Made by a program: the position numbers and the translations under genes. Source: Gemmatimonadales bacterium (GTDB lineage Bacteria > Gemmatimonadota > Gemmatimonadetes > Gemmatimonadales > GWC2-71-9). Taken from it: a DNA stretch of 64,000 nucleotides. Every line of letters starts with the position of its first letter. Position 1 is the first letter of the stretch. Of this stretch, positions 1 to 64,000 are shown piece after piece. The notes beneath the pieces are model-generated. The model had not been told where the DNA came from. It saw only the letters and a program-made list of their open reading frames with translations, and did no database searches. The stretch spans positions 32,001 to 96,000 of the forward strand of contig JBBQFH010000007.1 in NCBI GenBank assembly GCA_038321865.1. Reading direction: 5' to 3'.

Positions 1-1
1 G

Positions 2-1738
2 ATCGGCCAGCTCGGATTTCAGTACGATTTCACCTCGTTCCCGGTGGACTCGGAGCTGATCAGCAACTATCGGAGCAACCTCCTGGGGAGCAGGCGCTCG
101 CCGTACGATCTCGACAATACGGCCCAATACCAGACCATCTCGCAGTATCGCACCAACGCCTACGGCGCCACCGGGTTCGTCGAGGGCGGCGGCCCGGTCG
201 GCCGGCTGACGCTGGAGCGCGAGCACCGGACAGTTGCCGCCGTCACCGCTGAATGGCCGGTCAGCCGGAACAGCCGCTTCCGGACCGGCGGAGAGCTCAC
301 CCGCTATTCGGTCGATCACTATTCGCATCAGCTCACCAGCCAGGCATTCTCCGATGTGTACCACGTCGCGCCGACCGCATTGTCGCTGTTCGCCGAAGAC
401 CAGTTTCAGTATGGGAACGTCACCTTCGCGGCGGGTGTGCGGTATGACCGGTTCTCGTCGAACGCCGATCGCGCATTCGACCTCGACACCGTTGCGTCCA
501 GCGCCACCTTCAACACATACCTGCCCTTCCCGCGCATCACCAGCTACGAGGGGACATTCCAGGGCCAGCCGCTCGCGATCACTGTGCGGGACCAGCGGCG
601 GTCCGCCGTGTCGCCGCGATTCCGACTCGCGTACGGGACGGGCTCGGCCACCGAAGTCCGGATCGGATATGCCCGCCAGGCGCAGCTGCCCGACTTCGAC
701 CAGCTGTATGCGGGCATCAACACCGACATCGCAATCACGAATTTCGGCCAGACGTTCGGCGCGAGTATGGGACTGCAGAAGGCATGGATCGCGGAAGCCG
801 GCGTGCGCCGCCGGCTCAGTCCCGCGACGACGGTGGACGTGGCGGTGTACGAGCGCCGGAACCTGAACGCCATCCAGGACCGGATCGTGCAGCGCCCCGA
901 CCCGACGCGGCACAACTCGATCGCCGGGCTCCGGCAGTATGCCGATTCCGGCAACCTCCGCTATCGGGGCGCCGAGATCACGCTGTCCCGTCGCGCGGGC
1001 CCGCTGACCGGGCTGGCCGCCTACGCCTATCAGAAGAGCACCGGTGTCGGCCCAACCCAGCCACCGATGGCCGCCACCCGGCCGCACACGTTTACGGCGG
1101 CACTGGCGCTCACCGTCCGGAGCACGGCGGCCTACGCCGGATTCCGCATGGCGAGCGGCACACCGTACTCGAACTGTGAGACGTTGGGCAATGAGAGTGT
1201 GCTGAGCAACCAGGTCTGTAACCAGGGCCTGCTGGTACTCCTGGGCGCGCGCCTTCCCACCACCCGTCAGCTCGATCTCCGCCTCACCCAGTCCATCGGC
1301 AAAGGCACTCGTCCGATCACCGCGTACGTTGACGCCCGGAACCTGTTCAATACGCGCAATGTGGTGCTGGCCTATATCGTCACCGGGACGACGACCAGCC
1401 CGCTCGAGCAGCAGCTGGTATTCGCCGGAGACAGCGCCAGTCTGGCCAATGAGGCGACCGCCAACTCGATCTACCGCGCCGATGGCTCGGTCGACTTGAC
1501 GTTCGCGGGAGCGGGAACCGGCGGATGCGCCGGGTATGTCTCCAATGGCGGAAGTCCCGCGGCGCCAAACTGCATTTCACTCATCCGTGCCGAGCAGCGG
1601 TTTGGCAATGGCGACGGCGTATTCGATCTGGCGGAGCAGGGCCGTGCATCGAGCGCGCGATACGCCGTCGCCCGCGGCGAACAGGCGTTCACCACCGCAC
1701 CGAGGCGCGTCCGGATCGGCATCCAGGTCGGCCTCTAG
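2..1738 (+). CDS. TonB-dependent receptor, C-terminal part (5' truncated by window edge)
   Basis: Frame open from position 2. TBDR barrel motifs AGVRYDRF, VSPRFRLAY, LDLRL...YVDARNLFN, and terminal strand PRRVRIGIQVGL. Confidence 0.85.
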   Translation: MGQLGFQYDFTSFPVDSELISNYRSNLLGSRRSPYDLDNTAQYQTISQYRTNAYGATGFVEGGGPVGRLTLEREHRTVAAVTAEWPVSRNSRFRTGGELTRYSVDHYSHQLTSQAFSDVYHVAPTALSLFAEDQFQYGNVTFAAGVRYDRFSSNADRAFDLDTVASSATFNTYLPFPRITSYEGTFQGQPLAITVRDQRRSAVSPRFRLAYGTGSATEVRIGYARQAQLPDFDQLYAGINTDIAITNFGQTFGASMGLQKAWIAEAGVRRRLSPATTVDVAVYERRNLNAIQDRIVQRPDPTRHNSIAGLRQYADSGNLRYRGAEITLSRRAGPLTGLAAYAYQKSTGVGPTQPPMAATRPHTFTAALALTVRSTAAYAGFRMASGTPYSNCETLGNESVLSNQVCNQGLLVLLGARLPTTRQLDLRLTQSIGKGTRPITAYVDARNLFNTRNVVLAYIVTGTTTSPLEQQLVFAGDSASLANEATANSIYRADGSVDLTFAGAGTGGCAGYVSNGGSPAAPNCISLIRAEQRFGNGDGVFDLAEQGRASSARYAVARGEQAFTTAPRRVRIGIQVGL

Positions 1739-2538
1739 CGTTCGGGCGACTCGGACCGGCCTTCGTTCAATCGGCGGCCGAGCCGCGTGACCAGCCCTCT
1801 CGGCAGGAGGCGCGACGCGGTGACGGCGAGCCGGTTGGTCGCCCCCGGGACCACCAGCCGCTCACCCCGGAGCATTCCTTCGTAACCCGCGCGTGCCACC
1901 GCAGCCGCGCTCATCATGGGCTCCCGGCCGAGGAATCGCGCCGCACGCATGCGCGCGCGCGCCGCGAAGCCGGTCGCGGTCGGCCCCGGACAGAGCGTCG
2001 TCACGGTCACGCCCGAGCCATCCAGCTCCTCCGCAAGCGCCTCCGACCAGGAGAGCACGTACGCCTTGGTCGCGTAGTACACCGACATGTACGGCCCGGG
2101 CTGGAATGCGGCGACCGACGCGACGTTCAGGATCCGGCCTGCGCGGCGGGCCAGCATCGCGGGGAGGAGTGCCTTGGTCAGTTCCGTCGGTGCGGCGACG
2201 TTCAGCTCGATCATGGCCAGCTCATCGGCCAGCTTCGTTTCCGCAAATGCGCCGCCGCCGCCGAACCCCGCGTTGTTGACCAGCACACCCAGGTGAATGG
2301 CGGAACGGTGCAGCGTGTCGAGCAGTCGGCGCCGTTCGTCGGGCCGTGCCAGATCGGCCGGGATGCTCGTGACCGACGGCGCACCGATCGCCTGCAGCTC
2401 CGCGGCCGCGGCGGCCAGCGGCGCTTCGCGACGGGCGACGATCACGAGATCGGAGCCGCTCCGGGCGAGGCAGCGCGCCAGGTCCAGTCCAATGCCGGAT
2501 GAGGCACCGGTCCCCAGCGCGCCCGGCCGCGAGCTCAA
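1735..2538 (-). CDS. Short-chain dehydrogenase/reductase (DltE-like)
   Basis: TGASSGIG Rossmann motif, NNAGFG, catalytic YYATK. TTG start overlaps the upstream stop (TTGA). Confidence 0.9.
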   Translation of the reverse strand: MSSRPGALGTGASSGIGLDLARCLARSGSDLVIVARREAPLAAAAAELQAIGAPSVTSIPADLARPDERRRLLDTLHRSAIHLGVLVNNAGFGGGGAFAETKLADELAMIELNVAAPTELTKALLPAMLARRAGRILNVASVAAFQPGPYMSVYYATKAYVLSWSEALAEELDGSGVTVTTLCPGPTATGFAARARMRAARFLGREPMMSAAAVARAGYEGMLRGERLVVPGATNRLAVTASRLLPRGLVTRLGRRLNEGRSESPER

Positions 2539-2792
2539 GGCGACCGGATGCGACGCGGCGCGCCGCCAGGCCGGGGCACAATGGCGGCGAGCGCCCGGAC
2601 CTCAAGGAGCGAGGCCCTGAGGGCGCGCGCGAGTGCCGCGAGCAGGAGCAGCAGCGAGCTGACGAGCGTGGAGCCGCTCCGGGGTGAAGGCCGCCGGCCG
2701 TGTCCGCGAGGCAGCAACACCCGCGGCGAATGCGAGGCGGAATAATCCGTTCGGGCCCGACGTCGCGCCAGTGGGCGCGCTGGATCCGTCAC
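2535..2792 (-). CDS. Small hypothetical protein (85 aa, one hydrophobic segment)
   Basis: GTG start overlaps the upstream stop (GTGA at 2789-2792) and its stop overlaps the SDR start. It fills the gap exactly. Hydrophobic run TLVSSLLLLLAALARAL. Confidence 0.45.
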   Translation of the reverse strand: MTDPARPLARRRARTDYSASHSPRVLLPRGHGRRPSPRSGSTLVSSLLLLLAALARALRASLLEVRALAAIVPRPGGAPRRIRSP

Positions 2793-3388
2793 GGCGACCG
2801 TGCCGCCAGCGCCAGGTCGACGGTGCGGCGCCGCTGCACCATCGCGTTCTCCGGACCAGGAATTACGTAATCCTGCCAGTCCCCCCACGTGGCGACCAGC
2901 CGAAGGGGGCCGGCACCGGCCGGGACATCGAACCGCAGCCTGGTCGTGTAGCTGTCACCGGCGTTCAGCGGATCCTGCAGCGCGCCGCCGAGCGCGGCAT
3001 ACTCCTTCCCCGCGGCATCGCGGGCTCGAACGCGCAGGTGCGAAGGGTATTCCGGCTCCCGCCTGGCGTCGCTCCAGACTCGAAGCGTGACGGTCAGGCC
3101 CGTGTCCGATTTGACACCTACCACTGCGATGTGGAGGTGACAATCGAAGCCGCAGAATACCAGCGCGTCGCCAGGGGCAAGGCTGCGCCGAGGCGTCAGG
3201 ACCGGCCCCAGCAGCACGGCTGCTGCATAAAGGATCACCCACCCGCCGACGGCGGCCGCCGCGGACGCCGCCACGTGTCGGCGGTTGGTCGCCAGCCCGA
3301 TGACGATCACGATGGTGCCGACGGCGAGAATCGCCAGCGTGCCGAAGAACGCCAGCACACCGAGCATGCGCAGAAGCAGGGCGAGCAT
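2789..3388 (-). CDS. Membrane-anchored protein: two N-terminal TM helices plus beta-rich (DUF4352/Ig-like) domain
   Basis: ATG at 3388 with GGAGG RBS and TGATG overlap with the uppS stop. Motifs LTVTLRV and LNAGDSYTTRLRFDVP; CGFDCH. Confidence 0.7.
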   Translation of the reverse strand: MLALLLRMLGVLAFFGTLAILAVGTIVIVIGLATNRRHVAASAAAAVGGWVILYAAAVLLGPVLTPRRSLAPGDALVFCGFDCHLHIAVVGVKSDTGLTVTLRVWSDARREPEYPSHLRVRARDAAGKEYAALGGALQDPLNAGDSYTTRLRFDVPAGAGPLRLVATWGDWQDYVIPGPENAMVQRRRTVDLALAARSP

Positions 3389-4167
3389 CAGAACCTCCGG
3401 GGGTGGGAGAGGGCGACGGCAGGTTCGGGACGACCGGACGGCGCGGGTGAAGACGGCACGCTCCCGAAGCGGCGTTGCCGCCCGCGGAAGTCGTCCAGCG
3501 CCGCGGCGAGATCGCGCGGTGCGAAGTCCGGCCACATACGGGTCGTGAAGTGGAGCTCGGCGTAGGCGCATTCCCAGAGCAGGAAATCGCTGAGGCGTTG
3601 CTCGCCGCCGGTGCGAATGAGCAGGTCGACGGGGGGTGTGGTGCCGCCGTGGTCCACGATCGACAGGAGCCGGCCGAACGATTCGCGCGAGGGAACCGTC
3701 TCGGGCGGCAGGCATTGCGCCGCGCGCAGGATCGCGTCGCGCGCCGAATAGTCCATGGCGATCCGGAGGTGCAGGCGGTGGCCGCCCGCGGTCGCCCGTT
3801 CTGCCGCTTCGACGGCGCGCAGCACCGGGCCGGGCATTCGGTCGCGCCGGCCGATGACGTTGAGCCGGACTCCGGTCACCACGCAGCGGGCGGCTTCGGC
3901 GCGCAGGTATTCCCGAAAGAGGCGCATCAGCCGCGCGACCTCGCGCTCGGGTCGCTGCCAGTTGTCCGCCGAGAAGGCGAAGAGCGTGAGCGTGCCGATT
4001 CCCTCGCCGGGCGCCGCCTCGACAGTGCGCCGCACCGCGGCCGCACCCTCCCGGTGGCCGGCCGCCCGGGGCAGCCCCTGGGCCGTCGCCCAGCGGCCGT
4101 TGCCGTCCATGATGACGCCCACGTGCAGTCCCGCCGGCGGCAGCGGGCGACAAGTGCTTTGTTTCAT
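3388..4167 (-). CDS. uppS: cis-prenyltransferase (undecaprenyl diphosphate synthase family), variant copy
   Basis: [55 protein letters not shown] at 4167 with GAGGAG RBS at 4175-4180. Confidence 0.9.
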
Positions 4168-4171
4168 AAAG
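4151..4171. promoter_or_regulatory. Putative operator copy 2 (CAAGTGCTTTGTTTCATAAAG), overlapping the uppS start codon
   Basis: 15/21 identical to 5204-5224. CTTT-N7-AAAG palindromic core; AT-rich in a GC-rich context. Confidence 0.65.
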
Positions 4172-4197
4172 TTGCTCCTCAAAAAAAACCTCGGCGC

Positions 4198-4584
4198 TCA
4201 GCGCTCGCGCGTCGCCCGAATCAGTGCTTCCATGTGGTCGAGATACCGGGCCAGCGCGGTGCAGCCTTTGGCGCTGAGCCGGTAGACCGTCCGCGGCAGG
4301 CGGCCCTCGAACGACTTGGTGCAGGTGATGTAGCCCGCGTCCTCCAGCTTGCGGGCGTGCACGCTGAGGTTCCCGTCCGTGGTGTCGAGCAGCCGCTTGA
4401 GGTCGTTGAACGCCAGCGACTCGTTCACGGCCAGCGCGCTGACGATCGCCAGGCGCATCCGTTCGTGAATCAGCCGGTCCAGGTCCAGGGCGCCGGCCTC
4501 GCGACCTGGGCCCTTGACCCCCTTCAGCGGCGCCGGTCCAGGTGCGGCGCCGACCTTCCGAAGCGCGCTCGATCTAGCCACCAT
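4198..4584 (-). CDS. Winged-helix transcriptional regulator (ArsR/MarR-like, HTH_34 type)
   Basis: LDRLIHERMRLAIVSAL...FNDLKRLLDTTDGNLSVHARKLEDAGYI...KSFEGRLPRTVYRL. Confidence 0.9.
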   Translation of the reverse strand: MVARSSALRKVGAAPGPAPLKGVKGPGREAGALDLDRLIHERMRLAIVSALAVNESLAFNDLKRLLDTTDGNLSVHARKLEDAGYITCTKSFEGRLPRTVYRLSAKGCTALARYLDHMEALIRATRER

Positions 4585-5179
4585 GCCTCTGTGCGATCAC
4601 GAGTCCAAAAATCACGTGCAGTGCGCCGAAGCCGAACGCCATCCACGCGGTGCCCCCCGCTGGGAACAGGAGCGCTCCGATCCCGACGCCCATGAAGCAC
4701 AGCCCCATTAACGGCACGATCCGGATGGAGAATGCTCCGCCGGTCACGACGCCCGTCCCGTAGAGCAGGAGCCACATCCCCGGGAGGTCGGCGCGGAGGC
4801 CGCCGCGGTACAGCACGACCGTCATCACCGCCCCGACGACGATCGGCGGCGTGTAACTCAGCAGGAACCGCCGGGCCGGCCGGGTGAAGATCGCGGCGCT
4901 GGCCCGACGGGACTTCCGGGCCAGCGCGATCCAGCCCACCGCCGCCGCCACGATCGCTTCCGCCATCCACACCAGCAGCCAGCTGTGCGCGTCACGCCGC
5001 GTGGCCGCCACGACCGAGGCCGCGAGCGCCGTCACCCCCATCGCCACCCCGCCCCACCCCGGCACTGCCGTGAACGCGGTCGCCCGCTCCATGGTGTCGC
5101 GGATGAAGGAGAGGTTGTCCATCGCCCGCGCGTGGAGCGCGGGCGGGTCCTCGGGAGGCTGCTGGTGCGGCAGGGCCAT
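4574..5179 (-). CDS. Conserved-looking multi-TM membrane protein
   Basis: About six hydrophobic segments; N-terminal AMDNLSFIRDTMER; overlaps the regulator start. Confidence 0.8.
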   Translation of the reverse strand: MALPHQQPPEDPPALHARAMDNLSFIRDTMERATAFTAVPGWGGVAMGVTALAASVVAATRRDAHSWLLVWMAEAIVAAAVGWIALARKSRRASAAIFTRPARRFLLSYTPPIVVGAVMTVVLYRGGLRADLPGMWLLLYGTGVVTGGAFSIRIVPLMGLCFMGVGIGALLFPAGGTAWMAFGFGALHVIFGLVIAQRHGG

Positions 5180-5203
5180 GAGCTCCGCGGGCTAGGGGTG
5201 CAT

Positions 5204-5244
5204 CAAGTACTTTGCAGTGTAAAGCTGCAGGCCCCGCGGCGCAA
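5204..5244 (-). promoter_or_regulatory. sigma70-like promoter (TTGCGC-N17-TACACT) overlapped by operator copy 1 (5204-5224)
   Basis: Minus-strand -35 at 5244-5239 and -10 at 5221-5216 with a 17-nt spacer. The operator CAAGTACTTTGCAGTGTAAAG covers the -10 and the predicted start site. Confidence 0.6.
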
Positions 5245-5252
5245 GCCCCCGC

Positions 5253-5699
5253 TCACGCCGCCAGCGCTGACGTGCACTCGGGGCAGCGGCTCGCCCCCAC
5301 GGGAATCGGCATTCGGCAGAAGGGACAGTCCTTCGTGGTCGGGGCCGCCGCGGCCTCGGCTGGGCGCAGACGGTTGGCCGCGCGCACCACCATGAACACC
5401 GCGAACGCCACGATCAGGAAGGTCACGATGTTGTTGATGAAAGCGCCGTAGTTGACCGTAACGGCCCCGGCGGCCTGTGCGTCGGCGAGGGAGGCGTACG
5501 GTGGGGCCGTTTTCCCTTCCTTCAGCACCGTGAACAGATTCTTGAAGTCCACCCGCCCCAGCGCCAGTCCGATCGGAGGCATGATCACGTCGTCGACCAT
5601 CGACTTGACCACGGTGCCGAATGCGCCGCCGATGATGATGCCGATAGCCAGGTCGAGCACGTTGCCCCGCATCGCGAACGCCTTGAACTCCTTGAACAT
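5253..5699 (-). CDS. mscL: Large-conductance mechanosensitive channel with C-terminal CxxC-x10-CxxC
   Basis: MFKEFKAFAMRGNVLDLAIGIIIGGAFG; YGAFINNIVTFLIVAF. Confidence 0.97.
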   Translation of the reverse strand: MFKEFKAFAMRGNVLDLAIGIIIGGAFGTVVKSMVDDVIMPPIGLALGRVDFKNLFTVLKEGKTAPPYASLADAQAAGAVTVNYGAFINNIVTFLIVAFAVFMVVRAANRLRPAEAAAAPTTKDCPFCRMPIPVGASRCPECTSALAA

Positions 5700-5723
5700 G
5701 CTGCCTCCTCTGGGGCGGGGACG

Positions 5724-6104
5724 TCAGCGCACCGGTTCCGGGTGCCTGATCAGGTAGGCCTTGGCATCATCCATATCATCGAACGACTTCAGCTGACGAC
5801 CGGTGAGGTGCATGAGAGTGTTGAATACCACCTTCATGAGGCCGGCCAGCCCGACCACGGCGCCGGCGCGCACATATGGCTTGTTGTGCTCCACCAGTTC
5901 CCGTATCGCCTTGAGGACACCGGAGTCGAAGTGTGAGCCCGTCACGTTGGTCAGCGTGAGCAGCGACCCGTCCGGCTGCTGGCGCCCGACCAGGGCGCGG
6001 GCCTCACTGACCGCCTCGATGGCCGACGACGGATCGGAGATGCCGGAGAAATCGAGCATGAGGATCTTGCGTCCCTCGAACTCGATGAACCGCGTGCGGC
6101 CCAT
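5724..6104 (-). CDS. Hypothetical protein, STAS/SpoIIAA-like fold suspected
   Basis: ILMLDFSG...LLTLTNV...AVVGL...KSFDDMDDAKAYL pattern; normal codon usage. Confidence 0.7.
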   Translation of the reverse strand: MGRTRFIEFEGRKILMLDFSGISDPSSAIEAVSEARALVGRQQPDGSLLTLTNVTGSHFDSGVLKAIRELVEHNKPYVRAGAVVGLAGLMKVVFNTLMHLTGRQLKSFDDMDDAKAYLIRHPEPVR

Positions 6105-6146
6105 CAGGAGCGCTCCCGCCGTGTCGTGGAGTGAGGTACAGACCGG

Positions 6147-7577
6147 TTACGACGCGGCACTGGCTGCGACCGGATATCCGGCTGATTTCCAGGCGTTGAT
6201 GCCGCCGAGCAGGTCGACGACGTTGTCGATGCCGTGCGCGGTGAGCACGCTGGCCGCGATGGCGGAGCGACCGCCCGACTGACACTGAAGCACGACCATC
6301 CGGTCGCGCGGCACCGACTCGATCCGTTCAGCGAGCTGGCCCACCGGGATGTTCACCGCACCCGGCACGCGTTCTTCGGCGTATTCGGTCTGGGCCCGCA
6401 CATCCACCACCGCGACGTCACCCGCGCGCAGCCGCTCCGCCAGATCGGACACGGTGATGTGGCGGATCGAGCCGGCCGTGCCGCCCGCGGCCCAGCGCTC
6501 GAGCTCGTGGGTTCCGGCATATCCGACGATGCGGTCGAGCCCGATCATCGCGAGATCATGCACCGCGTCCCCGATGCCCTGCCTCCGGTCATCGGCCACG
6601 AGGTAGATGTCACGATCGAATGGCACGAGCCATCCTGCCCAGGTGCTGAAGCTCCGGTTGAGCGGGATGTTCAGGGAGCCGGGCAGGTGGGCCGCCGCGA
6701 AATTCGCCGCCGGACGGGTGTCCACCACCACCGCCCCGGCAGCCAGCGCGTCCACCAGGCGTTCCACACCGACGCGCACCGGATTCTGCAGCGCTCCGCG
6801 CATGCGGGGGCCGAGGCGGTTGATGCTCTTCATCGTCGCAAAGTAGGTTGGCGGCTCCGGCTGGCCGCCGAGCACCATGGCCACGAATTCATCCTCGTTC
6901 TCCACTGTGAGCGCCCAGTTGAAGAGCCGCTCATAGCCTAGCGTACTTTGCGGTACCGCGCTCAGCGACTTGCCACAGGCCGATCCGGCGCCATGCCCCG
7001 GCCAGATTTGGAGGTAATCGGGGAGAGCCATGAAGCGCTGAATGGAACGGAAGAGCTGGCGCGCAGAGCTCTCCATGGTGCCGGTGACCTTGACCGCCCG
7101 CTCGAGCAGGTCCGGCCGGCCGACATCCCCGACGAAGATGAAATCACCGGTGAAGGCGCCCATGGGCCGGTCGCCCGTCGCGGTGTCGGTCACCAGGAAG
7201 CTGAGGTGTTCCGGCGTGTGCCCGGGCGTATGCATCGCCTCGATCTGCACCGCGCCAACCCGGAAGGTGCTGCCATCCACCAGCAGCTGTGCCCCGGCCT
7301 CCCGCGCGAAGGCATACCGCCAGTCGTCTCCCCCTGCGTCCGACAGCATGAGCCGGGCGCCGGTCTGCGCTGCGAGTTCCCGGCTGCCCGAAACGAAGTC
7401 GGCGTGGATATGGGTTTCCGTGACGCAGCAGATCCGAAGATTCTCCGCCCGGGCCGCCTCGACATACTCCTCGTAGCCGCGGTTCGGGTCCACGACGAGC
7501 GCCTCGCCGCTGCGCGCGCAGCCGACCAGATAGCTCGCCTGCGCGAGCTTGGCGTCGTAGAACCGTCGAAAGATCAT
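6147..7577 (-). CDS. MBL-fold persulfide dioxygenase-like domain fused to two rhodanese domains (CstB-like)
   Basis: ETHIHADF, HTPGHTPEH, FTGDFIFVGDVGRPDL, PGHGAGSACG; C-terminal rhodanese active loop CQSGGRS. Confidence 0.9.
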   Translation of the reverse strand: MIFRRFYDAKLAQASYLVGCARSGEALVVDPNRGYEEYVEAARAENLRICCVTETHIHADFVSGSRELAAQTGARLMLSDAGGDDWRYAFAREAGAQLLVDGSTFRVGAVQIEAMHTPGHTPEHLSFLVTDTATGDRPMGAFTGDFIFVGDVGRPDLLERAVKVTGTMESSARQLFRSIQRFMALPDYLQIWPGHGAGSACGKSLSAVPQSTLGYERLFNWALTVENEDEFVAMVLGGQPEPPTYFATMKSINRLGPRMRGALQNPVRVGVERLVDALAAGAVVVDTRPAANFAAAHLPGSLNIPLNRSFSTWAGWLVPFDRDIYLVADDRRQGIGDAVHDLAMIGLDRIVGYAGTHELERWAAGGTAGSIRHITVSDLAERLRAGDVAVVDVRAQTEYAEERVPGAVNIPVGQLAERIESVPRDRMVVLQCQSGGRSAIAASVLTAHGIDNVVDLLGGINAWKSAGYPVAASAAS

Positions 7578-7697
7578 CGGGGCGGATCCTGGCTCGGATT
7601 GGAGGTGTCCTGGTTACCCCAACGTGCGGTTGCCGCGGCGCGAGGGCAAGCTCACGGACAATTTAACATCGGAGCCGCCGGGGCGTCCCCAGCTCAT

Positions 7698-9257
7698 ATG
7701 CGATCAACCATCCTTCTCGCGGCCGGCCTCGTCACGGCGAGTCACCCCGCCGCCGCGCAACTCCAGCTCACACCTCGCGACTCCGCCCTCCATGCGCTGA
7801 ACCGGCTGGCGTACGGGCCCGCGCCCGGCCAGCTCGACTCGCTCGCACGCGGTGGCGTGATGCGCTGGATTGACGGACAGCTCGCTGCGCCCGTCCCCGA
7901 TCCCTCGCTGGTGCGCCTGGAAGGCCGATTTGATCTGCTGAAACAGTCTCCGGCCGAGCTTGCGGAACTCTTTCAGCAGGCGCGCCGGGAGCGGAGCGCG
8001 AGCGCCGATACGACGATGTCGGCTGCACCCCTGACGCCCACGCAGCGCAACCTGCGCCGGCTGCTCGTCGAGTCGGGGCAGCTCGCCGTCGCCCGGGCCA
8101 CGGTGGCCGACCACCAGCTCGCCGAGGTCATGACCGACTTCTGGGTCAACCACTTCAACGTCTTCGCCGGCAAGGGCATCGATCGGTACCTCCTGCCATC
8201 ATACGTGGAGCAGACGATCCGGCCCCGCGCGCTTGGCCGCTTCCGCGACCTCCTGATCGCGACCGCCGAGAGCCCGGCGATGCTCTTCTATCTCGACAAT
8301 GCACTCAGCGTGGCGCCGGGGGCCGTGCCTCCCGGCCGCGGCCGCGCGATGGCGGGCATCGCACCGCCCCGCCGGCCGAACGGCATCAACGAGAATTATG
8401 CCCGCGAACTCCTCGAGCTTCACACGCTCGGCGTGGACGGCGGCTACACCCAGCACGATGTGGTGGACGTGGCGCGCATCCTCACGGGCTGGGGCATCGA
8501 GCGGCCGCTCCAGGGAGGGGGCTTTCGATTCAACCAGTGGGCGCACGATACCGGGCCGAAGGTCGTGCTCGGTGTCACGTATCCGGCGGGCCACGGCCAG
8601 GACGAGGGACTGCGCCTGCTCGATCTCCTGTCGCGGAGCTCCGCGACGATACATCATGTCTCGGGGCAGCTCTGCGCGCGGTTCGTGTCGGACACGCACT
8701 CCGATGGGTGCGAGGACGCGGCCGTTGCCGCGTGGAAGCGGACGGACGGCGATATCCGCGAGGTGCTGCGGGCCATCTTCACCGCTCCGGATTTCTGGGC
8801 GCCGGCCGTCGTCGGGTCGAAGGTCAAGACGCCGCTGGAATTCGTCGTGAGTGCGGCCCGGGTGCTGGCCGCCCAGCCTGACACCACGCCGAGGCTGGCG
8901 CAGGTGGTCGGCCGCCTGGGGCAGCCGCTCTACCTGCAGAGCTCTCCGGCGGGCTATCCCGAGCGCCAGGATGCCTGGGTCAACAGTGGGGCGCTGCTCA
9001 GCCGGATGAACACTGCCGTCGCGATGGCGGACGGACGGCTGGCCGGCCTCACCGTCAACCTCGACGTGATCGCTCCGGTCGGACTCGCTCCCGACAGCCT
9101 GCTCGTCCTGCTCGACCGGCGCGTGTTGGGCGGCGGCATGACGGCCAACACCCGTGCCGTGCTCCGCGGCGAGATCCTGTCGGCCCCCGACCCGGCGACG
9201 GCACGCGCCCGCGCCGTCGGCCTCACCCTTGGCAGCCCGGAGTTTCAACGGCAATGA
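7698..9257 (+). CDS. DUF1800 family exported protein
   Basis: Signal peptide from ATG 7698. HALNRLAYGP, MTDFWVNHFNV, PAMLFYLDN, NENYARELLELHTLG, SPEFQRQ. Confidence 0.9.
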   Translation: MRSTILLAAGLVTASHPAAAQLQLTPRDSALHALNRLAYGPAPGQLDSLARGGVMRWIDGQLAAPVPDPSLVRLEGRFDLLKQSPAELAELFQQARRERSASADTTMSAAPLTPTQRNLRRLLVESGQLAVARATVADHQLAEVMTDFWVNHFNVFAGKGIDRYLLPSYVEQTIRPRALGRFRDLLIATAESPAMLFYLDNALSVAPGAVPPGRGRAMAGIAPPRRPNGINENYARELLELHTLGVDGGYTQHDVVDVARILTGWGIERPLQGGGFRFNQWAHDTGPKVVLGVTYPAGHGQDEGLRLLDLLSRSSATIHHVSGQLCARFVSDTHSDGCEDAAVAAWKRTDGDIREVLRAIFTAPDFWAPAVVGSKVKTPLEFVVSAARVLAAQPDTTPRLAQVVGRLGQPLYLQSSPAGYPERQDAWVNSGALLSRMNTAVAMADGRLAGLTVNLDVIAPVGLAPDSLLVLLDRRVLGGGMTANTRAVLRGEILSAPDPATARARAVGLTLGSPEFQRQ

Positions 9258-10498
9258 CCATCTCGCGGCGCGCGTTCATTCGTGGCGGCGGTCTGGCGGC
9301 GTTCAGCCTCGGGCTCGACCCCCTGTTCCTCGGGCGGGCGGCGTACGCGCTGGGCCCGCACCCGATTGCGACGCCGTCGGGGCGCACCCTCGTCTGCCTG
9401 TTTCAGCGAGGCGCCGTCGACGGACTGAGCATGATCGCCCCGCATGGCGAGTCCGCCTATTACAGCGAGCGCCCCCGGATCGCCATTCCGAAGTCCGAGC
9501 TGGTCGATCTCGACGGACACTTCGGACTGCACCCGCGCCTGGCGCCCCTGAAGCCCTTCTGGGACTCGGGCAGTCTGGCACTGGTGCACGCGGTCGGCTC
9601 GCCCGATATCACGCGAAGCCATTTCGACGCGCAGGATTACATGGAGAGCGGCACGCCGGGCGTGAAGTCCACGCCTGATGGCTGGCTCAACCGGCAATGC
9701 CAGCATGATCAGGAGCACGCCGCGACGCCGTTTCGGGCAGTCGCGTTCGGCCCCCAGCTCCCGCGGGCGCTGGCGGGACCGGCGCCGAGCCTCGCGATCA
9801 GCGACCTTCGAGCCTTCGGCGTCCGCGAGGAGCGGGGGGAGAATGATCGCCTCACGCGGGCGTTCGCAGCGCTCTACGAGGGGTCGGCCACCGGCCTGCT
9901 GGCGTCCTCGTCACAGGAAGGGTTCGCGGCAGTCCAGATGCTGAAGCATGCGAATCCCATGCAGTACAGCCCCGCCAACGGCGCCGAGTACCCCGGCGGG
10001 AGGCTCGGCATGTCGCTGCTTCAGATCGCGCAGCTGATCAAGTCGGGGGTCGGCCTCGAAATCGCATTCGCCGATGCGAGCGGCTGGGACACCCACGTGA
10101 ACCAGGGCTCGGCCGATGGACAGCTGGCGGTCCGGCTGGATGAGCTCGGACGTGCGCTGGCCGCCTTCAGCCGGGATCTGGGCGAGCGGATGCGCGACGT
10201 CGTAGTCCTCACGATGTCGGAATTTGGCCGGACCGTCGCGGAGAACGGGACCGGCGGAACCGACCACGGGCATGGAACGGCCATGATGGTGCTCGGCGGC
10301 GGCGTGCGCGGGGGCAAGGTTCACGGGCGCTGGCCCGGGCTGGGCCGTTCCGAGCGCTATGACGGCAGGGATCTCGCAGTCACGACCGACTATCGCGATC
10401 TGTTCTCCGAGGTGCTCGTGGGACATCTCGGCAGCCGTGACCTTGCCGCCGTGTTCCCGGGTCACCAGCCGAACTTTCCGGGCGTCATGCGGAGCTGA
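9254..10498 (+). CDS. DUF1501 family Tat-exported protein
   Basis: SRRAFI Tat motif; FQRGAVDGLS, RSHFDAQ, GWDTH, SEFGRT, GTDHG. Confidence 0.92.
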   Translation: MTISRRAFIRGGGLAAFSLGLDPLFLGRAAYALGPHPIATPSGRTLVCLFQRGAVDGLSMIAPHGESAYYSERPRIAIPKSELVDLDGHFGLHPRLAPLKPFWDSGSLALVHAVGSPDITRSHFDAQDYMESGTPGVKSTPDGWLNRQCQHDQEHAATPFRAVAFGPQLPRALAGPAPSLAISDLRAFGVREERGENDRLTRAFAALYEGSATGLLASSSQEGFAAVQMLKHANPMQYSPANGAEYPGGRLGMSLLQIAQLIKSGVGLEIAFADASGWDTHVNQGSADGQLAVRLDELGRALAAFSRDLGERMRDVVVLTMSEFGRTVAENGTGGTDHGHGTAMMVLGGGVRGGKVHGRWPGLGRSERYDGRDLAVTTDYRDLFSEVLVGHLGSRDLAAVFPGHQPNFPGVMRS

Positions 10499-10605
10499 AG
10501 GGCTGGCGCGGCGCGCCAGCGGGTGCATCCTTAGCGTGAAGATGTGTACTGGGCCGCGACATTGCGCGTCTCCACTGCACTTCACGGCTTCGACGGGGAT
10601 CGCCC

Positions 10606-11748
10606 ATGACGCTGGCCCATGCGCCGCACAGCCGGCATCTTGCCGGGACTCTCCTCCTGTCGCTTTTCGTCGCCTGCACCCACAGCGACGCCTTCACCCC
10701 GCACGATTCCAGTACGTCAGAGCCCCTGGTCGCCGCCACGCCGACCCGCCTCACGTACAATCCCCAGGCAGACGTCGATCCGTTCTGGCTCCCCGATGGA
10801 ACCGGGATCATCTACGCGTGGGGAACGGGCGGCGCATTGCCGGGCGATCGCGACCAGTGCCTCGGCGAGCTGCCGGCGACTGGGGGGTCACTGCGGAACG
10901 TCCTCTGCAATCACGGTCCCTTCGCCTCCGACTCCATCGAGACGCTCGCCTGGCCGGCGGTGTCGCCAGGGAACCGGCTGGCCTACTCCCGCACATCGCG
11001 ATTTCGAACCGGCCTGGTAGACGCGACGGCCCTGGTCGTCGGTTCGCGAGCCGTCCCCGATTCCTTCGACTTCGTGCGCCGGTTCCCCTTCCAGATCGGA
11101 TCCAGCTTCTACCTCGCGCCGGCGTACACGTCCTGGCTGTCGGACAGTCTGCTCGTGTTCATCGGCCTGACCGATACTCCCGTCCCCTGCCCCGCTCCCT
11201 GCACCGGCATACTCGTACGCAGCGGCCGCGACATCCTGCGCGCGGACCTCCAGGGCGGAAGCGCCCTCGTCACAGCGGTCCCCGGAAGCGCGTGGGCCAC
11301 GTCCGTCGCCCGCGCGGGACCCGCGGACATCTACTTCACCACGGCCGGCTCGAGCCAGGTATTCCGCCAGGAGCTTGGCGGCGGGGCGAGTACCAGCGTG
11401 CATGATTTCGGCCCGGGGGGCATCGCGCGGGACGTCCAGGTGGCCAACAACCGGCTGGCGGCGATCGTCGGCGGCCTCGTCCAGCTCCGGCCCGACAACA
11501 CCAGCACGATTCAGGACGATATCGCCGGACGCCTTTTCATCGTCGACCTGGCCAGTGGCACCGAACGCGAACTGGCCGCGCCGGCGACGCTGTTCAGGCA
11601 CCCGGCGTTGTCACCGGATGGAGCCGAGGTGGTGGTCGAGGCGTTCCCGCTTCGGCTGGACGAAATCCGCGGTCCGGCCGGCACCCTCATTCGGGTCGAC
11701 ACGACGGTGACCGGCGGGCCCGATCTCTGGATGTTTCCGACCCAATGA
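10606..11748 (+). CDS. TolB/PD40-like beta-propeller lipoprotein (paralog A)
   Basis: Lipobox LFVAC; PD40-like repeats RLTYNP..DVDPFWLPDG and HPALSPDG. Confidence 0.75.
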   Translation: MTLAHAPHSRHLAGTLLLSLFVACTHSDAFTPHDSSTSEPLVAATPTRLTYNPQADVDPFWLPDGTGIIYAWGTGGALPGDRDQCLGELPATGGSLRNVLCNHGPFASDSIETLAWPAVSPGNRLAYSRTSRFRTGLVDATALVVGSRAVPDSFDFVRRFPFQIGSSFYLAPAYTSWLSDSLLVFIGLTDTPVPCPAPCTGILVRSGRDILRADLQGGSALVTAVPGSAWATSVARAGPADIYFTTAGSSQVFRQELGGGASTSVHDFGPGGIARDVQVANNRLAAIVGGLVQLRPDNTSTIQDDIAGRLFIVDLASGTERELAAPATLFRHPALSPDGAEVVVEAFPLRLDEIRGPAGTLIRVDTTVTGGPDLWMFPTQ

Positions 11749-12869
11749 GAGGGGCGACCAGGGCCTCCGCGCTCGTGATCACCGTCGTCGCCATGACGGC
11801 GTGCGACCATTCCGGTGCGTTCGCGCCGGCTGACCAGCGCACGGCCGAGCCGCTGACGACCGGCTCACCGAGACGCATCACGTACAACGCCGGCGACGAC
11901 CGGACCCCCTCCTGGCTCCCTGACGGGAGCGGGATCATCTACTCCAGTGAGCAGATCAACCGCCGGGACCACGATCGCTGCCTGCAGGTGCTCCCGCCGA
12001 ACGGCGGAACGATCATGCAACGGCTATGCTACACCTCGGTGATCGCGTTCGATGACAGCACGGATCGCTACGAATCGCCGGCGGTGAGCTCATCGGGCCA
12101 GCTGCTCTACACCCTGGCCCGGGCCCGCATCGGCCTGCAGAAGGGCCCCCGCCAGGCACTCATGCTGGGGACGCTCGCGCAGCCCTTCGTCGGGGCGTCC
12201 GAGCTGACGCCGATCCCCTACTTCGCGTCGAGCGGGCGCACCCATTCGGCCATCGCCCAGCTGCAATGGGCCGGCGAGGGGCAGTTCGTCTATCTGGGCC
12301 AGATGCTGTTCTACGAGGGCTCCACTTTTCTGCCGGACACGTTTTACACCGGGCTCGACGTGGTCGTGGGCCGGCTGACCGAGTCCGGCGCCACCCTGAC
12401 GGCGGTGGCCGGCACCGACTACGCGTCCGGCGTCAGCGTCGATCCGCAATCGCCGGACATCATCTACTTCACGCTCGGCGGAGACTCCAGGGTCTACCGC
12501 CAGTCGCTCGCGACCGGCATCCGAACGACCCTCTTCGACTTCGGCGCCGGGCACATCGTGCGTGAACCCCAGGTCTTCGGCACCCATCTCGTGGCCGTCA
12601 TCGACGGAAGCGTCGAGTACGGCTTCGAGGACGCTCACGGGTTCGTGCAGCGCGATGAAGGCGGAGAGCTCGCCGTGGTCGACCTGGGCACCGGCATCGT
12701 ACAGCGGGACAGCCTTCCGGCCACCCTCTTTCGCCGGCCTGCGATTTCGCCGTCCGGTGACCGTGTCGTGGTCGAGGCGTCACCCCGGGTGCCGGTGCAT
12801 CTGGCCGCGCAGTCGGATTTCACCGCGATCAATCACCGTCCTGACCTCTGGCTCTTCGACCTCCCGTGA
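11745..12869 (+). CDS. TolB/PD40-like beta-propeller lipoprotein (paralog B)
   Basis: Lipobox AMTAC; RITYNAGDDRTPSWLPDG and RPAISPSG; ATGA overlap with paralog A. Confidence 0.75.
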   Translation: MRGATRASALVITVVAMTACDHSGAFAPADQRTAEPLTTGSPRRITYNAGDDRTPSWLPDGSGIIYSSEQINRRDHDRCLQVLPPNGGTIMQRLCYTSVIAFDDSTDRYESPAVSSSGQLLYTLARARIGLQKGPRQALMLGTLAQPFVGASELTPIPYFASSGRTHSAIAQLQWAGEGQFVYLGQMLFYEGSTFLPDTFYTGLDVVVGRLTESGATLTAVAGTDYASGVSVDPQSPDIIYFTLGGDSRVYRQSLATGIRTTLFDFGAGHIVREPQVFGTHLVAVIDGSVEYGFEDAHGFVQRDEGGELAVVDLGTGIVQRDSLPATLFRRPAISPSGDRVVVEASPRVPVHLAAQSDFTAINHRPDLWLFDLP

Positions 12870-15670
12870 CCACGCTCCGGAGATCCGACCTCATGCCCCT
12901 TCGACGTTGTGCAGTCCTCCTCGCGCTTGCCGCGGCGTCGCCGGCCGCACTCGCCGCCCAGGCCAGCGGCGCGCTCGGCGGCCGCATCCGGGACGCCGCC
13001 ACCGGACACGGCGTCGCCAACGCCATCGTGACGGTCGAAGCTGGCCGCCGGGGCGCGATTACCGATACGAGCGGCGCCTACCGCATTCGCGAGCTGAGGA
13101 GTGGAAGCTATGCGGTGCAGGTGCGCGCCATCGGGTATGCGCCCGCCACCCGCGACAGTGTGATCGTTCAGGGCGGACAAACTACCGTGCTCGACCTTGC
13201 CCTGCGTGCGGAAGCGGTGCAGCTGGCGCCCGTTGTCGTTGAGAGCCAGGACCCGGTGCTGGATCCGATGGCGACGGCGACGGAGCAGACGGTCACCGCG
13301 CAGGATCTGCATCAGCTGCCCGTCAGCTCCGTCGAGGAGGCCATCGCGCTCTCGGCAGGCGCGGTGGGGGAGAGCTATCGCGGCGGCCGGCTGGGGCAGG
13401 AGTCGTTCATCATCGACGGACTTGGCGTCAAGAACCAGCTTGACGCCTCGACCGGGTCGTTGGGCATCCGGGTGCCTCCCGACATCCTCACGGAAGCGTC
13501 GCTCGTCACCAACGGCTTTTCGGCCCGCTATGGACAGGCGCTCTCCGGACTGATCAACGTCGTCACCAAGGATGGGGGAGAGCGGTGGGCCGGCCGCGCG
13601 GCGTACGAAACCGATCGTCCGCTGAGCCAGGCGAACGATCTGGGACTCGACCGCGTCGTGCTGGAGGCGGATGGCCCGCTGATCGCCGGCATTCGTGCGC
13701 TGGCATCGGTCGATGCCACCGGCCGGCTCGATGCCGACCCGGTGAACGCGCCCGCGCCGGCCGACCCGCTCGATCCCCGGAACGACAATCCGCACATGCT
13801 GCCGCACAACAGCGGCGAACAGGTCAACCTCGCGGGCAAGCTGACGATCCCGTTCGGCTCGCACGAGACGCTGCGGCTGTTCGGCCTGCGCTCGACCGAG
13901 CAGCGCCTGTTGTACGATCCCGCCTTCAAGTACGACCCGAGCTTCGCACCTGGCAGCCGGACCGCCGGCATGCTGACCAGCGCCCACCTCCAGCACAGCA
14001 GCGGACCTGCGGCGCGGACTCCCCTCGTGGCCGACCTGCGCGTGGCTTATTTCAGCCGGGATTTCGTACGGGGCGAGCTGACGGCTCAGCCGGATCTCGC
14101 GTTCGGCGCCTTCAGCAAGAACCGATTTCGCTTCGTCGGCGAAGACATCGCGCGCGCGCAGGACACGACCACGGCAGCCGCCGCGATCACCGGATTTGGC
14201 CGGCCCCAGGCGAGTGAGAACAGCCCGTGGGGGGTGCCGGCATTTTTCCTGGGCGACGCGTCGCGGGGAGATATCGCCTGGAACCGGTTCGGGGAGCTCC
14301 GCACCCAGCTCGACCTCACGCTCGGCATCGGGGCCCGGGCCGATCTGTACGCGGGCGGCGAGGTGGTCCGGCAGAACGTCGAGACCTTCCAGCGCGTCCT
14401 CGGTTATCTGCCGGTCGGCGACAGTGTCCCCGCCGCGACCGCGTCCAGCTTCAAGCCGCTCGCGACGGCCGGATACGTGGAAACCCAGATCCGCGCGACC
14501 GATCTCGCGCTCACCGCCGGTATCCGGTACGACCGGTTCGACACCCGATCCGATCTGCCCGGGCGCACCGGCGGCCCGGCTCAACGCATTAATCCGCGCA
14601 TTGCCGTGTCCACCGTGCTCAAGGGCGCGACGGTCGTGGCCAGCGTCGGGTCGTTCAGCCAGGCGCCTGATTATCAGTACCTGGTCGACGCGGCATTTGA
14701 CGACACGACGCGGACGGGCCGCTTCCGCCAGGGCAACCCCGATCTCGGCTTCGAGCGCTCGTGGCAGTACGAGCTCAGCGTACGCGCCCGGCCGAAACCG
14801 GGGATCTCGGTTCGCACCGGCGTGTTCGTCAAACGCCTGCAGAACCTGGTGTCATCGGTGCCGCTGGGCGCGAACCCCGATTCCTCATTCTTCGGGAATG
14901 ACGACGTCGGGACCGTCCAGGGCGCCGAGCTGCTGGTGGAGCGCGAGATTCGGGGAGGATGGGGCGTCAAGCTCGCCTACTCGTTCCAGCGGGCCGAGGC
15001 CACTTCCACCAGCGCGTTCCTGCTGCGGCGCACCATTACCGTGGACCCGCTGACGCACGACACCACCTTTCCGGCCAAGGTTTCGTTCCCGCTCGATTAC
15101 GACCGGCGCCACACGGTCACCGCGATCCTCCGTGGCCAGGTCCCGGAAGGGACGGGTCCCCGCCTCCTTGGAGTGCGGCCCCTGGCGGGATTCGAAGCGG
15201 CGGTCATCGGGCGGTATCTGTCGGGGCTGCCGTATACGCGACGGGATTTCGGGGTCGATACCCTGCTCGGCGGCCCGAACGGCTCGCGGCTGCCGGCCAC
15301 TTCCAGTGTGGATCTGCTCCTCCGCCGGCCGCTGCGGATCGCCGGCGTGAGAGGCAGCGTGTATCTCGATGCGCGGAACCTGCTCAACCGAAGGAACATC
15401 GTCGCCGTGCGCCGCGATACCGGCGTGCCGGAGCCCAGCGACACCATCGTGGCGACCATGGCGCGCTCGGCGTACCTGGCGCATCCCGAGCCGATCCCCT
15501 ACGAGTCGCCGAGGTATCGCCGAGCGGCGGACATAAACGGAGACGGCCTGATCCAGGGTCAGGCCGAGTTGTTGCCGCTCTACCTTGCGGCCGCTCGAGA
15601 CTTTACCCAGCCGCTGTTCGCGTACGGGCCGCCGCGGGTAACCCGGATCGGCCTGGAGCTGGTGTTCTAG
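12866..15670 (+). CDS. TonB-dependent receptor with N-terminal carboxypeptidase-regulatory-like domain
   Basis: Signal peptide (start may be the ATG at 12893). GRIRDAATG..TDTSGAYRI; plug motif GFSARYGQALSGLINVVTK; YLDARNLLN; terminal Phe. Confidence 0.92.
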   Translation: MTTLRRSDLMPLRRCAVLLALAAASPAALAAQASGALGGRIRDAATGHGVANAIVTVEAGRRGAITDTSGAYRIRELRSGSYAVQVRAIGYAPATRDSVIVQGGQTTVLDLALRAEAVQLAPVVVESQDPVLDPMATATEQTVTAQDLHQLPVSSVEEAIALSAGAVGESYRGGRLGQESFIIDGLGVKNQLDASTGSLGIRVPPDILTEASLVTNGFSARYGQALSGLINVVTKDGGERWAGRAAYETDRPLSQANDLGLDRVVLEADGPLIAGIRALASVDATGRLDADPVNAPAPADPLDPRNDNPHMLPHNSGEQVNLAGKLTIPFGSHETLRLFGLRSTEQRLLYDPAFKYDPSFAPGSRTAGMLTSAHLQHSSGPAARTPLVADLRVAYFSRDFVRGELTAQPDLAFGAFSKNRFRFVGEDIARAQDTTTAAAAITGFGRPQASENSPWGVPAFFLGDASRGDIAWNRFGELRTQLDLTLGIGARADLYAGGEVVRQNVETFQRVLGYLPVGDSVPAATASSFKPLATAGYVETQIRATDLALTAGIRYDRFDTRSDLPGRTGGPAQRINPRIAVSTVLKGATVVASVGSFSQAPDYQYLVDAAFDDTTRTGRFRQGNPDLGFERSWQYELSVRARPKPGISVRTGVFVKRLQNLVSSVPLGANPDSSFFGNDDVGTVQGAELLVEREIRGGWGVKLAYSFQRAEATSTSAFLLRRTITVDPLTHDTTFPAKVSFPLDYDRRHTVTAILRGQVPEGTGPRLLGVRPLAGFEAAVIGRYLSGLPYTRRDFGVDTLLGGPNGSRLPATSSVDLLLRRPLRIAGVRGSVYLDARNLLNRRNIVAVRRDTGVPEPSDTIVATMARSAYLAHPEPIPYESPRYRRAADINGDGLIQGQAELLPLYLAAARDFTQPLFAYGPPRVTRIGLELVF

Positions 15671-15689
15671 CCGATCGCACCCGAACATG

Positions 15690-15724
15690 AAAGGAGCCCG
15701 CCGGTCATCCGGCGGGCTCCTTTT
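15690..15724. terminator. Bidirectional intrinsic terminator
   Basis: AAAGGAGCCCGCCGG-TCAT-CCGGCGGGCTCCTTTT perfect stem between convergent genes. Confidence 0.9.
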
Positions 15725-15742
15725 GCCTGGTCCTGCGGGCCG

Positions 15743-16510
15743 TCAGGGAAAGAACGGCGTCACGATGGCCAGCACCTGCGCCGCGGTCAGCGGCTCATCG
15801 AAGGCCTCCGTGCCCTGATTGGTCGCATCGGTGGTGACACCAGCGTGCAGCGTGGCGTTCTCGCCCGCGTAGACCGGCGCGATGGCGTTCACATCAGTGA
15901 AATTCTTCGTAATCCATGACTTCTGGCCACGCAGCCGGCGAACCTCGGCGGCGTGACGCGCCTCCACCGAGTGAATTCTCAGCGCGGTGCCCAGCGTGCT
16001 GGGCGACACCAGCAGCGCCGGGGCCGCTCCCTTGTAGGCGCGGACGCCGGTGTCTTCGAGCGCCTGCGACACGGCCTTGAACGTTGAGTAGTTCGAGAGC
16101 ACGTCGCCGAAGGCACCCCGTGCGGTCAGGTCGATCGCCGGTTTGGCGATGGCCGCGGTGCCGAGCACCGATTTCAGCAGCGCGATATGGGCCGTTTCGT
16201 GCTTGTTGATCTGGGTGAACACCAGCCGGTCCGCCGTCGGGATCAGGCCGCTCGCGGCCAGCCCCCTGGTGTAGAAATCCCCCTCGAGATACTCGAGCTT
16301 GAGCGCGAAGTTGAGCGTGTCGATGACCGACTGCGGCAGGCCGCCCTGGGCGAACGCCTCTTTCGCCATCAGCGCCAGCGCCACCGGGACCGACGCGGCC
16401 GCCATGGCCGCACCCATCGAGCCGCCACGACGGAAGATGTCGCGGCGCGAGACGATCCGCTCGGCGATCTCCGGGTCTTCGATCGTGTCGAGAAAGGTTT
16501 GATTCTTCAT
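15743..16510 (-). CDS. Ferritin-like domain protein (Ferritin_2 type)
   Basis: LNFALKLEYLE, HETAH, LEDTGVRAY, SVEARHAA; SRRDIF Tat-like motif. Confidence 0.88.
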   Translation of the reverse strand: MKNQTFLDTIEDPEIAERIVSRRDIFRRGGSMGAAMAAASVPVALALMAKEAFAQGGLPQSVIDTLNFALKLEYLEGDFYTRGLAASGLIPTADRLVFTQINKHETAHIALLKSVLGTAAIAKPAIDLTARGAFGDVLSNYSTFKAVSQALEDTGVRAYKGAAPALLVSPSTLGTALRIHSVEARHAAEVRRLRGQKSWITKNFTDVNAIAPVYAGENATLHAGVTTDATNQGTEAFDEPLTAAQVLAIVTPFFP

Positions 16511-16524
16511 GATCGAGTCCCCGG

Positions 16525-17223
16525 TCAGGGCAGTGAGGAAGTGATGGTCGCGTGCGTCAGGTCGGTCGCGCTGGCGAGCACCTGCGATGGCAGGGCGCTC
16601 CGGTCGAGGCCGTTTACATCCACCACGTCGTCACCGGCGAAGCCTGCCGCCGCGTTCTTCGGGGCCAGGATATCCCGAAGCACGGCAGCGTGGCGGGCCT
16701 CCACGGACACGATGCTTCCGAGTGCGGCGAGCAGATTCGCGTCGGTCAGAAGTGGACCGGCGCCGTTGTACGCGGAGACTCCCAGGTCCTCGAAGCCCTT
16801 CGCCGCGTTCAGCACTTCGGAGCGGGACGTGAAGTCGATGTTGGTAAAGTCGAACTCCAGCTTCGAGACCGCGTCGGCGCCGAGCGCGGTTTCGAGGAAA
16901 TCGCGGTGGATCACCTCATGGTCGCGAATGTCGGTGAGAATCTGCAGTTCGGGCGTGGTGATCCCGGTGTAGGGCGTTCGGGCCACCTGGATATAGAACG
17001 CGGCCTCAAGCTGCTCCAGCACGTATGCGTAGTTCAGGACGGCGGTGTCGCCGGTGCCGAGGGAGACGCTGTCGCCCGGGCCGGCCACGTCGGTCTTGCA
17101 ACCGACCGCCGCCACACCGAGCGTGATCCCCGACCACTTGAGAAAGGTCCGGCGCGAGGAGACCTGGGCGAGCCGGGAAAGGAACGCGAGTTCCGCACCC
17201 CCGGACTCCTGACGTGAATGCAT
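16525..17223 (-). CDS. Ferritin-like domain protein (Ferritin_2 type), Tat/lipoprotein-like signal
   Basis: SRRTFLK...AVGC; LNYAYVLEQLE, HEVIH, FEDLGVSAY, SVEARHAA. Confidence 0.88.
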   Translation of the reverse strand: MHSRQESGGAELAFLSRLAQVSSRRTFLKWSGITLGVAAVGCKTDVAGPGDSVSLGTGDTAVLNYAYVLEQLEAAFYIQVARTPYTGITTPELQILTDIRDHEVIHRDFLETALGADAVSKLEFDFTNIDFTSRSEVLNAAKGFEDLGVSAYNGAGPLLTDANLLAALGSIVSVEARHAAVLRDILAPKNAAAGFAGDDVVDVNGLDRSALPSQVLASATDLTHATITSSLP

Positions 17224-17307
17224 GCGAGATGACCCCCGATGAAGTGAACGAGACCCGCCGGACGGCCCTGCAATAATAGCTGGAATGACTCCTGTCGGCC
17301 CTGCTGA

Positions 17308-18252
17308 CTAGCCGGGAGCTTCCGCGTCGGACACGACGGCGCCGCGGCGAGGGCGGTCCAGATCCTGGCGGGCGAGGAGGGTATTGATCGATACCGCTGC
17401 CTCGGCGCCCTCCGCGGCGGCGACCACGACGAGCTGCGCGTCACGAGAAGCGTCACCAGCCACGAATACGCCCGGCACGTTGGTGCCCTCGCCCTGACGG
17501 GTCGCGACCGCCCCGGCCTCGGTGAAGCGGCAGCCAAGCTTGGCGGCGAGCCCCGATCGCTGGCGTTGCGAGGTGCAGAAGAATAGTGCCGAGCGCTTCA
17601 GCACGGAGCCGTCGGCCAGGACGACCTGTTCCAGCTTGTCCCCCCGCCCTTCCAGCCGAACGATCTTCTCAGGGCAGACCTCGATGCCGTGGGCGGCGAG
17701 CTCGGCCGAGAGCTCCGGGTCGACCCCGGGGAACCCGTCGGTGCACAACACGATGTCCCGCGTCCACACCAGCATGCCGAGGGCATAGCGCGCGGCCGTG
17801 TCGCCGCAGCCGTACACCGCGATGGGCTGATCGCGATGCTCCCACCCGTCGCAGTACGGGCAGTGGTGAACCGTACGCCCATAGTATCGCTCGATGCCCT
17901 CGATCACCGGCACATCGTCCACGACCCCGGTGCACAGCAGGAGCGTCCGGGCCTCGTACTGGTCGCCGCCGGTGAGCGTGACACGGAACCCGCCGGCGCT
18001 GGGTTCGGCATCGGCCACTTCGGTGTCGCGAAGCACGATCTTCCGGTAGGGCGCCAGCTGCTCGCGGGCAACGCGTAGAAAATCCGCCGGCGACAGGCCA
18101 TCACGGGTCAGATACCCGTGCATGCTCGCGGAGCACTGGTTTCGCGGCGTTCCGGCATCGAGCACGAGTGCCGAGCGGCACGCCCGACCGAGAATGAGCG
18201 CTGCGCTCAGTCCGGCCGGGCCGCCGCCCACGATGATGCAGTCGTACGTCAC
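17308..18252 (-). CDS. TrxB-like NAD(P)/FAD-dependent oxidoreductase
   Basis: IIVGGGPAGLSAA, HCPYCDGWE, PGVFVAGDA. Confidence 0.9.
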   Translation of the reverse strand: MTYDCIIVGGGPAGLSAALILGRACRSALVLDAGTPRNQCSASMHGYLTRDGLSPADFLRVAREQLAPYRKIVLRDTEVADAEPSAGGFRVTLTGGDQYEARTLLLCTGVVDDVPVIEGIERYYGRTVHHCPYCDGWEHRDQPIAVYGCGDTAARYALGMLVWTRDIVLCTDGFPGVDPELSAELAAHGIEVCPEKIVRLEGRGDKLEQVVLADGSVLKRSALFFCTSQRQRSGLAAKLGCRFTEAGAVATRQGEGTNVPGVFVAGDASRDAQLVVVAAAEGAEAAVSINTLLARQDLDRPRRGAVVSDAEAPG

Positions 18253-18324
18253 GGAATCGATACGACGGTTATACAGCAGGAAGCAGCATTCCGGAAGAGC
18301 TCACCTGCGCCGGAATCTTGGGCC

Positions 18325-19062
18325 TCAGCCGCGAGCGGGAGCTGGCTCCCCCGATGGAGCGCCGGCCCCGGCCTCAATGACCTGCTTGAACCGGCGGAGG
18401 TCATCCGCGATCTGCTGCGACGGCGCCTCGCCCAGCAGGCGGGCGACCACGTCACCGAGGCGGCCGGCGGGCGGCTCATAGCTCAGCACGACCCGGACCT
18501 CGGTCCCGCCGCCGCCGGGCGCCGCCCGGAAATGGACCGATCCGGCGTTGGGAATATCGGAGCCCGGAAGGGACCTCCACGCGATCAGCTCGTTGGGAAT
18601 CTCGTTATGGATCTCGGCATCCCATTCGACTCTCTGCCCGGCGGGCGCCTTGGCAACCCAGTGCGAGCGGCGGGCGTCGATCGTCGTGACGCTCTCCAGG
18701 TGATCCATGAATCGCGGCAGATTTTCCAGGTCGCGCCAGAAGCTGAACAGCTCCTCCGCCGGCCGGTCGATGGTGACGCTCTGCTCGATCTTGACGCCCT
18801 GCCCCCGCCCCACGCTGGCCACCGGGCTCACCCGGTCGTCCGCGCCGGAAGCGGTGTTCCGGCCAATCGCTGCATTGACCGGGCACCGGCCGGTGGCCGC
18901 GCGTGCGAGCAGCCCGCCGCCGATCGGCAGCAGCAGTCCGCGCAGCCGGCGCTGCCGAAGGCTGAATGCGACCAGGGCCGCGCCCGCGAGGCCCGAAATG
19001 ATGCGCTCCGTCCGGCCCACGTTGACGCCGAGCTGGGCCTCCTCCGCCGTGTTTCTCGCCAT
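18325..19062 (-). CDS. SRPBCC (polyketide cyclase-like) protein with N-terminal DUF2892/YgaP segment
   Basis: NVGRTER...RAATGRCP; WRDLENLPRFMDHL, SHWVAKAPAG, DLRRFKQ. ATG at 19062. Confidence 0.88.
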   Translation of the reverse strand: MARNTAEEAQLGVNVGRTERIISGLAGAALVAFSLRQRRLRGLLLPIGGGLLARAATGRCPVNAAIGRNTASGADDRVSPVASVGRGQGVKIEQSVTIDRPAEELFSFWRDLENLPRFMDHLESVTTIDARRSHWVAKAPAGQRVEWDAEIHNEIPNELIAWRSLPGSDIPNAGSVHFRAAPGGGGTEVRVVLSYEPPAGRLGDVVARLLGEAPSQQIADDLRRFKQVIEAGAGAPSGEPAPARG

Positions 19063-19063
19063 A

Positions 19064-19936
19064 TCAGTTCTCTCCTTCCGCGGTGAGCATCGCTTTGAGC
19101 CGCCCCAAATCGTCGTGCAGCCGGAGCGCAGGGTCGGCGCCGAGCAGCCCGGGCTGGCGCATCGCCGGCGCACCGGGGCCCGGAGTGTAGGCGATACGGG
19201 CGTCGATTCGCGTCCCCGAGCCGGACGGGGAGAAGCGGATCGTGCCCACGTGCTGCACCGGGCTGTCCGCATCGCTCTCCCACGCCAGAAAATGCCCGGG
19301 CTGATCACCGGTCAGGTTCGCCGTCCAGATTACCGGTGCCCCGGCAGGACCGTCCATGGTCCAGCGCGATTTACCGGCCCCGAGGTCCTCGACGCGGGTG
19401 GCATGGGACAGCAGCCGCGAAAGATTTTCCCAGTTCCGCCAGAAGCCGTAGGCCGCCGCCGGGGTCGCGGCCACGTCGATGGAGCGCTGGGCCTCGACCG
19501 TCCGTCGGCGCTCCCGCAACAGTCCGCTCGGAAGGCGCTCGAGGTCCCTGAGTCCGGCGGCGAGCAGGCTGCCGCCGACGGAGCGCATCGCGCCGCCCAG
19601 CGGGCCGCGGCGGGCGACCCCGTAGAGCGCGAGCGCGCCGCCGGCCACACCGAAGGCAGCGGCGGAGCCGCTCAGCCGTCCGGGGGCAGCCTCACCGGTA
19701 CGCAGGCGGTGGGCGTCGAGTCCGTCGATATCACCCCGACGCGTACGCAGCGCCGACTCCGCACCGGGGCGGATCAACGTCCCGATTCCGCCAAGACCAC
19801 CGGCGCTGAATTCGGCACGAAGCTGCTCCACGCGACTCCGCACGCGAGCGCGGCGGCGTTTCCCGTGGGCAGGGTCGAGCAAATAGACCGCAGCGGCGCC
19901 GGCCGCAAAGCCGGCGAGAAACGACTTTCGTGCCAT
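19064..19936 (-). CDS. SRPBCC protein with YtxH-like N-terminal anchor
   Basis: FLAGFAAGAAAVYLLDPAHGKRRR; WRNWENLSR, SRWTMDGPAG, DDLGRLK. ATG at 19936 with GGAG RBS. Confidence 0.82.
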   Translation of the reverse strand: MARKSFLAGFAAGAAAVYLLDPAHGKRRRARVRSRVEQLRAEFSAGGLGGIGTLIRPGAESALRTRRGDIDGLDAHRLRTGEAAPGRLSGSAAAFGVAGGALALYGVARRGPLGGAMRSVGGSLLAAGLRDLERLPSGLLRERRRTVEAQRSIDVAATPAAAYGFWRNWENLSRLLSHATRVEDLGAGKSRWTMDGPAGAPVIWTANLTGDQPGHFLAWESDADSPVQHVGTIRFSPSGSGTRIDARIAYTPGPGAPAMRQPGLLGADPALRLHDDLGRLKAMLTAEGEN

Positions 19937-20016
19937 ACCTGCTCCCTTCGAGCCGAGCCCGACGTTCGACGGCTGTACGGTGTGAGTCAATAGTGGGTGT
20001 CGCGACCGCTTTCCCC

Positions 20017-20032
20017 TGTGACAAGGCTCACA
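20017..20032. promoter_or_regulatory. CRP-family binding site TGTGA-N6-TCACA upstream of the SRPBCC genes
   Basis: Perfect consensus TGTGACAAGGCTCACA, intergenic. Minus-strand TTGACT at 19990-19985. Confidence 0.65.
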
Positions 20033-20077
20033 CAAATGTCGCGGCCACCCAGTCGTGGGCGCACCCGCCCGCCCTTC

Positions 20078-21376
20078 TCAGCGTGGCGGGGCCTGCTCGG
20101 AAAGTATGGATTCGGCCCGTTCAACCACGCGGGCGCGATCTGCCGCCCCCACGATCGAGCCGGCCTCAGCCCGCATCGCCTCGGCCTCGTCGCGCAACTT
20201 GCCCCGCAGCTCGTCGGAGCGGGCACACGCACCCACCGTCTCGATCGCGCCGAGCAGGCGGAGGGACACCTCGGGATAGTTCCGGGAGTAGCGGCGAATC
20301 GCATCCAGCGCGGCGGCGATGACCTCCGCGGGGCGGGCCGGCGTGGTCACCAGCCTGAGCATGCCGTCGCCATCGTAGCGGAACCCGGAGACCTCGTCCG
20401 CCTCGGCCAGCCGGCACAGCACCGACGAGAGATAGTCCACGCAGACGATCGCGGTAAACGGATCGTTCGTGGCGGAGGAGAGCGCGCGCACGCCGATCTC
20501 CACCAGCTGACCGACGGCGGCGCTCACATCGTGCAACGGTGTGCGAGCGCGCCCGATGAAGAACCGGCTCTGGATGTCGCGCATCACCCGCGCGCCACCC
20601 GGCTTGCCGTGTACGCGGACCAGCACGTCTCCCGCCCGGACAAATCTCCCCGGTCGCGCCAGCAGCTCCAGCACCAGATCGTGACGCCGGGCGAGGTCCA
20701 GCAGCCCCAGCCCATCGAGGCTCTCCACGTACCCGGTGCGGCGTGATGCGACGGCCGGACCCGCGGGTGGCGCCAGCTCCAACTCCGGGCCACCGCGCCC
20801 GATCAGCCTGGGGAAGAGCTCCCTGATGGTCGCGTCGGCTTCCCGGGTCGCAGCGGCAATCACGTTTTCCACCTGGATCATCGAGGCGACGTGATGAATG
20901 AAGTAGATCAGCACGCCCAGGCTGAGGATGGCCAGCGCGATCGCGAGCGACACCGATACGTGCGGCACGAAGCGGTCGCTCTCGTCGCCGCGCACGCCCT
21001 GCAGCACCAGCAGGCAATACAGAAACGTCGAGATGAAGGTGCCGAGGACGAATTCGTTGCCGGTGTCGCGCAGGAAGTTGCGAAGGAGACGGGGACCGAA
21101 TTGCGATGACGCGAGGGACAGGACGAGAATGGTGATCGAGAAGCTCACGCCGGCAACCGTCATAATGGATCCCGCCACGGTGGACAGGAGCCAGCGGGCG
21201 CCCTCGGCCGTCCCCTGATACAGCCAGTTGAGGCTGTTGATCTGGCCTTCGCTCAGGTGCCGGTCGAAGTTCAGCGCCGTGACGGCGAGCCCCGCGCTGA
21301 TCGTGGTCATGACGCTCGGCACGAGCCAGTAGCTCGCCCTGGCCCGTTCCCAGAAGTGACTCAGGCGGGCCGGCAC
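20078..21376 (-). CDS. DUF2254 family membrane protein
   Basis: SYWLVP, LASSQFGPRLL, LIYFIHH, RALS..NDPFTA. Confidence 0.9.
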   Translation of the reverse strand: MPARLSHFWERARASYWLVPSVMTTISAGLAVTALNFDRHLSEGQINSLNWLYQGTAEGARWLLSTVAGSIMTVAGVSFSITILVLSLASSQFGPRLLRNFLRDTGNEFVLGTFISTFLYCLLVLQGVRGDESDRFVPHVSVSLAIALAILSLGVLIYFIHHVASMIQVENVIAAATREADATIRELFPRLIGRGGPELELAPPAGPAVASRRTGYVESLDGLGLLDLARRHDLVLELLARPGRFVRAGDVLVRVHGKPGGARVMRDIQSRFFIGRARTPLHDVSAAVGQLVEIGVRALSSATNDPFTAIVCVDYLSSVLCRLAEADEVSGFRYDGDGMLRLVTTPARPAEVIAAALDAIRRYSRNYPEVSLRLLGAIETVGACARSDELRGKLRDEAEAMRAEAGSIVGAADRARVVERAESILSEQAPPR

Positions 21377-21378
21377 GC

Positions 21379-22998
21379 TCAGGCCCCGGCCGACGGGTCA
21401 GGCTCGTTGCGCAGCAGCATCGCGTAGGCCGGCACGGTGAGGAATTCGGCGAACTCGTCGGCCGTGACCAGGCGGTCGAGAATCAGCGCGGCCTCCTCGA
21501 AACGAGTCCCGCCCCAGCGCGCATCGCCCACATCGCGCCGAAGCGCATCCATCTCCTCACGGCGCAGACTCCGGTAGAGCTCCGCGGTGACGAGCGTGCC
21601 GTCGTCGAGCGTGGCGCCATGCCGGATCCACTGCCAGATCTGGCTCCTCGAAATCTCTGACGTCGCCGCATCCTCCATCAGGCTGAAGATCGGCACCGCT
21701 CCCTGTCCCCTCAACCAGGATTCGAGGTAGCGGAGCGCGACGGCGACGTTGGTGCGCAGTCCCGCGCCGGTGATCGTCCCCTCCGGCATGGCGAGCAGGT
21801 CCCGCGCGCTGACCTGCACGTCGTCCCGCAGCCGGGCAATCTGGTTGGGCCCCGGCATCCGCGCGTCGAACACCTCCTGCGCCGTCGCCACGAGGCCCGG
21901 ATGGGCCACCCAGGTGCCGTCGTGTCCTTCGTCCGCCTCCCGCTCCTTGTCCGCCCGGACCTTGGCGAAGGCGCGCTCGTTCGCCTCCGGATCGTTCTTG
22001 ATCGGAATCTGCGCGGCCATTCCGCCGATCGCATGAATGCCGCGCCGGTGGCAGGTCTTGATCGCGAGCTGAGCGTAGGCACGGAGGAATGCGCGGTCCA
22101 TCGTCACCTGGGCGCGATCGGGCAGGACGAATTCCGGGCGATGGTTGAACTTCTTGATGAAGCTGAAGATGTAGTCCCACCGCCCGCAGTTGAGGCCGGC
22201 GCTGTGCTCCCGCAGCTCATACAGGATTTCGTCCATCTCGAACGCGGCGAGAATCGTTTCGATCAGCACAGTCGCGCGGATGCTTCCGCGGGGAATGCCG
22301 AGCGCGTCCTGTGCGGCCACAAACACATCGTTCCACAGTCGCGCCTCGAGGTGACTCTCGAGCTTGGGGAGGTAGAAGTAGGGGCCGCTGCCGCGCTCGA
22401 GCAGAGGCCGCGCATTGTGGAAGAAAAACAGCCCGAAATCGAACAGGCTGGCCGAAACCGGCGCGCCGTCCAGCAGGGCATGACGCTCATCGAGGTGCCA
22501 GCCCCGCGGCCGGACCAGGAGGGTCGCGGTCTGTTCGGCGAGGCGGTACTCCCTGCCGTCGGCCGAGCAGTATTCGATGCGGCGGCGGACGGCGTCGATG
22601 AGGTTGAGCTGCCCCTGGATATTGTTGTCCCAGGTCGGGCTGTTTGCGTCCTCGAAGTCCGCCATGAAGACCTTCGCGCCGGAGTTCAGCGCGTTGATCA
22701 CCATCTTCCGCTCCACCGGACCGGTAATCTCCACTCGGCGGTCCACCAGGTCGGACGGGATGGGCGCCACCGTCCACGCGCCCTCCCGGATCTCCCGTGT
22801 CTCCTCCAGAAAGTCCGGCAGGCGACCGCCGTCGAGCGCCGCCTGCACGGCGATGCGGCGAGCCAGCAGCTCCCGGCGGCGCGGCTCGAAGCGCCGGGCA
22901 AGCGCCGCCACGAAGGCCAGCGCCTCGTCCGTGAGTACCGTTTCGTATCCCCGCCGGCGCGGGCCGTGCAGTTCCATCGCGGTGGTGCCCTGGGTCAC
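21379..22998 (-). CDS. aceB: Malate synthase A
   Basis: [49 protein letters not shown]. Confidence 0.97.
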
Positions 22999-23135
22999 GT
23001 GAAGCTCCCGAACCGTGTGCGAATCAATGCTTCCATCGTCGAAAGGTGCACCGCGGGCGCCGACGCGGACAAGTGAGCAAAACGACCGTACGCTGGATCA
23101 CCGTCAATTCAGCTCCGATCCTGCCAGATTTGTGC

Positions 23136-24173
23136 ATGACCCTGCTCCGCCTCACCGACCGCGGCCTGTATTGCGAGACCGGAGACTTCTTCATCGACCC
23201 GTGGGGGCCCGTCGACCGGGCGCTCGTCACGCATGCGCACGGAGACCACGCCACCTGGGGCTGCCGCGAATACGTCACCGCCGCTCCGGGCGCGGGCGTC
23301 CTGGGCCGCCGAGTGGGGCCGGACAGCCACATCACCGGCGTACCGTACGGTGAGACCTCGGTCCTCAACGGCGTCCGGGTGTCGTTTCACCCCGCCGGCC
23401 ACATTCTGGGCTCGGCCCAGATCCGCGTGGAGTCGCGCGGGGAAATCTGGGTCGTCTCGGGCGACTACAAGACTGATCCCGATCCGACCTGTACCCCGTT
23501 CGAGCCGGTCCGGTGTCACACCTTCATCACCGAGTCCACCTTCGGCCTGCCGGTCTATCGCTGGCCGGCGCAAACGGAGGTCTTCGCCGAGATCAATGCC
23601 TGGTGGCGGGCCAACGCGGCGGCCGGCAAGACCTCGCTGCTGTATGGGTATGCGCTGGGAAAGGCGCAGCGCCTGCTGGCGGGACTCGACCCATCGATCG
23701 GATCGATTCTGACTCATGGAGCCGTCGAGCGGATGACCGGGGCCTACCGTGAAGCCGGCGTGGCGCTTCCGCCGACCACGCACGCCGCGCTGGTCACGGG
23801 CCGGGGCGCCACGCGGGGGGCGATGATCATCGCCCCGCCCTCGGCCGAAGGAGGAACGTGGGCCCGCCGGTTCGGCCCGTCGTCCCGCGCATTCGCATCT
23901 GGTTGGATGCGCGTGCGCGGGGCCAGGCGGCGGCGCGCGCTCGATCGTGGCTTTACGCTTTCGGATCATGTGGATTGGCCGGCGCTGCTCGCTGCCATCG
24001 ACGCGACCGGGGCGGAGCATGTATGGGTAACCCACGGATTTACTGGCGTCGTCGTACGGTGGCTGCAGGAGCACGGGCTCGACGCCAGAGCGATCGCCAC
24101 GCGATTTGAGGGTGAGCGTGACGATGTCCCGGCCGCCGAAGCTCCGGCCGACGAAGGTGGAGGCTCGGAGTGA
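23136..24173 (+). CDS. Ligase-associated DNA damage response exonuclease (MBL/beta-CASP-like)
   Basis: ALVTHAHGDH, PAGHILGSAQ, SGDYK, ESTFGLP, LSDHVDW, THG. ATG at 23136. Confidence 0.93.
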   Translation: MTLLRLTDRGLYCETGDFFIDPWGPVDRALVTHAHGDHATWGCREYVTAAPGAGVLGRRVGPDSHITGVPYGETSVLNGVRVSFHPAGHILGSAQIRVESRGEIWVVSGDYKTDPDPTCTPFEPVRCHTFITESTFGLPVYRWPAQTEVFAEINAWWRANAAAGKTSLLYGYALGKAQRLLAGLDPSIGSILTHGAVERMTGAYREAGVALPPTTHAALVTGRGATRGAMIIAPPSAEGGTWARRFGPSSRAFASGWMRVRGARRRRALDRGFTLSDHVDWPALLAAIDATGAEHVWVTHGFTGVVVRWLQEHGLDARAIATRFEGERDDVPAAEAPADEGGGSE

Positions 24174-25777
24174 AGGCGTTCGCCGCGCTCTACACTGCGC
24201 TCGACGAGACCACCGCCACCAACGACAAGACCGCGGCGCTCGTCGCCTACTTCCGCGATGCGCCTCCGGCGGACGCCGCCTGGGCGGTGCATTTCCTGAG
24301 CGGGCGCCGCCCCAAGCGCCTCGTCCGGGCGGGAGACCTGCGCGGGTGGGCCGGCGCGGAGGCCGGCGTGCCCGACTGGCTGTTCGAGGAATCGTATCAC
24401 GCCGTAGGCGACATGGCGGAGACCATCGGGTTGCTCCTGCCGGACGGGGGCGGCGGGGCGGATCGGCCGCTGGCGTACTGGGTGGAGGAGCGGCTCCTCG
24501 CGCTGCGCGGACTCGACGCCAATGCCCAGCGCGAGGCGCTGGTCGCGGCCTGGCGTGAGCTCGGAGGGCGCGAGCGCTACGTATGGAACAAGTTGATTAC
24601 CGGCGCGTTTCGCGTCGGCGCGTCCCAGCGGCTCGTGGTGCGCGCGCTGGCGGAGGTCAGCGGCATCTCGGAGGAAGTGATCGCACATCGGCTCATGGGA
24701 GCCTGGGAGCCCGGTCCGGAATTCTTCGCGCGCCTCGTGGCCGCCGACACCCGCGACGCGGACTGGAGCCGCCCCTACCCCTTCTTCCTCGCGCACGCGC
24801 TCGAACAGGAGCCGGCGGCCCTCGGCGACGTCGGCGAATGGCAGGCGGAGTGGAAGTGGGACGGAATTCGCGGCCAGCTGATCCGCCGGGCCGGACAGAC
24901 GTTCGTGTGGTCGCGCGGGGAGGACCTGCTCAACGGCCGGTTTCCCGAGGTCGAGGAGCTGGCAGCGTTCCTGCCTGCCGGCACCGTGATCGACGGTGAG
25001 CTCCTGCCGTGGCGCGATGGGGCGCCGCTCCCGTTCGCGCAAATGCAGCGGCGCATCGGCCGGAAAACGCTGGGCCGGAAAGTGCTGAGCGACGTACCGG
25101 TGGTGCTCGTCGCGTATGACCTGCTCGAGGAGCGGGGCGTCGACATCCGGGAGCTCCCCCTGGCCGAACGGCGCGCCCGCCTCGCGACGCTGGTGGGCGC
25201 GTTGCCGACGGGCGCGAGCATCAGGTTGTCACCGGTCGTTGCCGCGGATTCATGGGAGATGCTGGCGGCCGCTCGCCTCGCCGCGCGCGAGCGCGGCGCC
25301 GAAGGACTCATGCTGAAGCGCGCCGGCTCGGCGTACGGCGTCGGCCGGCGGCGCGGAGACTGGTGGAAGTGGAAGGTGGATCCGCTCACGGTGGATGCCG
25401 TGCTGATCTACGCCCAGGCCGGCAGCGGCCGCCGCGCGGGCCTGTTCACCGATTACACTTTCGGCGTGTGGGATGGCGACCGCCTCGTTCCCATTGCGAA
25501 GGCGTACTCCGGCCTCACGGATGAGGAGATCCGCCAGGTGGACGCGTTCGTCCGGCGGAACACACTGGAAAAGTTCGGCCCTGTCCGCGTCGTGAAGCCG
25601 GAGCTGGTGTTCGAGCTGGCCTTCGAGGGCATCCAGCGCTCGACCCGCCACAAGAGCGGCGTCGCGGTGCGTTTCCCCCGCATGGCGCGTCGGCGTCCCG
25701 ACAAACCGGCGTCGGAGGCCGACACGCTGGAAAACGTTCGCCGCATGATCGACGCCGACGCCCCGGTGGTCAAATGA
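24170..25777 (+). CDS. ATP-dependent DNA ligase
   Basis: Motif I EWKWDGIRG; IDGEL, YDLL, EGLMLK, WWKWK, RFPRM. Confidence 0.96.
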   Translation: MKAFAALYTALDETTATNDKTAALVAYFRDAPPADAAWAVHFLSGRRPKRLVRAGDLRGWAGAEAGVPDWLFEESYHAVGDMAETIGLLLPDGGGGADRPLAYWVEERLLALRGLDANAQREALVAAWRELGGRERYVWNKLITGAFRVGASQRLVVRALAEVSGISEEVIAHRLMGAWEPGPEFFARLVAADTRDADWSRPYPFFLAHALEQEPAALGDVGEWQAEWKWDGIRGQLIRRAGQTFVWSRGEDLLNGRFPEVEELAAFLPAGTVIDGELLPWRDGAPLPFAQMQRRIGRKTLGRKVLSDVPVVLVAYDLLEERGVDIRELPLAERRARLATLVGALPTGASIRLSPVVAADSWEMLAAARLAARERGAEGLMLKRAGSAYGVGRRRGDWWKWKVDPLTVDAVLIYAQAGSGRRAGLFTDYTFGVWDGDRLVPIAKAYSGLTDEEIRQVDAFVRRNTLEKFGPVRVVKPELVFELAFEGIQRSTRHKSGVAVRFPRMARRRPDKPASEADTLENVRRMIDADAPVVK

Positions 25778-28551
25778 CGGACGACACCCCGCAACGCTCC
25801 GGGTATTCGCTCGGCCGCCCGGTCGCGCCCGGCACGCCCTTCGTCGACCTGATTCCCCCCAGGGAGGCCGGCGAGCCGCCGACGGGGTCATCCTCGCTCG
25901 CAAAGGATCTTCGACGGGCACGGGCACTGCGGAAGCGGCAGGTAAAGGCCGCGACGCACGGCAGTCGCCGGACGGCAGCGGCACCGCTGGATCGTGCTCC
26001 CGAGGCGCGCCGCGCACTTCGGCAATACGCCAAGCTCGATCCCGAGTCGGCCGTGCGGGCGTGGTTCGCGGCGCACGAGTGGCAACCGGTCGCGTTTCAG
26101 GAAGAGGTCTGGAACGCGTACGCCGCGGGCGAGAGCGGACTGATCCACGCCGCGACGGGAACGGGCAAGACCTACGCCGCCTGGATGGGTCCCGTGCTCG
26201 AATGGCTGCGCGAATATCCCGGTTCCCCGAGGCGGACCGGCGCGCCGCCACTTCGCGTCCTCTGGATCACGCCGCTCCGGGCGCTCGCAGCGGACACCGA
26301 GGCGGCGCTGCGGGCGCCGGTCACCGATCTCGGCCTTCCCTGGACCGTCGAGAGCCGGACAGGCGATACCAGCCCCGCCATCCGGGCCCGCCAGCGAACC
26401 CGGCTCCCCACCGCGCTCGTCACCACGCCTGAGAGCCTCTCGCTGCTGTTGACCCGCTCCGACGCAGCCTCGCTTTTCGACGATCTGCAGTGCGTCATCG
26501 TTGACGAGTGGCACGAGCTGATGGCAAGCAAGCGCGGGGTTCAGACCGAGCTCGATCTGGCCCGCCTGCGTCACTTTTGCCCGAAGCTCCGCACGTGGGG
26601 CCTCTCGGCCACGCTCGGCAACATCGAGATCGCCCGGGACACCCTGCTCGGCGTCGCTGCCGATGGCCGGCCCGCGCGCGGCCGCCTTGTGCGGGGGCTC
26701 GTCCCCAAGGCGATCGAAGTCGACTCGCTCTTTCCCGCGACGATCGAGCGCTTTCCCTGGTCCGGTCAGATCGGGCTCACGCTGCTGCCTCAGGTGATCG
26801 CGGCGATCGAGGAAGGACGCAGCTCGCTCGTCTTTACCAACACGCGCGCCACCGCGGAGATCTGGTTCCAGGCGCTGGTCCAGTGCGGCGTCGCATGGGC
26901 CGATCGCATCGGGCTCCATCATGGGTCGCTCGACCGGGCCGAACGCGAACGCGTCGAGGATGGGCTCCGGAGCGGGGAGCTCCGCTGCGTCGTCTGCACG
27001 TCCAGCCTCGACCTCGGCGTGGACTTCACGCCCGTGGACCGGGTGCTCCAGGTCGGCAGCCCCAAGGCGGTCGGCCGGCTGGTGCAGCGCGCCGGGCGAA
27101 GCGGACACCGGCCCGGCGCGGTGAGCCGCGTGACCTGCGTCCCGACGAACGCACTGGAGCTGGTGGATGTGGCGGGCGCGCGTGACGCGTTGCTGGCCGG
27201 CGCGATCGAGGCGCGGCCGCCGGTCGAACGCCCCCTCGACCTACTGGCGCAGCACGCCATCACTGTCGCGCTCGGGGGGGGCTTCCGGGCCGACGAGCTG
27301 TACGACGAGGTCCGGACCACGCATGCCTACCGGGATCTCGACGCCGATGAATGGGCCTGGGTCCTCGACTTCATCACCCGTGGCGGCGAGGCGTTGCGAG
27401 CCTATCCCGAATATTCGAAGGTGGTCGAACAGGACGGGGTGTATCGGGTCACCAGCAGAATGATCGCCATGCGCCACCGGATGTCCATCGGTACGATCGT
27501 GAGCGAATCGTCGCTGACGGTGCGGTACGTACGTGGCAAGGCGCTCGGGACGGTGGAGGAAAATTTCATCGCCCGCCTGCGCCCGGGCGACCGGTTCACC
27601 TTCGCCGGCAAGCCGCTCGAATTCGTCCGGGTGCGGGACATGACCGCCTGGGTGCGCAAGGCTCCCAGCGCGGAGGGCGCGGTGCCCAAGTGGTCCGGCA
27701 TCCGGATGGCCCTGTCTCCCGAGCTGGCACTCGCGGTGAGGGTAAAGCTCGACGAAGCCCGCCGCGGCATCTTCGCCTCGCCGGAAATGGAGAAGGTGCG
27801 TCCCGTCCTCGAGCTTCAAGCGGCCTGGTCGTGCCTCCCGGCGCCGGACGAGCTGCTGATTGAGCGCACCGAAACGCGGGAAGGGCATCACCTGTTCGTG
27901 TACCCGATCGAGGGCCGGCTGGTGCACGAAGGGATGGCCGCGCTTTTCGCGTATCGCATCGCACAGCTCGGGCCGATCACGTTCACCCTGGCCGCGAACG
28001 ACTACGGATTCGAGCTGCTTTCCACCGAGCGGGCACCCCTCGATGAGGCGCTCGAGCACGGGCTGCTCTCCAGCGAGTTTCTCTTCAACGACATTCCCGC
28101 GAGTCTCAACGCGGCCGAGATGGCGCGGAGGCAGTTTCGGGAAGTGGCACGGGTCGCAGGGCTGATCTTCCAGGGGTTTCCGGGCGCGGCAAAGTCGGTC
28201 AAACAGCTGCAGGCGTCCAGCGGGCTCATCTACGAGGTGTTCGCGAGATATGACCCCGGAAACCTCCTGCTGCGACAGGCAGAGCGCGAGGTGCTCGAAC
28301 GGCAGTTGGAGCAGAGCCGGCTGGGCCGGACGCTGGCGCGACTCGCCGCCGGCCGCGTCTCGGTCGTCGAGGTCGAGCGCCCGACGCCCCTCGCATTCCC
28401 GCTCATCGTGGACCGCGCACGCGAAGAGCTGAGTTCGGAGAAGCTCGCGGATCGCGTCCGCCGCATGGCTGAGCCGCTCGAGCGGGCGGCGGGGCCGGCC
28501 ATTCCGCGCTTCGCGAACCTCCGGTCCGCGCGCCCACGGGAGCGCTCGTGA
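25774..28551 (+). CDS. Ligase-associated DEXH-box helicase (Lhr-core family)
   Basis: ATGTGKT, TPLRAL, TTPESL, DEWH, LSAT, HHGSL, SSLDLGVD, QRAGRSGH. Confidence 0.95.
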   Translation: MTDDTPQRSGYSLGRPVAPGTPFVDLIPPREAGEPPTGSSSLAKDLRRARALRKRQVKAATHGSRRTAAAPLDRAPEARRALRQYAKLDPESAVRAWFAAHEWQPVAFQEEVWNAYAAGESGLIHAATGTGKTYAAWMGPVLEWLREYPGSPRRTGAPPLRVLWITPLRALAADTEAALRAPVTDLGLPWTVESRTGDTSPAIRARQRTRLPTALVTTPESLSLLLTRSDAASLFDDLQCVIVDEWHELMASKRGVQTELDLARLRHFCPKLRTWGLSATLGNIEIARDTLLGVAADGRPARGRLVRGLVPKAIEVDSLFPATIERFPWSGQIGLTLLPQVIAAIEEGRSSLVFTNTRATAEIWFQALVQCGVAWADRIGLHHGSLDRAERERVEDGLRSGELRCVVCTSSLDLGVDFTPVDRVLQVGSPKAVGRLVQRAGRSGHRPGAVSRVTCVPTNALELVDVAGARDALLAGAIEARPPVERPLDLLAQHAITVALGGGFRADELYDEVRTTHAYRDLDADEWAWVLDFITRGGEALRAYPEYSKVVEQDGVYRVTSRMIAMRHRMSIGTIVSESSLTVRYVRGKALGTVEENFIARLRPGDRFTFAGKPLEFVRVRDMTAWVRKAPSAEGAVPKWSGIRMALSPELALAVRVKLDEARRGIFASPEMEKVRPVLELQAAWSCLPAPDELLIERTETREGHHLFVYPIEGRLVHEGMAALFAYRIAQLGPITFTLAANDYGFELLSTERAPLDEALEHGLLSSEFLFNDIPASLNAAEMARRQFREVARVAGLIFQGFPGAAKSVKQLQASSGLIYEVFARYDPGNLLLRQAEREVLERQLEQSRLGRTLARLAAGRVSVVEVERPTPLAFPLIVDRAREELSSEKLADRVRRMAEPLERAAGPAIPRFANLRSARPRERS

Positions 28552-29225
28552 ACGATGCCGTCACCGTAATTGCCGGTGAAGCGGTGCGCCTCCTCGCGGA
28601 ACGTGCGCTGTACTGGGAGCGGGAACGCGCGCTCATCGTCGCCGACCTGCACTGGGGCAAGGCGGCCACCTTCCGCGCCGGCGGAATTCCGATTCCCGGT
28701 GGTACCACCCGCGAGGACCTCGGCCGGCTCGCCGCGGCCCTTCGGCGTACCGGCGCAAAGCGGCTCATCCTCCTGGGCGATCTCTTTCACGCCCGGGAAG
28801 GCCGCGCTGCCGCCGCCACCCTGGCCACGATCAGCGCGTGGCGGGCGGCCCATGCGACGCTGGACGTCCTGCTGGTGCGCGGCAATCACGACGTCCGGGC
28901 CGGGGACCCCCCTGATGCGCTCGGCATCAGCGTCGTGAACGCGCCCCACCTGGTCGCGCCTTTCGCGCTCTGCCACGAGCCCGGCGTGTCGCCGGACGGC
29001 TACGTCCTCGCGGGGCACATCCATCCGGGCTACGTGGTGTATGGCGCCGGCCGGCAGTCGGCCCGCCTGCCCTGCTTCGTGCTCGGCACGCGGGGCGCCA
29101 TCCTTCCCGCGTTTGGAAGCTTCACGGGCACGATGGTGATGGATACGCGAAAAACCGACCGGATCTACGTCGTGGCGGGCGACGAGGTGATTTCAGTACA
29201 CCGTGAGGGAATCCGGGGCGCTTGA
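28548..29225 (+). CDS. pdeM: Ligase-associated metallophosphoesterase/endonuclease
   Basis: ADLHWGK, LGDLFH, GNHD, GHIHP, LPAFGSFTG. Confidence 0.93.
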   Translation: MNDAVTVIAGEAVRLLAERALYWERERALIVADLHWGKAATFRAGGIPIPGGTTREDLGRLAAALRRTGAKRLILLGDLFHAREGRAAAATLATISAWRAAHATLDVLLVRGNHDVRAGDPPDALGISVVNAPHLVAPFALCHEPGVSPDGYVLAGHIHPGYVVYGAGRQSARLPCFVLGTRGAILPAFGSFTGTMVMDTRKTDRIYVVAGDEVISVHREGIRGA

Positions 29226-30128
29226 TCAGCGCCGCGGTGCGCCGGGATGCTGCCGCTGGTACAGGGTCGGGTAGGCGACGTCCGCGGGGGCGCCGCCCTC
29301 GGGCCAGTCGCGCTCCTTGCCCGGAAAATCCGGCCGGGGTTGGGCCGTGATGTAGGCCGCGACATCGGCGGCCTGCTGATCGGTGAGGGTCCCCGGCCGA
29401 TCGAAGGGCATGTTGTAGCGGATGAACGCCGCGGCCGTGCGGGCGCGGGCCATGCCGGCACCGATGTTGAACGAATGCGGTCCCCAGACCGGCGGCGCGG
29501 CAGCCGTACCATCGCCCTTCGGCCCATGGCAGCGAGCGCAGGAGGAGTCGAAGATCGCGCCACCGCGAGCGGAGTCGCCATGCGTGACTGACAGCATCCG
29601 AAGCCCCTGCCCGCGCACCACGGCGCCCACCGGCACTCCACGGGACAGGAATGCGAGGTAGGCGACAATGTCGCGCATGTCCGGCCCGGCCGGATCGAGC
29701 GCCGTTCCGTTCATGCTCCGGATGAAACAGTCGTTGACGCGATCTTCGATCAGCCCCACCGAAGCGCTCCGCGCGCGGTACTGCGGATAGCGTGCGTATA
29801 CGCCGACCCAGGGCATCGCATCGGGCTGCCGCCCGTCGTTGGGGTGGCAGCTCACGCACTGCAGTGCGGCGCCCACGTGCGCCGGCAGGCTGTCGCGCGT
29901 GTGGGCGAGGAGCGCACGCCCCCGCTGCGCCGCGCGAGTGGCCGGGCCGTCCGGCTCCGTGGAGTCGGCCGGTGGGCTGAAGGCGACGGTATCGGGGCCG
30001 CGGGTGCGAGCGCCGGTGGCGCGCACCCTCGGCGCCGGCGATGAGCAGGCGGCGAGCGCGAGGGCGAGCACGCCCAGCGATGAGCGGCGATGGAAGGCGT
30101 TCACGAATCTCCCGGTGACGGCGGACAT
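29226..30128 (-). CDS. tsdA: Diheme c-type cytochrome lipoprotein, thiosulfate dehydrogenase TsdA-like
   Basis: Lipobox LAAC; CVSCH and CARCH; YPQYRAR, EDRVNDCFIRSMNG, SFNIGAGM, NMP, QPRP. Start is approximate. Confidence 0.75.
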   Translation of the reverse strand: MSAVTGRFVNAFHRRSSLGVLALALAACSSPAPRVRATGARTRGPDTVAFSPPADSTEPDGPATRAAQRGRALLAHTRDSLPAHVGAALQCVSCHPNDGRQPDAMPWVGVYARYPQYRARSASVGLIEDRVNDCFIRSMNGTALDPAGPDMRDIVAYLAFLSRGVPVGAVVRGQGLRMLSVTHGDSARGGAIFDSSCARCHGPKGDGTAAAPPVWGPHSFNIGAGMARARTAAAFIRYNMPFDRPGTLTDQQAADVAAYITAQPRPDFPGKERDWPEGGAPADVAYPTLYQRQHPGAPRR

Positions 30129-30230
30129 GGCTGCGGCTGCACAGTATGACGGCTCCGCGCGCCCGGCAAGCAGGTCCATTGTGGCCGCGGCCCGGCGCCC
30201 GTAGCTTGGCGGCACATTCCGGAGACGCCG

Positions 30231-31547
30231 ATGTCCGACCTGCTCGCCGCGCGGGGCCAGATGGCCATGTCGCTCGGCTTCCACATCATTTTCGCCGCGG
30301 TCGGCATCGGCATGCCGCTGCTCATGGTTTTGGCGGAATGGCGCTGGCGGCAAACCGGCGATGCGATCTACCTCGACCTGGCCCGGCGCTGGGCCAGGGG
30401 AACCGCGATCCTGTTCGCGGTCGGCGCGGTCTCCGGCACGGTGCTCTCGTTCGAACTGGGTCTGCTGTGGCCCGGCTTCATGGCGTTCGCCGGTCCGGTC
30501 ATCGGCATGCCCTTCTCGCTCGAGGGCTTCGCGTTCTTCACCGAAGCGATCTTCCTGGGCATATACCTGTACGGCTGGGACCGCGTCTCGCCCCGGGCGC
30601 ACCTGCTCGCTGGCGCTGCGGTCGCGATCAGTGGCGCGGCGTCGGGCGTGTTCGTCGTCATCGCGAACGCGTGGATGAACACGCCGGCGGGGTTCGAGAT
30701 GACCGCCGGCCGGGTCACGGCGGTCCACCCGCTGCAGGCGCTGGCCAACCCCGCTGCGTTCCAGCAGACACTGCACATGACGATTGCGGCGTACGTCGCC
30801 ACCGGCTTCGCGGTGGCCGGCATCCACGCCTTTCTGCTCCTGCGTGATCCGGCGAACGGCTTCCATCTGCGCGCGCTTCGGGTGGCCCTCGTGGTCGCGG
30901 TGCCCGCCGCCATCATCCAGCCGCTTTCCGGCGATCTCAGCGCCCGATTCGTCGCCGTGCAGCAGCCGGGGAAGCTGGCCGCTCTCGAATCGGTGTTCAT
31001 CACCCGGCATGGCGCCCCGCTGACGATCGGGGGATGGCCCGACCCGGATGCACGAACGGTCCATTTCGGCCTCCGCATCCCCTATGGACTCTCGCTCCTC
31101 GCTTTCCACGATCCCGATGCCGAGGTGGCCGGGCTGGATCGAGTTCCCCGGGATCAGTGGCCCCCGCTCGCGGTCGTGCACGTTGCGTTTCAGGTGATGG
31201 TGGCGCTGGGAACCTGCCTCGCACTGATCTCGGTCTGGGCCGTGTGGGCGGCCTGGCGGAGGCGGAGCCTCGCCGCCAATCGCCGGCTGCTGCGTGCCAT
31301 TACCGTCGCGGCGCCGTTCGGGTTTCTCGCCGTCGAAGCCGGCTGGGTGGTGACGGAGGTCGGGCGCCAGCCGTGGATCATCTGGGGCGTGCTGCGTACC
31401 AGGGATGCGGTGACACCGATGCCGGGCATCATCGTGCCGTTCGTGTTGTTTACCCTGCTGTACGTCGCGTTGTCGGCCGCGGTCGTCTGGCTGCTGTACC
31501 GCCAGATCGTCCGCGCGCCCGTCGGCCCCGCGGTCGCCCATGCGTGA
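30231..31547 (+). CDS. cydA: Cytochrome bd-type oxidase subunit I (short Q-loop)
   Basis: LGFHIIF, ANAWMNTPAG, LHM, QPGKLAALE, FQVMV, GWVVTEVGRQPW. Confidence 0.95.
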   Translation: MSDLLAARGQMAMSLGFHIIFAAVGIGMPLLMVLAEWRWRQTGDAIYLDLARRWARGTAILFAVGAVSGTVLSFELGLLWPGFMAFAGPVIGMPFSLEGFAFFTEAIFLGIYLYGWDRVSPRAHLLAGAAVAISGAASGVFVVIANAWMNTPAGFEMTAGRVTAVHPLQALANPAAFQQTLHMTIAAYVATGFAVAGIHAFLLLRDPANGFHLRALRVALVVAVPAAIIQPLSGDLSARFVAVQQPGKLAALESVFITRHGAPLTIGGWPDPDARTVHFGLRIPYGLSLLAFHDPDAEVAGLDRVPRDQWPPLAVVHVAFQVMVALGTCLALISVWAVWAAWRRRSLAANRRLLRAITVAAPFGFLAVEAGWVVTEVGRQPWIIWGVLRTRDAVTPMPGIIVPFVLFTLLYVALSAAVVWLLYRQIVRAPVGPAVAHA

Positions 31548-32568
31548 ACTCGGGCTGGCCGACCTGCTGGCCGGGGTGCTCGTCCTCGCGCTCAATGCCT
31601 ACGTGCTGCTCGCCGGCGCCGACTTCGGAGGCGGGGTGTGGGACCTGTTCGCCTCGGGACCCCGCAGGAGCCGCCAGCGGGCGCTGATCGCCGACGCGAT
31701 CGGGCCGATCTGGGAAGCGAACCACGTCTGGCTGATCCTGGCGGTGGTGCTGCTGTTCACCTGCTTTCCGGTGGCGTTCGCGAGGCTCACCACCGTGCTG
31801 CACGTGCCGCTGGTGCTGGTGCTGGTCGGGATCGTGCTGCGCGGCTCCGCCTTCACCTTCCGCTCGTACGACAGCCGGCGCGACACGGTGCAGCGCCGCT
31901 GGGGCGCCGTGTTCGCGAGCGCGAGCGTGGTCACGCCGCTCCTGCTCGGCGTGGCGGTCGGCACCGTCGCGACCGGGCGCGTCCTCGCGCCGGCCGGCGG
32001 CTTCCGGGCGGCGTACATCGGCCCGTGGGCCACGCCCTTTGCGCTCGCCGTCGGGCTCATGACGCTTGCGCTCTTCGCCTTCCTCGCGGCGGTGTACCTC
32101 ACCGTCGAGGCCGGCCGGGGCGAGCTGGCGGACGACTTCCGTACCCGTGCGCTGTGGGCCTTCGCCGCAACCGTCGTCGCGGCCCTGACGGCACTCGCCT
32201 TCGCCAAGGCCGACGCGCCGCGCATGCACGCCGCGCTCACCCGCTCGGTCTGGGCGCCGCCGCTGCACTCCGGTGCGGCGCTCGCGGCCATCGGGGCCTG
32301 CTGGGCGCTCTGGTCGCGGCGGTTCCGGCTCGCGCGCCTCGGCGCCGGCGCGCTGGTGTCGCTGGTGCTCTGGGGCTGGGCGGTGGGACAGTACCCCTAT
32401 CTCGTGCCGCCTGATCTGACGATCGCCCAGACGGCTGCGCCCGCGACGACGCTGCGCTTTGTCGCGCTGGGCCTCGCCGCGGGCGGAATGATCCTGGTGC
32501 CGTCGCTGCTCTACCTGTTCCGGATCTTCAAGAGCGAACGCGCGCTCCGGGCCCGGCCCACCGACTGA
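31540..32568 (+). CDS. cydB: Cytochrome bd-type oxidase subunit II
   Basis: GADFGGG, IGPIWEANHVWL, LRGSAF; overlaps the cydA end. Confidence 0.93.
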   Translation: MRELGLADLLAGVLVLALNAYVLLAGADFGGGVWDLFASGPRRSRQRALIADAIGPIWEANHVWLILAVVLLFTCFPVAFARLTTVLHVPLVLVLVGIVLRGSAFTFRSYDSRRDTVQRRWGAVFASASVVTPLLLGVAVGTVATGRVLAPAGGFRAAYIGPWATPFALAVGLMTLALFAFLAAVYLTVEAGRGELADDFRTRALWAFAATVVAALTALAFAKADAPRMHAALTRSVWAPPLHSGAALAAIGACWALWSRRFRLARLGAGALVSLVLWGWAVGQYPYLVPPDLTIAQTAAPATTLRFVALGLAAGGMILVPSLLYLFRIFKSERALRARPTD

Positions 32569-32577
32569 CGCACCGGC

Positions 32578-33975
32578 CTAGTGCACGCCGCCCATCAGCT
32601 TCCGGACCGGGCGGATGAGCAGGAACGCGAGCACTGACGCGCCGAGGCAGACCGCGGCGATGGTTCCGAAGATCTGCGTCAGCGGCGCCGTCGACATGAA
32701 GCCGGCGGCATATCCGGCGACCTTGTTGCCCAGCGCGTCGGCCAGGAACCAGACGCCGAGCATCATGCCCGCGATCTTGATCGGTGACAGCTTGGTGAAC
32801 ACCGAAAGACCGACCGGTGAGACGCAGAGTTCGGCCAGTTCCTGAATGAAGTAGCATCCCACCAGCCACATCGCGCTGACCCGGACGCCGGGCATGTTCT
32901 GAATCTTCTGCGCCGCCGGGAGCAGGAACACGAACGACAACCCGATGAAGAGCAGGCCAACCGCGAACTTCGTGGGCGTCGAAGGCTCGTGCCGTCCCAG
33001 CCGTGTCCACAGCCACGCGAACACCGGCGCCAGCGCGATGACGAACACCGGCTGCACCGACTGGAACCAGCTCGAGGGAAAGCCGAAGCCCAGAATCGAC
33101 GTTTCGCTGTAGCGGTCGCCGAACAGGCTCAGCGTGGACCCCGCCTGTTCGTACGCCCCCCAGAAGACCGCCGCAAAGACGAAGAAGACGGCCATCGCCC
33201 CGAGCCGCTTCCATTCGATGCCGGTGAAGCCGCCCACGGTGCGCTTGCCAGGGAGGGCCTCGTCCGCCGCGGCGGTCGCACGGACCTCCTTCCGCCGCTG
33301 CTCCAGCCGGTCGATCGCCGGCTTGAGGTGCTTCCGCCCGGCGATGTACTGCACGAGCCCCGCCGTCATGCCGACGCCGGCGCAGGCGAAGCCCAGATGC
33401 CAGTCCACCCGCTGCGCCAGATATCCGGCGATGAGCGGGCCCAGCATGGCGCCGAGATTGATCCCCATGTAGAAGATGGAAAACCCGGCGTCGCGCCGGG
33501 CGTCTTCGACGCTGTAGAGCGAGCCGACGATCCCGCTGACGTTGGGCTTCAGGAGACCGGTGCCGATCACGATCAGGCCCAGGCCGGCGTAGAAGAACGG
33601 CAGCGGATGCATCGCGAGCGTAAAGTGGCCCAGCGTGATGATGATGCCGCCGATCAGCACGCTCTTGTACTGGCCCAGCCAGCGGTCGGCGATGATGCCG
33701 CCGAAAATCGCGGCCGCCCAGGCGCTCGCGGTGTAGGTACCGTAGGCGGCGCCTGCGTGCTTATCGTCGAACTTGAGCGCGTTCACCATGTAGAGGATGA
33801 GAAACGCGCGCATGCCGTAGTAGCTGAACCGCTCCCACATCTCGGTGAAGAAGAGGGTGGCGAGGCCGCGGGGATGGCCGAAGAAGCCGGTCTCGAGCGC
33901 ACCGATCGCGCCCGGAGCGGGACGCGGACGATCGCCGACGGCATCGTTCAGGGGACCGCTGCTCTCAGAAGTCAC
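32578..33975 (-). CDS. POT-family proton-dependent oligopeptide transporter (MFS)
   Basis: EMWERFSYYGM, GTGLLKPN, GFSIFYMGINLG, FQSVQP, ELCVSPVGLS. Confidence 0.95.
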   Translation of the reverse strand: MTSESSGPLNDAVGDRPRPAPGAIGALETGFFGHPRGLATLFFTEMWERFSYYGMRAFLILYMVNALKFDDKHAGAAYGTYTASAWAAAIFGGIIADRWLGQYKSVLIGGIIITLGHFTLAMHPLPFFYAGLGLIVIGTGLLKPNVSGIVGSLYSVEDARRDAGFSIFYMGINLGAMLGPLIAGYLAQRVDWHLGFACAGVGMTAGLVQYIAGRKHLKPAIDRLEQRRKEVRATAAADEALPGKRTVGGFTGIEWKRLGAMAVFFVFAAVFWGAYEQAGSTLSLFGDRYSETSILGFGFPSSWFQSVQPVFVIALAPVFAWLWTRLGRHEPSTPTKFAVGLLFIGLSFVFLLPAAQKIQNMPGVRVSAMWLVGCYFIQELAELCVSPVGLSVFTKLSPIKIAGMMLGVWFLADALGNKVAGYAAGFMSTAPLTQIFGTIAAVCLGASVLAFLLIRPVRKLMGGVH

Positions 33976-34012
33976 GGCAGATTCCTTTGGATCAGGATGT
34001 CGTTCGGAACGC

Positions 34013-34549
34013 TCACTGCTCCCGGCCCAGCTTCTTCTTGAGGTGCGCCAGCTGGGCCTCGACCGCGGCCTCGTGCAGCGCGCGCTGGGCCCGCGCCGCC
34101 ATCAGGTCGCTTTCGCCGTCCGCGGCGGGATCGTGCTCGAGACGGGGCGTCACGTCGGGCACGCGACCCTGCTGCGCCTCCCGCAGCTGCGCCGTCATCT
34201 CCGTTACCTCCCGCTCCGCCATCGCGATTTCGTCCGCCTGTACCGTCAGCTTTCGCTCGAGCACCGCGATGCGCTCGCGATGCCGCACGGCAAAGCGCTC
34301 CGCCACGGCGACCGTTTCCGGATCGGGAAGCTCCGCCGCCAGCCGTCCGCGGCGTTCGGCGTCCGCCAGCCGCTTCCGCTCCGATTCGAGCTCGCGCTGG
34401 CTCGCGGCGAGCGCGTCACGCATCGCCCCCACCGCGGCCTTCGCCTCGACGACGGCCTCACGCAGGCCGGCCGCGTAGGCCCGTGCGTCGGGACGCCCGC
34501 CCTGCTCGGCGAACAGCCGGTCGAGTCGCGTACGAAGGCTCTCGAACAC
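34013..34549 (-). CDS. Coiled-coil PspA/IM30-like protein
   Basis: GTG at 34549 with GGAAGG RBS. Amphipathic N-terminus FESLRTRLDRLF, long coiled coil, C-terminal VEAQLAHLKKKLG. Confidence 0.65.
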   Translation of the reverse strand: MFESLRTRLDRLFAEQGGRPDARAYAAGLREAVVEAKAAVGAMRDALAASQRELESERKRLADAERRGRLAAELPDPETVAVAERFAVRHRERIAVLERKLTVQADEIAMAEREVTEMTAQLREAQQGRVPDVTPRLEHDPAADGESDLMAARAQRALHEAAVEAQLAHLKKKLGREQ

Positions 34550-34596
34550 GCCTTCCTGTCCTTTCGAAGGGAGAACCGCACCTGGAGGCGGGCAGA

Positions 34597-34626
34597 ATGT
34601 TACGGCGGACAGCGCGGCAGCGTCAA
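34597..34626 (-). promoter_or_regulatory. sigma70-like promoter TTGACG-N18-TAACAT
   Basis: Minus-strand hexamers at 34626-34621 and 34602-34597, upstream of the PspA-like gene. Confidence 0.5.
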
Positions 34627-34692
34627 GCGACGCCCGTCGCGCCAAACCCGCGCGCCTGCGCTATTTTCCGGACATCGCCCTCGGGAGTCACC

Positions 34693-35190
34693 ATGGCAGC
34701 GCGCGTCCTCGTCGTATCCATTGCCTGTATGACATTCGCCGCGTGCGGCGACGCGCCGCCCCATGCCACGGCCTGCGGCATCGCCGCGCTGGTCGGGCCG
34801 CAGCAGCTGATCAGCGAGTTCGGCGTGCGCGACCGGACCCTCGGGTCGCCACCGGAGACGCTGCCGGAGCGCCTCGTGGCACGCCTCGCGGCCGGACCCG
34901 CCTACCGCGCGGTCACCGGGCGCCAGCGCGGCGATTCGCTCTGGGTGATCGGCGTGGACGGCGCGCTTCCGCCGAAGGTGAAACTGGGATTCGGGGTGCT
35001 GGTGATCGATTCCACCGAGAAGCCGCTCGGCGTCGTTCTCTTCGAGGGGGCACCGGTCGAGCGGGCGCCCAGGATCGGGAGCGTGACGATGGGCGCGGCG
35101 ACCGTTCCGCTCATCGGGGTGCAGAGCGACCCGAAGCGCTTCGAGGACGCGCGCTGCCCTTACTTCCCCGATTCGGTGCTCGCCACGTGA
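34693..35190 (+). CDS. Hypothetical lipoprotein
   Basis: ATG at 34693 with GGGAG RBS; lipobox FAAC. Confidence 0.7.
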   Translation: MAARVLVVSIACMTFAACGDAPPHATACGIAALVGPQQLISEFGVRDRTLGSPPETLPERLVARLAAGPAYRAVTGRQRGDSLWVIGVDGALPPKVKLGFGVLVIDSTEKPLGVVLFEGAPVERAPRIGSVTMGAATVPLIGVQSDPKRFEDARCPYFPDSVLAT

Positions 35191-35933
35191 GACCGCGCAT
35201 CGCCGTGACCGGGGTGCTCCGCCGCTGGGATGGTGCCGACCGCACGGGCGTCAACGCCGCATACGTCGAGAGTGTGCTGAAGGCGGGCGGCGTGCCGCTG
35301 ATTCTCTCGCCGATCCTCGGCGCCGAGCATGCCGCGGCCGCGCTCGAGGGCGCCGACGGGCTGCTGCTGACGGGCGGGGAGGACATCGATCCGGCACTCT
35401 ACGGCGAGACGCCTTCTCCGCGCCTCGGCACGATCTCGCGGAGCCGCGACCTGTTCGAGCTCGCCGCGTTCAGGGCCGCCCGCGAACGCGACATGCCGGT
35501 GCTCGGTGTCTGCCGCGGTATACAGCTCGTGAACGTCGCGCTCGGCGGCACGCTGTATCAGGATCTGCCCTCGGAGCGGCCATCCGCCGTGGCGCACGAG
35601 GCGCCGACCGCGCGGAACGCCGCCGCGCACGCGATCCGCGTGCAGCCCGGCAGCCGCACCGCCATCGCGCTCGGACAAACGGCGACGGCAGCCAACTCGT
35701 TCCATCACCAGGCCGTGCGGGACCTTGCCCCGGGCCTGATCGCCTCCGGCTGGGCCGACGACAACCTGGTGGAAGCGGTCGAGGCCGAGACCGATCCGTG
35801 GCTGATCGCCGTGCAATGGCACCCCGAGGAAATGCACGCGGACGCCACGTCGGCCGACAGCCGCCTCTTCGCGGCGCTGGTGGCGGAGGCGCAGGCGTTC
35901 GCCCACGCGCCTAGTGGGCGCCGAGGTCCCTGA
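35187..35933 (+). CDS. Peptidase C26 / gamma-glutamyl-gamma-aminobutyrate hydrolase (PuuD-like)
   Basis: GLLLTGGEDIDP, LGVCRGIQ, NSFHHQA, VQWHPE. GTG at 35187 (GTGA overlap). Confidence 0.92.
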   Translation: MRPRIAVTGVLRRWDGADRTGVNAAYVESVLKAGGVPLILSPILGAEHAAAALEGADGLLLTGGEDIDPALYGETPSPRLGTISRSRDLFELAAFRAARERDMPVLGVCRGIQLVNVALGGTLYQDLPSERPSAVAHEAPTARNAAAHAIRVQPGSRTAIALGQTATAANSFHHQAVRDLAPGLIASGWADDNLVEAVEAETDPWLIAVQWHPEEMHADATSADSRLFAALVAEAQAFAHAPSGRRGP

Positions 35934-36621
35934 GGATGCGGTCGGGTGACGCGTGATGGGGAAACAGAACGCGGTCGCTCATGCCGTTGAGCGCGCCGCG
36001 GAGCGACGGAAAGCGCTCGGCGGCGATGCGGAAGACGTCGCCCAGGCCGTAGTGGTCGGCCAGCGCGTGATCGGACGCAAGTCCGAAACCCCGCCGCCCG
36101 AGCGCATCGTAGTAGGTGAGGTCGGGGCCGCCCTTCCGGAGGCGGCGCGCGGCGATGTAATCGGGGAAGAGGCCCGACAGCCAGAGGGCGTAGTTGCCCA
36201 GGTGGGCCATGACCTTGAAGCGGCGGTCGCCTTCGCTCGATTCGAGGTCGGCCAGAATATCGACCATGTAGCGATGCTGCTCGTCGTCGTTCCAGTCGAT
36301 TCGCCAGGCTCGGTCCCGTCGGCCAAAATCAATCACCAGCGCCGCCAGATAGTCCGCCAGGGCCCGATCGTCGACGCCGGCGTTCCGCAGCGTCTGACGG
36401 AGCAGCACATAGACGAAGAGCGCCTCGGATGGCACCAGCACCGAGCCGACGGCGAGCAGACGCTCAAGCAGCTCCGGCACATCGAGGAGCGCATCCGGAC
36501 CCTCGGCCGTCAAGCGCCGCTCGAGCGACGCCCGGCGACCAGCCGATCCGCTGCTCAGCAGCAGGATCACCAGCTGCAGATCGGCGGCCGTCAGGCGGCT
36601 GCGCGTGTCAGGACGAATCAT
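35911..36621 (-). CDS. Hypothetical helical protein
   Basis: Protein-like 236-aa ORF (LADYLAAL, HLGNYALWLSGLFPDYI, YYDALGRRGF); function not recognised. Confidence 0.75.
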   Translation of the reverse strand: MIRPDTRSRLTAADLQLVILLLSSGSAGRRASLERRLTAEGPDALLDVPELLERLLAVGSVLVPSEALFVYVLLRQTLRNAGVDDRALADYLAALVIDFGRRDRAWRIDWNDDEQHRYMVDILADLESSEGDRRFKVMAHLGNYALWLSGLFPDYIAARRLRKGGPDLTYYDALGRRGFGLASDHALADHYGLGDVFRIAAERFPSLRGALNGMSDRVLFPHHASPDRILRDLGAH

Positions 36622-38635
36622 GGCGTTACCCCATCCAGGCGGTTGTGTGCACGGTGAATCTTCCCCGGAAAATGCCGAGTCGCTGGTCGAGAAGCTGACG
36701 GCCTTTGCTCATGAGCTGGCCGGCACACTGCGCCGCGCGTCCATCATCGATCTGCTGATCCAGCACATCCGCCTCGGCCTCGCGCCGACCGAGATCGCGG
36801 TGATCCTGCTGAACAAGGACACCGATGACCCCGATGACCTGCACAGCTGGCCCACTCCCGGCCGTGATCGCCGCGCGCTGCTCGACTTCGCCGCCGCCCA
36901 GCCGGGGCCGCTCATCGTGGCGGAGGGAGTGGACAAACTGCTCGTTAACGCCGACCCTCCCTCCGCCGGCGACCTCAGCGGAACATGGGCGCTCACGCCC
37001 CTCCTCGCCAAGACGCAGGTCACAGGCGCGATAGCGGTTCGCGCACCTTCGAGCGGATTCACGCCGTCGGCCCTGCCCCTGCTGCAGGGACTGGTGGCGG
37101 AGGCGAGCATCGCGCTGGAGAGCGCCCGCCTGGTGGACCTGCATGACGACGGCCGGAAGTCGTGGCAGGAGGTGGTGGACGCGATCGCCCTCGCCCTGTG
37201 CATCGTGGACCGATCCGGCAGCATTCGCCGTGCCAACCGGGCCTTCGCGAAGCTGGTGGACGCCCCGCCGGCGTCGCTGATTGGCCGACCCTGGCACGCG
37301 TTCGTACCCCCCGAATGGGCCGCCGACATCCGCCGCGCCCTGGGAGACGTGGTTCCGACCGGCGAGGTGGAGCTCCGGACCGGGGAGCTGAGCTACTCGG
37401 TGACCACCGTCCCGATCAGCGAGGGGGATCCGTCCACGACCGTGCTGCTCTTCGACGATCAGACCGAGCGCCGCCGGCTTCAGGACCAGCTGATCCAGTC
37501 CGAGAAGATGTCGGCGATCGGCCAGCTCATCGCCGGCATCGCCCACGATCTCAACAACCCGCTCGCCTCGGTGGTGGGATTTGCCGACTTTCTGGGCGAA
37601 TCGCCCGAGGTCCCGGCCGGGCTGCGAGAGCCGCTGTCGGTGATCCGGGAGGAGGCCGAACGGGCCTCCAGCATCGTCAAGAACCTGCTCGGATTTGCCC
37701 GCAAGCAGGAACGTCAGCGCCGGCTGGTAGCGCTGGAGCCGCTCCTCACGTCGACGCTTGCGCTGCTCCGGAACCAGCTGCTCGGCTACCACGTGGAGGC
37801 GGTGATGGAGCTCGAGGACGGGCTGCCCATGGTCGTCCTCGACCCCAACCAGATGCAGCAGGTCCTGGTGAACCTGATCAACAACGCGGCGCAGGCCATC
37901 GCCACGACGGAACGCGCCGGCACCATCAGGGTCCGCGCGCGACGGCTGCTGGATGGCGTCATGATCGAGATCGCGGACGACGGGCCCGGCATGACCGACG
38001 AGCTCGCGCGACAGGTGTTCGAGCCGTTTTTCACCACCAAGGGCGAGGGCCAGGGCACCGGTCTTGGCCTGTCGATCAGCCAGGGGATCGTGAAGGAGCA
38101 TGGCGGACGCATCACGCTCAGTTCCCGCGAGGGCGAAGGCGCCACCTTCACGATTCAGCTGCCCTGCGGTGACGCGGTGCCGGCCGAAGCGCCGGTCGCA
38201 GCCACGATTCGCGTCGTCACCACCGGACTGCGGGTGCTGGTGGTGGACGACGAGCCCCATATCCTCCACTACATGCGGGCGACACTGGAAGCATGGGGGC
38301 ACGAGGTCGTGGTCGCCGGCGATGGCGCCGAGGCGCTCGAGCTGGCGGAAGCCGACGTCTTCGACCTGATCATCTCGGACCTGCGCATGCCCCGGCTCGG
38401 CGGGCGGGAGTTCTTCGAGCGACTGCTTCGCGTCGACCCCGAGGCCGGCCCGCGGGTGATCTTCAGCACCGGTGACACCGTCCGCGGCGACACGCTCGCG
38501 TTCCTCGAGGGACTCGCCCGGCCCTACCTGCACAAGCCGTTCAGCCTGGCCGAGCTCCGCGCGATGCTTGCCGCCGTCACCAGCCGCCGCGCCGGGGAGC
38601 GCAGACCCCGGGTCGAGAAGGCGAGCCGGATCTGA
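36620..38635 (+). CDS. Hybrid histidine kinase (GAF-PAS-HisKA-HATPase-REC)
   Basis: AGIAHDLNNPL, QVLVNLINNA, DDGPGM, FFTTK, GTGLGL, VLVVDDE, DLRMP, KPF. Start uncertain (36620 or 36647). Confidence 0.93.
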   Translation: MALPHPGGCVHGESSPENAESLVEKLTAFAHELAGTLRRASIIDLLIQHIRLGLAPTEIAVILLNKDTDDPDDLHSWPTPGRDRRALLDFAAAQPGPLIVAEGVDKLLVNADPPSAGDLSGTWALTPLLAKTQVTGAIAVRAPSSGFTPSALPLLQGLVAEASIALESARLVDLHDDGRKSWQEVVDAIALALCIVDRSGSIRRANRAFAKLVDAPPASLIGRPWHAFVPPEWAADIRRALGDVVPTGEVELRTGELSYSVTTVPISEGDPSTTVLLFDDQTERRRLQDQLIQSEKMSAIGQLIAGIAHDLNNPLASVVGFADFLGESPEVPAGLREPLSVIREEAERASSIVKNLLGFARKQERQRRLVALEPLLTSTLALLRNQLLGYHVEAVMELEDGLPMVVLDPNQMQQVLVNLINNAAQAIATTERAGTIRVRARRLLDGVMIEIADDGPGMTDELARQVFEPFFTTKGEGQGTGLGLSISQGIVKEHGGRITLSSREGEGATFTIQLPCGDAVPAEAPVAATIRVVTTGLRVLVVDDEPHILHYMRATLEAWGHEVVVAGDGAEALELAEADVFDLIISDLRMPRLGGREFFERLLRVDPEAGPRVIFSTGDTVRGDTLAFLEGLARPYLHKPFSLAELRAMLAAVTSRRAGERRPRVEKASRI

Positions 38636-38693
38636 CGCTTCTCGGCGCCGGCGGCTCCGGTGTATCGTTCAATGCCCTCACAACTGACGGAAC

Positions 38694-39491
38694 ATGATCT
38701 ACGTCTGCATTCCAAGTCATAACGAAGCGCCGACGGTCGGCCTTCTGCTGTGGAAGATCCGGCAGGTGTTTGCGGAATTCTCCCGCGAGTACCAACTCGT
38801 CGTCGCCGACGACGGATCGACCGACGCCACGGCCGAGGTGCTGGCCCCGTACGCGCGGGTCCTGCCGCTCACCGTGCTCCGCCACCCCGCCCGCCTGGGT
38901 TACGGACGGACCGTCGAGGAGCTGCTTCGCTTCGCCGCCGACCGCACCGACCGGCCGAAGCGGGACTGCGCGGTCCTCATGCACGCGGACTTCGCGCACG
39001 GCCCGCAGTACCTGCCGGAGCTCGTACGGCGGCTGGAGGGTGGCGCCGATATGGTCGTCGCCCAGGGCTCGCCCGGCGACGGGGCGACACGAGGCCGGCG
39101 GTTGTTGCGGAGGCTGGCCCCCATGCTGCTCCGGGGGCGCGTGCGGGTGCCAGGGGTGTCGGACGTGGTCTCGGGATTCGGCGCCTTCCGGCTGGTGACG
39201 CTGCGGAGCGCGTTCCGCGAGGCGAACGGTCCGCTGCTCAGCGCCGACGGCTGGGCCGCCAACGCGGAGCTGCTCGCCCGGGCGGCGCGGCATGCGCGGA
39301 GGATCGAGACGGTCGACGTCGTCGAACGGCACGATCTTCGGCCGCGGGACAGCCGGGTGCAGCCGTGGCACGCCGCCCGAGGGCTGTGGCGCGCGGGGGG
39401 CCGTCTCCGCCTTCCGGCGGGCGCACCGCCGGCCGCCGCACTCCGGGCGCGCGCCAGCGAGCCGGAGAGTGAGGCAGTGGGAGCACGCTGA
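38694..39491 (+). CDS. Glycosyltransferase family 2 (polyprenyl-phosphate sugar transferase-like)
   Basis: IPSHNEA, VADDGSTDAT, MHADF, DVVSGF. Confidence 0.85.
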   Translation: MIYVCIPSHNEAPTVGLLLWKIRQVFAEFSREYQLVVADDGSTDATAEVLAPYARVLPLTVLRHPARLGYGRTVEELLRFAADRTDRPKRDCAVLMHADFAHGPQYLPELVRRLEGGADMVVAQGSPGDGATRGRRLLRRLAPMLLRGRVRVPGVSDVVSGFGAFRLVTLRSAFREANGPLLSADGWAANAELLARAARHARRIETVDVVERHDLRPRDSRVQPWHAARGLWRAGGRLRLPAGAPPAAALRARASEPESEAVGAR

Positions 39492-39507
39492 CCGGCGGCG
39501 ATTGGTG

Positions 39508-39548
39508 ACAGGAGAAACGCCCGGCACCATGCCGGGCGTTTCTCCTGT
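39508..39548. terminator. 19-bp perfect hairpin, probable bidirectional terminator
   Basis: ACAGGAGAAACGCCCGGCA-CCA-TGCCGGGCGTTTCTCCTGT between convergent genes. Confidence 0.8.
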
Positions 39549-39568
39549 TCGCTCGCCAGGACAGCCGG

Positions 39569-39781
39569 TCAGGCCGGCTTGCCGGAGATCACTTCCCTCA
39601 CGCGCGCTGCAGTGTTCGGGGCGAAGATCTTCAGCACCAGGTAGATCAGGAAGCCCCAGAGCGCCAGCTTCAGCACCACACCGATCAGCCCGAGCGCACC
39701 CAGAAACAGGCCGAAGATGATCTTGAACAGCACGACCGACACCACGGCGAACACCGAGAAGCCAACGATGCTGCGAACCAT
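39569..39781 (-). CDS. Small membrane protein (70 aa, about 2 TM)
   Basis: ATG at 39781 with AGGAGG RBS; almost entirely hydrophobic. Confidence 0.8.
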   Translation of the reverse strand: MVRSIVGFSVFAVVSVVLFKIIFGLFLGALGLIGVVLKLALWGFLIYLVLKIFAPNTAARVREVISGKPA

Positions 39782-39817
39782 GCTATTTTCCTCCTGAGGT
39801 GGCCAGACGCTGACCTG

Positions 39818-39844
39818 TACGCCCCAACGTTTCAAAAAGTTTCA
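39818..39844 (-). promoter_or_regulatory. ECF-type promoter candidate TGAAAC-N17-CGTA, also a TGAAAC direct repeat
   Basis: Minus strand reads TGAAACTTTTTGAAACGTTGGGGCGTA. Confidence 0.5.
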
Positions 39845-39855
39845 TAGGACAGTAA

Positions 39856-40956
39856 GTGACACCTTCGCATGATGTTGTCGTCGTCGGTGGAGGCGCGATC
39901 GGGGCCGCCTGCGCCCGCGAACTGGCCGTTGCCGGACACCGGCCGCTGGTGCTGGATGCCGGCACGCCGGGCGCGGCCTGGCAGGCGGCCGGGGGAATGC
40001 TCGCGCCGCAGATCGAGGCGGATGGTCACGATCCGCTCTTCGAGATCGGTCTGGCCGCGCGGGACCGGTATGCCGAGATCGCGGGTCCGCTCCTGGAATC
40101 CACCGGCATTGACATCGCCCTGTGGCAGGAAGGGATCGCCCAGCTCGCGACCGACGAGCAGCAGGTGGCGGAACTCAAGTCGAAGGTGGCGTGGCAGCGC
40201 CAGCAAGGCTACCTGTGCGACTGGCTCGATGCCAAGGAGTCCCGCGAGCACTGGCCGTGGACCGGCCCCGTCTTCGGCGCGCTCTGGGCGCGTCGCGACG
40301 GCGCACTCGACCCTGAGGCGCTGGTGCGAGCGCTGCTGGCCGATGCGACCCGGCGAGGCGCCCGCGTCGTCAAGGATACCGCCATCGCGATCGAGCGCCA
40401 GGCCGGCCGTGTGACCGCCGTGATCGGCGCGGAACGGTATCCCACCGACAACATCGTCATCGCCGCGGGTGCCTGGTCGGGCCGCATCGCCGGGCTGCCT
40501 CGGCCGCTGTCGGTGGAGCCGGTTCGCGGTCAGATGGTGGCGCTGCCCTGGCCCGCCGACATCCCGCGGGCGGTCCTCTACAATCGCGACTGCTATGTGC
40601 TCGCCCGGGGCGCCGAGGCGATCGCGGGCTCCACGATGGAGTTTGCCGGATTCGATGCAAGCGTGACCCCCGACGGGGTGGACCGAATCCTCGCCTGCCT
40701 GGCCACGCTGTGCCCCGCGCTGGCCGGCCGGCACCCGACCCGTACCTGGGCCGGGCTCCGGCCCGTCACGCCGGACGGCCTCCCCATCGTCGGTGCGGCG
40801 CCCGGCGTCGATGGACTCTGGTACGCGACGGGACACGGCCGAAACGGGATCCTGCTGGCGGCGCTGACGGGCCTCATCATCAGCCAGTTCGTCAGCGGGG
40901 CGTCCACCCACGAGGACGTGTCGGTCCTCTCGCCCGAGCGCTACTGGCGCTGGTAG
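39856..40956 (+). CDS. thiO: Glycine oxidase / D-amino-acid oxidase family (ThiO-like)
   Basis: VVGGGAIG, AAGGML, PVRGQM, WAGLRP, GHGRNGILLA. Confidence 0.8.
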   Translation: MTPSHDVVVVGGGAIGAACARELAVAGHRPLVLDAGTPGAAWQAAGGMLAPQIEADGHDPLFEIGLAARDRYAEIAGPLLESTGIDIALWQEGIAQLATDEQQVAELKSKVAWQRQQGYLCDWLDAKESREHWPWTGPVFGALWARRDGALDPEALVRALLADATRRGARVVKDTAIAIERQAGRVTAVIGAERYPTDNIVIAAGAWSGRIAGLPRPLSVEPVRGQMVALPWPADIPRAVLYNRDCYVLARGAEAIAGSTMEFAGFDASVTPDGVDRILACLATLCPALAGRHPTRTWAGLRPVTPDGLPIVGAAPGVDGLWYATGHGRNGILLAALTGLIISQFVSGASTHEDVSVLSPERYWRW

Positions 40957-41025
40957 GCACCCCATCCGATCGCCTCCCGCGGGCGTAAGTACGGCAACCA
41001 CCGCCGTCACCCTCGAGGAGGCCCG

Positions 41026-41631
41026 ATGTCCGATCTGCCGACGTTCGTCACGCTGGGTTTCCACCACATCGTGGATCTCGACGCGGCCGATCACATTCTC
41101 TTCCTGCTTGTTCTGGCCGCGATCTACCGGCTGCGGGACTGGCGCGAGAGCCTGCGCGTGGTCACCGCGTTCACCATCGGCCACTCGCTGACGCTCGTGC
41201 TGGCGGTGACCGGAGTGCTGCGGCTGCCCACGCCGCTCATCGAGTTCCTGATTCCGCTGACCATCATTGCTACGGGCATCGAGAACATCGTGGTACGGCG
41301 CCGGACCGACCGGCCCTGGCACTCACGGCTGCGCCCGCTCCTCGCCGCGGTGTTCGGGCTGGTGCACGGTGCCGGCTTCGCCAACTACCTGCAGAGCCTC
41401 TTCACCGATCACATCGTCGTGCCGCTCCTGGGCTTCAATATCGGCATCGAGCTCGGGCAGGTGGTGGTGCTCGCCGCATGCGCGGCGGCGCTCACCGGTC
41501 TTGACCGGCTGATTTCGGCCTGGCGCGAGTCGGCGGGCATCGGACAGGCACATCGGATCCGCGTGGTGGCCGTCAGCGCCGCCGCGGTGCTGGCCGCAGC
41601 CGTCATGGCCGCCGAGCGTCGGCCGTGGTGA
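41026..41631 (+). CDS. HupE/UreJ family membrane protein
   Basis: GFHHI, DHILFL, TAFTIGHSLTL, FGLVHGAGFA, FNIGIELGQ. Confidence 0.9.
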   Translation: MSDLPTFVTLGFHHIVDLDAADHILFLLVLAAIYRLRDWRESLRVVTAFTIGHSLTLVLAVTGVLRLPTPLIEFLIPLTIIATGIENIVVRRRTDRPWHSRLRPLLAAVFGLVHGAGFANYLQSLFTDHIVVPLLGFNIGIELGQVVVLAACAAALTGLDRLISAWRESAGIGQAHRIRVVAVSAAAVLAAAVMAAERRPW

Positions 41632-42068
41632 ATCCGGGCCGCCTCCTTGCCGTCGCGCCGCTGCTCCTGGCGGTCGCGATGCACCCGATGCACACCAGCT
41701 CCGCTGAGCTCAGCTACGATCTGACGGCCCGGCGCGCCGAGCTCGTGGTACGCGTCTTCGCCGATGAATTCCAGACCCTCGGTGGCGACGATGCCGCCCG
41801 GGCCGCGCGGGTGGCCGGCGGAATCGTGATCACCGCGCGCGACGGACGGGTGCTGCGGTTCGGGCTCGGCGGCATCGGCCGGCGGGCGGACATCGTGGAA
41901 CTTCGCCTGTCCGCTCCCCTCGACGCGGGGCTGGCCGGAGCCAGGATGCTCGACACGGTGCTCTTCGACCGGTACGCCGATCAGGTCAACATCGTACGCG
42001 TGCGGAGCGGCGATCGGACAGGCACGCTGCTGTTTACCCGCGGTTCGGGCGCGCGCGCCCTGCCGTGA
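41625..42068 (+). CDS. Exported protein, DUF6702-like
   Basis: Signal peptide followed by HPMHTS, VRVFADE, QVNIV. Confidence 0.7.
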   Translation: MVNPGRLLAVAPLLLAVAMHPMHTSSAELSYDLTARRAELVVRVFADEFQTLGGDDAARAARVAGGIVITARDGRVLRFGLGGIGRRADIVELRLSAPLDAGLAGARMLDTVLFDRYADQVNIVRVRSGDRTGTLLFTRGSGARALP

Positions 42069-42117
42069 TCGCACCCGCCCGCGCCCGTACCGCTGCTTGT
42101 GGATGGTCCGCTCGGCG

Positions 42118-42126
42118 TGGTACAAT
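42118..42126 (+). promoter_or_regulatory. Extended -10 element (TGnTACAAT) upstream of the ECF sigma gene
   Basis: TGGTACAAT about 65 nt before ATG 42191. Confidence 0.45.
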
Positions 42127-42190
42127 GCGGAGCAGCGCATTGTCCGCACGCCGAATCGACCTTGCCGGGGGCACGTACGTCACATGGCGG

Positions 42191-42796
42191 ATGAGTAGCA
42201 CCTTCTCTGCGTCGCCGGCCGGCTCCAGCGACCGGGAGTTGATGACGCGTGCCGCGGGCGGCGAAGAGGCCGCGGTCGGACGTCTGTACGATCGCTACGC
42301 GCGGGTGCTCCACGCCGTCGCCTACCGCATCGTCGGCCAGCGAGCCGATGCCGAGGAAGTGGTGGCGGAGACGTTCGCGCAGGCCTGGCGGGACGCCGCG
42401 CGCTTCGAGGAAGCGCGCGGCTCGGTGCCCGCCTGGCTCACGATGATCGCGCGGAGCCGGGCGCTTGACCTGACTCGCGCCCGCGTCCGGCGCGATCGCG
42501 CCACCACCAGCGCGGGATCGGAGCCAGGACCAGGTCCGGCGATGGGCACCTGGCGCTCGGATCCGGGCGAAGCGGTTGACGCCGATGAACGGCAGCGGAA
42601 GGTGCGCGAGGCGCTGGCCGGGCTGAGCGCCGCGCAGCGCGAGGCCGTCGAGCTTGCGTTCTACGAAGGGCTGTCGCAGTCCGAGATCGCGCTCCGGCTG
42701 GATGAGCCCCTCGGCACCGTGAAGACCCGCGTACGCTCGGCGATGCAGAAGCTGAGGGATTCGCTCTCGCCCTATTTCTTCGAGCGTGCCGAATGA
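42191..42796 (+). CDS. ECF sigma factor (SigK-like)
   Basis: LYDRY, AEEVVAETF, WLTMIARSRALD, LAFYEGLSQSEIA, PLGTVKTR. Confidence 0.93.
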   Translation: MSSTFSASPAGSSDRELMTRAAGGEEAAVGRLYDRYARVLHAVAYRIVGQRADAEEVVAETFAQAWRDAARFEEARGSVPAWLTMIARSRALDLTRARVRRDRATTSAGSEPGPGPAMGTWRSDPGEAVDADERQRKVREALAGLSAAQREAVELAFYEGLSQSEIALRLDEPLGTVKTRVRSAMQKLRDSLSPYFFERAE

Positions 42797-43587
42797 GCGA
42801 CACGCCGCATTCGTCTCCGATGGACCTCGCCGCGGCGTACGCCCTCGGCGCGCTCGACGCCGACGACGCGCGTACGTTCGAGGCGTATCTCGCCTCGAGC
42901 CCGGAGGCTCAGCGCGAAGTCGCGGCGTTCCGGGAAGTGGCCGCCCTGCTCGCTGCCGGCGCCGACGCGCCGGCCCCGGGCGCCGAGCTCCGCGCGCGTG
43001 TGCTCCGATCGCGCCCCGGCACGGCCGCTCCGCAAGCCGCATCGCGCGTGTCGGCCGCGGCGCGCCCGCGCCGCTCGCCGTGGGCCGTCGCGGTACTGGC
43101 CAGCGGGATGGCCGCCGCGCTGTTCCTCGCCTTTGCGCTGGGGCGCTCACGGGATACGCTGCGGCAGGAGCTCGCCGCACGGGATTCGACGCTCGGTGAA
43201 CTCGCGGCCCGGCTGCGCGGCCGCGAGGCGACGCTGAATGCGATTCTGGAGCCCGGAGTCCGGATCTACGAGCTCACCTCTTCGGGTGACCCGAAACCGG
43301 GTGCTCAGCTCTTCGTGGACCGCGCGCGCGGCGTCGCGATCCTGCACGCGTTCCGGCTGAAGCAGGCGCCCGCCGGCCGGGCCTATCAGCTGTGGTTCAT
43401 CAAGGATGGAAAGCCCGTACCGTCGCTCACCTTCAACGCCGATACGACCGGACATGCCATGCTGCAGCAGGTTCCTTTCCCGGCGGGCGGAGTGATCAGC
43501 GCGGCCGCCGTGACCGAGGAGCCCGCCACCGGCTCGCTGCAGCCGACGACACCGATACTTCTGGTGGCCCCACTCCCCGCATCCTGA
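42793..43587 (+). CDS. Anti-sigma factor (RskA-like)
   Basis: AAAYALGALD, central TM, YQLWFI, AVTEEP..GSLQPT; ATGA overlap with the sigma gene. Confidence 0.9.
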   Translation: MSDTPHSSPMDLAAAYALGALDADDARTFEAYLASSPEAQREVAAFREVAALLAAGADAPAPGAELRARVLRSRPGTAAPQAASRVSAAARPRRSPWAVAVLASGMAAALFLAFALGRSRDTLRQELAARDSTLGELAARLRGREATLNAILEPGVRIYELTSSGDPKPGAQLFVDRARGVAILHAFRLKQAPAGRAYQLWFIKDGKPVPSLTFNADTTGHAMLQQVPFPAGGVISAAAVTEEPATGSLQPTTPILLVAPLPAS

Positions 43588-43615
43588 TCAGCCTTTCTTG
43601 GACGGCGGTGCGTTG

Positions 43616-44404
43616 ATGCGCCTGACCCTGGGTGCCGTGCTGGCTCTCGCCGCCGCGCCGTGCGCGGCGCAGGCCCCGGCGAATCTCACCACCGAGCGGT
43701 CCGCCTTCGCTGACTGGCTCGCTCACGCGCCAGTCTCTCCGCGGGCGGCGGTCGGTGTAATGCTGGTCGGACCTCAGCGCGCGCCGATCGATGGTGGAAC
43801 GACGGCGGGCCAGCGAGTAGTCGAGCGAGGCAGCGTGGTCTGGCTCGAGGGCGATGGGCCGTCACGGGCACTGCCCCGCGACCGACCCGTACGGGTTGGC
43901 TCGCGCATGGCGCTCGTCTCGGGGCCGCCCGGCCGGACCCGGCTCTGGCTGTTCGGCTCGCCGGCACCGGCGCCACCTCCCGACTACTACCCCTACGATC
44001 CGGCATTGGTCTTCAGTGGACCGCTCATGCCGGCGGCAGCACCGGCCACCGAGCGGGTGCTCACGGCCGAGGGCGAGGAAGTCGATGCCACGGATGCGGG
44101 ACGCGTGATGATGGGCCTGGGCGGGACGACGAGCCTTCGGGTGCTCCGGATTCCCGATCCCGCCGGGGAGGAGTCTTCGCTCGAGATCTATTTCCGCGAT
44201 GGGACCACCGGCGCCGGGAGCTATCCTGCGGGGCGATTCGTCGCGCTCGAGCCGCTCGCTGACGGCCGTTACCGGCTCGATTTCAATCGCGCCCGCAATC
44301 CGTTCTGCGCCTACAACGCCAACTATCCCTGCCCCGCGCCGTGGCGAGGCAACACGATCGCCGCGCCGGTGCGAGCGGGCGAGCGCTACGCGAGCCACCG
44401 GTGA
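43616..44404 (+). CDS. DUF1684 family exported protein
   Basis: FRDGTTGAGSYPAGRF, LDFNRARNPFCAYN..YPCP, VRAGE. Confidence 0.88.
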   Translation: MRLTLGAVLALAAAPCAAQAPANLTTERSAFADWLAHAPVSPRAAVGVMLVGPQRAPIDGGTTAGQRVVERGSVVWLEGDGPSRALPRDRPVRVGSRMALVSGPPGRTRLWLFGSPAPAPPPDYYPYDPALVFSGPLMPAAAPATERVLTAEGEEVDATDAGRVMMGLGGTTSLRVLRIPDPAGEESSLEIYFRDGTTGAGSYPAGRFVALEPLADGRYRLDFNRARNPFCAYNANYPCPAPWRGNTIAAPVRAGERYASHR

Positions 44405-45579
44405 TCGGTGCGCTGCTGGCCATCGCGGTTACCGCGGCGCCGCTTTCGGGCTCGTGGCGCGCGGTGCTGGATCTCGCCGGGGGAGAGCTTCGCTTTACGC
44501 TCAACGTAACGGCAGGCACCGACGCTTATGCCGGCCGCATCTGCAACGGTCGCGTCTGCACGGCGCTCTCGGGAATCCGCATCCGCGGCGACAGCGTCGC
44601 ACTGGAGATGGCGGACTACGCCGCCACGATCATCGGTATCCGGCGGGGTGACTCGCTGGTCGGCGTCTACCACAACGTGGGCAACCGCGGCCCTCGCACG
44701 ATCCCGTTCCGGGCCGCACGCGGACGCTGGCCGGTCCAGCGCGCCACGGCAGCCCTCACCGGCAGCTGGGATGCCACGTATGTGACCGACGGGCGCTCCA
44801 GCGCGCGGGTATTCATGTTCGCCAATGACGCCACCGGCTTCACCGGTGCCGTCGTGTCCAACACCGGCGACTACGGACATTTCTGGGGCCGCGCCGCCGC
44901 CGACAGCTTCGCCCTGGGGCATTTCGACGGCTCCTTCATCTACCTGCTGACCGGCCGGCTGGACGGCGACACGCTGCGGGGCGTGTTCCATGCCGGGCTC
45001 CGCACCGAGACTCCATTCACGGCCGTGCGCACTACCGGCCGGCCTCACCTGCGCAACCCAACCGACATGACCGCGGCGGACACCTCGACACCTTTCCGCT
45101 TCTCATTCCGGGATCTGTCCGGCCAGCTGGTCTCGAATTCCGACGCCCGCTTCCGCGGCAAGGTCGTGCTGCTCGACATTTTCGGCACCTGGTGCCCGAC
45201 CTGCCATGAGGCGGCGCCGGTGCTGGTCGACCTGTACCGTCGCTACCACGGGCGCGGCCTGGAAGTGGTCGGGCTGGCGTACGAAGTCACCGGCGACACG
45301 GCGGTCGACGCCCCCCTGGTCCGTCGGTTTCGGGACGGACTGGGCGTACCGTACCCGCTGCTGCTCGCGGGAACGAGTGACGTCCAGGCCGCGGCGGCCA
45401 CCCTGCCCCAGCTGCATGGATTCACCGCCTTTCCCACCTCGGTCTTCCTCGGCCGTGATGGGCGGGTCCGCCTGGTCTACGCCGGCTCGCTCGGGCCGGC
45501 GACCGGCGTGAAGCACGGGCAGCAGGTGGCCCAGTTCCGCGCCGAGATCGAGCGGCTGCTGGCCGAGCCCGCGCCGTGA
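44401..45579 (+). CDS. Exported TlpA-like thioredoxin-fold protein with N-terminal beta domain
   Basis: FRGKVVLLDIFGTWCPTC, AFPTSVFLGRDG. GTG at 44401 (GTGA overlap). Confidence 0.88.
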   Translation: MIGALLAIAVTAAPLSGSWRAVLDLAGGELRFTLNVTAGTDAYAGRICNGRVCTALSGIRIRGDSVALEMADYAATIIGIRRGDSLVGVYHNVGNRGPRTIPFRAARGRWPVQRATAALTGSWDATYVTDGRSSARVFMFANDATGFTGAVVSNTGDYGHFWGRAAADSFALGHFDGSFIYLLTGRLDGDTLRGVFHAGLRTETPFTAVRTTGRPHLRNPTDMTAADTSTPFRFSFRDLSGQLVSNSDARFRGKVVLLDIFGTWCPTCHEAAPVLVDLYRRYHGRGLEVVGLAYEVTGDTAVDAPLVRRFRDGLGVPYPLLLAGTSDVQAAAATLPQLHGFTAFPTSVFLGRDGRVRLVYAGSLGPATGVKHGQQVAQFRAEIERLLAEPAP

Positions 45580-46787
45580 GGCTGAGGGGAATCGCGTGTC
45601 TGGTGGCGGGACTGATTGCGCCGGCAGCCGCCCCGTCGGCAGCGGCCGGACAGCTGACTGCGCAACCTGGCGACGGCTGGACGCTCACGTTCGCGGGCAA
45701 CGTGAACGCCTTCGCCGTCTTCACCAACGGACGCGTGTCAGTGCCCGGAGTCATCGACGGCGGGCGGGTGCCCACGGAGCTGATCACGCGGATCCGGACG
45801 GGACTGCTCCCGGCGATCGCCGTCGCGGATGTGAAGACGCACGAGGGAACGGTGGACCTCGGCGCGCATTTTGGCGTCGGCGTGATGATCGGAAACGCGA
45901 GCATTCATGACAACGTGAGCAGCGGGACGCAGGCAGGGGCCCGGATCGATATGCGGCAGGCGTATCTCACGATCGGCGGACGCTGGGGGCAGGTGCTGGC
46001 CGGGCGCGAGCTCAGCCTCTACCAGCGGGAGAACATCCTCAACGACATGACCCTCTTCGGCACCGGCGCCAGCGGCGGCGGGCTGGGCGCCGCGGGGACG
46101 ACGCTTGGGCGCAGCGGCTTCGGCTACGTCTATCCGAGCTTCAATGCGCAGCTCACATACTCGTCGCCGGCCGCACGCCGCTACCAGATATCCGTGGGGC
46201 TGTTCGATCCCGACCGCATCATGGGCGACTTCGGTACGGACGGCGCCGCGCCGACCGCATTTCCCCGGGTGGAAACCGAGGTGACCTGGCGTGCGCCCGC
46301 GATGGGTGGCCAGCTGCGCCTCTGGCTCAGCGGCATGCGCCAGAGCGCCGCGGAGCGGATCACGGCAACAGGATTGGGCGGCGGTGTCCGCATCGACGCG
46401 GGCCTCCTCTCGCTCGTCACCTCGGGATATCTCGGGAAGGGCATCGGATCGACCTATGCCCTGAGCACCAATCTGGGTGTGGACGCGTCAGGAATGACGC
46501 GGAAGTCGTACGGCTACATCGCGCAGCTCACGGCGAACCGCTCCGGGGCGCCGTTCACCTTCGGCATCAGCTACGGGGCGAGTCTCCTCGATCAGACGCT
46601 GAACGACCTGGCGGCCTCCAACGATGCCCTCCTCAAGCGAAACAGCGCCGTCATCGCAATGACGATGTACCAGGCGACCGCGTCGCTGCGCCTGGTGGGT
46701 GAGTACACCCGGGCCGAAGCGCTGGCGCATTCGGGCGCCCGCAACCGGTCAGATCAGGTATCGACGGGGCTGCTCCTGTTCTTCTGA
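45576..46787 (+). CDS. Outer-membrane porin
   Basis: Signal peptide, amphipathic strands, RQAYLTIGGRWGQVLAG, terminal LLLFF. Confidence 0.8.
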   Translation: MRLRGIACLVAGLIAPAAAPSAAAGQLTAQPGDGWTLTFAGNVNAFAVFTNGRVSVPGVIDGGRVPTELITRIRTGLLPAIAVADVKTHEGTVDLGAHFGVGVMIGNASIHDNVSSGTQAGARIDMRQAYLTIGGRWGQVLAGRELSLYQRENILNDMTLFGTGASGGGLGAAGTTLGRSGFGYVYPSFNAQLTYSSPAARRYQISVGLFDPDRIMGDFGTDGAAPTAFPRVETEVTWRAPAMGGQLRLWLSGMRQSAAERITATGLGGGVRIDAGLLSLVTSGYLGKGIGSTYALSTNLGVDASGMTRKSYGYIAQLTANRSGAPFTFGISYGASLLDQTLNDLAASNDALLKRNSAVIAMTMYQATASLRLVGEYTRAEALAHSGARNRSDQVSTGLLLFF

Positions 46788-46881
46788 GCCGGCGCCGAAC
46801 CGGGTACCATCGCTCTCCGCCTCCCACTATTATTTGCGGGTTCGACACCGCTCACCCTCCCTCGCCCGAAGGAGCCACGCC

Positions 46882-47823
46882 TTGGCCGTGCCGCTGGTGC
46901 AGCTTTCCCGCGCGCCGCTGGCCCAGCCGACCGCATTGCCGGTGGCGGCGCCAGGACGCAAGCCCTTGTGGCTCAAGGTGAAGGCGCCCGGCGGGCCGAA
47001 CTATGCCCACCTCAAGTCCATGATGCGCGAGCTGGGCCTGCACACGGTGTGCGAGGAGGCGCGCTGCCCGAACATCGGCGAGTGCTGGGAGCACCGGGCC
47101 GCGACGTTCATGATCCTGGGCGACGTGTGCACCCGCAACTGCACGTACTGCGCGGTGTCCCACGGAACGCCGAAGGCCTTCGACCCGCTCGAGCCGCAGC
47201 ACCTGGCCGAGGCCGTCGCCCGGATGGGGCTCGAGCACGTGGTGATCACGTCGGTGGACCGGGATGACCTGCCGAACGGCGGCGCAGAAGCGTTCGCCGC
47301 CTGCATCACCGAGATCCGGAGCCGCCTGCCACGTACGTCGGTCGAGGTGCTGATTCCGGACTTCAAGGGATCGGAACGGGCGCTGGCGCTCGTCATGGAC
47401 GCCGGGCCGGACATCCTGAACCACAATCTGGAAACGACCGAGCGGCTGTACCGGCTGGCTCGACCCGGCGGACGCTATGGGCGCGCGCTGCAGCTGCTGG
47501 CCACCGCGCGCCGTCTGGGCGGGGCAGATGCGCTGACCAAGAGCGGCATCATTCTCGGCATGGGCGAGGAATGGGACGAGGTGCTTGTGTGCATGCGCGA
47601 CCTTCGCCGCAGCGACGTCAACATCCTGACGCTCGGCCAGTACCTCCGCCCGAGCGACGGGCACCTGCCCGTGGCCCGGTTCTACACGCCCGACGAGTTC
47701 GCCGAGCTTCGCGAGGCCGGCATGGCCATGGGATTCGCCCATGTGCAGGCGAGCCCGCTGACGCGCTCTTCCTATCACGCCTGGGAGCAGGTGGACCAGG
47801 CCAAGGCACACAGGAATTCCTGA
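46882..47823 (+). CDS. lipA: Lipoyl synthase
   Basis: RKPLWLK, CEEARCPNIGEC, CTRNCTYC, RSSY. TTG start at 46882 after AAGGAG. Confidence 0.96.
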   Translation: MAVPLVQLSRAPLAQPTALPVAAPGRKPLWLKVKAPGGPNYAHLKSMMRELGLHTVCEEARCPNIGECWEHRAATFMILGDVCTRNCTYCAVSHGTPKAFDPLEPQHLAEAVARMGLEHVVITSVDRDDLPNGGAEAFAACITEIRSRLPRTSVEVLIPDFKGSERALALVMDAGPDILNHNLETTERLYRLARPGGRYGRALQLLATARRLGGADALTKSGIILGMGEEWDEVLVCMRDLRRSDVNILTLGQYLRPSDGHLPVARFYTPDEFAELREAGMAMGFAHVQASPLTRSSYHAWEQVDQAKAHRNS

Positions 47824-48839
47824 TGGCTGGCACCGCAACCAAATCCGGCAGGAAGGCCACCGACGCCGCGATGGCCGAGCAGTACCGGCACTGGCTCCGC
47901 CAGATGCTGCTGATCCGCCGCTTCGAGGAGAAGACGGGCGAGGCCTACAGTCTCGGCAAGATCGGCGGGTTCTGTCATCTCTACATCGGGCAGGAAGCGG
48001 TCGCGGTGGGCACGATCGCGTCGCTCCGGCCGGACGACTACATCACCGCGTCCTACCGGGAGCATGGTCAGGCCCTGGTCCGCGGGATCAGCGCGCGAGC
48101 GGTGATGGCCGAACTGTTCGGCAAGGCAGCCGGGTGTTCGGGCGGAAAGGGAGGCTCAATGCACCTGTTCGATGCCTCGCTCGGCTTCCTCGGCGGACAC
48201 GGCATCGTCGGCGGTCACATTCCGCTCGCGACGGGAATGGCCTTCGCGGCGAAGTACCGGAATACCGACCAGGTGGCGATCTGCTACTTCGGCGAGGCCG
48301 CGGTCAACAACGGCGCCTTCCACGAGGCGCTCAACATGGCCGCCCTGTGGAAGCTCCCCGCCGTCTACATCTGCGAAAACAACCGCTACGGCATGGGCAC
48401 GGCCCTCGAACGGGCCAGCGCGATCTACGATATCTCCGAGCGCGCCTGCTCCTACGACATGGCGAACGAGGTGGTGGACGGCCAGGACGTACTCGCGGTG
48501 CATGCCGCGATGGAGCGGGCGGTGCAGCGGGCGCGCGAGGAAAAGCTTCCCACGCTGCTCGAGGTGCGGACCTACCGCTTCATGGGCCACTCGATGAGCG
48601 ATCCGATTCATGGCCACTACCGCACCAAGGAAGAAGTCGAGGAACAGCGGAAGCGCGACCCGATCGCCGTCTGGTCCCAGAAGCTGATCGCCGACGGCAT
48701 CATGACGGAGGAAGACGTCAAGGCGCTGGATACGAGCGTGATGGAGGAAGTCGAGGACGCGTACAAGTTCGCGGAGGAGGCGCCCGATCCGGCACCCGAT
48801 GCCCTCTTCCGCGACGTCTACGCGCCGGAGGTTGGCTGA
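47823..48839 (+). CDS. pdhA: Pyruvate dehydrogenase E1 alpha
   Basis: IGGFCHLYIGQEA, GKGGSMH, GEAAVNNG, TYRFMGHSMSD. Confidence 0.95.
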   Translation: MAGTATKSGRKATDAAMAEQYRHWLRQMLLIRRFEEKTGEAYSLGKIGGFCHLYIGQEAVAVGTIASLRPDDYITASYREHGQALVRGISARAVMAELFGKAAGCSGGKGGSMHLFDASLGFLGGHGIVGGHIPLATGMAFAAKYRNTDQVAICYFGEAAVNNGAFHEALNMAALWKLPAVYICENNRYGMGTALERASAIYDISERACSYDMANEVVDGQDVLAVHAAMERAVQRAREEKLPTLLEVRTYRFMGHSMSDPIHGHYRTKEEVEEQRKRDPIAVWSQKLIADGIMTEEDVKALDTSVMEEVEDAYKFAEEAPDPAPDALFRDVYAPEVG

Positions 48840-49819
48840 TGGCGACCCTCACCTACCGCGACGCGCTGAACCAGGCGCTCCGTGAAGAGATGCACCTGGA
48901 CGACCGCGTGTTCCTCATGGGTGAGGAGGTCGGGGTCTACCAGGGCGCGTACAAGGTCAGCCGCGGCCTCCTGGAGGAGTTCGGCGCGATGCGCGTCGTG
49001 GATACACCGATCACCGAGCTGGGCTTCGCCGGGGTCGGTGTCGGCGCGGCGATGGTCGGGCTGCGCCCCGTGATCGAGATGATGACGTTCAATTTCGCGC
49101 TGCTGGCGATCGATCAGATCGTCAACTCGGCCGCCAAGATGCGCTACATGTCGAACGGCCAGGTCGGCGTGCCGCTCGTGGTGCGCGGCCCCGGTGGCGC
49201 CGCACTCCAGCTCGGCGCACAGCATTCGCAGGCTTTCGAAAGCTGGTACGCCCACATTCCCGGCCTCAAGGTGGTCATGCCGGCCACGCCGGCGGACGCA
49301 AAGGGGCTGCTCAAGAGCGCCATCCGGGATGACAACCCCGTGATCTTCATCGAAGGCGAGATGCTGTACAACATGAAGGGCGAGGTGCCCGACGGCGAGT
49401 ACACGATTCCGCTGGGAGTGGCGGACGTGAAGCGGGAGGGCGCGGACGTGACGATCGTGTGCCATTCGAAGACGGTCTCCGTCGCGCTCAAGGCAGCTGA
49501 ACAGCTGGCCGCGGACGGGATCAACGCCGAAGTCGTGGATCTCCGCACCATCCGCCCCCTCGACAGCGCGACAGTGCTCGCGTCGGTTGCGAAGACCCAC
49601 CGCTGTGTCGTCGTTGAGGAGGGCTGGGGATTCGCGGGCGTCGGGGCGCAGGTCGTGGATACGATTCAGCGCGAAATCTTCGACGACCTCGATGCGCCGG
49701 TCATCCGGGTGACGGGCGCCGAGGTGCCGATGCCGTACAACAAGCAGCTCGAGAAGCTGGCCAAGGCCGACCCGGCCAAGGTGATCGCTGCCGTCAGGAA
49801 GGTGCTGTATGTCGACTAA
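48839..49819 (+). CDS. pdhB: Pyruvate dehydrogenase E1 beta
   Basis: GEEVGVYQGAYKVS, DTPITE, GAQHSQ, DLRTIRPLD. Confidence 0.95.
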   Translation: MATLTYRDALNQALREEMHLDDRVFLMGEEVGVYQGAYKVSRGLLEEFGAMRVVDTPITELGFAGVGVGAAMVGLRPVIEMMTFNFALLAIDQIVNSAAKMRYMSNGQVGVPLVVRGPGGAALQLGAQHSQAFESWYAHIPGLKVVMPATPADAKGLLKSAIRDDNPVIFIEGEMLYNMKGEVPDGEYTIPLGVADVKREGADVTIVCHSKTVSVALKAAEQLAADGINAEVVDLRTIRPLDSATVLASVAKTHRCVVVEEGWGFAGVGAQVVDTIQREIFDDLDAPVIRVTGAEVPMPYNKQLEKLAKADPAKVIAAVRKVLYVD

Positions 49820-51083
49820 GGTCGTGATGGAGGCGCTCTCCCCGACGATGGAGGAGGGACGCCTCGTCGAGTGGAAGAAGAACGAGGGCGACGCGGTCGC
49901 CGTCGGCGATGTCCTGGCCGAGGTGGAGACGGACAAGGCCGTCATGGAGCTGGTCGCTCGGGCTGCCGGCACCCTGCTCAAGCACGTGGTGGCGGCGGGC
50001 GCGACCGTTCCGGTGTCCGATCCGGTCGCCTTCATCGGCGAGCCCGGGGAGGCCATCGACGCGGGGCCGTCCGGCAGCAACGGGGCCCAGCCGGTCGCGG
50101 CCCCCCCAGCGGAAGCGCCCCAGGCGCCCGCCGCGGCGGAACCATCCGCTCCAGCGGCTCCAGCGGCTCCGGCCGCTGCCGAGCCGGCCCCGGCCGCCTC
50201 GACCCCTGCCGTCGTGAGCGAAGGCGCGCGCGTGAAGGCCTCACCGCTGGCGCGAAAGATCGCCGCCGACCGCGGGCTCGATCTCAAGGGCGTGGCGGGC
50301 AGCGGGCCGCAGGGACGGATCGTCCAGCGCGACCTGGCCAGCATCGTGGCCGTGGAGGCGCCGCCGGTGCAGGTGCCGGTCTTCCGGCCGGTCGCGAGCG
50401 GCGAGCCCTTCGGCGATGTGCCGCTCACGCAGATCCGGAAAACGATCGCGAAGCGGCTGGCGCAGTCGCTCGGCCCGGTGCCGACGTTCTACCTCACGAT
50501 CGAGGTGGACATGGAGCGGGTCGCCGAGGCACGCGAGGCGCTCAACGGGCTGGGCGAGGGCAAGGTGTCGTTCAACGACATCACCGTGAAGGCCGTCGCG
50601 CTGGCGCTGAAGCAGCACCCCGCGTGCAACGCCTGGTGGCAGGATGACCACATCCGGTACTGGAACGACATTCACGTCAGCATGGCGGTTGCGATCGAGG
50701 ACGGGCTGATCACGCCGGTCATTCGCTACGCCGACCAGAAATCGCTGCGGCAGATCGCCACGGAGTCGAAGGACCTGGCCACCCGCGCACGGGCCCGCCG
50801 GCTCAAGCCCGAGGAGTACACGGGCGGCACATTCTCCGTGTCGAATCTGGGCATGCTCGACATCGAGGAGTTCACGGCAATCATCAACCCCCCCGAGGCG
50901 GGCATCATCGCCATCGGACGGATCGCCGAGAAGCCGGTGGTGCACGAGGGTGCGCTGGCGATCCGGAAGCGGATGCGGCTCACCATGTCATGCGATCATC
51001 GCGTCATCGACGGCGCCACCGGCGCCCAGTTTCTGAAGACGCTGAAGGGGATGCTGGAGAATCCGCTGGCGCTGGTCTGGTAG
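49809..51083 (+). CDS. pdhC: Dihydrolipoamide acetyltransferase E2 (one lipoyl domain)
   Basis: LSPTMEEG, EVETDKA, ASPLARK, SNLGM, DHRVIDGA. Confidence 0.95.
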   Translation: MSTKVVMEALSPTMEEGRLVEWKKNEGDAVAVGDVLAEVETDKAVMELVARAAGTLLKHVVAAGATVPVSDPVAFIGEPGEAIDAGPSGSNGAQPVAAPPAEAPQAPAAAEPSAPAAPAAPAAAEPAPAASTPAVVSEGARVKASPLARKIAADRGLDLKGVAGSGPQGRIVQRDLASIVAVEAPPVQVPVFRPVASGEPFGDVPLTQIRKTIAKRLAQSLGPVPTFYLTIEVDMERVAEAREALNGLGEGKVSFNDITVKAVALALKQHPACNAWWQDDHIRYWNDIHVSMAVAIEDGLITPVIRYADQKSLRQIATESKDLATRARARRLKPEEYTGGTFSVSNLGMLDIEEFTAIINPPEAGIIAIGRIAEKPVVHEGALAIRKRMRLTMSCDHRVIDGATGAQFLKTLKGMLENPLALVW

Positions 51084-51113
51084 CGGCCGGCACCACACTC
51101 ATCCGAGGAAAAC

Positions 51114-52511
51114 GTGGCGAACAGTTTCGACGTGATCGTGTTGGGCGGCGGACCGGCCGGGTACGTGTGCGCGATCCGCGCCGCGCAGCTGGGCCTGTCG
51201 ACGGCTGTGGTTGAGCGCGACAAGCTCGGCGGTGTCTGCGTGAACATCGGCTGCATTCCGACCAAGGCGCTGCTGCACAGCGCCTACGTCGCCAATCTCC
51301 TGGCGCACGACGCGAAGGAGCTGGGCATCGAAACCGGACCGGTAAAAACCGACTACGGCGTCGCCATGAAGCGATCGCGGAAGGTGGCCGAGCAGAATTC
51401 GAAGGGCGTCGAGTTCCTCATGAAGAAGCACAAGATCACCGTGCTGCGCGGCACCGGCGTCCTGCAGGCCGGCCGCAAGGTCAAGGTCGGTGCCGACGTC
51501 TACCAGGCCACCAAGGGCCTGGTCATCGCGACGGGCTCGCGTGTGCGGGGGATTCCGCAGATCGGCCTCGAGATCAACAAGACCAGCGTGATCAGCTCCG
51601 ACGAGGCCTTGTTCCTCGAGAAGGTGCCGACCTCCATGGTCATCGTCGGCGCCGGCGCCGTCGGCTGTGAATTCGCGGACATCTTCAACGCCTTCGGCTG
51701 CAAGGTGACGCTGGTGGAGGCCCTCCCGCGCATCCTGCCGCTGGAGGACGCCGAGAGCTCCGATGTCATCACCAAGAGCTACCGGAAACGCGGCATCACC
51801 GTGCTCGCCGGGGCCAAGGTGAAGAAGGCCACCGTGACGCCCGACAAGGTCACGCTCGAGATCGAGGCCGGCGGCAAGACGGAGACGGTGGAGGCTGAGC
51901 GGGTACTGATGGCCGCGGGCCGCTCGGTCAATACCGAGAGCATGGGCTTCAAGGAAGCCGGTGTGGAGCTGACGGACCGCGGCTTCGTCAAGGTGAGCCT
52001 GTCGACGCTCGAGACCACCGCCAAGGGGGTGTACGGCATTGGTGACGTGGCGGGACCGCCGATGCTGGCCCACAAGGGAAGTCGGGAGGGCGTCGTGGTG
52101 GCGGAGATCATCGCGGGCCACCATCCCCAGCCGATCAAGTACGACAACGTGCCCAGCGTGACGTACTGCCATCCTGAGGTGGCCAGCATCGGGCTGACCG
52201 AAGAGCAGTGCAAGGAGAAGAAGCTGGACTACCAGGTTGGTCGGTTCCCGTTCAGCGCCAACGGCCGCGCGCGGGCCTCGAACGAGACCGAGGGCCTGGT
52301 CAAGATCATCCGGGGCAAGCAGTACGGCGAGATTCTCGGGGCGCACATCGTCGCGAGCCACGCGTCGGAGATGATCCATGAGCTGGCCGTCGCACGGGAG
52401 AACGAGTTCACCGTGGAGGAGGTGGATCTCGCGATCCATGCCCATCCCACGCTCTCCGAAGCCATCGCCGAAGCCTGCCTCGATTCGATGGGCCGGGTGA
52501 TTAACATCTAG
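51114..52511 (+). CDS. lpdA: Dihydrolipoamide dehydrogenase E3
   Basis: GGGPAGY, GGVCVNIGCIPTK, HAHPTLSE. Confidence 0.97.
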   Translation: MANSFDVIVLGGGPAGYVCAIRAAQLGLSTAVVERDKLGGVCVNIGCIPTKALLHSAYVANLLAHDAKELGIETGPVKTDYGVAMKRSRKVAEQNSKGVEFLMKKHKITVLRGTGVLQAGRKVKVGADVYQATKGLVIATGSRVRGIPQIGLEINKTSVISSDEALFLEKVPTSMVIVGAGAVGCEFADIFNAFGCKVTLVEALPRILPLEDAESSDVITKSYRKRGITVLAGAKVKKATVTPDKVTLEIEAGGKTETVEAERVLMAAGRSVNTESMGFKEAGVELTDRGFVKVSLSTLETTAKGVYGIGDVAGPPMLAHKGSREGVVVAEIIAGHHPQPIKYDNVPSVTYCHPEVASIGLTEEQCKEKKLDYQVGRFPFSANGRARASNETEGLVKIIRGKQYGEILGAHIVASHASEMIHELAVARENEFTVEEVDLAIHAHPTLSEAIAEACLDSMGRVINI

Positions 52512-52964
52512 GTGACCGCTCCTCCCCCGCGCTCCGATATTCCCGGCCTGGCCGACCCGCTCGGGCTCATCGCCGCCGCGGTCCCGCTAGGGATCCTGGC
52601 CGGGACCCTCATCGTCACGGCGACAGTGTTCGCCGTGACGATTTTGCGCGAGGGCATCGCGGCGACCGCACCGTCGCCGCAACTCCAGTCGTCCCCTGTG
52701 CTCTACGTCCTGCTTGGCGGCACCTTTGCGGGTGTGGTACTTGCCGCGGCGACTACCTGGAGCGCCCTCTCCCCAGTCGAGAACACCTATCGCCGTGGCA
52801 TGTTCGCCACTGTAAGCGGGTTTGCCACGGTGGTGGTGATGCTCGTCGCGACGCCGGTCCACGCGCTCCTCGGGCGCCCCGGTCTCGCCGGGCTCGCCGG
52901 GCTCTGCCTCGTGGGGGTGATCGTGCTCGCGCGCAGGCTGCGCCGCATCCGCGCCGGCCGGTGA
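52512..52964 (+). CDS. Hypothetical 4-TM membrane protein
   Basis: Four hydrophobic segments; abuts the lpdA stop. Confidence 0.7.
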   Translation: MTAPPPRSDIPGLADPLGLIAAAVPLGILAGTLIVTATVFAVTILREGIAATAPSPQLQSSPVLYVLLGGTFAGVVLAAATTWSALSPVENTYRRGMFATVSGFATVVVMLVATPVHALLGRPGLAGLAGLCLVGVIVLARRLRRIRAGR

Positions 52965-53131
52965 ACGCACCCATCCGTGTGGTCGATCTCGGCCGGCGCG
53001 GCTATGCCGACACGCTGGAGCTGCAGCGATCCCTCTGTCGGCGGCGCATCTCCCGCGACTCGCCGACGACATTCGATCGGGAGCCCATGCCCAGGACCCT
53101 CGAGCCGGAGATGGCGCAGTGCAGCGCGTAG
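52961..53131 (+). pseudogene. lipB: Internally deleted octanoyltransferase remnant (56-aa ORF)
   Basis: Translates MNAPIRVVDLGRRGYADTLELQRSLCRRRIS..., a LipB-like N-terminus, with LADDI in a shifted frame. It then joins directly to FDREP...; the catalytic core is absent. Confidence 0.7.
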
Positions 53132-53751
53132 ATATCCGCTCAGCCGATCATCGGCTGCCGCCCGGCCAGGTCGAGACCCGCAAATGGCCCGTGCTCCACT
53201 ACGGCCTGATTCCGGCGGTTGACACGGCCAACTGGCGTTTTGAGGTCCGCGGCGCCGTGGCGCGGCCGTATTCGCTCGACTGGAGCGAGCTGCTTGCCCT
53301 GCCGCGCCAGGAGACCACGTGCGATATCCACTGCGTCACGCGCTGGAGCCGGTTCGACAATCGATTCGCCGGGGTGCCGGTGCGCACGCTGCTCGAACGC
53401 GCAGGGGTTGATCCCGCGGCGCGGTATGTGCTGGTCCACGCCGAGCATGGATTCACCACCAACCTGCCGCTGGCCGACCTCGATCAACCGGCCAATCTGC
53501 TCGCGCTGAGTCACAACGGCGAGGATCTGACGCCGGAGCACGGTGGTCCCGTCCGACTGCTCGTGCCGCAGCTGTACTTCTGGAAAAGTGCGAAATGGGT
53601 GCGGGGCTTCGAGCTGCTGGAGGACGACTACCCCGGATTCTGGGAGCAGAACGGTTATCACATGCGCGGCGACCCCGGGGCCGAGGAACGCTACAGCCGG
53701 CCGGACCCCGCGCGCATGCGGCGCGGAGGGCGCGCGCCGGATACCTCGTAA
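53119..53751 (+). CDS. Sulfite-oxidase-like molybdopterin oxidoreductase (no signal peptide)
   Basis: RLPPGQ, DIHCVTRWS, PEHGGPVRL, YFWKSAKW, GFWEQNGYH. Confidence 0.92.
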   Translation: MQRVDIRSADHRLPPGQVETRKWPVLHYGLIPAVDTANWRFEVRGAVARPYSLDWSELLALPRQETTCDIHCVTRWSRFDNRFAGVPVRTLLERAGVDPAARYVLVHAEHGFTTNLPLADLDQPANLLALSHNGEDLTPEHGGPVRLLVPQLYFWKSAKWVRGFELLEDDYPGFWEQNGYHMRGDPGAEERYSRPDPARMRRGGRAPDTS

Positions 53752-53794
53752 AATTGCGGTTGCCTTTGGACTCCGTATCTGCAATCATCCGTAC

Positions 53795-54349
53795 ATGTCG
53801 GATGAAGCACGAAAGTCGACCCCAGAGGAGCAGGCGGCGCAGCGGATCGGGGAGATCCTCCGCGCCGCATCGAGCTGGTCGCGAGAGGCCCCGGAAGCGC
53901 TGGAGCCGGCCATTCGCGCGGTCTGCATCCGGCTGGCCGAGATGGTGGCGGACCAGCGGCACTACCTGTCGCCGCTGCCGGAGCCGCAGGAGTCCGAGCG
54001 CCGGAAGATCCTGGGACTGATCGCGGATCGGCTCCGCTCGCCCGGCGTTACCGAGGGCCTGCAGGACCATCTCAAGGCGCTGGAGGAGCTCGAGCTCCGC
54101 TCCACCGGGTCATGGGCGGTGGTCGCCTCGGCCCAGAGTGAGTGGATCACGGTCGCGATCAGCTACCTCGAGGGTTGCGCGCGGGCGCTGCCGGCGGGGG
54201 AGCGGCCCGATCCCTACTGGGCCGATGACGTCGTGGCCGGGGTGATCGCCTCGGCGCGGGCACTCATCGGAATCGACGAACTCCACGCGCGCACCGAGGC
54301 GCGCTACTCGGGCGGCGTGCCGCGACCGGCACTTCCGCCCGAGGATTAG
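53795..54349 (+). CDS. Hypothetical helical protein
   Basis: 184-aa ORF from ATG 53795 filling the gap; no recognised motif. Confidence 0.6.
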   Translation: MSDEARKSTPEEQAAQRIGEILRAASSWSREAPEALEPAIRAVCIRLAEMVADQRHYLSPLPEPQESERRKILGLIADRLRSPGVTEGLQDHLKALEELELRSTGSWAVVASAQSEWITVAISYLEGCARALPAGERPDPYWADDVVAGVIASARALIGIDELHARTEARYSGGVPRPALPPED

Positions 54350-55788
54350 ACCGAAACGACTTCGTCCTCCTCTTCCTCCTCTTCCTCTTCCTCCGCCTCA
54401 TCGCCGGCACTGGTCAGCACCGTCGGCTCCTGCTCCCCGAACAGCTCGAAGAACCTCGCAAAGATCTGAATGCCGCTCCACAGCTGCGACAAGTCGAGCT
54501 TTTCGTTCGGTGAATGGAGCCCGTCGTCCGGCAGCCCGATCCCCGTCAGGATGACGGGAGCCCCGGCCAGCCCCAGTTCCGGAACCACCGGAATGGACCC
54601 GCCCGCGCGTGCCGGCACTGCCTTCCGCCCAACGACCTCCTCGAACGCCTGATCCAGCACCGCAAAGGCCGGTGCGTCCACATCCACCTGCACCGGGTCA
54701 CCGCCGTGGTGGATCCGAACGTCCACCTCGGCCCACTCGGGCGCGGCCTTCTCCACCGCCTTCTTCAGCTGCTTCGCGACCTTCTCGTAGCGCTGGCCCG
54801 GCACCAGGCGAAGGCTGATCTTGGCTGATGCCTGCGCGGGGATGACGGTCTTGGCCCCATCTCCGACGAACCCGCCCTTGATGCCGTGAATCTCGAATGT
54901 GGGCAGTGCCCAGACCCGCTCGAGCACCGAGAAATCCTCGAGGCCGGTGAGCGCCCGGCCCGTCACCTCATCGGCGAGAAACTTCTCCTCGTCGAACGGA
55001 AGGTGCCTCCACGACTTGAGCTCTGACTTGGTGGGCTCCTCCACCGACTTGTAGAGCTTGGGGATGCGGATCTTGCCGCTCCGGCTCTTGAGGTCGGCCA
55101 GAATGCGCACCAGCGTTTCCAGCGCGTTCGGCGCGACCCCCCCGTACGTGCCGGAGTGCAGGTCGCGCTGCAGCGTCCGCACCGAAATCTCGGCGTAGCA
55201 GAGGCCCCGAAGCGCAGTGTACACCGCCGGCCAGCCCGGCGCGAAATACGACATGTCGCACACCAGCGCGGCATCCGCGCGCGTGCGCTCCGGCTCGGCG
55301 CGCAGCAGGTCGAAAATCACCCGGCCACCGCATTCCTCCTCGCCCTCGAAAATGAAATGCACGTTGAGGGGCGGATTTCCGTCCGGACCACGGGAGGCCT
55401 CATAGGCCTTCAGCAGGCAGAACACCTGGCCCTTGTCGTCGGCGGCGCCGCGAGCATAGAGCTTTCCGTCTCGCACCGTCGGCTCGAATGGGGGCGTGGC
55501 CCATTCGTTGAGCGGATCGGCCGGCTGCACGTCGTAATGGCCGTAGATGAGGAGCGTCGGCTTGCCGGGAAGCTGCGGACCTTCCGCCCACACTACCGGA
55601 TGTCCCTGCCCTTCCACCAGCGTCACGACCGGGCAGCCGAGGCGCCGCAGCTCCTGCAGCAGCCAATCCGCCGCCCGGCGACAGTCCGCGGCATGGTCAG
55701 GCAAGGCACTGACGCTCGGAATCGACAGGAACTCGGTCAGCTCGCGCAGCATGCGGTCCTGCTCGCGACCTACGAACGCTGTATCCAT
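54346..55788 (-). CDS. M20 family dipeptidase with acidic C-terminal tail
   Basis: YGHYDVQP, RGAADDKG, EGEEE, DLHSG, GGSIP, HSPNE. Confidence 0.93.
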   Translation of the reverse strand: MDTAFVGREQDRMLRELTEFLSIPSVSALPDHAADCRRAADWLLQELRRLGCPVVTLVEGQGHPVVWAEGPQLPGKPTLLIYGHYDVQPADPLNEWATPPFEPTVRDGKLYARGAADDKGQVFCLLKAYEASRGPDGNPPLNVHFIFEGEEECGGRVIFDLLRAEPERTRADAALVCDMSYFAPGWPAVYTALRGLCYAEISVRTLQRDLHSGTYGGVAPNALETLVRILADLKSRSGKIRIPKLYKSVEEPTKSELKSWRHLPFDEEKFLADEVTGRALTGLEDFSVLERVWALPTFEIHGIKGGFVGDGAKTVIPAQASAKISLRLVPGQRYEKVAKQLKKAVEKAAPEWAEVDVRIHHGGDPVQVDVDAPAFAVLDQAFEEVVGRKAVPARAGGSIPVVPELGLAGAPVILTGIGLPDDGLHSPNEKLDLSQLWSGIQIFARFFELFGEQEPTVLTSAGDEAEEEEEEEEEDEVVSV

Positions 55789-55878
55789 ACGGCCCTCTCC
55801 CTGGTGATTGCACTATGCCGAAAGGAAGAAGCTACATCGCCCGGCCTGCGGCGCGTAGGTTGGCGCCGGGTCCTCGTG

Positions 55879-55894
55879 TGTGAGCCGGATCACA
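55879..55894. promoter_or_regulatory. CRP-family binding site TGTGA-N6-TCACA upstream of the M20 peptidase
   Basis: Perfect consensus TGTGAGCCGGATCACA, intergenic. Confidence 0.65.
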
Positions 55895-55932
55895 GAGCCC
55901 GGACTCCGTGACCCCCTCCACAATGAGAAGCA

Positions 55933-55955
55933 GCCGCACCCGAGCCGGGTGCGGC
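55933..55955 (-). terminator. Hairpin downstream of the aminopeptidase gene
   Basis: GCCGCACCCG-AGC-CGGGTGCGGC 10-bp stem with a weak U tail on the minus strand. Confidence 0.5.
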
Positions 55956-55980
55956 CTCACGCTGGCGTCACCCCCCCCGC

Positions 55981-57078
55981 CTACGGGTGGTCTTCGGTCA
56001 GCGGCTCACCGACCGCTCGCGCCAGGCGGACGAAGGCGCTGTCACCTTCGGCGCCCTCCATCAGCGTCCGCAGGTCGGCGACGCTGCGCCGGACGTCGGA
56101 GCCGTGCAGCACGTACCAGCGCTCGAACAGGTCGAGGTGCGACCGATAGATGGTCGCCCCGATCAGGCGGGCATTGTTGATGGGACGATCGGCCTGGGCG
56201 CCGACTGTATACGTCCTGAGCAACGGCCCGACCGAGTCCGCCAGCTCGCGCCGCGCCCAGCGCGCGACATCGGCCCGGCCCGAATCCACACCGGCGGAAT
56301 CCAGCTTCATGGCGTAGAGTGCCTTCAAGCGCCGGGTGAGCTCGGTGTAGAAGCCGCCGAGCACGATCTCGTCGTGCCACCGGTCGGCCGCCCGCGCCGC
56401 CGACGCGCTGTCACCACGGGCCCGGAAATACGCCTCGGCCGACCGATAGCCCACCAGCTGCGCGAAGCTCTCATTGAACGGAGTTGCGCTCTTCACGTAC
56501 AAGGAGTTGTGACCGATTTCGTGGAAGACGGTTCCCGCCAGCTCGATCGGGTCTCGGCTGAGGGCGGTGGACAGCAACGGATCGTTGAACCAGCCCAGCG
56601 TCGAGAATGCGCCCGAGGGGCGAAGGTAGATATCGTAGCCCTTGGCGGACAGCTTGCCGGCGGCGCGCTGGGCGGCTTTGGCGTCGAAGAAGCCCTTGTA
56701 CGGCATCCGGCCCACGATCGGCCACTTCCAGGTGTAGGGACAGAGGCAGTTGCGGGGTGACGCCTGGAGGACGAGAAGCAGCGTGTCGCGCTTGATGTCG
56801 GCAAAGGTGGTGTAGGTCGCACCCGCGTCGAGCCCCAGGTCCGCGGCAAAGTCCCGCACGGAGACGACGAGACCGAGCGATCGGCGCAACTCGGGAGAAA
56901 TGGCGCTGTCGGCGAGGACGTCGGCGATCGGCCGCCGTGCCCGGAGGATGCTGGATTCCTCGAACCCGGCCCTGGTGAGATACCGGACATCGTCGCTCGC
57001 CACGTATGCGGTGCCATAGCCACCCAGCAGCGCGGCAATGACGATCAGGAATACCATGAAGCCCTTTCGGCGGCGCAT
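55981..57078 (-). CDS. Predicted zinc aminopeptidase (N-terminal membrane anchor)
   Basis: WPIVGRMPYKGFF, AFSTLGWFNDP, FHEIGH, FNESFA. ATG at 57078. Confidence 0.88.
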   Translation of the reverse strand: MRRRKGFMVFLIVIAALLGGYGTAYVASDDVRYLTRAGFEESSILRARRPIADVLADSAISPELRRSLGLVVSVRDFAADLGLDAGATYTTFADIKRDTLLLVLQASPRNCLCPYTWKWPIVGRMPYKGFFDAKAAQRAAGKLSAKGYDIYLRPSGAFSTLGWFNDPLLSTALSRDPIELAGTVFHEIGHNSLYVKSATPFNESFAQLVGYRSAEAYFRARGDSASAARAADRWHDEIVLGGFYTELTRRLKALYAMKLDSAGVDSGRADVARWARRELADSVGPLLRTYTVGAQADRPINNARLIGATIYRSHLDLFERWYVLHGSDVRRSVADLRTLMEGAEGDSAFVRLARAVGEPLTEDHP

Positions 57079-57089
57079 CAGGTTCGCGG

Positions 57090-58802
57090 TCAGCGAACCC
57101 GGACGATCCCGATTCGCGCGACGGATGCGCTCCCCACCGCCGCCCCGACGCTGTCCGACAGCTTCACATCCACCGCCGCGGCGGAGGGCAGCTGAATGAC
57201 CCGGAGATGGCGCCCCGATCCGTCCCGGAGCGTTCCGTTCCGCGAATAGGTGCCGGTTCGCGTGCTGTCCGGCACCAGGGGATAGGGGCGGGGAAATGTC
57301 GCGGGCAGCTGCTGATTCAGGTTGGCGTACGTGGTTCGCAGGTTCCAGCTCAGATACTGCAGACGCTGGCTCGACGGGGTGAACCCGGGAAGGTTGTCGA
57401 GATAGTTGGCCAGCTGCCACTGGGAAACCAGCGTCGGGAACGGCTGTCCGGTCAACGCGCTGACGTTGGCGCTGCCGACACTGGCGGACGCGACGATCGG
57501 CCGGGTGAAGCCGGTGCCCAGCGAATCGGTGCCGAACTGGTCAGCAAGCCAGCGCACGAAGAGCCAGTTCGCGCCGCGCTCCGCCAGCGTCCCGGTGGAC
57601 TGGTTGTTCTCGACCAGCGCCGTTGCCTCGACGTCGCGCAGGTAGCGGTATCCGTTCTGTATGTCGCCCTTGACGAACTGGTTGAAGCAGTTGTGCAGCC
57701 CTGAGTCGTCGGTGCACAACGCGTTGGGAATGAGCCGTCCGCCCAGTTCCTCGGCGAGGTGGGACAGCCCCTCGTTGAGCCAGGTGTCCTCGCTGACGCC
57801 TCCGCGCACCAGCACATGCTGGTTGAAGCTGATCATGTGCTGGAATTCATGGATGAAGGTCGGCGCGAGCAGCGTCTTCGCATACGCTTTCGAGATCGTA
57901 CAGCTGGAGTTGGTCGGATCGGGCACGAGCCCGTAGAAGATCTCGCCCGCATTGGAGCCGTTCGCGCTCGGGACCAGGTCGCTGCCGTAGAAGTAGCCGA
58001 GGATGACGCTGCCGGCGCTGTTGCAGGAACCGCTGAGCTTGTTGACCTGATCGGTCAGCAGCACCACCACCACGCCGTTGCCGTCCAGATCGGACTCGCG
58101 CCCAAACGCCGTTGTGTCGATCGGATACAGGTAGTTGTCGAACAGGTTGCCGACCGAGTCGATGTCGGCCTGCGTGTAGCCACCCGTCGGAACGGCGTTG
58201 TCGAGATAGACCGCACCCTTGGGACCGACGTGCTTCGCGGTCGCCGTGACGCTCACGAATCCGGTGCAGTCGGTCGTGGAGCACACCTTGAAGGTGCGCT
58301 GCGTGCCCAGCGCCGGCGGCAGCATGGCGAAGGGCGCGCCGAGCGCGGCGGAAAAGGCAGCCCCGCCCGACGTGGACAGGACCCGTTCGCGTTGCCGCAG
58401 CATCTGATGGAAGGCGGCCGCTGGGGTCGGGGCCTCGAATGCGGAGGCGCCCGGGAGCCACGCCGCGAGCGGGGCGAGCGACCGATCGGCGACACTGGCC
58501 GTCGCGGCAAGCGGCGGCCCAGCGGTCACGGCATAGCTGCTCGTGATCCCGGTGCTGGTCTCCCGCCCGGCGGCCGAGAGCGCGACGTACAGGTGTTCCG
58601 CGCCGGCGGCACCGGCCGCGGGCAGCTCCACGCAGCTGGTCGCGGCAGGATCGACCACGGTAAAATCGCCCGGGGCGAGCGAGACGGTCGTCGGAGCGGC
58701 GCAGGTGACGTCCGGCGGCGGCGGCGGCGCGACGGGCCCGTCCGTGCAGGCCGCAAGCAGCAGAAATGCCGGTAGGACGAGAACGGGAATGCGTATGGTC
58801 AC
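57090..58802 (-). CDS. Lipoprotein zinc metallopeptidase (HExxH+E, M30-like)
   Basis: Lipobox LAAC; DLDGNG, GYF, IHEFQHMI, WLNEGLSHLAE. Start uncertain (58802 or 58835). Confidence 0.8.
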   Translation of the reverse strand: MTIRIPVLVLPAFLLLAACTDGPVAPPPPPDVTCAAPTTVSLAPGDFTVVDPAATSCVELPAAGAAGAEHLYVALSAAGRETSTGITSSYAVTAGPPLAATASVADRSLAPLAAWLPGASAFEAPTPAAAFHQMLRQRERVLSTSGGAAFSAALGAPFAMLPPALGTQRTFKVCSTTDCTGFVSVTATAKHVGPKGAVYLDNAVPTGGYTQADIDSVGNLFDNYLYPIDTTAFGRESDLDGNGVVVVLLTDQVNKLSGSCNSAGSVILGYFYGSDLVPSANGSNAGEIFYGLVPDPTNSSCTISKAYAKTLLAPTFIHEFQHMISFNQHVLVRGGVSEDTWLNEGLSHLAEELGGRLIPNALCTDDSGLHNCFNQFVKGDIQNGYRYLRDVEATALVENNQSTGTLAERGANWLFVRWLADQFGTDSLGTGFTRPIVASASVGSANVSALTGQPFPTLVSQWQLANYLDNLPGFTPSSQRLQYLSWNLRTTYANLNQQLPATFPRPYPLVPDSTRTGTYSRNGTLRDGSGRHLRVIQLPSAAAVDVKLSDSVGAAVGSASVARIGIVRVR

Positions 58803-58867
58803 GAAGGGGTCGCTCCGGCGCAAGTGCTGCGGCATGGGTGTATTAACATATGATGGGACAACGGTTT

Positions 58868-58896
58868 TTGACAATCACACAGCGCCTCGGTAGCTT
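58868..58896 (+). promoter_or_regulatory. sigma70 promoter TTGACA-N17-TAGCTT directed toward dnaE
   Basis: Perfect -35, 17-nt spacer, TAnnnT -10, with AT-rich sequence upstream. Confidence 0.7.
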
Positions 58897-58944
58897 CTCA
58901 CCGTCTCCCCATTCAGCCAGGCCCGAGAGCCGGGATCGGCCCCC

Positions 58945-59205
58945 TGCGGTCTGGCCGAAGGGAGACGCAGGACGGGGCCGGCAGGTCACACATGCGCCGT
59001 CGCCCGCCTGGCTCGCTGCTACCGGGTTCTCGCAAAAAGTGGGCGAGGAAGCGGCTGAGGGAGTGGTGGCGGCGAATACGGAGGCTGAAAGCCGTCTCGC
59101 GTCCGGGGCGGCTGATCTCCTCCATCATCTTCTGGTGCCGCTGCAGGCTCGAGGTGTCCCGCTGGACGCCGTCGGGAATGAGCCAGAGCAGCGCAGTCGG
59201 CAGGC
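58945..59205 (+). pseudogene. hisE: Decayed phosphoribosyl-ATP pyrophosphatase
   Basis: 59033-59194 reads QKVGEEAAEGVVAA...RLASGAADLLHHLLVPLQARGVPLDAV, matching HisE KVGEEAxE...EAADLLYHLLV. The 5' part is frameshifted, with no proper start or stop. Confidence 0.75.
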
Positions 59206-62200
59206 ATGTCCTTCGTACATCTCCATACGCACAGCGAGTACTCTCTCCTCGACGGGGCCAACCGCGTCGCCGAGCTGGTCGGCCATGTCAAGAAGCTTGG
59301 CATGGACAGTCTGGCCGTGACCGACCATGGCAACATGCATGCGGCCTGGACGTTCTACGAGGAAGCCAAGGCGCAGAAGGTCCGCCCGATCCTCGGCTTC
59401 GAGGCCTATCTGGCGTTCGGGCCACGCCAGGCGCGTGAGCGGCCGGCGGGGGCACCGGGACCGTACAGCCATCTCGTGCTGCTGGCCCGGAACCGGGCGG
59501 GATACAAGAACCTCATCAAGCTGACCTCGATCGGATACACCGAGGGGTTCTATCGCCGCCCCCGGATCGACAAGGAAGTCCTCGCCCGCTACAGCGATGG
59601 TATCGTGTGCCTCGCCGCATGCCTGTCCGGCGAGGTCTCCCTGTTCCTGCGCCAGGGCAAGTACGACGAGGCGCGGCGGAGCGCCGAGTGGTTCGCCACG
59701 ACCTTCGGCCGGGAGAACTTCTGGCTCGAAATCCAGAGCCACGGCATCCCCGAAGAGCAACTGGTGACGAAAGGGATGCTCGAGCTCGGGCGCGAGCTCG
59801 GCATCGGCGTGGTGGCGACCAACGACGCGCACTACCTCCGGAAGGAAGACGCCGAGTCGCATGACGTCCTCCTGGCGATCGGCACCGGCAGTGACCTGGA
59901 CGATCCGAAGCGGTTCCGCTTCACCGGCTCCGAGTCGTACGTGAAGAGCGAAAAGGAAATGCGGACGCTCTTCCCGGAGGCGCTCGAGACGCTGGAGAAC
60001 ACCCAGGCCGTCGCCAATCGCTGCGAATTCGACTTCGAGAAGCGCTACTTCCTCCCGACGTTCCCCAAGCCGCCGGAGTTCGCGACCGACGAGGCGCTGC
60101 TGCTCCATCTGGCGCACGCCGGCGCCGAGGGGCGCTACGGGTCACCGCTGCCGGCCAACGTCGTCGAACGCCTGGAGTACGAGCTCGCGGTGATCAACAC
60201 GGCGGGGTACGCCGGCTACTTCCTCATCGTCCACGACTTCATCGCGGCGGCCAAGGCACGAGGCATCCCGGTCGGTCCGGGCCGGGGGTCGGCCGCCGGC
60301 TCGATCGTGGCCTACTCGCTCGGCATCACCAATGTCTGCCCGCTCCGGTTCGACCTGCTCTTCGAGCGGTTCCTCAACCCGGAACGCGTGTCGATGCCGG
60401 ACATCGACGTGGACTTCTGCTTCGAGCGCCGGGGCGAGGTGATCGAGTACGTGCGGGAGCGGTACGGCCGCGCCAGCGTCGGCCAGATCGTGACCTTCGG
60501 CACCATGAAGGCGCGCGCCGCGATCAAGGACGTGGCGCGCGTCCTCCGCATCCCCCCGGCCGAGGCGGACAAGCTCACCAAGCTCATCCCGTCGGGGCCG
60601 GCCTACAGCCTGACGATTCCCGAGGCGATTCAAAAGGTCGACGAGCTGCGCGATCTGGTGAAGTCGAATCCGATCTACCAGCGGCTGGCGCACCTGAGCT
60701 CGCGCATCGAGGGAATCTCCCGCCACATGTCGGTCCACGCCGCCGGCGTCGTCATCGCGCCGGGGCCGCTCGACGAATACGTGCCGGTCTGCACCGCGCC
60801 CACCAAGGGCGCCGGCGCCGCCGCGGACGGTGAAGAGTCCATCATCACGCAGTTCGAGATGGGCCCGCTGGAAAAGGTCGGCATGCTCAAGATGGACATG
60901 CTCGGCCTCAAGACACTGACGGTCATTCACGACGCCGTGAACATGATCGCCGACCGGTATGGCGTCCGCCCGGACATGGATGCGCTGGCCTTCGACGACC
61001 CCGAGGTCTACGCGCTGCTCCGCAGAGGGCGAACCGCCGGGATCTTCCAGTTCGAGTCTCCGCTCGCGACCGAGACGCTCCGGGCGATGAAGTGCGACCG
61101 CTTCGACGATCTCGTCGCGTCCAACGCCCTGCTCCGCCCGGGTCCGCTGGACGCCGGCATGCACACGGTGTTCATCCGCCGGAAGCTCGGACAGGAGCGG
61201 GTCACCTATCCCCACCCGTCCCTCCGGGAGATTCTGGAGCCGACCTACGGCGTCATCACCTACCAGGAACAGGTGATGCGCATCGCGAACGTGATCGCGG
61301 GCTTTTCGCTGGCAGAAGCCGACGTGCTCCGGAAAGCCGTCGGCAAGAAGGACTCGGAGCTCATCAGGAAGGAGCTCGGCAAGTTCTGTGAGCGGGGTGC
61401 CGCGCAGGGACATCCGAAGAAACTGCTCGATGAGCTGGCCGGGCAGATCGAGACGTTCGGCCGCTACGGCTTCAACAAGTCGCACTCGGTCGCGTATTCG
61501 GTCCTCAGCTATCAGACGGCCTGGCTCAAGGCGCACTACCCCGCCGAATTCATGTCGGCGCTGCTGTCGTCGGAAATCGGCAGTACCGACAAGGTCGTGC
61601 AGTACATCAACGAGGCGCGCGAGCTGGGGCTCGAAGTCCTTGCGCCCGACGTGAACGAGTCGGGATTCAAGTTCACCGCCATCGACGACCGGCGCATCCG
61701 CTTTGGGCTGGGCGCCATCCGGAACGTCGGCTGGAGCGCCATCGAATCGATCATCGGCGGCCGGACCGAAGGCGCCTACACCACGCTGGCCGAGCTGGTC
61801 GAGCGCATCGACCTCCGGCTCTGCAACAAGCGGGTGGTCGAGTCGCTCGTCGCCGCGGGGGCGTGCGATTCGCTCGGCGGCCACCGGCATCAGCTCATCG
61901 AGGCACTCGAGGATGCGCTCGCGGAGGCCCAGCTGAAGCAGCAGGATCGCGAGGCCGGCCAGGCGTCCCTGTTCGGTGAAACACCGGCCACGCGCCATCA
62001 CCGGCTCCAGCTCCCCGATGTCCCCGAGTGGACCGAGGCCGAGCGCCTGGCGCGGGAGAAGGATGTCCTTGGCTTCTTCATCTCCGGCCATCCGCTGGAG
62101 CGGTTCCGCGACGAGGTCGAGCTCTTCGGCTCGCGCACGACCGCGACGCTCGGCGAATGGAGCGAGCACCAGGTGCATGTCGCCGCGGTCGTCACCGGCG

Positions 62201-62685
62201 TGAAACGGCAGATCTCGAAGAAGACGGGCAAGGAGTACGCGCGGCTGGTGCTGGAGGACTTCCACGGGACGGCCGAGGCGATCGTGTTCCCCGACGCGTG
62301 GGCCAAGCTCAACCAGGTCATCCTGCCCGATGCCGCCGTGCTCCTGGCCGGCGGGTACAGCGACCGGGACCGGGGGGAAGACCGCGCCCCCTTCATCGTG
62401 GAGGCGGCGAGGCAGCTGGACGATCTCAAGCGCTCAGGCGCCGTAGCGTTGAGCTTCAGCTGGCGGGCACCCGAGGCGCCGTCGCCGGCCGCGATGAAGG
62501 CCGCGGCGGCGCTCTGCTCGGCCCATCCCGGGCCGATTCCGGTCTATATTGACTGGAGCGACGGGAATGGGGAGGCGGTCCGGCTTCGCTCCCGTCGCGT
62601 CCGCGTGGCCCCCGAAGACGACCTCGTACACGCCCTGCGGAACCTTCTTGGCGCCGACTCCGTCCACTACGTGAAAGCGGGCTAG
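59206..62685 (+). CDS. dnaE: DNA polymerase III alpha subunit
   Basis: FVHLHTHSEYSLLDG, GRGSAAGS, MPDIDVDF, YGFNKSHS; no intein seen. Confidence 0.98.
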   Translation: MSFVHLHTHSEYSLLDGANRVAELVGHVKKLGMDSLAVTDHGNMHAAWTFYEEAKAQKVRPILGFEAYLAFGPRQARERPAGAPGPYSHLVLLARNRAGYKNLIKLTSIGYTEGFYRRPRIDKEVLARYSDGIVCLAACLSGEVSLFLRQGKYDEARRSAEWFATTFGRENFWLEIQSHGIPEEQLVTKGMLELGRELGIGVVATNDAHYLRKEDAESHDVLLAIGTGSDLDDPKRFRFTGSESYVKSEKEMRTLFPEALETLENTQAVANRCEFDFEKRYFLPTFPKPPEFATDEALLLHLAHAGAEGRYGSPLPANVVERLEYELAVINTAGYAGYFLIVHDFIAAAKARGIPVGPGRGSAAGSIVAYSLGITNVCPLRFDLLFERFLNPERVSMPDIDVDFCFERRGEVIEYVRERYGRASVGQIVTFGTMKARAAIKDVARVLRIPPAEADKLTKLIPSGPAYSLTIPEAIQKVDELRDLVKSNPIYQRLAHLSSRIEGISRHMSVHAAGVVIAPGPLDEYVPVCTAPTKGAGAAADGEESIITQFEMGPLEKVGMLKMDMLGLKTLTVIHDAVNMIADRYGVRPDMDALAFDDPEVYALLRRGRTAGIFQFESPLATETLRAMKCDRFDDLVASNALLRPGPLDAGMHTVFIRRKLGQERVTYPHPSLREILEPTYGVITYQEQVMRIANVIAGFSLAEADVLRKAVGKKDSELIRKELGKFCERGAAQGHPKKLLDELAGQIETFGRYGFNKSHSVAYSVLSYQTAWLKAHYPAEFMSALLSSEIGSTDKVVQYINEARELGLEVLAPDVNESGFKFTAIDDRRIRFGLGAIRNVGWSAIESIIGGRTEGAYTTLAELVERIDLRLCNKRVVESLVAAGACDSLGGHRHQLIEALEDALAEAQLKQQDREAGQASLFGETPATRHHRLQLPDVPEWTEAERLAREKDVLGFFISGHPLERFRDEVELFGSRTTATLGEWSEHQVHVAAVVTGVKRQISKKTGKEYARLVLEDFHGTAEAIVFPDAWAKLNQVILPDAAVLLAGGYSDRDRGEDRAPFIVEAARQLDDLKRSGAVALSFSWRAPEAPSPAAMKAAAALCSAHPGPIPVYIDWSDGNGEAVRLRSRRVRVAPEDDLVHALRNLLGADSVHYVKAG

Positions 62686-62688
62686 CCG

Positions 62689-63651
62689 ATGGCGTCCGTC
62701 TACACCCTCGAGTTCGAGAAGCCGCTGCAGGAGCTGGAACAGCAGATCGAGGACCTTCAGCGCCTGGGCCGCGACCGTCAGATCGACGTGGACGGGGAGC
62801 TGGCCGGACTCCAGACCAAGCTCGAGACCCTCCGCGCCGACATCTACCGCAATCTCACGCCGATCCAGCGGGTGCTGGTGGCCCGCCATCCGCGGCGGCC
62901 CTACACCCTGGATTACCTCAGCAGCATCTTCACCGACTTCATCGAACTGCACGGGGACCGGTTGTACATGGACGATCCCGCGATCGTCGGCGGCTGGGCC
63001 CGGCTCGGCGGTGTGTCGGTGATGGTCATCGGCCACCAGAAGGGCCGCGACACGAAGGAGAATCTCAAGCGGAACTTCGGCATGGCGCATCCCGAGGGCT
63101 ATCGCAAGGCGCTTCGGATGATGAAGCTGGCCGCGCGCTTCAGCGCGCCCGTCATCACGCTGATCGACACCCCCGGCGCCTATCCCGGCCTCGGCGCCGA
63201 GGAGCGGGGACAGAGCGAGGCGCTGGCGCGAAACATTCTCGAGATGTCGGCGCTCCCGACCCCGTGCGTCGCAGTCGTCATCGGCGAAGGGGGCTCGGGC
63301 GGCGCGCTGGCGCTGGGCGTCGCCGACCGGGTGCTGATGCTGGAGAACTCGGTCTATTCCGTCATCACCCCTGAGGGGTGCGCCGCGATCCTGTGGAAGG
63401 ACGCCAGCCAACGGGAGCGCGCGGCCGAGGCGCTCAAGATCACGGCGAAGGATCTGCTGGAGCTGAAGGTGATCGACGAGGTCGTGCCCGAGCCGGTGGG
63501 CGGCGCACACGTGGATCCCGACGCCACGGGCGAAGCGTTGCGGGACACCCTCATCCGGCACGTCACCGAGTTGCGGAAGATCCGCCCCGAAAAGCTGGTA
63601 CGCCGCCGCGCGGAGAAGTTCGCCGCGATGGGCGCGTACACGGAGGCGTGA
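62689..63651 (+). CDS. accA: Acetyl-CoA carboxylase carboxyltransferase alpha
   Basis: LEFEKP, ARHPRRP, PEGYRKA, DTPGAYPG, GEGGSGGAL. Confidence 0.98.
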   Translation: MASVYTLEFEKPLQELEQQIEDLQRLGRDRQIDVDGELAGLQTKLETLRADIYRNLTPIQRVLVARHPRRPYTLDYLSSIFTDFIELHGDRLYMDDPAIVGGWARLGGVSVMVIGHQKGRDTKENLKRNFGMAHPEGYRKALRMMKLAARFSAPVITLIDTPGAYPGLGAEERGQSEALARNILEMSALPTPCVAVVIGEGGSGGALALGVADRVLMLENSVYSVITPEGCAAILWKDASQRERAAEALKITAKDLLELKVIDEVVPEPVGGAHVDPDATGEALRDTLIRHVTELRKIRPEKLVRRRAEKFAAMGAYTEA

Positions 63652-63653
63652 AG

Positions 63654-64000
63654 GTGCAGCAGACCGTCGAGGTCAAGTTCAAGGGTACCCGAAAGGCCTA
63701 CTTCACCTGGGAGCACGCCGACGATCCACTCCGCGTGAACGACGCCGTGGTGGTCGAGGCCGACCGCGGGCGCGACTTCGGGAAGATCACGGCAGTCGGC
63801 GACGTCGCCACCAAGAAGTGCGCGTCAGGGTGCTCCGGCTGCGCCGTCGGTGAATCGGCCGAGCCGGAGGCGCTGCAGCCCGTGGTGCGCCGAGCCACGC
63901 CGGAGGATGTCCGGGCGCACAATGATGCCCGGACATCCGAGGAAGAGGTACGGCGCCAGGTGATGCAGCGGGTGCGGGCACACGAGCTGCTCATGAAGAT
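63654..64000 (+). CDS. ricT: RicT/YaaT (PSP1-domain) protein, 3' truncated
   Basis: VEVKFKGTRKAYF, VVVEADRGRDFG, VVRRATPED, HELLMK. Open to the window end; start at 63648 or 63654. Confidence 0.8.
   Translation, partial: MQQTVEVKFKGTRKAYFTWEHADDPLRVNDAVVVEADRGRDFGKITAVGDVATKKCASGCSGCAVGESAEPEALQPVVRRATPEDVRAHNDARTSEEEVRRQVMQRVRAHELLMK

Follow-up and report, generated by a model that had tools for sequence, protein, structure and literature searches.

The window, by which we mean the whole stretch of 64,000 nucleotides analysed, carries six minus-strand open reading frames, most of them overlapping, as a sequence-only reading had described and as their coordinates and overlaps bear out. In the direction of transcription, they encode a membrane protein of 201 aa (4574–5179), with an N-terminal helix, six predicted membrane-length helices and no named family; a winged-helix regulator (4198–4584; Pfam profile HTH_34, PF13601, 89.9 bits); a cis-prenyltransferase of the PRK14839 clade, here called UppS2 (3388–4167; NF011412, 361.6 bits); a beta-rich, weakly DUF4352-like protein with a two-helix anchor (2789–3388); an 85-aa open reading frame (2535–2792); and a short-chain dehydrogenase/reductase, SDR (1735–2538; adh_short, 155.8 bits). 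The longest-ORF call starts uppS2 at a TTG at 4182, and the ATG start was used for the coordinates given here. In the window sequence, the membrane protein and regulator genes overlap by 11 nt, and stop/start overlaps join uppS2 to the beta gene (TGATG), the beta gene to the 85-aa frame (GTGA) and the latter to the SDR gene (TTGA). Two copies of an operator, RCTTT-N7-AAAGT-ACTT, are present on the minus strand as previously noted: operator 1 at 5205–5225, whose last bases overlap a -35-like TTGATG (5201–5206), and operator 2 at 4152–4172, a candidate roadblock site that covers the uppS2 start codon (ATG, 4165–4167). A T8 tract on the same strand (4181–4188) ends 8 nt before operator 2 and is followed by the ribosome-binding site GAGGAG (4175–4180). 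The one clean promoter of the earlier reading was not recovered, as a sigma-70 scan found no promoter at the locus and only the -35-like TTGATG abuts operator 1; the hexamer 17 nt past it is GCTCAT, overlapping the ATG, and no recognisable -10 accompanies operator 1 in the window. Contigs from the possible source run agree with the window over the pieces listed; no single contig spans it, and the match bears on sequence, not on expression.

Comparison with relatives revealed a conserved core of three genes, encoding the membrane protein, the HTH_34 regulator and the PRK14839-type UppS. The three are linked at 41 of 41 loci in Gemmatimonadota and 14 of 17 in Acidobacteriota, in agreement with the proposed association of UppS2 with the membrane protein and regulator, and among metagenome loci picked by the enzyme motif alone the HTH gene lies upstream in 44 of 49 and both partner genes in 34 of 38. 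Two of three alphaproteobacterial matches were canonical by motif (L182 lies in frr-uppS-cdsA) and were excluded from clade counts. The variant UppS was seen on one of 55 plasmid records with a match, the membrane protein was found on none of the plasmid records, and none of 22 viral loci had the full three-residue signature. The six-gene system proposed from the window alone did not hold: the SDR gene lies near a variant uppS at just four other loci, all from close relatives (L001, L111, L112 and L115). SDR is thus a local neighbour outside the conserved system, and the idea that it modifies the prenyl product finds no support in so confined a linkage. The 85-aa frame, previously counted as a gene, does not behave as a working one, with a codon score of -0.17 against +0.10 to +0.28 for six other scored ORFs and no match in a Pfam search. 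It aligns, as a shortened and decayed copy, with a small membrane ORF at the equivalent place in a relative, the alignment score being reached by 0 of 500 shuffles for L115, 23 of 500 for L111 and 41 of 500 for L112; it is likely what remains of a decayed small membrane gene together with its leader, also outside the conserved system. Its derivation from DUF4153 was rejected. The beta gene lies downstream of uppS2 in 5 of 40 loci and carries an operator of its own in L378, L381 and L385, and its protein falls in an Atlas cluster of which 29% of the members carry DUF4352. Together with DUF4153 and CreD, the latter recurring at L145, L195, L240, L294 and L520, it is variable regulon cargo.

The membrane protein matches no Pfam or NCBIfam model, and its family comprises 2880 clusters at 50% identity. 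Its structural model (pLDDT 84) gave no clear match in Foldseek (best E 0.88), and the best match in a VIA search was to a designed helical barrel, with a score (Z 9.3) that common helix bundles also reach; an unmatched fold search does not establish a new fold. The regulator is the single HTH_34 match in the genome and the only copy found; it also scores 25.6 bits with HTH_5 (cut-off 22) and 28 with NF033788, under the cut-off of 55. It is likely an autorepressor, of which the membrane protein is, by analogy, likely the sensor partner. Prediction of a complex between two regulator chains and the membrane protein gave a median score of 0.28, under the mark of 0.32, which speaks neither for nor against binding. 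The pair also occurs without uppS2, in genus g53 and in Bacteroidota, which leaves room for a signal other than the carrier lipid. Alternatively, the regulator itself may sense a soluble ligand, for example an isoprenoid precursor, with the membrane protein as an effector of the regulon and not its sensor. Such a role would suit a protein that lacks a recognisable sensor or enzyme domain, in a regulon where many further targets are small membrane proteins without assigned function. However, the membrane gene sits directly upstream of the regulator, often overlapping it, in three phyla while the other cargo changes, and the N-terminal helix (LxxIRxxMER) belongs to its best-conserved parts; we therefore regard the soluble-ligand alternative as unlikely and retain the membrane protein as the predicted sensor partner.

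As for the enzyme, the motifs of the variant cis-prenyltransferase noted earlier, [13 protein letters not shown] and RLSDFLLWE, are indeed present. UppS2 passes the curated cut-off of NF011412 (334), so its clade is already modelled in NCBIfam, although that model covers the enzyme only. With this model and with housekeeping UppS (E. coli IspU) it shares an equal fold and equal catalytic residues: Foldseek aligned it to E. coli UppS (1x07) with an E-value of 8e-23 and a TM-score of 0.76 (range 0.76–0.80), as expected of the UppS fold, and it carries the catalytic Asp/P-loop, FS..NW.R, R..R.S, Glu213 and the C-terminal RXG, positions whose catalytic roles we assume from E. coli UppS by alignment. 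D21, S66, N69, R72, E76, R185, R191, S193, E204 and the RRFG arginines do not vary across 67 members. In a quick tree, the clade forms one branch (SH-aLRT 99) apart from the housekeeping enzyme of the genome, consistent with the proposed second, separately evolving UppS. That separate canonical uppS, which the earlier reading had suggested looking for, was found at C1:202977–203684, after rpsB-tsf-pyrH-frr, and is 44% identical to UppS2. The frr-uppS-cdsA-dxr context is therefore that of the C1 copy, and uppS2 lies outside it, as had been claimed.

In 39 of the 132 Gemmatimonadota genomes that carry the variant, however, no cis-prenyltransferase other than UppS2 was found, as scored by a profile search with a permissive first step, in MAGs of 92–100% completeness. 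In all 30 of the 39 in which the junction was checked, frr is directly followed by cdsA, without uppS and without N, and mraY is kept in five of five sole-enzyme genomes tested. Because UppS2 stands alone in these 39 genomes, it very likely makes a usable polyprenyl diphosphate; for the same reason, and because mraY is kept in the five tested, the first half of the proposal that the paralog would "replenish or alter" the carrier is favoured over the second. Under the second half, UppS2 would make a chemically different carrier, of another chain length or open to later reduction, methylation or oxidation, which would withstand antibiotics that bind the carrier or feed a specialised glycan pathway. 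Substitutions close to the active site that run through the clade (E. coli numbering: E73D in 82 of 89, N144D in 86 of 89, N203D and Q208E in 89 of 89) could be read in this way, as could fusions with, or neighbouring genes for, the geranylgeranyl-reductase family (P0288, P0308, L235), B12 radical SAM proteins (P0287, L010, L191, L234, L247, L295), ferritin-like domains (P0271–P0285, where P0285 alone matches AurF), linalool dehydratase together with DgkA (L151) and IspH (L189). Such modifying genes are, however, absent from the window and do not recur in 40 wide Gemmatimonadota loci; helix 3 has no insertion, and the enzyme keeps A69, V105 and L137, which we take to have a role in chain length; and the N144D/N203D pair is also seen in unrelated viral cis-prenyltransferases. 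Set beside the sole-enzyme genomes, these observations make a different carrier improbable, and replenishment remains the preferred role.

The operator extends beyond this locus. The 3.4-Mb genome holds three exact and four one-mismatch matches to the pattern; across the order, 41 of 61 genomes have it, compared with one match for the reversed control. Further copies precede DUF4153, CreD, efflux and polysaccharide-export genes. Across 96 relatives, operator 1 lies just upstream of the -35 and overlaps it, the hexamer there being TTGACA in 42 and TTGACG in 11, and the operator covers the spacer or the -10 at the stand-alone loci L007 and L033 and lies downstream of TTGACG at the C5 locus. Varied placement of this kind fits a repressor better than an activator, and the operator is very probably a repressor site for the HTH_34 protein, in line with the negative control inferred earlier. 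Operator 2 is retained by 77 of 91 genomes that have a housekeeping uppS but by 1 of 39 that lack it, the two of 132 genomes left unparsed (G088, G283) both having a housekeeping uppS and, in an earlier tally, operator 2; operator 1 is kept in 77 of 81 versus 35 of 37. The exceptions are the 14 of 91 genomes with a housekeeping uppS but without operator 2, and the sole-enzyme genome G244, which retains operator 2 and its tract. Corrected for kinship with eight independent pairs on well-supported branches of the gene tree, the association is not significant (median p 0.25), with on average 3.4 pairs differing the same way, 0.1 the opposite way and 4.5 not at all. Since operator 2 is lost where the housekeeping uppS is missing and operator 1 is kept in both groups, operator 2 likely serves to shut the spare uppS2 off. 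That the regulator is instead an activator, with operator 2 a leftover duplicate or titration site, is very improbable: operator 1 does end 2 bp before the -35 hexamer, where class II activators are known to sit, but the -35 is near consensus (the 42 of 96 above), the site elsewhere covers the spacer or -10 or sits downstream, and operator 2 is nearly absent just where uppS2 must be always on. Operator 2 as an internal forward promoter was also rejected, because in 50 of 85 loci transcription would then begin past the ATG.

The A/T tract is tied to operator 2, and not to the start codon, across three phyla. The 8-nt gap between tract and operator recurs in 54 of 59 tract-bearing loci, whether the ATG lies at +5 (29 of 31), at +8 (14 of 15) or elsewhere (11 of 13). 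No locus of 96 has such a tract at operator 1, and in Bacteroidota it accompanies operator 2 in 12 of 13 cases versus operator 1 in 1 of 16. A run of at least six U, as given by T8 in the window, is found at 66 of 86 operator-2 loci, with five A-rich and 15 weaker or absent; 13 of the 86 have no tract. A7T3-type tracts, which would not yield U-rich RNA, occur at five of the 86 and account for roughly half of those in Bacteroidota. A terminator hairpin preceding the tract was rejected on the statistics of 67 tracts (mean z -0.62, 18% under -1.5), and no intrinsic terminator was called at the tract in the window. A role as translation enhancer is disfavoured, as the tract tracks the operator even where the likely start lies 24–82 nt further on (L115, L194, L255, L302).

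Taken together, we propose a three-gene switch of self-repression at operator 1, blocked read-through at operator 2 and relief of repression by the membrane protein under envelope stress, a scheme built on sequence comparison that we consider somewhat favoured as a whole. The HTH_34 regulator would repress its own promoter at operator 1, which would permit basal synthesis of the membrane protein and regulator; operator 2 would probably halt RNA polymerase and cover the start codon before uppS2, and as part of this step its loss would be needed before uppS2 can act as a housekeeping gene. Such a roadblock is likely, as predicted from the position of operator 2 and its loss in sole-enzyme genomes. 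The A/T tract might free the stalled polymerase through a weak hybrid or might tighten repressor binding through DNA shape, and we give each possibility somewhat less than an even chance. That the membrane protein would capture the repressor when the envelope or carrier pool is stressed is drawn by analogy, and here our judgement is evenly balanced. In its most extended form, the scheme would have an unnamed membrane family sense the state of the carrier pool or envelope and govern an HTH_34 repressor in Gemmatimonadota, Acidobacteriota and Bacteroidota; a hairpin-less, protein-gated terminator, with the tract 8 nt before the bound operator, would split the operon into basal sensor and inducible effector parts, and loss of the gate would repeatedly have let a stress uppS replace the housekeeping gene. 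This extended form is tentative and rather doubtful.

Parallels exist in known systems. SdpR/SdpI of Bacillus subtilis pairs, in one operon, a membrane protein of six helices with a winged-helix regulator, an autorepressor controlled by sequestering (PMC2910880); the operon type is alike, and membrane capture of an autorepressor is the model applied here by analogy. However, none of 85 members of the membrane protein family matches the SdpI Pfam model, and a profile comparison with an SdpI-family protein gave no match (probability 0.1%); the present regulator is of the HTH_34 type, its regulon is dispersed, and a second operator lies inside the operon. PMC4132739 cites PurR, GalR, CcpA and CodY as natural roadblocks; these, with LacI, similarly place a repressor site inside a transcription unit, past the promoter, and upstream sequence could influence roadblocking (PMC4132739, PMC10310618). 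The present system differs in its conserved A/T tract, which in three phyla precedes the site by a constant 8 nt. Among papers judged by title or abstract, no natural U-tract-plus-operator design was found. CreD is known from the CreBC regulon (PMC4689548), whereas the creD genes seen here lie behind the membrane protein/HTH_34 pair and its operator and not behind a two-component system. Our literature searches found no description of the three-gene system, nor of the regulon context of UppS2, its separate clade or repeated replacement of the housekeeping gene. What is new is UppS2 as sole cis-prenyltransferase, the pattern of operator-2 retention and the fixed-gap A/T tract.

The supply of undecaprenyl phosphate limits cell-wall synthesis and is targeted by drugs, and to our knowledge little is known of its regulation in non-model Gram-negative phyla. 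The regulon described here supplies a candidate sensor family, large and without a Pfam name, and an operator precise enough for gel-shift testing. The fixed spacing of tract and operator offers a simple, portable test of a roadblock paired with a release or DNA-shape element. In addition, the Gemmatimonadota provide a natural experiment, in which several lineages now have an inducible paralog as their one copy of an essential enzyme and its takeover goes along with the loss of one cis-element.

A sequence check confirmed the open reading frames, overlaps, enzyme motifs and two operator copies that a sequence-only reading had described on contig C7, which holds the window and is part of a 3.4-Mb assembly with 69% G+C and with Gemmatimonadales as its nearest named relatives. 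In Pfam and NCBIfam searches, the regulator (window positions 4198-4584, minus strand) was identified as HTH_34 (89.9 bits), the variant UppS2 (3388-4167, minus strand) as a cis-prenyltransferase of NF011412/PRK14839 (361.6 bits against a cut-off of 334), and the last gene of the cluster as an SDR, and the membrane protein (4574-5179, minus strand) and the beta protein had no significant family match. The six-gene unit proposed by the same reading did not hold, although its linkage of the variant to the membrane gene and regulator did. Among loci picked by the enzyme alone, this pair lies directly upstream of it in 41/41 Gemmatimonadota loci (window included), 14/17 Acidobacteriota loci, 16/18 genome-collection loci and, out of 80 metagenome loci read, 34/38 with sufficient flank; the regulator is upstream in 44/49 metagenome loci, and the operator is present in 34/38, with no copy in a further 222,693 nt of flanking sequence. 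Downstream, DUF4153 was observed in 16/40 and the beta gene in 5/40 Gemmatimonadota loci, and elsewhere the cargo includes CreD, sugar transferases, B12 radical SAM and more. As the upstream pair is largely kept, the downstream genes vary, the SDR is close to the variant in only four loci besides the window, and the 85-aa frame has the codon use of non-coding sequence and resembles a degraded version of the small membrane ORF that occupies the equivalent place in locus L115, these comparisons indicate a three-gene unit whose cargo changes, rather than a six-gene one.

Several features of the surrounding sequence deserve mention. The SDR has a TTG start and ALGTGASSG in place of its relatives' ALVTGASSG (window:2500-2538), and these oddities, together with the decayed 85-codon frame, may be a mark of local decay. 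MscL (window:5253-5699) has a zinc-ribbon-like CxxC...CxxC tail at its C terminus, and its gene stops 27 nt short of operator 1; among the loci clustered, mscL is upstream of the module in 9/59. A second locus of the same assembly (C100:1-2375), with MBL-rhodanese, mscL (68% identical), a YbjQ-like gene and the operator, stops at the contig edge right after ATG and has a clean 17-nt promoter spacing, unlike the window copy; it is either a paralogous locus or a contig from a related organism.

Operator 1 (5205-5225, minus strand) reads RCTTT-N7-AAAGT-AC-TTGACA, its 3' end running into the -35 hexamer, which is TTGACA at 42/96 sites and TTGACG at 11/96. The promoter claimed for the window was partly borne out, in that TTGATG abuts operator 1, but a window scan found no good -10 after it. 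Operator 2 (4152-4172, minus strand) has the same core, and in 50/85 loci the uppS2 ATG is inside it, in frame. A T run of six or longer (T6+) stops 8 nt upstream of operator 2 in 54/59 tract-bearing loci, whether the ATG is at +5, +8 or elsewhere; the tract occurs at 0/96 operator 1 sites, and T6+ in 1.7% of other 200-nt windows. Where both the regulator and operator 2 are present (86 loci), 66 have T6+, five an A-rich AnT3, two T5 and 13 none, and a tract was observed in 6/50 loci without a called operator 2. In Bacteroidota, the tract is present at 12/13 second operators versus 1/16 first operators, and the second operators have TTT at -11 to -9 in 13/13; about half of the tracts there are A-rich. 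No hairpin was found before the tract. The A-rich forms count against explaining the tract purely as a U tract and are also in keeping with an explanation by DNA shape; the two are rated about equal.

The sequence-only reading took the variant for a second UppS, and a canonical uppS, 44% identical to it, was indeed found on contig C1 after rpsB-tsf-pyrH-frr; in a quick tree of 105 proteins, 35 variants form a single branch (SH-aLRT 99), separate from the genome's housekeeping enzyme. The clade was found in at least 124/301 Gemmatimonadota genomes at E<=1e-90 (66 above cut-off), a lower bound as members exist below this threshold, and in 22/201 Acidobacteriota (one atypical; G329 is an unpublished genome). 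Three matches in 301 alphaproteobacterial genomes include one true member, and in the class of a Steroidobacteraceae genome only the centre genome, of 201, has the variant.

The polyprenyl carrier is required for cell-wall synthesis. Since no second cis-prenyltransferase was found in 39/132 variant-bearing Gemmatimonadota genomes (38 scored by PF01255, G034 by another search), the variant likely supplies the carrier there. In 30/30 of these genomes checked, frr is directly joined to cdsA in unbroken sequence without uppS, and mraY is retained in 5/5 checked; both copies are kept in 22/22 genomes examined from other phyla. On the gene tree, 14 changes are needed to account for the sole-enzyme state, eight or more of them forced by well-supported branches, so takeover by the variant likely occurred several times. 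Scored by a weight matrix built from operator 1 sites alone, operator 2 is present in 77/91 genomes with housekeeping uppS versus 1/39 without (two genomes unparsed), and operator 1 in 77/81 and 35/37, respectively (13 loci too short). Several two-enzyme genomes lacking operator 2 are close kin of sole-enzyme genomes, as would be expected if operator 2 was lost before housekeeping uppS; the tree, being unrooted, does not give the order of loss. Once relatedness is taken into account, the association keeps its direction but does not reach significance (of eight pairs, 3.4 agree, 0.1 run the opposite way and 4.5 are tied; median p 0.25).

The positions with catalytic roles in E. coli UppS are invariant across 67 clade members, and the predicted model of UppS2 matches UppS structures. 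Clade differences include E73D (82/89), N144D (86/89) and G146S (87/89), and also N203D and Q208E, whose 89/89 each is expected because they served to define the 89-member set (unpublished L167 included); 66 canonical sequences mostly retain E, G, N and Q at the differing positions. Viral cis-prenyltransferases (L208-L221) share the N144D/N203D pair yet fall outside the clade, which suggests a compensating pair. In other lineages the enzyme may have a modified-lipid role, as it is there fused to, or adjoins, prenyl-modifying families. A recurrent fusion of about 500 aa (P0271-P0286) joins UppS2 to a ferritin-like domain, with an AurF match on P0285, and this domain is free-standing after uppS2 in L273.

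The membrane protein is broader in range than the enzyme, occurring in 55/61 genomes of the order and 26/81 Bacteroidota, and its family comprises 2880 clusters at 50% identity. In 16 Bacteroidota loci the membrane gene has the same operator; a regulator ORF comes next in 15 of them, of which one was confirmed as HTH_34, and the cargo includes DUF4153, CreD and a sugar transferase; uppS is absent from the cargo of these 16. The exact operator occurs in 41/61 genomes of the order versus one control match, and copies at remote sites lie ahead of DUF4153, the beta gene, an outer-membrane efflux operon, an ABC ATPase, a sugar transferase with exosortase, polysaccharide-export proteins and small membrane proteins. 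Judged from these contexts, uppS2 is one member among several of an envelope regulon.

In the window's own genome, a third operator copy lies downstream of TTGACG and ahead of a 188-aa membrane gene (C5:28399-29019), relatives of which come after DUF4153 in L124 and L128. Both operators also occur in a named and cultured organism, on an Aureimonas plasmid (L151:4938-9126, NZ_CP006369.1), which carries the membrane gene, HTH_34, uppS2, a linalool dehydratase/isomerase-domain protein and DgkA. In L189:5015-6636, uppS2 with its own operator is followed by IspH (LytB), without membrane gene or regulator. In Bacteroidota loci L512-L524, the left half of operator 1 is often TAnnTTTG, the -7 element of promoters in this phylum, and a TTG lies some 24 nt further upstream.

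Most likely, the regulator would repress at operator 1, where leak would give basal membrane protein and regulator, and at operator 2 would block elongation and the uppS2 start; synthesis of the spare enzyme and cargo would therefore await derepression. Roadblocks of this kind have been described for the repressors PurR, GalR, CcpA and CodY, and the sequence ahead of the site may influence them (PMC4132739, PMC10310618). By analogy with SdpI/SdpR (PMC2910880), the membrane protein, which is not homologous to SdpI, would sequester the repressor upon a signal. Judged by the cargo, which includes the carrier synthase, CreD, efflux, sugar transferases that use the carrier and, in L151, DgkA, the signal would come from the envelope or carrier cycle. 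An account of the system was not found in a search of the open-access literature. The enzyme clade carried as cargo is already known, and the system as a whole is real and widespread, a membrane-coupled repressor regulon that is apparently undescribed.
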